Shown piece by piece: positions 1 through 20,763 of a DNA stretch of 20,763 nucleotides. The stretch is taken from NCBI GenBank assembly GCA_963934255.1, contig CAWVXU010000045.1, positions 1 through 20,763 of the forward strand. The letters run 5' to 3'. The stretch comes from an uncultured Fibrobacterales bacterium. GTDB lineage: Bacteria > Fibrobacterota > Fibrobacteria > Fibrobacterales > CAWVXU01. The first letter of the stretch is position 1; each line of letters opens with the position of its first letter. The notes beneath the pieces are model-generated. The model was not told the origin of the DNA, made no database searches, and saw only the letters and a list, made by a program, of their open reading frames with translations. The position numbers were made by a program, and so were the translations under genes.

Positions 1-147
1 ATCCCAAAGTGGAAAGGGATTACCTGCTAGGTCAATGATATTTGCCTCCAATCCATTTCTCAGTTCAATTTGCTTTTTAAAAAATTTGGCAACTTTAGAA
101 CTCTGTGAATTCTGTCGGTGACTACCTGCTATGATCCCTATTTTCAA
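1..147 (-). CDS. NADPH-dependent FMN reductase (SsuE/flavodoxin-like fold), 5' part, runs off window edge
   Basis: Not in ORF track. Manual translation from TTG at 147 gives MKIGIIAGSHRQNSQSSKVAKFFKKQIELRNGLEANIIDLAGNPFPLWD, with the GSxRxxSxS FMN-phosphate loop and IDL...PLW typical of the family; AAGG lies upstream. Confidence 0.85.
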   Translation of the reverse strand, partial: MKIGIIAGSHRQNSQSSKVAKFFKKQIELRNGLEANIIDLAGNPFPLWD

Positions 148-215
148 AATTCGTCTACCTTGCTAAGTGTGTGAGTATCTGTGTGATGAAATATTTCTTT
201 GATTTCTTCAGTCAT
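144..215 (-). CDS. Putative 23-aa small ORF (MTEEIKEIFHHTDTHTLSKVDEF)
   Basis: ATG preceded by AAGGA RBS (ACAAGGAAACAATG); its TGA overlaps the TTG start of the FMN reductase (TTGA overlap). Confidence 0.45.
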   Translation of the reverse strand: MTEEIKEIFHHTDTHTLSKVDEF

Positions 216-225
216 TGTTTCCTTG

Positions 226-249
226 TAATAAGAAGACTAATTCTTATTA
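226..249. promoter_or_regulatory. Perfect 9-6-9 inverted repeat, candidate operator
   Basis: TAATAAGAA-gactaa-TTCTTATTA immediately upstream of the RBS of the small ORF/FMN reductase. Confidence 0.4.
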
Positions 250-464
250 AAATAGTCTATTTACTTAGTTAAAGTACAACCCTCAGCGAAGAAACCCTGA
301 GTCCTCAATTGATGAGATTTCAAAATCTTTCGGATTTTGAGTCAGAATAAACCTCATAAATAGTGATTAGTTTCTATTTAATAATTTGTATTTTTATGTC
401 ATGGCTCAAACGTCAAATTGTCCGTGTTCTCGTTTTATGGTGAGTTAAGTTTCTAGGCTGATAT

Positions 465-1601
465 ATGCAATCTCCAAATGTTCTTAAAAATCTACTGCTG
501 GTGATGATCATTTTAATCACACTGCCTTCAACTATTTGCGCTGGAATTTTTGAAAATCCCTCCATCACGCTCTCGTATTCTGAGCTTTTGACTGAAAAAA
601 ACACTGCCAATGATTCTTTAATGCCCATACTTGATGGTGAAGAATCCATCCAAGAACTCTTCAGAAGATATCCGAGGTTTTGGGAATTAAACACTCTAGG
701 TAGAGACATGAAAATTGCCACCAGGCTCAACGTCGAGATTGTTTTCGTTGATGGTAACAGAGAGGAAGACTTTTGTAAAATTGTCAGGCTCAAAAATATT
801 GAGAGTACAGAAAAACTAGAAAATCTAGAAAACTCTCAAAACCTAGAAAATTCGGCTTCTTATAATTGGCATTTAAAACTGGGGCTTGACTTTATTTCGG
901 GGAGCTCAAATAATGTTCATCAACACGTTAAACTCTGTTTGCAGAGAGCAAGAGAAGAGCTCGGTGTCGTTATTGTTAATAAGCTCGGCAAATTAGAGCT
1001 TTTACTGCCTAAAATGATTGAAGAAAAGATCGAAGAATATCGTGTGAATGCTGAGCTGACAAGTGAACAAAAACAGACTATCCTAGCTATTTCGGATGAA
1101 GTGAAGATAAGTGGTAAATGTCCTAAGGATATTGACAGCTATCTCATCCTAATGGACCTATATGATAAAGTCAATAAAACTCCAAGTGACCCTTTTCAGC
1201 TAAATGATGAACTCAACCCCAGTAATAATGGTTCTAGGATTGCTGAGTCATGTGCCTTTAGTCGTGAGTGGAATCAACTTTTTAATGAAACTTTTAGGCT
1301 TAAATGTAATATTAACAAAGAAACTTGCTTGAGTATTCGCTCGGGTCAGGACGAGCGTGAATGGATGTTTAATTTCGATAAAAGAGAATTTGAATTTCAG
1401 GGCTTTAGCTTATTAGGTATTTCATTTGGGGAACAGAGCGTGACCGAAGGTGGGGAAGTATTAAATCTCAAATTAATTCCGCTATCCAAAAATATTTATC
1501 TCGAATCTTATCTTGATAACAAAGGCGACCCGAAGTCTTTAGGTATGCTTATCCTAGAAGATTTGCCAGTAGAAGAAGATAATATCAAGAATAAAAAATA
1601 A
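465..1601 (+). CDS. Hypothetical exported protein
   Basis: 378-aa ORF with hydrophobic N-terminal signal-like segment (LLLVMIILITLPSTICA), followed directly by a terminator; no family recognised. Confidence 0.7.
   Translation: MQSPNVLKNLLLVMIILITLPSTICAGIFENPSITLSYSELLTEKNTANDSLMPILDGEESIQELFRRYPRFWELNTLGRDMKIATRLNVEIVFVDGNREEDFCKIVRLKNIESTEKLENLENSQNLENSASYNWHLKLGLDFISGSSNNVHQHVKLCLQRAREELGVVIVNKLGKLELLLPKMIEEKIEEYRVNAELTSEQKQTILAISDEVKISGKCPKDIDSYLILMDLYDKVNKTPSDPFQLNDELNPSNNGSRIAESCAFSREWNQLFNETFRLKCNINKETCLSIRSGQDEREWMFNFDKREFEFQGFSLLGISFGEQSVTEGGEVLNLKLIPLSKNIYLESYLDNKGDPKSLGMLILEDLPVEEDNIKNKK
807..851 (+). repeat. Degenerate in-frame 9-nt tandem repeat (5 units)
   Basis: acagaaaaa ctagaaaat ctagaaaac tctcaaaac ctagaaaat, encoding TEK-LEN-LEN-SQN-LEN. 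Confidence 0.6.
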
Positions 1602-1635
1602 AAAAGGGTGAACCTAATCTTAGATTCACCCTTTT
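1602..1635. terminator. Bidirectional intrinsic terminator
   Basis: AAAAGGGTGAA...TTCACCCTTTT hairpin with A/T tracts between convergent genes. Confidence 0.85.
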
Positions 1636-1657
1636 AAGCATCAACAAATTGACAATC

Positions 1658-2158
1658 TTAAGTCTCAAGATCTCCACGAACCATAATCACTTTACCTGTG
1701 CGAATATACTCTTTAACAGAGAATTTTTCACAAAGAGTGCGAACGGCGTCAATTTTGTCCGAGTTTCCACTGATTTGAATAATCATAGAATTTGTTGTTA
1801 AGTCGACTGTTTCGCCTTTAAAATGTTGAACAATCTGAAGTAGCTCAACGCGTTCATTAGCTGTGTAATCGACTTTAATTAAGGCGAGTTCTTTCTCAAC
1901 AACTTTATGTCCAGTATGATCAGTCGCGTTAACCACATCAATGAGCTTTTCAAGTTGTAGAATAATTTGGCCAAGAGTGTCTGGGTTGCCACGAGCTACT
2001 ACATTCATGCGCGCGAATTTCCCATCAAGAGCAGGCGAAACCACTAAAGAGTCAATGTTGTAACCACGACGTGAAAATACCATGCTCACACGAACGAGAA
2101 CTCCTGGATTGTTACTTACAAGTAGGCTAATACTGTGTGGTGGGTAATGTTCAAACAT
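1658..2158 (-). CDS. ilvN: Acetolactate synthase small (regulatory) subunit
   Basis: ACT domain ISLLVSNNPGVLVRVSMVFSRRGYNIDSL, QLEKLIDV, ELALIKV, EYIRTG. Start moved to ATG 2158, just after the ilvB stop, with GGAG RBS. Confidence 0.95.
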   Translation of the reverse strand: MFEHYPPHSISLLVSNNPGVLVRVSMVFSRRGYNIDSLVVSPALDGKFARMNVVARGNPDTLGQIILQLEKLIDVVNATDHTGHKVVEKELALIKVDYTANERVELLQIVQHFKGETVDLTTNSMIIQISGNSDKIDAVRTLCEKFSVKEYIRTGKVIMVRGDLET

Positions 2159-2159
2159 A

Positions 2160-3875
2160 TCAGGTACTCCCTGTTGGTTTTTCAAGTTTTTCTTTAGGCT
2201 CTTCAGTTAGCATGTTAGAATAAGGAGCTCCTGCGGGTATCATAGGATAAACGTTGGCTTCTTTTTCAACTTCACAATGAACAAGACAAGGTCCATCGTT
2301 GTATGCCATCACTTTTTCAAGAGTCTTGGTAACATCGGCCGAGCGTTTGATTCTAAAACCCTTGACGCCATAACTCTCTGCGAGTTTAACGAAGTCGGGA
2401 TTGCCTTCTAACTCTACTCCTGAGTATCGACGATCAAAGAAAAGCTCTTGCCACTGACGTACCATTCCTAAATATTTATTATCCATTACAAATATTTTAA
2501 TGGGAAGCTTTTCAATAGCTGCAGTTGAAAGTTCAAATAGAGTCATTTGGAAACCACCATCACCGGCAATAGCGATGACTGGTTTGTCTTTACGACCAAT
2601 TGCAGCACCGATAGCAGCTGGAAAGCCAAAGCCCATAGTTCCTGCTCCACCTGAATTAATCCATTGGCGAGGTTCGTCAAACTTATAGAACTGAGCAGCC
2701 CACATTTGATGCTGACCAACGTCAGAAGTCACAATTGCATTACCTTTAGTCACTTTGTACAATTCATCAAAGATGTATTGCATTTTGAGCCCGCCTTGTT
2801 TTTTGTACTTTAGCGGGTATTTCTTTTTCCAAGAAGAGATTCTCTTAAGCCAGTCGGAGGTGTCTAATTGACGAACTTGAGGTGTGAGCTCTTCTAGCAC
2901 AAAACGAGCATCACCGTTTACGTGAGCATGCACTTCCATTACTTTATTAATTTCAGCACGATCGATATCAATATGAATCTTAATAGCATCAGGACAAAAT
3001 TCTTGAATTTTACCTGTAATACGGTCATCCCAACGAGAGCCAATAGACATGATTAAATCACAATGCTCTACGGCTTTATTAGCATAGGCTGTGCCGTGCA
3101 TTCCGAGCATGCCAAGTGACAAGTCATGAGAGCCCGGGAAAGACCCGAGACCAAGGAGGGTGTTGACTACTGGAGCTTGTAATTTCTCAGCAAATTCTTT
3201 AATCTGCTTAGATGCACCCGAAAGAATCACACCTTGACCTACGAGTAGGACGGGTCTTTTTGAACCAGCTAAAATCTCAGCCACTTTTGAAATTTCTTTA
3301 GAGTCACCTTTGCCGGGAATAGCATATCCCGGGAGGCTGATAGTGTCGATAAATGGAGCAGTGCATGGGCCTTGAGAAATATCTTTAGGAACATCAATCA
3401 TTACTGGGCCAGGCCGGCCGGTATTACAGATGTAGAATGCTTCTTTGATTGTTTTAGGGATCAGCTCAGAGCTTTTTAATAAGTACGAGTGCTTGACAGC
3501 CGCGTAGCTCATACCAGAGATATCACACTCTTGGAAAGCGTCAGTACCTAAGTTAGCTGTAATCGTTTGACCACAAATAACAATCATAGGTGAGCTGTCC
3601 ATTTGTGCTGTATACATACCAGTCAAGGTATTGGTAGCGCCAGGGCCTGAAGTCACAAGTACGACACCCGGTTTACCTGTAGCTCTTGCATAGCCATCAG
3701 CCATGTGAGTTGCACCTTGTTCATGACGAACGAGTACTAATTTGATAGAAGAATCATATAGAGCGTCAAATAGGGGGATGGCAGCTCCACCAGGATATGC
3801 GAAAATAACCTCAACACCTTCTCTTTTGAGGCATTCAATGATTACTTCTGCACCAGTTAATTTTTTTTCACTCAT
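2160..3875 (-). CDS. ilvB: Acetolactate synthase large (catalytic) subunit
   Basis: RHEQGATHMADGYARATGKPGV, TSGPGATN, DVGQHQMW, ThDP motif GDGGFQM...NKYLGMVRQWQ; adjacent to the small subunit. Confidence 0.97.
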   Translation of the reverse strand: MSEKKLTGAEVIIECLKREGVEVIFAYPGGAAIPLFDALYDSSIKLVLVRHEQGATHMADGYARATGKPGVVLVTSGPGATNTLTGMYTAQMDSSPMIVICGQTITANLGTDAFQECDISGMSYAAVKHSYLLKSSELIPKTIKEAFYICNTGRPGPVMIDVPKDISQGPCTAPFIDTISLPGYAIPGKGDSKEISKVAEILAGSKRPVLLVGQGVILSGASKQIKEFAEKLQAPVVNTLLGLGSFPGSHDLSLGMLGMHGTAYANKAVEHCDLIMSIGSRWDDRITGKIQEFCPDAIKIHIDIDRAEINKVMEVHAHVNGDARFVLEELTPQVRQLDTSDWLKRISSWKKKYPLKYKKQGGLKMQYIFDELYKVTKGNAIVTSDVGQHQMWAAQFYKFDEPRQWINSGGAGTMGFGFPAAIGAAIGRKDKPVIAIAGDGGFQMTLFELSTAAIEKLPIKIFVMDNKYLGMVRQWQELFFDRRYSGVELEGNPDFVKLAESYGVKGFRIKRSADVTKTLEKVMAYNDGPCLVHCEVEKEANVYPMIPAGAPYSNMLTEEPKEKLEKPTGST

Positions 3876-4023
3876 GTTGCACCTTACGAGAAAGTAGTTT
3901 AACCAATTTTAACAAAAAATCGAGTGGATTTTAAGTTCAAAATTGCGAAAAAATGAAAACTTGCAACAAAAATGGCTCAAAATGTTAAAAGTGACACCCA
4001 AATGACTCATGTGAATCGTCAAA

Positions 4024-4725
4024 ATGATGAAATGTTGTATCAGTTTAGACGAAAATAGTGGTGTTGTTGTGGTAAATGAGAATAAGGTAGGCTTTGAAGA
4101 AAAAGTAGACGAGTTTGGGATTCAAAGTTTGGAGAATTGGGAGTTAATTGCCTTAGTTTTAAGGCGAGGGACCTCTAAAAACCCGATAGACCGTCTGGCG
4201 AAGCTGCTAGGTGGTTATTTTTCAAAATTAAGTCGTTACCCTGATTTGGATGAGTTATTAAATATAGATGGCATTGGTATGGCCAAAGCATGCCAACTAC
4301 TGGCTTGTTTAGAGTTATCTACGCGTTACCTGCTCACTTATGATAAGATCTTATTAAACACCCCAGAGCAGTGCATTCATGTATTAAACCATTTGAAAAT
4401 GGCAGAACAAGAGGAGTTTTGGGTCATATGTTTAGATAGTCAGTCCAGGTTAATTAGCAAGAACAAGTTAAGCTTAGGTTTGGTGAATCAAACTAGTGTG
4501 CACCCCAGAGAAGCCTTTCGAATAGCTATCAAAGAGAATTCAGTGACTGTGATATTTGCTCACAATCACCCGAGCGGGGATTCAACGCCAAGCACTCAAG
4601 ATATTCAAGTCACCCATCGTTTGATTGAAGTGGGTAAAATTGTAGGTGTAGAGGTCCAGGATCATGTGATTATTTCACGTAAAGAGTGGCATTCTATGAG
4701 AAGAAGTGGCCTAGTTTGGGTCTAA
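4024..4725 (+). CDS. radC: RadC/JAB-domain (UPF0758) protein; true start may be a few codons downstream
   Basis: HhH-like IDGIGMAKA, VHPREAF, JAMM motif AHNHPSGDSTPSTQD, DHVII. Confidence 0.92.
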   Translation: MMKCCISLDENSGVVVVNENKVGFEEKVDEFGIQSLENWELIALVLRRGTSKNPIDRLAKLLGGYFSKLSRYPDLDELLNIDGIGMAKACQLLACLELSTRYLLTYDKILLNTPEQCIHVLNHLKMAEQEEFWVICLDSQSRLISKNKLSLGLVNQTSVHPREAFRIAIKENSVTVIFAHNHPSGDSTPSTQDIQVTHRLIEVGKIVGVEVQDHVIISRKEWHSMRRSGLVWV

Positions 4726-4760
4726 AGGTTGAGGACATCATAATGAACTAGGTGTTATTA

Positions 4761-4792
4761 AAAAAGCTCCAAACGTCAGTTTGGAGCTTTTT
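4761..4792. terminator. Bidirectional intrinsic terminator
   Basis: AAAAAGCTCCAAAC-gtca-GTTTGGAGCTTTTT perfect stem between convergent radC and chitinase. Confidence 0.9.
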
Positions 4793-4816
4793 GATTTCGT
4801 TGAAACGAAGTATCAA

Positions 4817-5962
4817 TTACTTAGCGAATTTAAGCTTGTCATAATCATAGACAGGTGCTTTAGTCTGATAGTACTCTTCGTACATTGCCACAAGAAGCGA
4901 ATGCTTAGCTGGTACACCAAAGTCACTCAGCATATCCCAGAACATAATCCCTGGATATTCAGTGTGCTCACGCATGTATTTTGTTTTAGCTACAGTAGAA
5001 GGAATACCGTTAAATACGATGATTTCACCATTACCAACTGCTATTTCAGAACCAGTTTCTTCATCATAAGTGACTTCGTATTTAGTTGTTTTCAATTGTT
5101 TAAGAAGTTTGTTCCAAAGTTGGATTCCGTCAAGTCCTGAACCTTTACCATCGTAATCACCACCCAGTTTAGTTCCACCATTGAATGATTTGCCATAAAA
5201 AGCATATCCCATAATGAGTTTGTCCTTAGGAAGGCCGCGCTCTTCGTAGTATTTCATAGTTGCCAATGAACGTGGGATGCCTGAGTTAGGGAGAATTGAC
5301 TTTTCCCAAGTTCCCATGTAATCATAAGTCATCAACATCAAGTGATCTAATTGGTGGAGTGATTCATCAGTAATGTGACGAGCCCACCAGTCAGTCGCAG
5401 GCAGTGCAGCTGAGAATTCAATTTTTTTGCCGGTAGCAGCTAGATGAGCATCAAAAGCAGCGCGGGTTTCATTAAATAAAAGCCTATGACCTTCTTTGTC
5501 ATCACGAGTAGTCCCTGGATTAAGAGGAGTTACTGGGTATTCCCAGTCAATATCAAACCCATCAACATCAAATTCTTTAACCATACCAAGCATGTTGTCA
5601 ATGAAGAATTTGCGGCGATCGGCTGTTTTGGATAATTCAGCAAAACCTTCAGATTGGTCAGCACCACCGATTGAGACAATGAGCTTAACATTGTTCTCTT
5701 TAGCCAGTTTAATCATTTTTACAAAGTTGTCTTGGTCAGTTTCATCTGCATTGAACAAATCGCCATTAGGGTTTGTTTTGTAAAATGAATACATGATGTG
5801 AGTATACATCTTATATCGGATATTCTCTGCTTTAAAACCAGAGTATTGGCCCCAATTTGGGTAGTACCCCATGATGTACTTTTTGTGGCCAGCTTCTTCG
5901 GCTGCTAATATAGACGCAGCACTTATGAATAGCGCTAAAGCTAATGTAATTGCTCTTTGCAT
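4817..5962 (-). CDS. Secreted glycoside hydrolase family 18 (chitinase-like)
   Basis: Signal peptide; GYYPNW, YTHIMYSF, SIGG, catalytic DGFDIDWEYP, MTYD, AFYG, GIMFW. Confidence 0.93.
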   Translation of the reverse strand: MQRAITLALALFISAASILAAEEAGHKKYIMGYYPNWGQYSGFKAENIRYKMYTHIMYSFYKTNPNGDLFNADETDQDNFVKMIKLAKENNVKLIVSIGGADQSEGFAELSKTADRRKFFIDNMLGMVKEFDVDGFDIDWEYPVTPLNPGTTRDDKEGHRLLFNETRAAFDAHLAATGKKIEFSAALPATDWWARHITDESLHQLDHLMLMTYDYMGTWEKSILPNSGIPRSLATMKYYEERGLPKDKLIMGYAFYGKSFNGGTKLGGDYDGKGSGLDGIQLWNKLLKQLKTTKYEVTYDEETGSEIAVGNGEIIVFNGIPSTVAKTKYMREHTEYPGIMFWDMLSDFGVPAKHSLLVAMYEEYYQTKAPVYDYDKLKFAK

Positions 5963-6010
5963 TTGCTTTTCCCTTCATTATAAAGTTGAATTCCTAAACA
6001 TTAGCATAAA

Positions 6011-6039
6011 AGTATAATTTTCTCCAAAAGAGAGTGCAA
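6011..6039 (-). promoter_or_regulatory. Putative sigma70 promoter of the GH18 gene
   Basis: Minus strand TTGCAC-N17-TATACT about 50 nt upstream of the ATG. Confidence 0.5.
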
Positions 6040-6189
6040 AAAGTTCAAACATTGTATTTGTGTCCATTAAGAGAACACTTTACACATTTTTTTTAAAAAT
6101 TGTTGTATTTTTATTTTGCTTTCAGTGGTAATAAGTATAAGTTGTCACTAGCGAAGGTAATTGTGAGAACATTTTAAGGAGAAATAAAT

Positions 6190-7203
6190 ATGAAAATTCT
6201 TTCAACATTTAAAGCGTTTGGCCTAGTGGCCGTTTTAGCAACTGCATCATCTGCAGCTGTATTAGATGATATGTCTTCAGGTAATGGAACATCGTCTGAT
6301 GGCATGGGTCTTTGGACTCCTGATTCTGACCAAGGTTCAGGTGGTAACTCTGACGTACTTATCGATGGGTTGTCAGCTATTGGCGAGGACATTGCAAATT
6401 GTCCTACTGGTGATGCAGACGAGGATGGCTTATCTGATTGTTATTGGGGATGGAATGTTGACCAAGGTTATACAGGTGGAACATTAAATTCAACAATTAA
6501 AGTAACTGCTGCAGTTCCTGCTTCACTTGGAGAAGATAAATGGTCATGGGCATCAGCTGGTTGGTTCTATATCTTTAATGGAACATCTTTTGATAATGCT
6601 GCTGAAATGGGATTCTCTGGTCAGGAAACACTTACCTTAAGTGCAAGCTTCCCAATCGGAAAAAAACTACGTGTTCAAGTTAAGCAAACAAACCTAGGTG
6701 ATCTTGACACTCCTGCTCGTATGGAGATTTCAGGTACTGGTTCTATGAAAGATTATAACATTCCTCTTTCTGGTCTTGTTGTTCCTGATTGGGACGTTGC
6801 TTCAAATGGCAAACGTGACATGTCTAAAGTAGTTGCAATTGGCTTCCTTTACACTGTTGGTGGAACTGCAACTGGTGCTGACCTTCCTGATGGAGCTGCT
6901 GGTGAATACGCAATGTCTATTGCAGGACTTTCTTGTGAAGGTTGCTCTGCCGGTACAGCTCTAGTTAATGCTGCTGCAGGTTCTGCTCTTAACTTTGAAT
7001 TATCTTCAAGTGCAATTGATTTCAGTCAAGTTTCTGAGCAAACTACTGTTGAACTATTCAACCTTTCAGGTGAGCTAGTTTCTTCAGAGTCTTTCTCTTC
7101 TGACGCAGCTGTTTCAATTACTAACCTTTCTAACGGAACATACATTGCTCGCGTTAACGAAGGTTCATCTGTAAGTTCATTTCGTTTTTTGGTTAACAAA
7201 TAA
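6190..7203 (+). CDS. Secreted protein with CBM11/CIA30-like domain and C-terminal T9SS type A-like sorting domain
   Basis: AAGGAG RBS; signal peptide ending ASSA; Trp-rich core (LRVQVK...YNIPLSGLVVPDW...DMSKVVAIGF); C-terminus VELFNLSGELV...ITNLSNGTYIARV...FRFLVNK. Confidence 0.7.
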   Translation: MKILSTFKAFGLVAVLATASSAAVLDDMSSGNGTSSDGMGLWTPDSDQGSGGNSDVLIDGLSAIGEDIANCPTGDADEDGLSDCYWGWNVDQGYTGGTLNSTIKVTAAVPASLGEDKWSWASAGWFYIFNGTSFDNAAEMGFSGQETLTLSASFPIGKKLRVQVKQTNLGDLDTPARMEISGTGSMKDYNIPLSGLVVPDWDVASNGKRDMSKVVAIGFLYTVGGTATGADLPDGAAGEYAMSIAGLSCEGCSAGTALVNAAAGSALNFELSSSAIDFSQVSEQTTVELFNLSGELVSSESFSSDAAVSITNLSNGTYIARVNEGSSVSSFRFLVNK

Positions 7204-7228
7204 TAATTAGATAGACTTATAATACTTT

Positions 7229-7260
7229 GGGGGAGGTTTTGTACCTCCCCCCTTTTTTTT
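7229..7260 (+). terminator. Intrinsic terminator-like hairpin abutting the next RBS
   Basis: GGGGGAGGT-tttgt-ACCTCCCCC followed by C and T8, then GGAGG at 7261. Confidence 0.75.
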
Positions 7261-7271
7261 GGAGGTTATAT

Positions 7272-8579
7272 ATGAAAAAGCTAATTCTAGGACTAATTTC
7301 AATTGTTCTTTTATCGGCATGTTTTTTTGGTGATGATGAGGGATCTAGTAAACCTAGTATCGACCCACTTCACTATGCATTACTGAATGATGATTTGACT
7401 CTCCATTTTGGTGATGATAAAAATGAATTGCTTGCATATTATCAAGGTGGTGCAGTCCCAGTAACATATGACCCGAACAACTATATAAACCATTACAACA
7501 CCACTGGATCTTTAGAAGCTCGCCCTTATGCAATTACTCTGCCAGCTGATTATACCTATTTAGGCTATATTGAAGCCAATCCAGACCTTGCAGCTTTCGA
7601 TCAAGCAACGGCTAATAACCATTATCTTACAGCCGGTATGTGGGAGGGTAGGGGCTATGGTGCAGTTGTGGTAATACCACCTGACAACAGAATTAGTCGC
7701 ATTGGATTTATCCAAGCTTATGCAATTTCAGGGCAACCTCATGTTGATGAAATCGACATCAATAGATATACCCAAATTAACCTTTTCTCCGTTGAAGCTG
7801 ATGCCAGCGGAAATGTTAATTCTCAAGCCATAGACAGGAATATTGCCAATATAAATTTAATGGTGACTGTTGCTCGTAACGCTGGAGTAAAAGTCTGGAT
7901 GACTCTTGGTGGAGCAGGCAAATCAGATTTCTTTCATGACCTAGCTGTCAACCCTGCAGCTTCAGCTGCACTCATCACAAACCTAGTAACTTACCTAGAT
8001 ACAAATAATTATGACGGACTTGATATTGACTGGGAATTTCCAGAAACTCAAGCTGAAGCCGATTGGTTTGCTGTCTGGTTAGGTCAGCTAAAAGCTGCAA
8101 TGGGAGACAAGAAGCTTTCTATTGATATCCCTACATTTTATCATAGAGACACTTGGGCAAGTGAAATCCCTGCTCGTGATGCTTTTACGGCTGCATTCGA
8201 TGCTGTTGATGAAGTCAATATCATGGCTTATGACATGGCTGGCCTGGATCATTCCAATTACACATCTACTAACTTGACTATTGATTATTTCAAAAGCTTG
8301 GGTTTGGATATGGCTAAGACCAATTTAGGTGTGCCTTTCTATGCCAAAAACAAGCAAGATGGTGGTGATATGACTTGGGAGTATTTCCAAATTTATAAAC
8401 TCAATAACCCGATTGATAAAGTTGTCTTTACCCCAGAATCAGAGAGAATTGAAAAAGTTAATCGTATCATTGACGAGGGTATGGCTGGAATCATGTATTG
8501 GGAAGCCTCTCATGACTCGTATGACGCTACTTCATTAGCTGTTTGGTATGACGAACAATTAAAAGCTCGTGGCAAATAA
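7272..8579 (+). CDS. GH18 chitinase-like lipoprotein
   Basis: Start moved to ATG 7272 behind GGAGG; lipobox MKKLILGLISIVLLSA-C; TLGG, catalytic DGLDIDWEFP, MAYD, GVPFY, GIMYWE. Confidence 0.9.
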   Translation: MKKLILGLISIVLLSACFFGDDEGSSKPSIDPLHYALLNDDLTLHFGDDKNELLAYYQGGAVPVTYDPNNYINHYNTTGSLEARPYAITLPADYTYLGYIEANPDLAAFDQATANNHYLTAGMWEGRGYGAVVVIPPDNRISRIGFIQAYAISGQPHVDEIDINRYTQINLFSVEADASGNVNSQAIDRNIANINLMVTVARNAGVKVWMTLGGAGKSDFFHDLAVNPAASAALITNLVTYLDTNNYDGLDIDWEFPETQAEADWFAVWLGQLKAAMGDKKLSIDIPTFYHRDTWASEIPARDAFTAAFDAVDEVNIMAYDMAGLDHSNYTSTNLTIDYFKSLGLDMAKTNLGVPFYAKNKQDGGDMTWEYFQIYKLNNPIDKVVFTPESERIEKVNRIIDEGMAGIMYWEASHDSYDATSLAVWYDEQLKARGK

Positions 8580-8613
8580 TCCTTCAAGCTAGTTTGTATT
8601 GATTATGTTAATT

Positions 8614-8645
8614 AAGCTCTTTCATTTGGAAAGGGCTTTTTTTTT
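8614..8645 (+). terminator. Intrinsic terminator of the GH18 lipoprotein gene
   Basis: AAGCTCTTTC-atttg-GAAAGGGCTT plus T tract. Confidence 0.85.
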
Positions 8646-8682
8646 GTTGAAATTGAAAATTTGGTAGATATAGATTGGGAAT

Positions 8683-8715
8683 AAAAAAAGCCGCACAAAG
8701 AATTGAGCAGCTTTT
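8683..8715 (-). terminator. Intrinsic terminator downstream of map
   Basis: Minus strand AAAAGCTGCTCAA-ttct-TTGTGCGGCTTTTTTT. Confidence 0.7.
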
Positions 8716-8761
8716 AAAATTTGTGTATAAGGTATCTATTAAAAATGATTGATCGACGGCA

Positions 8762-9520
8762 TTATTTATCTAAGAGTGTAAATATCTCTAAGCCATTGTC
8801 AGTAAATCCCATGGTATGTTCAAATTGAGCAGATATTTCGCCATCAGCAGTCACTACAGTCCATTCGTCTTCAAGAGTGATGACTTTGTGAGTGCCTGCA
8901 TTAATCATAGGTTCGATAGTAAAACAATGTCCAGGTTTAATTAAATCGCCTTTTTGTCCACTACGGTAATGAAGTACATGAGGATCTTCATGGAATCCAC
9001 GTCCAATACCATGCCCACAATAGTCTTGAACCACTGAGTAACCTAATTCATCAGCTAGGCCTTGAATTGCGTTGCCAATATCCCCATAGTAACCACCATT
9101 TTCAATGGCACGAATACCTTCCCACATACAGTCAAATGCTGCCTTGGTAATGTCTCGCGCTTCTTCACTACAATTGCCTACCAAATAGGTACGTGACGTA
9201 TCCCCATGGTAACCTTTGAGTTTTGAAGTGACATCAATATTAATGATGTCGCCTTCTTTCAAGACATAGTCATCCGGGATGCCGTGAGTCACAACTTCAT
9301 TGACTGAAGTACAGACTGACTTGGGGAATCCGTGATAATTAAGTGGAGCAGGTATAGCATTGTTTTTGATTGTGTAATCATAAACAAATTGATCAATTTC
9401 ATTCAAACTGACACCCGGTTTGACCATTTCACCAGCAAGTTTGAGGGTGGTTGCCCCCAAAACACCAGCATCACGCATCATTTGGAGCTCTTTTTTTGTT
9501 TTAATTTTGATCCTAGACAT
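8762..9520 (-). CDS. map: Methionine aminopeptidase type I
   Basis: YHGFPKSVCTSVNEVVTHGIP, GYHGDTSRT, GHGIGRGFHEDP, TIEPMIN, SAQFEHT. Confidence 0.97.
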   Translation of the reverse strand: MSRIKIKTKKELQMMRDAGVLGATTLKLAGEMVKPGVSLNEIDQFVYDYTIKNNAIPAPLNYHGFPKSVCTSVNEVVTHGIPDDYVLKEGDIINIDVTSKLKGYHGDTSRTYLVGNCSEEARDITKAAFDCMWEGIRAIENGGYYGDIGNAIQGLADELGYSVVQDYCGHGIGRGFHEDPHVLHYRSGQKGDLIKPGHCFTIEPMINAGTHKVITLEDEWTVVTADGEISAQFEHTMGFTDNGLEIFTLLDK

Positions 9521-9528
9521 TGTTTCCC

Positions 9529-11211
9529 TTATCTACGCTTGTTGTGGTTGCGTTTTTTAAATGGTTTTTGATCTGAGGCATAGTCATCTGATGATGCTAC
9601 AACAACCACTTCTTCTTCTTGATCTTTGTGCGAATTCATATAGTATTGGTTAATCAACAAAGCAAGTAGCTTCTCTTGATCTTCTTCTACTATTTTTTTT
9701 GCAAATTTTTCAAATCTTGGAACTTGATTTTGTAGTGCAATCTTAAGCCCTTTATGGTCTTTTTCAAGCATATTCAAAATATGGTTCTCAACTTTAGTTT
9801 GAACTTCAGTAGGGTCAAGTGGTTTTAGTTTCTCAAAACGGATCTCAAATTGGCGGGCCGTCTTCTTAAGAGCTAGCTCTTCCACAGGAGATACAACTGA
9901 GATTGCTTTACCTGAACGTCCAGCACGGGCAGTACGACCTGCTCTATGGATGTATACTTCAGAATCTTCAGGATGGTCATGTAAAATGACGTGCGTCACA
10001 TGAGAAATATCAATACCACGTGCAGCAACATCGGTTGCGATTAAGATTTTTAAGCTTTGTTTTCTAAAGCGAAGCAAAGTTTTTTGTCTTTGGCTCTGAC
10101 TCACATCGCCACTCAGGACGCCTGGGTCAAATCCGAATTTTCGTAAATAATCAGCTAAGTACTCAACATCGCGCTTCATGTTACAGAAAATGATAGCAGA
10201 CTCTGGTACTTCAAACTCTAGGAGTGAGACGATTGTTTTGTCTTTATCCATTGGGTCACAAACCATGTAGCTATGAGCTAATGAATCAACTGAAATTTTG
10301 TCAAAGCTTAATGATAAAAACCCAGCGTTGTTTGCTTGGAATTCACGAGACAGAGTTTTGATTGACTCATTAAAAGTCGCACTAAACATGGTAGTACAGA
10401 ATTGCTTAGGAAGGTACTTGCGAATTTTTTTAAGATCTTCGTAGAATCCCATGCTCAGCATTTCATCAGCTTCATCTAGAACCAAATCACGTAGTGATAA
10501 GAAGTCTAGATTGCGTTGTTCAAGATGATCCATAAGACGACCAGGAGTCGCAATCACAATATGCACGCCTTCATTAAATGCTTTAATCTGAGGTTCGTAT
10601 TTAACACCACCAAAAACAGCAACACTTTTGACGCCACGATTACCCTGGATGCGATCACATTCAGTTTTGATTTGAAGTGCAAGTTCACGAGTAGGAGCTA
10701 GGATAAGCGCCTGTGGAAAATTGTGTTCTACTTCTACGATTTGAAGCAATGGAATGAGGAATGCGCCTGTTTTGCCTGAGCCTGTTTTACTCTGGATTAA
10801 CATGTCGCGCCCCGCATTCATGTAAGGGATCGTCTTTGTTTGAACAGGTAAGAGCTTTGACCAACCAGCGCCCACAAGAGCACTTTTGGTGATGTCATCT
10901 AATGATTCAAACTCTACACCTGGTAGTGGGTTTTCTGGCTCGATAATTTCCAGTGGTGCTTCCATTTGCTCAGTAAGATCTTCTGGCGGCTCTTCGATAG
11001 CGGCAATTTCAGAAGGTTTTTCTTCAGAAGTTGGAGCGACTACTTCAGCTTCAGCTGATTTCACTTCTTCTTCAGTTTCTTTATCAGCGACTGCAACCGG
11101 TGATTCTTCATTCACTTCTTGGGCAGTTTCAACAGAGGTTTCTAATGTTGAATTGACTTCTTGTTCAGACTCGATTTTTGAATCTTGTTCAGACATATTA
11201 TGCTTTCTCAT
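9529..11211 (-). CDS. DEAD-box ATP-dependent RNA helicase (alternative start 11196)
   Basis: Q motif, KTGSGKT, PTRELA, TPGRL, DEAD, SAT, ARGID, HRAGRTAR; acidic N-terminal extension. Confidence 0.95.
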   Translation of the reverse strand: MRKHNMSEQDSKIESEQEVNSTLETSVETAQEVNEESPVAVADKETEEEVKSAEAEVVAPTSEEKPSEIAAIEEPPEDLTEQMEAPLEIIEPENPLPGVEFESLDDITKSALVGAGWSKLLPVQTKTIPYMNAGRDMLIQSKTGSGKTGAFLIPLLQIVEVEHNFPQALILAPTRELALQIKTECDRIQGNRGVKSVAVFGGVKYEPQIKAFNEGVHIVIATPGRLMDHLEQRNLDFLSLRDLVLDEADEMLSMGFYEDLKKIRKYLPKQFCTTMFSATFNESIKTLSREFQANNAGFLSLSFDKISVDSLAHSYMVCDPMDKDKTIVSLLEFEVPESAIIFCNMKRDVEYLADYLRKFGFDPGVLSGDVSQSQRQKTLLRFRKQSLKILIATDVAARGIDISHVTHVILHDHPEDSEVYIHRAGRTARAGRSGKAISVVSPVEELALKKTARQFEIRFEKLKPLDPTEVQTKVENHILNMLEKDHKGLKIALQNQVPRFEKFAKKIVEEDQEKLLALLINQYYMNSHKDQEEEVVVVASSDDYASDQKPFKKRNHNKRR

Positions 11212-11266
11212 TTTAACTAGTCTTAAATATAGAAAAAGCTCGTATCAATGTACTCAAGCTTGTGGA

Positions 11267-12106
11267 TTAAGGCGCGGTATTTACTCGGATTTGATGCGCA
11301 CAAACAGCAAATGCATTACTGACATTTAAACTTGTCTTTCGACCATACATGGGAATCTGGATAAATTCCTCACACGCTTCGAGTAACTCTTCTGAAATAC
11401 CAAACTCTTCGTTGCCTAAAAGTAGGATTCCCTGCTGAGGGAAATGAGCTTCGTGAAGGCAGGGTGCATCAGGTGCGGTCTCAAGAGCCCATAACTTATA
11501 AAGATTGCCTTCACCAGATTGACCAGTAGATTTCTCGGCTGAGTTGGGTTTCTTTAAATCTTTGATTTCAGATAATACGGCATCAGTTGATTCAAAATAC
11601 CGAATCTTCATCCAAGCCTCACTCCCCATGGAAGCAGCCTTTAAGGATTTGTTAGCAGCATCAGCTGTGTATCCTGAAATCCAAACTTCACAAAGTCCAA
11701 AACAATCAGCACTTCTGATGATTGACCCGACATTATGAGCAGACCTAAGGTTGTGACACCAAACTATCCATGGGATTCGATCTGCCTTGTCCTCGATATC
11801 ATCCGTAAAATTCATCACTGAATAGACGCGTTCCTCAAGCCCGAGTCCCGAAATCTTACGCCAAAATTCGTAGGCTAAGACAAGCTCGCGGCTCCACAGA
11901 GTCTCTGGCGCTACTTTGGGGAGAATGGGTTTTGAATCTTCTGAGGTATCTAGACTAGAGAACCAGAACGCAAGTTGGTGATACTCGCGAAGCTTCACCT
12001 TCCAATCTTTACCAGGTTGTAACAAAAGTTCACGCAACATGTCAGAGCACTTTTTAGCGCGAGTGCTTCGTTTGAGTTGTGTGAATTTTTCTAGGGTAAA
12101 TGCCAT
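11267..12106 (-). CDS. SpoU/TrmH-family RNA 2'-O-methyltransferase with N-terminal extension
   Basis: NLRSAHNVGSIIRSAD, LLLGNEEFGIS, IPMYGRKTSLNVSNA SPOUT motifs. Confidence 0.9.
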   Translation of the reverse strand: MAFTLEKFTQLKRSTRAKKCSDMLRELLLQPGKDWKVKLREYHQLAFWFSSLDTSEDSKPILPKVAPETLWSRELVLAYEFWRKISGLGLEERVYSVMNFTDDIEDKADRIPWIVWCHNLRSAHNVGSIIRSADCFGLCEVWISGYTADAANKSLKAASMGSEAWMKIRYFESTDAVLSEIKDLKKPNSAEKSTGQSGEGNLYKLWALETAPDAPCLHEAHFPQQGILLLGNEEFGISEELLEACEEFIQIPMYGRKTSLNVSNAFAVCAHQIRVNTAP

Positions 12107-12129
12107 AAGTAAAAGCTGCAGTATTCAAA

Positions 12130-14181
12130 TTAATGAATACTCGCTCCTTCAGGTGCTTGACAAGTCACTTCAGCCCAACCAAATTTAAGAACTTGACCAT
12201 CAGCTACAACTTTACCTTCAACGACAGATACGGGCGTCTTGTCAAAATCTTTAATAGAAGCCTTTGCTTTGGGTTGACGTGGTAATTCACCGAAATGTAA
12301 TTCTGCACCGACTTCAAGCTCACCTACATCAAGTAGTAAGGCCTTATCGTCAGCACCATCTCCTGCAAGTAACATTCCTTTACTTTCAAGACCGCGAAGT
12401 TTTGAAGGTTTGAGATTCGCAAAAAGGACCACTTTCCGGTCAGTCAGTTCAGAGGCTGAATATGATGATTTGAGCCCAGCGCAAACTTGTCTAAGGCCTT
12501 GGCCATCATTGACTTGAAGCACAAACAAAGAGTCAGCTTCTGGGTGATCAGCGACTTCAACAATTTGAGCTACTCGCATATCTAATTTTGATAAGGCGTG
12601 TAAGTCTTGTTGAACTTGTTTGGTCTTTTGAGGCTGGCCTTCACCTTTTTTAGGTTTTTCAATGAGCTCAATTCTTGGGAAAAGAGCTTGGCCTTCACCG
12701 AGTGTTAAACCACTAGATAGCATGCCCCATGTTGGTTCATCTTCGTGATTAATCAGACCCAGCATGTCAAGTCCTTGTTTGGATTTGTCAGGCATTACAG
12801 GTCCAAGTAATTTAAGCGCCACTGCCATTGCTTCTGCTGAGACGACAAGTGTACGAGTCAAGTCAGGGCGATCGTTTTCCTCTTTGACTAATTTCCATGG
12901 GGCTTTCACTTCAAGGTATTTGTTCACAGCGCGAACTAGCACAAAAATTTCTTCGATAGCTTGAGAAAGTTTTAACTCAAGTACGAGAGCTTTAGTGTTT
13001 TTGATGACACGTTCACCCAGTATTTTTAAATCATTCTCTTCTTCACCTAGCTCAGGGCATTCAGGGATGATATTATCAAAATTTTTGGATAAAAGCTTGT
13101 GTACTCGATTCAGCCCATTTCCTAAGTCGTTGGCAAGTTCACTATTGATACGACGTTCAAATGCTTCATCTGTAAATGATGCATCATTGCCAAGTACCAT
13201 ATCCCGAATGACATAGTATCTAAAACTATCGACACCAAACTTATCCATGTATGGAATAGGGTCAATAGCAGTGCCACCCGATTTGGACATTTTGGCTCCA
13301 CCATTCATCCACCATCCATGCGCTAGAATGTGTTTTGGTAAAGGAATTTCAAGAGCCATCAACATGGTGATCCAATAAACAGAGTGTGTTGTCAGGATGT
13401 CTTTTCCAATAAGATGGAAATTGGCTGGCCACATATCGGTGCCGTCTTTGAACTTGCGACCTTTGACACCTGAATAATAATTGAGCAGCGCATCAAACCA
13501 AACATAAGTGACATAATCCTCATCAAATGGAAGTGGGATGCCCCATTCAAGGCGAGACTTAGGGCGGCTAATACAAAGGTCACGAAGGTTGTTTTTTAAG
13601 AAACCTAAGACTTCATTGGCGCGAAACTCAGGGACAATAAATCCTGGATTGTTTTCAATATGGGCAATCAATTGTTTCTGGTAAGAGCCCATTTTGAAGA
13701 AGTAATTTTTTTCTTCAAGCCATTCTACTTCACGACCACTAATGGGATCTTTGCCATCGACTAATTCTTCTTCTCCAAAGAAACGTTCTTCACCTACAGA
13801 ATACCACCCCGCATAAAGCTCAGAATAAATAAGATCTTGATCGTATAATTTCTGGAGTTGTTCTTTTACGCAGGCTTTATGGTCTTCCTGAGTGGTACGA
13901 ATAAAGAAATCATAATCAATATTCATCTTAGTCCATAAGTCTTTGAACCTGACATTGTATTCATCTACATGAGTCTGAGGATCTACTTCTCTTTTAGTGG
14001 CGGCTTGTTGAACTTTTTGACCATGTTCATCAGTTCCAGTCATTAAAAATACGTCATATCCATAAAGTTTATGGTATCTTGAAATAACGTCAGCAAGAGT
14101 GGTAGTATATGCATGTCCAATGTGTGGAATGTCATTGACGTAGTATAATGGGGTCGTTAAATAAAAATTTTTATCGATCAT
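12130..14181 (-). CDS. metG: Methionine--tRNA ligase with C-terminal tRNA-binding (Trbp111/EMAP-like) domain
   Basis: TTPLYYVN, HIGH, GTDEHGQK, YVWFDAL, IGKDI, KMSKS; C-terminal HPEADSL...NLKPSKLRGLESKGMLLA. Confidence 0.97.
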   Translation of the reverse strand: MIDKNFYLTTPLYYVNDIPHIGHAYTTTLADVISRYHKLYGYDVFLMTGTDEHGQKVQQAATKREVDPQTHVDEYNVRFKDLWTKMNIDYDFFIRTTQEDHKACVKEQLQKLYDQDLIYSELYAGWYSVGEERFFGEEELVDGKDPISGREVEWLEEKNYFFKMGSYQKQLIAHIENNPGFIVPEFRANEVLGFLKNNLRDLCISRPKSRLEWGIPLPFDEDYVTYVWFDALLNYYSGVKGRKFKDGTDMWPANFHLIGKDILTTHSVYWITMLMALEIPLPKHILAHGWWMNGGAKMSKSGGTAIDPIPYMDKFGVDSFRYYVIRDMVLGNDASFTDEAFERRINSELANDLGNGLNRVHKLLSKNFDNIIPECPELGEEENDLKILGERVIKNTKALVLELKLSQAIEEIFVLVRAVNKYLEVKAPWKLVKEENDRPDLTRTLVVSAEAMAVALKLLGPVMPDKSKQGLDMLGLINHEDEPTWGMLSSGLTLGEGQALFPRIELIEKPKKGEGQPQKTKQVQQDLHALSKLDMRVAQIVEVADHPEADSLFVLQVNDGQGLRQVCAGLKSSYSASELTDRKVVLFANLKPSKLRGLESKGMLLAGDGADDKALLLDVGELEVGAELHFGELPRQPKAKASIKDFDKTPVSVVEGKVVADGQVLKFGWAEVTCQAPEGASIH

Positions 14182-14227
14182 GATATTTCCAGTGGTTTTC
14201 TTTGACCCAAAAATAGAAATTAATAGT

Positions 14228-14563
14228 ATGGAACGAGTTTACATTGCAAGTGATCCTTCAGAAGTTGTTATCGTACAATCGAGACTTAACTCTGCAGGTA
14301 TAGAATCAAAAGTGGTTGGAGACGACCTTTTTAATCTTCGAGGGGCCCTTCCTATCGAAGATAGTACTCTTCCCACCATTTTTGTGGATGTTAAGGATCT
14401 ACCTCAAGCTCAAAAGGTGATTGAAGCTTATGAAGAGTTTAAGATCAAAATGAATCAAGAAGGTGGCTTTGGAGAAGACTGGGTCTGTTCAAAGTGTTCT
14501 GAAACACTAGAAGCTCAATTTGCAACTTGTTGGAGTTGTGGTACTTCTAGAAATACCGAATAA
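14228..14563 (+). CDS. DUF2007 (PII-like) protein with C-terminal RanBP2-like zinc ribbon
   Basis: MERVY...SRLNSAGIESKV...; WVCSKCSE...FATCWSCG. Start moved to ATG 14228 to avoid overlap with metG. Confidence 0.8.
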   Translation: MERVYIASDPSEVVIVQSRLNSAGIESKVVGDDLFNLRGALPIEDSTLPTIFVDVKDLPQAQKVIEAYEEFKIKMNQEGGFGEDWVCSKCSETLEAQFATCWSCGTSRNTE

Positions 14564-14589
14564 TAAGTTAGCTGCAGGCGATCTTTAGA

Positions 14590-16047
14590 TTAGAGTTCAA
14601 TTTCATGGTCTTGAAGTTTTCGCCAAAGGGTGGAACGACTGATCCCTAACTTTTTTGAGACTTCAGTTTGATTGTTGCCAAGCTTTTTAAGTGTATCGAT
14701 GATGTGAAGCTTTTCGATCTCAGATAGTGTCAAAACATCTGATTCGAGTGTCGCCTCTAAGGTTTGTTCGAGTTGGCCACCTGAGATGTTTGAGGTTCTC
14801 ATATGAGGTTCATCGCTTTGATCATTGTCAAGCTCAATCCTAATTTCTCCACTCAAAGCTTGGTTTTCATAGTTAGGCAGCGCCTTTTGACCTGGATGTG
14901 CAGTCATTCGTTCGGGTAAATCTTCTAGGCGAATTTGGTGTTCTTCAGCCATTACGACAGCGTGTTCAATCGCGTTGGATAATTCACGAATATTACCCGG
15001 ATAGTTGTAGTCAGTCAGGGCAAATTGAGCAGCATTATCAATTCCAGAAATTTCACGTTCATGATCTTGATTGTTTTTTAACACGAAAAATTTCACCAAA
15101 TTAGGAATCGTTTGCTTTCTTTCTCGCAGTGGTGGAAGGTGAACTTGAAATGTATTGAGGCGGTAGAAAAGGTCTTCTCTAAAATCCCCTTTTTCTATGG
15201 CTTGACTCATATTTACATTTGTCGCGGCGATGATTCGAACATTAATATGCTTGCTCTCTGTGTCCCCAACACGGCGGATTTCACGATTCTCCAAAAAGCG
15301 AAGTAATTTCACTTGAGTTTGAGGGGGGAGTTCACCCACTTCATCTAAGAATAAAGTACCGCGATCAGCCTCTTCAAAGAGTCCTTTTTTATCGGCAATT
15401 GCTCCAGTATAGGCACCTTTTTTAGATCCAAAAAGTTCACTTTCGACGATGTTTTCTGGAATGGCTCCACAATTTACTGCGATAAATGGTTCTTCGGCTC
15501 GTTTGGATAATCTGTGAATAATATTGGAAACAAACTCTTTTCCGGTACCTGATTCACCTGTGATGAGTAGGGTCGAGGAGGTCGGAGCTACTTTATAGAG
15601 AGTCTTAAGAATTTTTTTCATGGCAGGTGTTTGCCCGAGTAAATCTTCTAATACATGGTCTTCCATCAAGCGATAGTTTTGGCGAGATTGAGATCTTGTG
15701 ATTGCTTTTTTGGCCGTATCTTCTAAAAGTTTTGGCCCAATTGGTTTCATTAAATAACTATGTGCACCCTTAGAAAGGGATTTCTCAGCTTCTCCTAGAG
15801 ATTTGGAATCGCAAAGGACGATGATTTCAACACCTGGTGAACAATCTTTAAAATGAGAAATAGTGTCAAATCCATCCACGGTAATGAATTCAGTTGCTAA
15901 GAAAATACAGTCAAAGGGACCCTTTTCTGCCGATGAAATCACCTCTTTGTCATTGGTGGTAGATATAATAACAACTTCGTTCAAACTCCAATCATTGAGG
16001 ATTTGATCGGCAAAGCGAGTGTCTGGATCAGCTAATAGAATTGACAT
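14590..16047 (-). CDS. Sigma54-dependent enhancer-binding protein (NtrC-like architecture) with atypical receiver domain
   Basis: Walker A GESGTGKE, NCGAIP, ESELFG..KGAYTGA, Walker B LFLDEVGE, FREDLFYRL, PGNIREL, Fis-type HTH LGISRSTLWRKL; AAGGGG RBS. Confidence 0.95.
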   Translation of the reverse strand: MSILLADPDTRFADQILNDWSLNEVVIISTTNDKEVISSAEKGPFDCIFLATEFITVDGFDTISHFKDCSPGVEIIVLCDSKSLGEAEKSLSKGAHSYLMKPIGPKLLEDTAKKAITRSQSRQNYRLMEDHVLEDLLGQTPAMKKILKTLYKVAPTSSTLLITGESGTGKEFVSNIIHRLSKRAEEPFIAVNCGAIPENIVESELFGSKKGAYTGAIADKKGLFEEADRGTLFLDEVGELPPQTQVKLLRFLENREIRRVGDTESKHINVRIIAATNVNMSQAIEKGDFREDLFYRLNTFQVHLPPLRERKQTIPNLVKFFVLKNNQDHEREISGIDNAAQFALTDYNYPGNIRELSNAIEHAVVMAEEHQIRLEDLPERMTAHPGQKALPNYENQALSGEIRIELDNDQSDEPHMRTSNISGGQLEQTLEATLESDVLTLSEIEKLHIIDTLKKLGNNQTEVSKKLGISRSTLWRKLQDHEIEL

Positions 16048-16101
16048 AGAGTCCCCTTATCGATTGAGAAACCGTTGTTTCAATGAGTTTGGCATCAGTA
16101 T

Positions 16102-16164
16102 TGTTTAAAATTGAAACACATCCGCTCATATAAATATACAACGAAAACGTTCTAATATGAAACA
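16102..16164. promoter_or_regulatory. Two 17-bp palindromic boxes around a putative sigma70 promoter of the bEBP gene
   Basis: Minus strand TGTTTCAATTTTAAACA (16102-16118) and TGTTTCATATTAGAACG (16148-16164); TTCATA-N17-TATATT at 16161-16133. Confidence 0.6.
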
Positions 16165-16185
16165 ATTTAGATGTGAGGGGAGGAC

Positions 16186-16207
16186 TACTCCATCAATTGA
16201 TGGAGTA
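16186..16207. repeat. Perfect 22-bp palindrome between dnaJ and the bEBP gene
   Basis: TACTCCATCAATTGATGGAGTA, extendable by GGA/TCC; no U tract on either side. Confidence 0.8.
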
Positions 16208-16258
16208 TCCAACACTAGATAATGTGGAAAATGATTTATGAGTGTCTCAAGCCCGAGT

Positions 16259-17377
16259 TTAGCTAAAAAGATCCTTGAAGCTATCAAAGAAAGATTTTTC
16301 TCTTGCAGAGTCTTCTTCAGATTGGACTTCAGCTAACTGAACAATGAGGTCTTTTTCCTCAGAGCTTAATTTTTCAGGTACAAGGACATTGATTTTGACA
16401 TACAATGACCCTTTGTATTGACTGTGATTTACTTCAGGCAGGCCTTTGTCGCGAATTCGGAATTTCTGCGCAGGTTGTGTCCCGGCAGCAATTTTAATTT
16501 CGACTTCATCAAAAAGAGTGGGTATGCGTTGTTTGCCGCCGAGTACTAATTTGTGGTAAGGTACTTTGACTTCACAATGAAGATCAGCTCCATCACGAAC
16601 ATAGAAGCCGTCTTCTTTTTCGTGAATGACTGCAATGATGTCACCTGAAGCTCCGCCCATGCGACCGGCATCACCTTCGCCGCGTAGAGTCAGGTAATTA
16701 CCTTCAGCAACTCCAGGAGGGACTTTAATTGAAATCGTAGATTCTTCTCTTACTCGGCCTTCGCCTGCACAACTTCCACAACGATCTTTAATGCTATTAC
16801 CTGAGCCTTGACATGTTGGACAGGTAGTAACATTGACCATTTGACCAAATAAAGATTGAGTCATTTGGCGTACTTGACCTTGACCAGCACAAGTTGAACA
16901 AGTGCTTTTCCCAGTGCCGCCGGCACCAGCACATGAACCACATGAACGATGGCGTTTGATTTTAATCTTCTTAGTAATGCCTTCGGCAATTTCTTTGAGA
17001 TCAAGAGTTAAGCGAACTTGTAGGTCTTTACCTGGAGGAGGTCCAGATGGTCCACGTTGACGTCTGCCACCACCAAAAATATCTCCAAATTGAGAAAAGA
17101 TATCATCCATAGAGCCGCCACCAAAGCCGCCTCCACCGCCACCACCAAATCCACCTGGAGCATCATGCCCAAAACGGTCGTAGTTAGCTTTTTTAGAATC
17201 ATCACTCAATATATCATAAGCTTCAGCTGCTTCTTTGAAGCGTTCTTCAGCTGCATCATCACCAGGGTTTTTATCTGGATGATTTTTGATAGCAAGCTTT
17301 TTGTAAGCTCGTTTAAGTTCTGCTTTATCAGCATCTTTGCTGACACCAAGTATATCGTAAAAATCGCGTTTAGACAT
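16259..17377 (-). CDS. dnaJ: Chaperone DnaJ (class A)
   Basis: J domain with HPD, G/F-rich region, four CxxCxGxG repeats, C-terminal domain. Confidence 0.97.
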
Positions 17378-17453
17378 TTATATCCTCTTAAATTCTTTTT
17401 TAGAAAACATCCTAAAATCCACTCAGGCTCATCTAAGCTGTTTTACAAAAAAG

Positions 17454-17488
17454 AAAAAAATCTGCCTCAGGAAACCCTGAGGCAGATT
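17454..17488 (-). terminator. Intrinsic terminator between dnaK and dnaJ
   Basis: 13-bp perfect stem AATCTGCCTCAGG/CCTGAGGCAGATT with a long T tract on the minus strand. Confidence 0.9.
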
Positions 17489-17501
17489 AATTTTAGAAAA
17501 A

Positions 17502-19424
17502 TTATTTCTTTTCTTCTTCAGCTTCAGTTTCTTTGTCATCAACTACTTCGTAGTCAGCATCAACTGCACCATCGTCGTCTTGTGTAGACTGAGCTTGTTC
17601 TTGACCAGGCTCTGCACCTTCAGGGGCAGCTTGTGTAGCTTGAGCAAGTTGACCAAGTAGTGCTTGGAAAGCTTCAGTTTTAGATTTGACTTCTTCAGTG
17701 TTATCTGCTTCAATCGCTTCTTTGATAGCAGAAATTTGTTTGTCGATTTCAGTCTTAAGCTCTGCAGGTACTGCTTCGCCAGCTTCTGAAACTTGTTTTT
17801 CAGCTTGGTAAATCATTTGTTCTGCGTTGTTTTTAACTTCAACTTTTTCTTTTGCTTCTTTATCGGCTTCAGCGTTAGCTTCTGCGTCTTTCATCATGCG
17901 ATCGATTTCTTCTTCAGAGATACCTGAGGATGACTCGATTTTGATTGACTGCTCTTTACCAGTTTCTTTGTCTTTTGCTGAAACGTGTACAATACCGTTT
18001 GCATCAATGTCAAAAGTCACTTCAATTTGAGGTCCGCCACGAGGTTTTGGTGGAATCTCAGATAGGTCAAAGCGTCCAAGAGTTCTGTTGCCAGAAGCCA
18101 TTTCGCGTTCACCTTGAAGTACGTGAATAGTCACTGTAGGTTGATTGTCTTCTGCAGTTGAGAATACTTGTGATTTTTTCGCAGGCACAGTCGTGTTGCG
18201 TTCAATCAATTTAGTCATCACACCACCCATAGTCTCAATACCAAGAGAAAGAGGAGTCACATCCAAAAGAAGTACATCTTTTACAGCGTCATCACCAGCA
18301 AGAACACCAGCTTGAACTGAAGCACCAATTGCAACAACTTCGTCAGGATTCACACCTTTATGTGGGTCTTTACCAAAGAATGATTTCACAGCTTCTTGGA
18401 TAGCTGGAATACGTGTAGATCCACCTACTAATATTACTTCTGTGATTTCAGAAGTTGAAAGTCCAGCGTCTTGGATACATTTGCGAACAGGATCCATTGA
18501 ACGTTTTACAAGGGCCGCAGTCATGTCTTCAAATTTTGCACGAGACAAAGTAAGATCAAGGTGTTTAGGACCTGATGCATCAGCTGTGATAAATGGAAGG
18601 TTGATTGCTGCAGAGTTTGTACCTGAAAGATCAATTTTTGCTTTTTCAGCAGCTTCTTTAAGACGTTGAAGAGCCATTTTGTCTTTACGTAGATCAAGTC
18701 CGCTATTGTCTTTAGCAAATTCATCAGCGATCCAATTGATGATAATATCATCAAAGTTGTCGCCACCAAGAGAAGTATCACCATTCGTTGCAAGTACTTC
18801 AAAAACGCCATCACCGATATCAAGAACAGAGATGTCAAATGTACCACCACCAAGGTCATATACAGCGATTTTACCTGAAGCACCATCAAGGCCATATGCA
18901 AGAGCTGCAGCAGTTGGTTCGTTGACAATACGTAGGACTTCAAGACCAGCAATTTTACCAGCATCTTTAGTTGCTTGACGTTGTGAGTCATTAAAGTAAG
19001 CAGGAACTGTAACAACAGCTTGAGTTACTGTTTCACCTAAATAGTCTTCAGCAATTTTTTTCATTTGTTGAAGGATGATTGCAGAAATTTCTGGAGGAGA
19101 AATTTGTTTGCCATCAATGTCAACTTTAACAGCATCAGATGCGGCACCAACAAGTGTGTATGGTACAGTTTTCTCAGCAGAAGAAACTTCTGAATGAGTA
19201 CGACCCATGAAACGTTTGATTGAGTAAACAGTTTTAGTTGGGTTAGTGATTGCTTGACGTTTAGCTACATCACCGACAAGACGTTCGTCGTCTTTGGTGA
19301 AACCAACGATTGATGGTGTTGTGCGTTTGCCTTCTGCATTAGCGATAACAGTTGGTTTACCACCTTCCATTACAGCGACACACGAGTTTGTAGTTCCTAA
19401 GTCTATTCCGATAATTTTACCCAT
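17502..19424 (-). CDS. dnaK: Chaperone DnaK (Hsp70)
   Basis: [51 protein letters not shown]; carries the N-terminal insert typical of diderms. Confidence 0.99.
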
Positions 19425-19454
19425 GATAGGTCTCCTTGGTTTTTTTAAAATTTA

Positions 19455-20075
19455 TTAAGCGCCAGCTGATACGATAACTTTAGCGTGGCGAATGACTTTG
19501 TCTTTTACTTTATAGCCTTTTTGAAAGACTTGTAATATATGGTCTGCTTCAACTTCTTCCGAAGGTTGCTGCATGAGAGCTTCATGCTCATTTGGATTAA
19601 AAGGTGTCCCAGATGGGTCAATTGTTTCAAGTCCAAAATCGCCAAGTACTTTTTTGAATTGGCCTGCAATTAAGTGAATCCCTTTAGAGAAGTCTTCATG
19701 ATTGTCAGCGCCACCCTCAGTTTCAATTGCACGATCAAAGTTATCTGCAACTTCACAAAGTTCACCTAAGATTTTCGAGTTTGCTCTATCGACTAGCTCT
19801 AAATTTTCTCTTGCTGTACGACGACGATAGTTGTCGAATTCAGCATGGAGGCGAAGGTATTTATTACTGAGGTCTTTATATTCATCAGAATCTTTAACAG
19901 ACACAGTTTGGATTCCTTCAATTGCTTCTTCTAATACATCTGCTTCTTCTATTTCAATTTCTACAGAGTTTTCTTCAACTTGATTAGATTGTTGAGTCCC
20001 TTCAGATGACTCAGCTGCTTCACTTACAACTGCTTCTTCGTCTAACTCTTCATTTTGAATGTTTTCTTTTGTCAT
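19455..20075 (-). CDS. grpE: Nucleotide exchange factor GrpE
   Basis: LRLHAEFDNYRRR, FNPNEHEAL, VFQKGYKVKDKVIRHAKVIV; directly upstream of dnaK. Confidence 0.97.
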   Translation of the reverse strand: MTKENIQNEELDEEAVVSEAAESSEGTQQSNQVEENSVEIEIEEADVLEEAIEGIQTVSVKDSDEYKDLSNKYLRLHAEFDNYRRRTARENLELVDRANSKILGELCEVADNFDRAIETEGGADNHEDFSKGIHLIAGQFKKVLGDFGLETIDPSGTPFNPNEHEALMQQPSEEVEADHILQVFQKGYKVKDKVIRHAKVIVSAGA

Positions 20076-20117
20076 TGACTGATACTTTCAAAGAAATGGT
20101 TTCTTATTTTTCTTTAG

Positions 20118-20135
20118 AGCGATGTTTATGCCAAG
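20118..20135 (-). promoter_or_regulatory. Sigma54 (-24/-12) promoter of grpE-dnaK-dnaJ
   Basis: Minus strand CTTGGCATAAACATCGCT: TTGGCA box and exact GG-N10-GC spacing, 43 nt upstream of the grpE ATG and correctly oriented. Confidence 0.7.
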
Positions 20136-20226
20136 TTTCTATAGGCACCTTAAAATGCATTTTTTCGTTCAAAAAGGGCAATTTTACAGTTGTTTAAAAT
20201 AAACTTGAATCATATTGTTGTGGGAG

Positions 20227-20243
20227 TGTTTCAATATTGAACA
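20227..20243. promoter_or_regulatory. Candidate upstream activator sequence (bEBP box)
   Basis: TGTTTCAATATTGAACA, a TGT-N11-ACA palindrome about 95 bp upstream of the -24 element; 15/17 identical to the box at 16102-16118. Confidence 0.6.
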
Positions 20244-20294
20244 GCTTAAATAGAGTAGTTTTGGAGCGCTGTTTGATTGTGCAAAGCTTTATAT

Positions 20295-20329
20295 AAAAAA
20301 AGCTGCCTCAGATTATCTGAAGCAGCTTT
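20295..20329 (-). terminator. Intrinsic terminator of groEL
   Basis: Minus strand AAAGCTGCTTCAGA-taa-TCTGAGGCAGCTTTTTTT. Confidence 0.9.
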
Positions 20330-20382
20330 AAAGTTTTGGATTGAGTTCAAATTAAAACTCGAATTCAACACAGGGGAATGAT

Positions 20383-20763
20383 TTACATCATTCCGCCCAT
20401 GCCTCCCATTCCACCCATAGCAGCTGCAGCAGCGCCACCATCATCTTGAGATGGAAGATCAGCTACGATACATTCTGTAGTAAGAACAAGACCAGCAATT
20501 GAAGCAGCATTTTTAAGAGCAGACTTCGTTACTTTAGTTGGATCAATAACACCCGCAGCAAGTAGATCTTCATAGACATCTGTTTTGGCGTTATAACCAT
20601 GAGAACCTTCAAGCTCTTCAACTTTGTTCACAATAACAGAACCTTCAAGGCCTGAGTTGATCACGATTTGACGAAGAGGTGCACTTGCTGCTTTCAAAAT
20701 GATTTGAGCGCCAAGTTGTTGGTCATGATTTTCATAGCCGTCGACTTTAATAGAAGTTGCCGC
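20383..20763 (-). CDS. groEL: Chaperonin GroEL, 3' part (gene begins outside window)
   Basis: Frame open to the window edge; [32 protein letters not shown]-terminal GGM repeats. Confidence 0.98.

Follow-up and report, generated by a model that had tools for sequence, protein, structure and literature searches.

A bEBP, that is a sigma-54 AAA+ activator, encoded behind dnaJ in this Fibrobacterales genome likely binds a 17-bp palindrome and likely activates the sigma-54-type promoters of groES-groEL, grpE-dnaK-dnaJ, hsp20 and clpB. An earlier note on the same DNA had proposed a dedicated activator of the DnaK system; the motifs and the synteny support such an activator, but its predicted targets make up a wider chaperone network.

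The chaperone locus and its candidate activator

The window, meaning the whole stretch of 20,763 nucleotides that was analysed, carries on its minus strand the 3' end of groEL (20383..20763), which is the gene upstream of grpE, followed by grpE (19455..20075; ORF and Pfam), dnaK (17502..19424; sequence read directly) and dnaJ (16259..17377; ORF and Pfam). As the earlier note had described, the bEBP gene (14590..16047, minus strand; ORF and Pfam; 485 aa) lies downstream of dnaJ and on the same strand, with a spacer of 211 bp. Terminator-like hairpins, as pattern matches only, are found 3' of groEL (20299..20329, minus strand) and in the dnaK/dnaJ spacer (17459..17488, minus strand), and the window has no match in Rfam. 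The end of another contig, C132, holds groES and the 5' end of groEL and is likely to form one locus with the groEL end of the window.

The protein consists of a receiver (aa 1-118), a sigma-54 AAA+ domain (PF00158, aa 137-386, E 2.6e-70) and a Fis-type HTH (PF02954, aa 440-479, E 3.3e-12), and with its AAA+ motifs and a GAFTGA-type loop that holds the Thr it has the features of a sigma-54 AAA+ activator. In its AlphaFold model (mean pLDDT 80) a long helix connects receiver and ATPase. Across 54/54 orthologues there is no change in Walker A/B, R-fingers, sensor II or the loop Thr, and Trp20 is invariant as well. The loop itself reads GAYTGA, with Phe in 25 and Tyr in 29 orthologues; it takes the form GSYTG or GSFTG in 25/54, variants that could make a weaker sigma-54 contact. 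GAYTGA is also present in HrpS, a working activator whose activity is reduced by the loop Tyr (PMC3105312).

The receiver is degenerate, and alignment to NtrC1 places Ala51 at the phosphoacceptor position and Cys79 at the switch position. Because the phosphoacceptor Asp is kept in only 10/54 orthologues by residue counts, the receiver does not appear to be switched by phosphorylation; the switch position is Thr/Ser in 8/54 and Cys in 37/54. The automatic annotation as NtrC/GlnG was ruled out, since the Asp is missing and the NCBIfam cut-off is missed (best NtrC match 343 bits vs 559, with none of the named bEBP families among the 25 matches listed passing). An NtrC-type two-component response regulator (group I) was likewise rejected, as neither a phosphoacceptor Asp nor a Thr/Ser switch is present here, and neither the window nor the upstream side of the dnaJ-linked loci showed a cognate histidine kinase gene. 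The ESM Atlas returned generic bEBP clusters only, and a search that used one receiver sequence as query found nothing but 5 unrelated matches. With a receiver profile run against 50% representatives, the best 150 matches included 12 single-stretch matches resembling family members by eye, the others being mostly multi-receiver proteins, and revealed no large family outside. The named top matches of a profile search are all Fibrobacterota, and Fibrobacter succinogenes has a protein identical to the orthologue of genome G039.

A match to the bEBP occurs in 202/207 class genomes, nearly always as a single copy. Comparison of gene order in relatives, a check that the earlier note had suggested, upheld the linkage: dnaJ lies directly upstream in 19/30 genomes, another gene in 9 (Fibrobacter, Hallerella and kin) and a contig end in 2, and the gene is beside dnaJ in none of 30 other-class dnaJ loci.

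Promoters and boxes at chaperone genes

The -24/-12 promoter that had been read before grpE is present as TGGCATAAACATCGCT at 20133-20118 (minus strand, motif search), 58 bp upstream of the grpE start. Its palindrome (20227..20243, matrix scan, no strand assigned) does lie at enhancer distance, starting 110 bp before the -24 element, and is identical to that at 16102-16118 at 15/17 positions, as claimed. The source genome also has the motif at groES (C132:2423, with a box at C132:2323) and at an hsp20 gene with two in-frame stops. Across 30 class genomes surveyed, the motif was found upstream of grpE in 28/29, of hsp20 in 30/30 loci, of clpB in 22/24 and of groES in 18/30, for a shuffle expectation of 0.5-0.7 per gene set; it was found upstream of none of 6 weaker clpC-type matches. 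Where other genes split grpE from dnaK (G016, G039), dnaK carries its own motif and box. Three further checks that had been proposed gave clear outcomes: rpoN is present here and in 121/121 class genomes, and neither rpoH (best match 147 bits vs a cut-off of 323) nor hrcA was found in the source genome. rpoN occurs together with -24/-12 targets that have upstream palindromes, as expected on the genome side for a sigma-54 activator.

The regulon foreseen by the earlier note was recovered in part, with groES and hsp20 here and clpB in relatives, but htpG mostly has no promoter and none was found at lon here. As a core target htpG was rejected, the motif being found in only 6/26 (three of them with a box) and the htpG of the source genome having neither motif nor box; the lon upstream region of the source genome gave no site in the scans.

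The box consensus, YGTTTCA-N3-TGAAACR, was derived after seeing these sites, those of the source genome included, and the PrpR enhancer CGTTTCATGAAACG has an identical half-site (PMC4987338 Table 1). Boxes with at most 2 mismatches occur at grpE in 24/29, groES in 23/30, clpB in 10/24 and hsp20 in 8/30 (0.2-0.5 expected from shuffling, likewise for sites within 2 mismatches); the hsp20 and clpB boxes are weak. Because the genomes are kin, the counts for promoters and boxes alike, and their p-values, overstate independence. Spacing between box and promoter follows a helical period of 10.5 bp (R 0.52 over 53 distinct distances, vs R 0.06-0.19 for periods of 8, 9, 12 and 13), with one phase common to all five gene sets.

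Within the source genome, the groES box is the sole one with 0 mismatches, and its score of 25.9 alone among the boxes clearly exceeds the best shuffled-genome scores (18.6-21.7). Three of the 13 scored sigma-54-like sites are boxed (groES 25.9, grpE 16.2, hsp20 9.9) and the other 10, flagellar ones included, have box scores of at most 1.1. A matrix built from relatives only ranks groES first in the genome, the two boxes in the bEBP spacer second and third, and grpE fifth. Sites that differ from the consensus at no more than 2 positions number 56 in the 2.67 Mb genome, so that about 0.02 would be expected in the roughly 0.8 kb of three intergenic regions, where 4 are seen. The significance of the boxes is one of position and conservation rather than of single scores. 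The view that they are random matches in AT-rich DNA, and that the gene order is incidental, is already disfavoured and highly improbable: scores of 16-22 are found in shuffled genomes too and the genome is 61% AT, but the boxes recur at four gene classes in upstream regions that range from 28 to 66% GC among relatives, their distances are helically phased, and synonymous codons within hrcA are fixed at the motif, with unlinked controls.

Two boxes stand before the bEBP gene, box 1 at 16102..16118 (1 mismatch to consensus, rank 2 in the genome) and box 2 at 16148..16164 (2 mismatches, rank 3), both from the matrix scan with no strand assigned. Box 1 is a likely autoregulatory site, and in the source genome the bEBP is likely to act on these two boxes to curb its own transcription as well. 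The claim of matching boxes at the gene's own promoter therefore holds for the boxes but not for a sigma-54 promoter, as no -24/-12 motif was found before the gene, and not for the family, as the box is conserved in only 2/29 orthologues; both a sigma-54 promoter for this gene and a self-box as a family feature were rejected. Box 2 overlaps the -35 of a weak sigma-70-like match (16133..16161, minus strand, 9/12 positions by pattern match), which is not above chance (9 such matches vs 11.8 expected).

That HTH dimers of the bEBP bind the boxes is very probable. LWRK closes the recognition helix in 54/54 orthologues, and a similar helix was found in 1/40 non-member bEBPs. Furthermore, the clade (support 100 SH-aLRT, from a quick tree) is the sole bEBP clade common to the small genomes G000, G002, G005, G011, G019 and G241, which have 3-4 bEBPs each, and five other-class genomes chosen for carrying a groES box have one clade member each. 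In G005, G011, G019 and G241 every Fis-type HTH sits within a bEBP; a free Fis protein as common box binder was rejected, no free Fis-type HTH being common to the small box-bearing genomes. A reading in which the promoters and boxes are genuine but serve a different binding protein, the dnaJ-linked bEBP being a passenger that has its targets elsewhere, is quite unlikely. In its favour, the gene lies away from dnaJ in other classes and, in several Fibrobacteraceae genera, follows genes for a histidine kinase and a single-domain response regulator (a histidine kinase gene is upstream in genera g4, g6, g8, g12 and g16); the source genome also has three further bEBPs and another two matches to the Fis-type HTH. 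However, those three bEBPs differ from the dnaJ-linked one in their recognition helices and would suit nitrogen, flagellar and kinase-linked functions. The small box-bearing genomes share neither another bEBP clade nor a free Fis-type HTH, and two of the three best boxes of the genome lie directly before the bEBP gene.

Some box positions are left unexplained by a simple looping model of the proposed activator: at htpG of G016, G029 and G039 the box is downstream of the -24/-12 motif, and at grpE five boxes begin as close as 25-35 bp upstream of the motif. In addition, all 6 groES promoters of family f7 have a box while neither strand offers a good -24/-12 motif, and in three of them the box lies 54 bp before a sigma-70-type -35. 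These sites, the absence of a phosphoacceptor and of an adjoining kinase gene in the dnaJ-linked loci, and the loop Tyr that lowers HrpS activity would suit a bEBP that binds the boxes but is not switched by stress, with steady or growth-linked expression, or acting as a partial repressor or a Fis-like sigma-70 helper. We regard this as unlikely, as most boxes lie upstream of the -24/-12 motif on one helical face and all catalytic residues are invariant. Moreover, sigma-54 promoters require an activator and the small genomes share no bEBP clade besides this one; groESL, grpE-dnaK-dnaJ, clpB and hsp20 are the classical inducible stress set.

Absence of hrcA and a promoter motif within its coding sequence

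The statement that no hrcA or CIRCE precedes grpE can be extended, as neither an HrcA match nor a match to a CIRCE pattern was found anywhere in the 92% complete source genome. With regard to HspR/CtsR control, a pattern scan for the HAIR element gave no match in the source genome. hrcA occurs in 0/157 Fibrobacterales genomes vs 45/51 in other orders, and CIRCE lies upstream of groES in 17/20 other-class operons. In the sister orders that have hrcA, the sigma-54 motif and two boxes lie within the hrcA coding sequence (32/32). The embedded TGG-N8-TTGC is found in 32/32 hrcA genes of families f5 and f7, in 0/11 unlinked f8 genes and in 0/18 of other classes. Among 93 conserved hrcA columns, the four with the strongest codon fixation belong to the motif, and one Leu is TTG in 32/32 vs a background of 30%; this codon test and the unlinked controls argue against mere protein conservation as the source of the f5/f7 matches before grpE, which was rejected. 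Three states exist within one class: HrcA with a sigma-54 promoter in hrcA, HrcA relocated, and HrcA lost.

These states would fit a history in which the ancestral operon of the phylum, groES-groEL-hrcA-grpE-dnaK-dnaJ, was under CIRCE control. In the class Fibrobacteria the bEBP gene would have taken up its place downstream of dnaJ, and grpE would have acquired a sigma-54 promoter with a pair of boxes, located inside hrcA in f5 and f7. The Fibrobacterales would next have lost hrcA and placed groES under the same sigma-54 control, so that the bEBP would likely have replaced HrcA at the folding genes of this order.

Proposed mechanism, known systems and significance

In the proposed mechanism, HTH dimers of the bEBP would sit on the boxes and its AAA+ ring would open the sigma-54 closed complex. 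As in NtrC1, the degenerate receiver likely keeps the ATPase inactive, to be released by a non-covalent signal. Our best guess at this signal, offered tentatively, is that the bEBP may be freed from DnaK/DnaJ as unfolded protein accumulates.

The best sequence and fold matches are of the NtrC1/NtrC4 type (PDB 4l4u, 1ny5, 3dzd), with the same three domains, but in the Fibrobacteria protein the phosphoacceptor Asp is replaced and Cys mostly stands in for the switch Thr. Myxococcus xanthus HsfA/HsfB, a heat-shock NtrC/kinase pair acting on lonD, offers a likeness in that an NtrC-family protein switches on a heat-shock gene; as described in the text available, however, the pair is a two-component system that works by phosphorylation and has lonD as named target, unlike the kinase-free dnaJ-linked loci (PMC3892784). 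Elsewhere in the phylum these chaperone operons are governed by HrcA/CIRCE, although HrcA is a repressor of sigma-70 promoters and the bEBP a candidate sigma-54 activator.

Sigma-54 motifs at chaperone genes are shared with Flavobacterium psychrophilum SM4, of a sister phylum, in which starts with -24/-12 elements have been mapped at groES-groEL, dnaK, grpE-dnaJ, htpG, clpB and lon; there, in the text available, three PF00158 candidates are given with no activator assigned and no enhancer motif, and the main text does not mention HrcA (PMC9723704). In Bacteroidota and Planctomycetota, promoters of the same class at the same chaperone gene families have been predicted, in the text available by matrix only and with neither activator nor box; the name 'Fibrobacter' does not occur in the main text and turns up in a single supplement row, for the rpoN gene (PMC12316311). 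Chlamydia trachomatis CtcC is a bEBP that raises hrcA-grpE transcription via a sigma-54 promoter alongside CIRCE, but that promoter lies upstream of hrcA rather than within it or in its place, and in the text available hrcA-grpE is one entry of a developmental regulon, whereas the Fibrobacteria targets are mainly chaperones (PMC7482065). The earlier note had held the type of regulator to be undescribed. As sigma-54 chaperone control is published for Bacteroidota and Chlamydia, at least in the text available (PMC9723704, PMC7482065), this stands only for the named activator, the box and the take-over from HrcA; searches of the open-licence literature for this circuit brought up no paper whose title or abstract names a regulator of this kind.

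Sigma-54 chaperone promoters have thus been mapped or predicted in several phyla, with activator, site and signal not given in the texts available; for Fibrobacterota there are now a single candidate activator, a defined box and a list of targets. It is possible, if doubtful, that they represent a distinct class of heat-shock regulator, in which a kinase-free pseudo-receiver AAA+ activator would sense chaperone load directly and in which a promoter and two enhancers in the HrcA coding sequence would have preceded the full displacement of HrcA, the intermediate surviving in living lineages. The phylum has a cultured model, F. succinogenes, which makes the circuit experimentally testable. The three hrcA states in one class are an unusually clear record of the replacement of a stress regulon, with a promoter and its enhancers held by codon choice inside the gene of a repressor.

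The chaperone locus in the source genome

The minus strand of the window carries, in order, groEL (3' end), grpE, dnaK, dnaJ and the gene for a sigma-54 enhancer-binding ATPase (bEBP; 14590..16047, 485 aa). The source genome, in which the window forms contig C45, spans 2.67 Mb and is 92% complete; orthologues from its order and class bear the source names Fibrobacter, Hallerella and Fibrobacterota, which places it in Fibrobacterales. groEL is interrupted by an assembly gap, with residues 1-55 at the end of contig C132 behind groES and those from ~431 on in the window; no second copy was found in this genome. The sigma-54-type (-24/-12) motif at grpE described in an earlier note, together with two 17-mers identical at 15/17 positions and their distances, was reproduced in the sequence, and rpoN, suggested there as a check, was found in the source genome. 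Four bEBPs are encoded in this genome, while hrcA (the textbook repressor gene of groES/dnaK operons), its operator CIRCE and rpoH were sought in the 92%-complete assembly and none was found.

The groES promoter has a -24/-12 motif near-identical to that of grpE and, 100 bp before it, the sole 0-mismatch copy in the source genome of a 17-bp palindrome, YGTTTCA-N3-TGAAACR (the box). A -24/-12 motif also precedes hsp20, with a weaker box at 128 bp, and ten further sigma-54-like sites, several of them preceding flagellar genes, lack a box. A box matrix trained on 40 sites, all from relatives, ranked groES first, two sites before the bEBP gene second and third, and grpE fifth. Best scores in shuffled genomes were 18.6-21.7, and the groES box (25.9) is alone clearly above chance by score.

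Several other features of this genome were recorded. The hsp20 gene (C19:35646-36104) retains its sigma-54 motif and box yet contains two in-frame TAA stops, reflecting either a recent pseudogene or an assembly error. A -24/-12 motif without a box lies just upstream of rpoN itself (C33:12835-12852), making rpoN autoregulation possible. Besides RpoD and FliA, five sigma-70-family factors of ~270-295 aa, including two similar pairs, are encoded on C9, C23, C28 and C36, none of which meets the RpoH cut-off. Within the window, the dnaJ-bEBP spacer holds a perfect 22-bp palindrome without a T-run (16186-16207), the region 4817-8579 encodes two GH18 glycoside hydrolases along with a protein whose C-terminal sorting domain is of the T9SS type, and the start codons of metG and a divergent DUF2007 gene overlap (12130-14563).

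Conservation of the sigma-54 chaperone regulon

As judged from upstream sequences, the sigma-54 chaperone regulon is real and conserved. Thirty genomes were picked to cover all eight families of the class Fibrobacteria (family labels f1-f8 and genus labels were taken from the search tool) and their upstream regions scanned by fixed rules. The -24/-12 motif precedes grpE in 28/29 cases (the missing one has just 128 bp to the contig end), hsp20 at 30/30 loci from 27 genomes, clpB in 22/24, groES in 18/30 and htpG in 6/26, one further htpG region being too short; dimer shuffles gave 0.5-0.7 motifs per gene set, and six weaker clpC-type matches in the same scan had none. Boxes with at most two mismatches were found at grpE (24/29), groES (23/30), clpB (10/24), hsp20 (8/30) and htpG (6/26), where 0.2-0.5 would be expected per gene set; because the genomes are related and the consensus came from these very sequences, such counts measure conservation and are not independent trials. 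Distances between box and promoter recur at 10.5-bp intervals, in equal phase across five gene sets, and rpoN was present in 121/121 class genomes tested (the unpublished genome G253 entering as one row, on which no conclusion rests). The further sites anticipated at groES, clpB and hsp20 were thus borne out in relatives by both motif and box, while at htpG some loci carry them and the majority lack the motif. Likewise, the proposal of a dedicated DnaK-system activator agrees with the grpE promoters and fails in its restriction to DnaK, as groES, hsp20 and clpB would be included too.

Three additional arrangements were observed in relatives. In G039 and G016 (loci L140 and L141) grpE is separated from dnaK by a GH43-CBM6 gene together with small genes, and a separate motif and box serve dnaK there. 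The same two genomes (L255 and L241) contain a gene, whose product we take to be SecA-like, that has a sigma-54 motif and, beginning 27 bp ahead of this motif, a box; this gene is a possible additional regulon member. In G029 (L252:976-1517) a Thoeris ThsB-like TIR gene lies downstream of a sigma-54 motif accompanied by a box with one mismatch.

Absence of hrcA from Fibrobacterales and a promoter motif embedded in hrcA of other orders

hrcA is absent from 157/157 Fibrobacterales genomes and present in 45/51 from other orders (G253 again counted as one row). The 18 sigma-54 groES promoters are those of all 17 Fibrobacterales and f6, all with a box within three mismatches, and CIRCE occurs at 10 of the remaining 12. 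Families f5 and f7 share the operon groES-groEL-hrcA-grpE-dnaK-dnaJ-bEBP with CIRCE at groES. All 32 of their hrcA genes contain TGG-N8-TTGC, which lies ~220-290 nt ahead of the stop codon, or 171 nt in a single truncated gene; box-like sequences are found 141 and ~226 nt upstream of this motif. grpE directly follows hrcA in 29/32, the other three genes being at contig edges. None of the 11 f8 hrcA genes carries the embedded motif, and none is followed by grpE. hrcA was aligned for 43 genomes, all 45 except G253 and G287, where the gene is split. Among 93 columns whose residue is conserved and degenerate, motif columns took the top four places for codon fixation, and their codons are often rare in these genes; fixed codons in the motif include TTG (32/32; background frequency 0.30), GTT (29/30; 0.21), CGT (27/31; 0.12), TCA (25/30; 0.09) and GTA (23/30; 0.12).

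In the other classes of Fibrobacterota, 18/20 fetched operons contain hrcA and 17 have CIRCE; the embedded motif was found in 0/18 of these hrcA genes and the bEBP gene after dnaJ at 0/30 loci, two with short flanks. Box and motif occur together at the best-scoring groES copy in 7/30 of their genomes, and G095, with an operon lacking hrcA, has both at the groES of that operon.

Some observations do not fit a single scheme. The f7 groES promoters combine a box with CIRCE and a sigma-70-type promoter, the -24/-12 motif being absent, and some boxes elsewhere lie downstream of the -24/-12 motif or very near it; hence the bEBP may have more than one mode of action.

The bEBP as candidate activator and its possible history

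From comparative sequence evidence, assignment of the bEBP as activator of this regulon is well supported but unproven. Its N-terminal 135 residues have a match, nearly always single, in 202/207 class genomes (G253 as one row). A quick tree was built from 73 AAA+ domains (28/54 orthologues, every bEBP of six small genomes and 30/40 matches from five other-class genomes), in which the orthologues and one protein per other-class genome form one clade (support 100), the only clade common to all six small genomes; in four of these, every Fis-type HTH lies within a bEBP. Two of the source genome's three best boxes directly precede the bEBP gene, the matching box noted earlier being one of them, although a box at this place is rare in relatives (2/29). 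The box shares its half-site with the PrpR enhancer and its length with NtrC-type sites of 17 bp (PMC4987338, Table 1).

The suggested synteny was also recovered, with dnaJ directly upstream of the bEBP gene in 19/30 class genomes, namely all 17 outside f3 and 2/13 within it, one of these two with an intervening PIN gene. In several f3 genera the gene instead lies behind a histidine kinase gene, in most cases accompanied by a single-domain response regulator, and boxes and motifs are still found at chaperone genes. Loci L264-L269 (G039, G029, G019, G140, G235) have a large histidine kinase before the orthologue, mostly with the single-domain regulator, while L270-L272 (G133, G123, G126) have a conserved 192-193 aa protein without a Pfam or NCBIfam match directly upstream; in G123 this pair is duplicated and one bEBP copy is truncated. 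In the 1.6-Mb closed genome G241 (L134), lptC follows the bEBP gene, rpoN lies ~5 kb further, and groES lacks both CIRCE and the sigma-54 motif.

All 54 orthologues keep the ATPase motifs, Trp20, Asp7 and the LWRK with which the recognition helix ends, and the phosphoacceptor position is Glu (17), Ser (17), Asp (10), Asn (4), Ala (3) or others (3). Genus g4 orthologues have Asp there, and phosphorylation may operate in them. In the structural model a single long helix connects the receiver fold with the ATPase, and the best fold match of the model is inactive-state NtrC1; no cut-off was reached against curated family profiles.

Related systems have been described elsewhere. Chaperone-gene sigma-54 starts were mapped in Flavobacterium, with three candidate activators and, in the sections available, none assigned (PMC9723704), whereas in Fibrobacterota a candidate bEBP and box can be defined. 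Sigma-54 chaperone promoters were predicted in Bacteroidota and Planctomycetota (PMC12316311), and hrcA-grpE is raised by CtcC in Chlamydia (PMC7482065). In Myxococcus, a heat-shock protein of the NtrC family, HsfA, is driven by a kinase (PMC3892784). A chaperone regulon does not appear in the passages available from the Desulfovibrio regulome (PMC4641369). No paper on a sigma-54 chaperone circuit in Fibrobacterota was found in the literature covered, including the supplements of PMC12316311. A look-up for promoters lying within hrcA likewise gave no match.

Chaperone titration, for which sigma-32 and HspR are precedents, is a candidate activating signal, suggested by likeness to these regulators and by gene position. 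The simplest history, with the order of events based on distribution only, would be that Fibrobacteria recruited an old activator with a few targets to grpE-dnaK-dnaJ and that groES would have been taken over by this activator upon hrcA loss.
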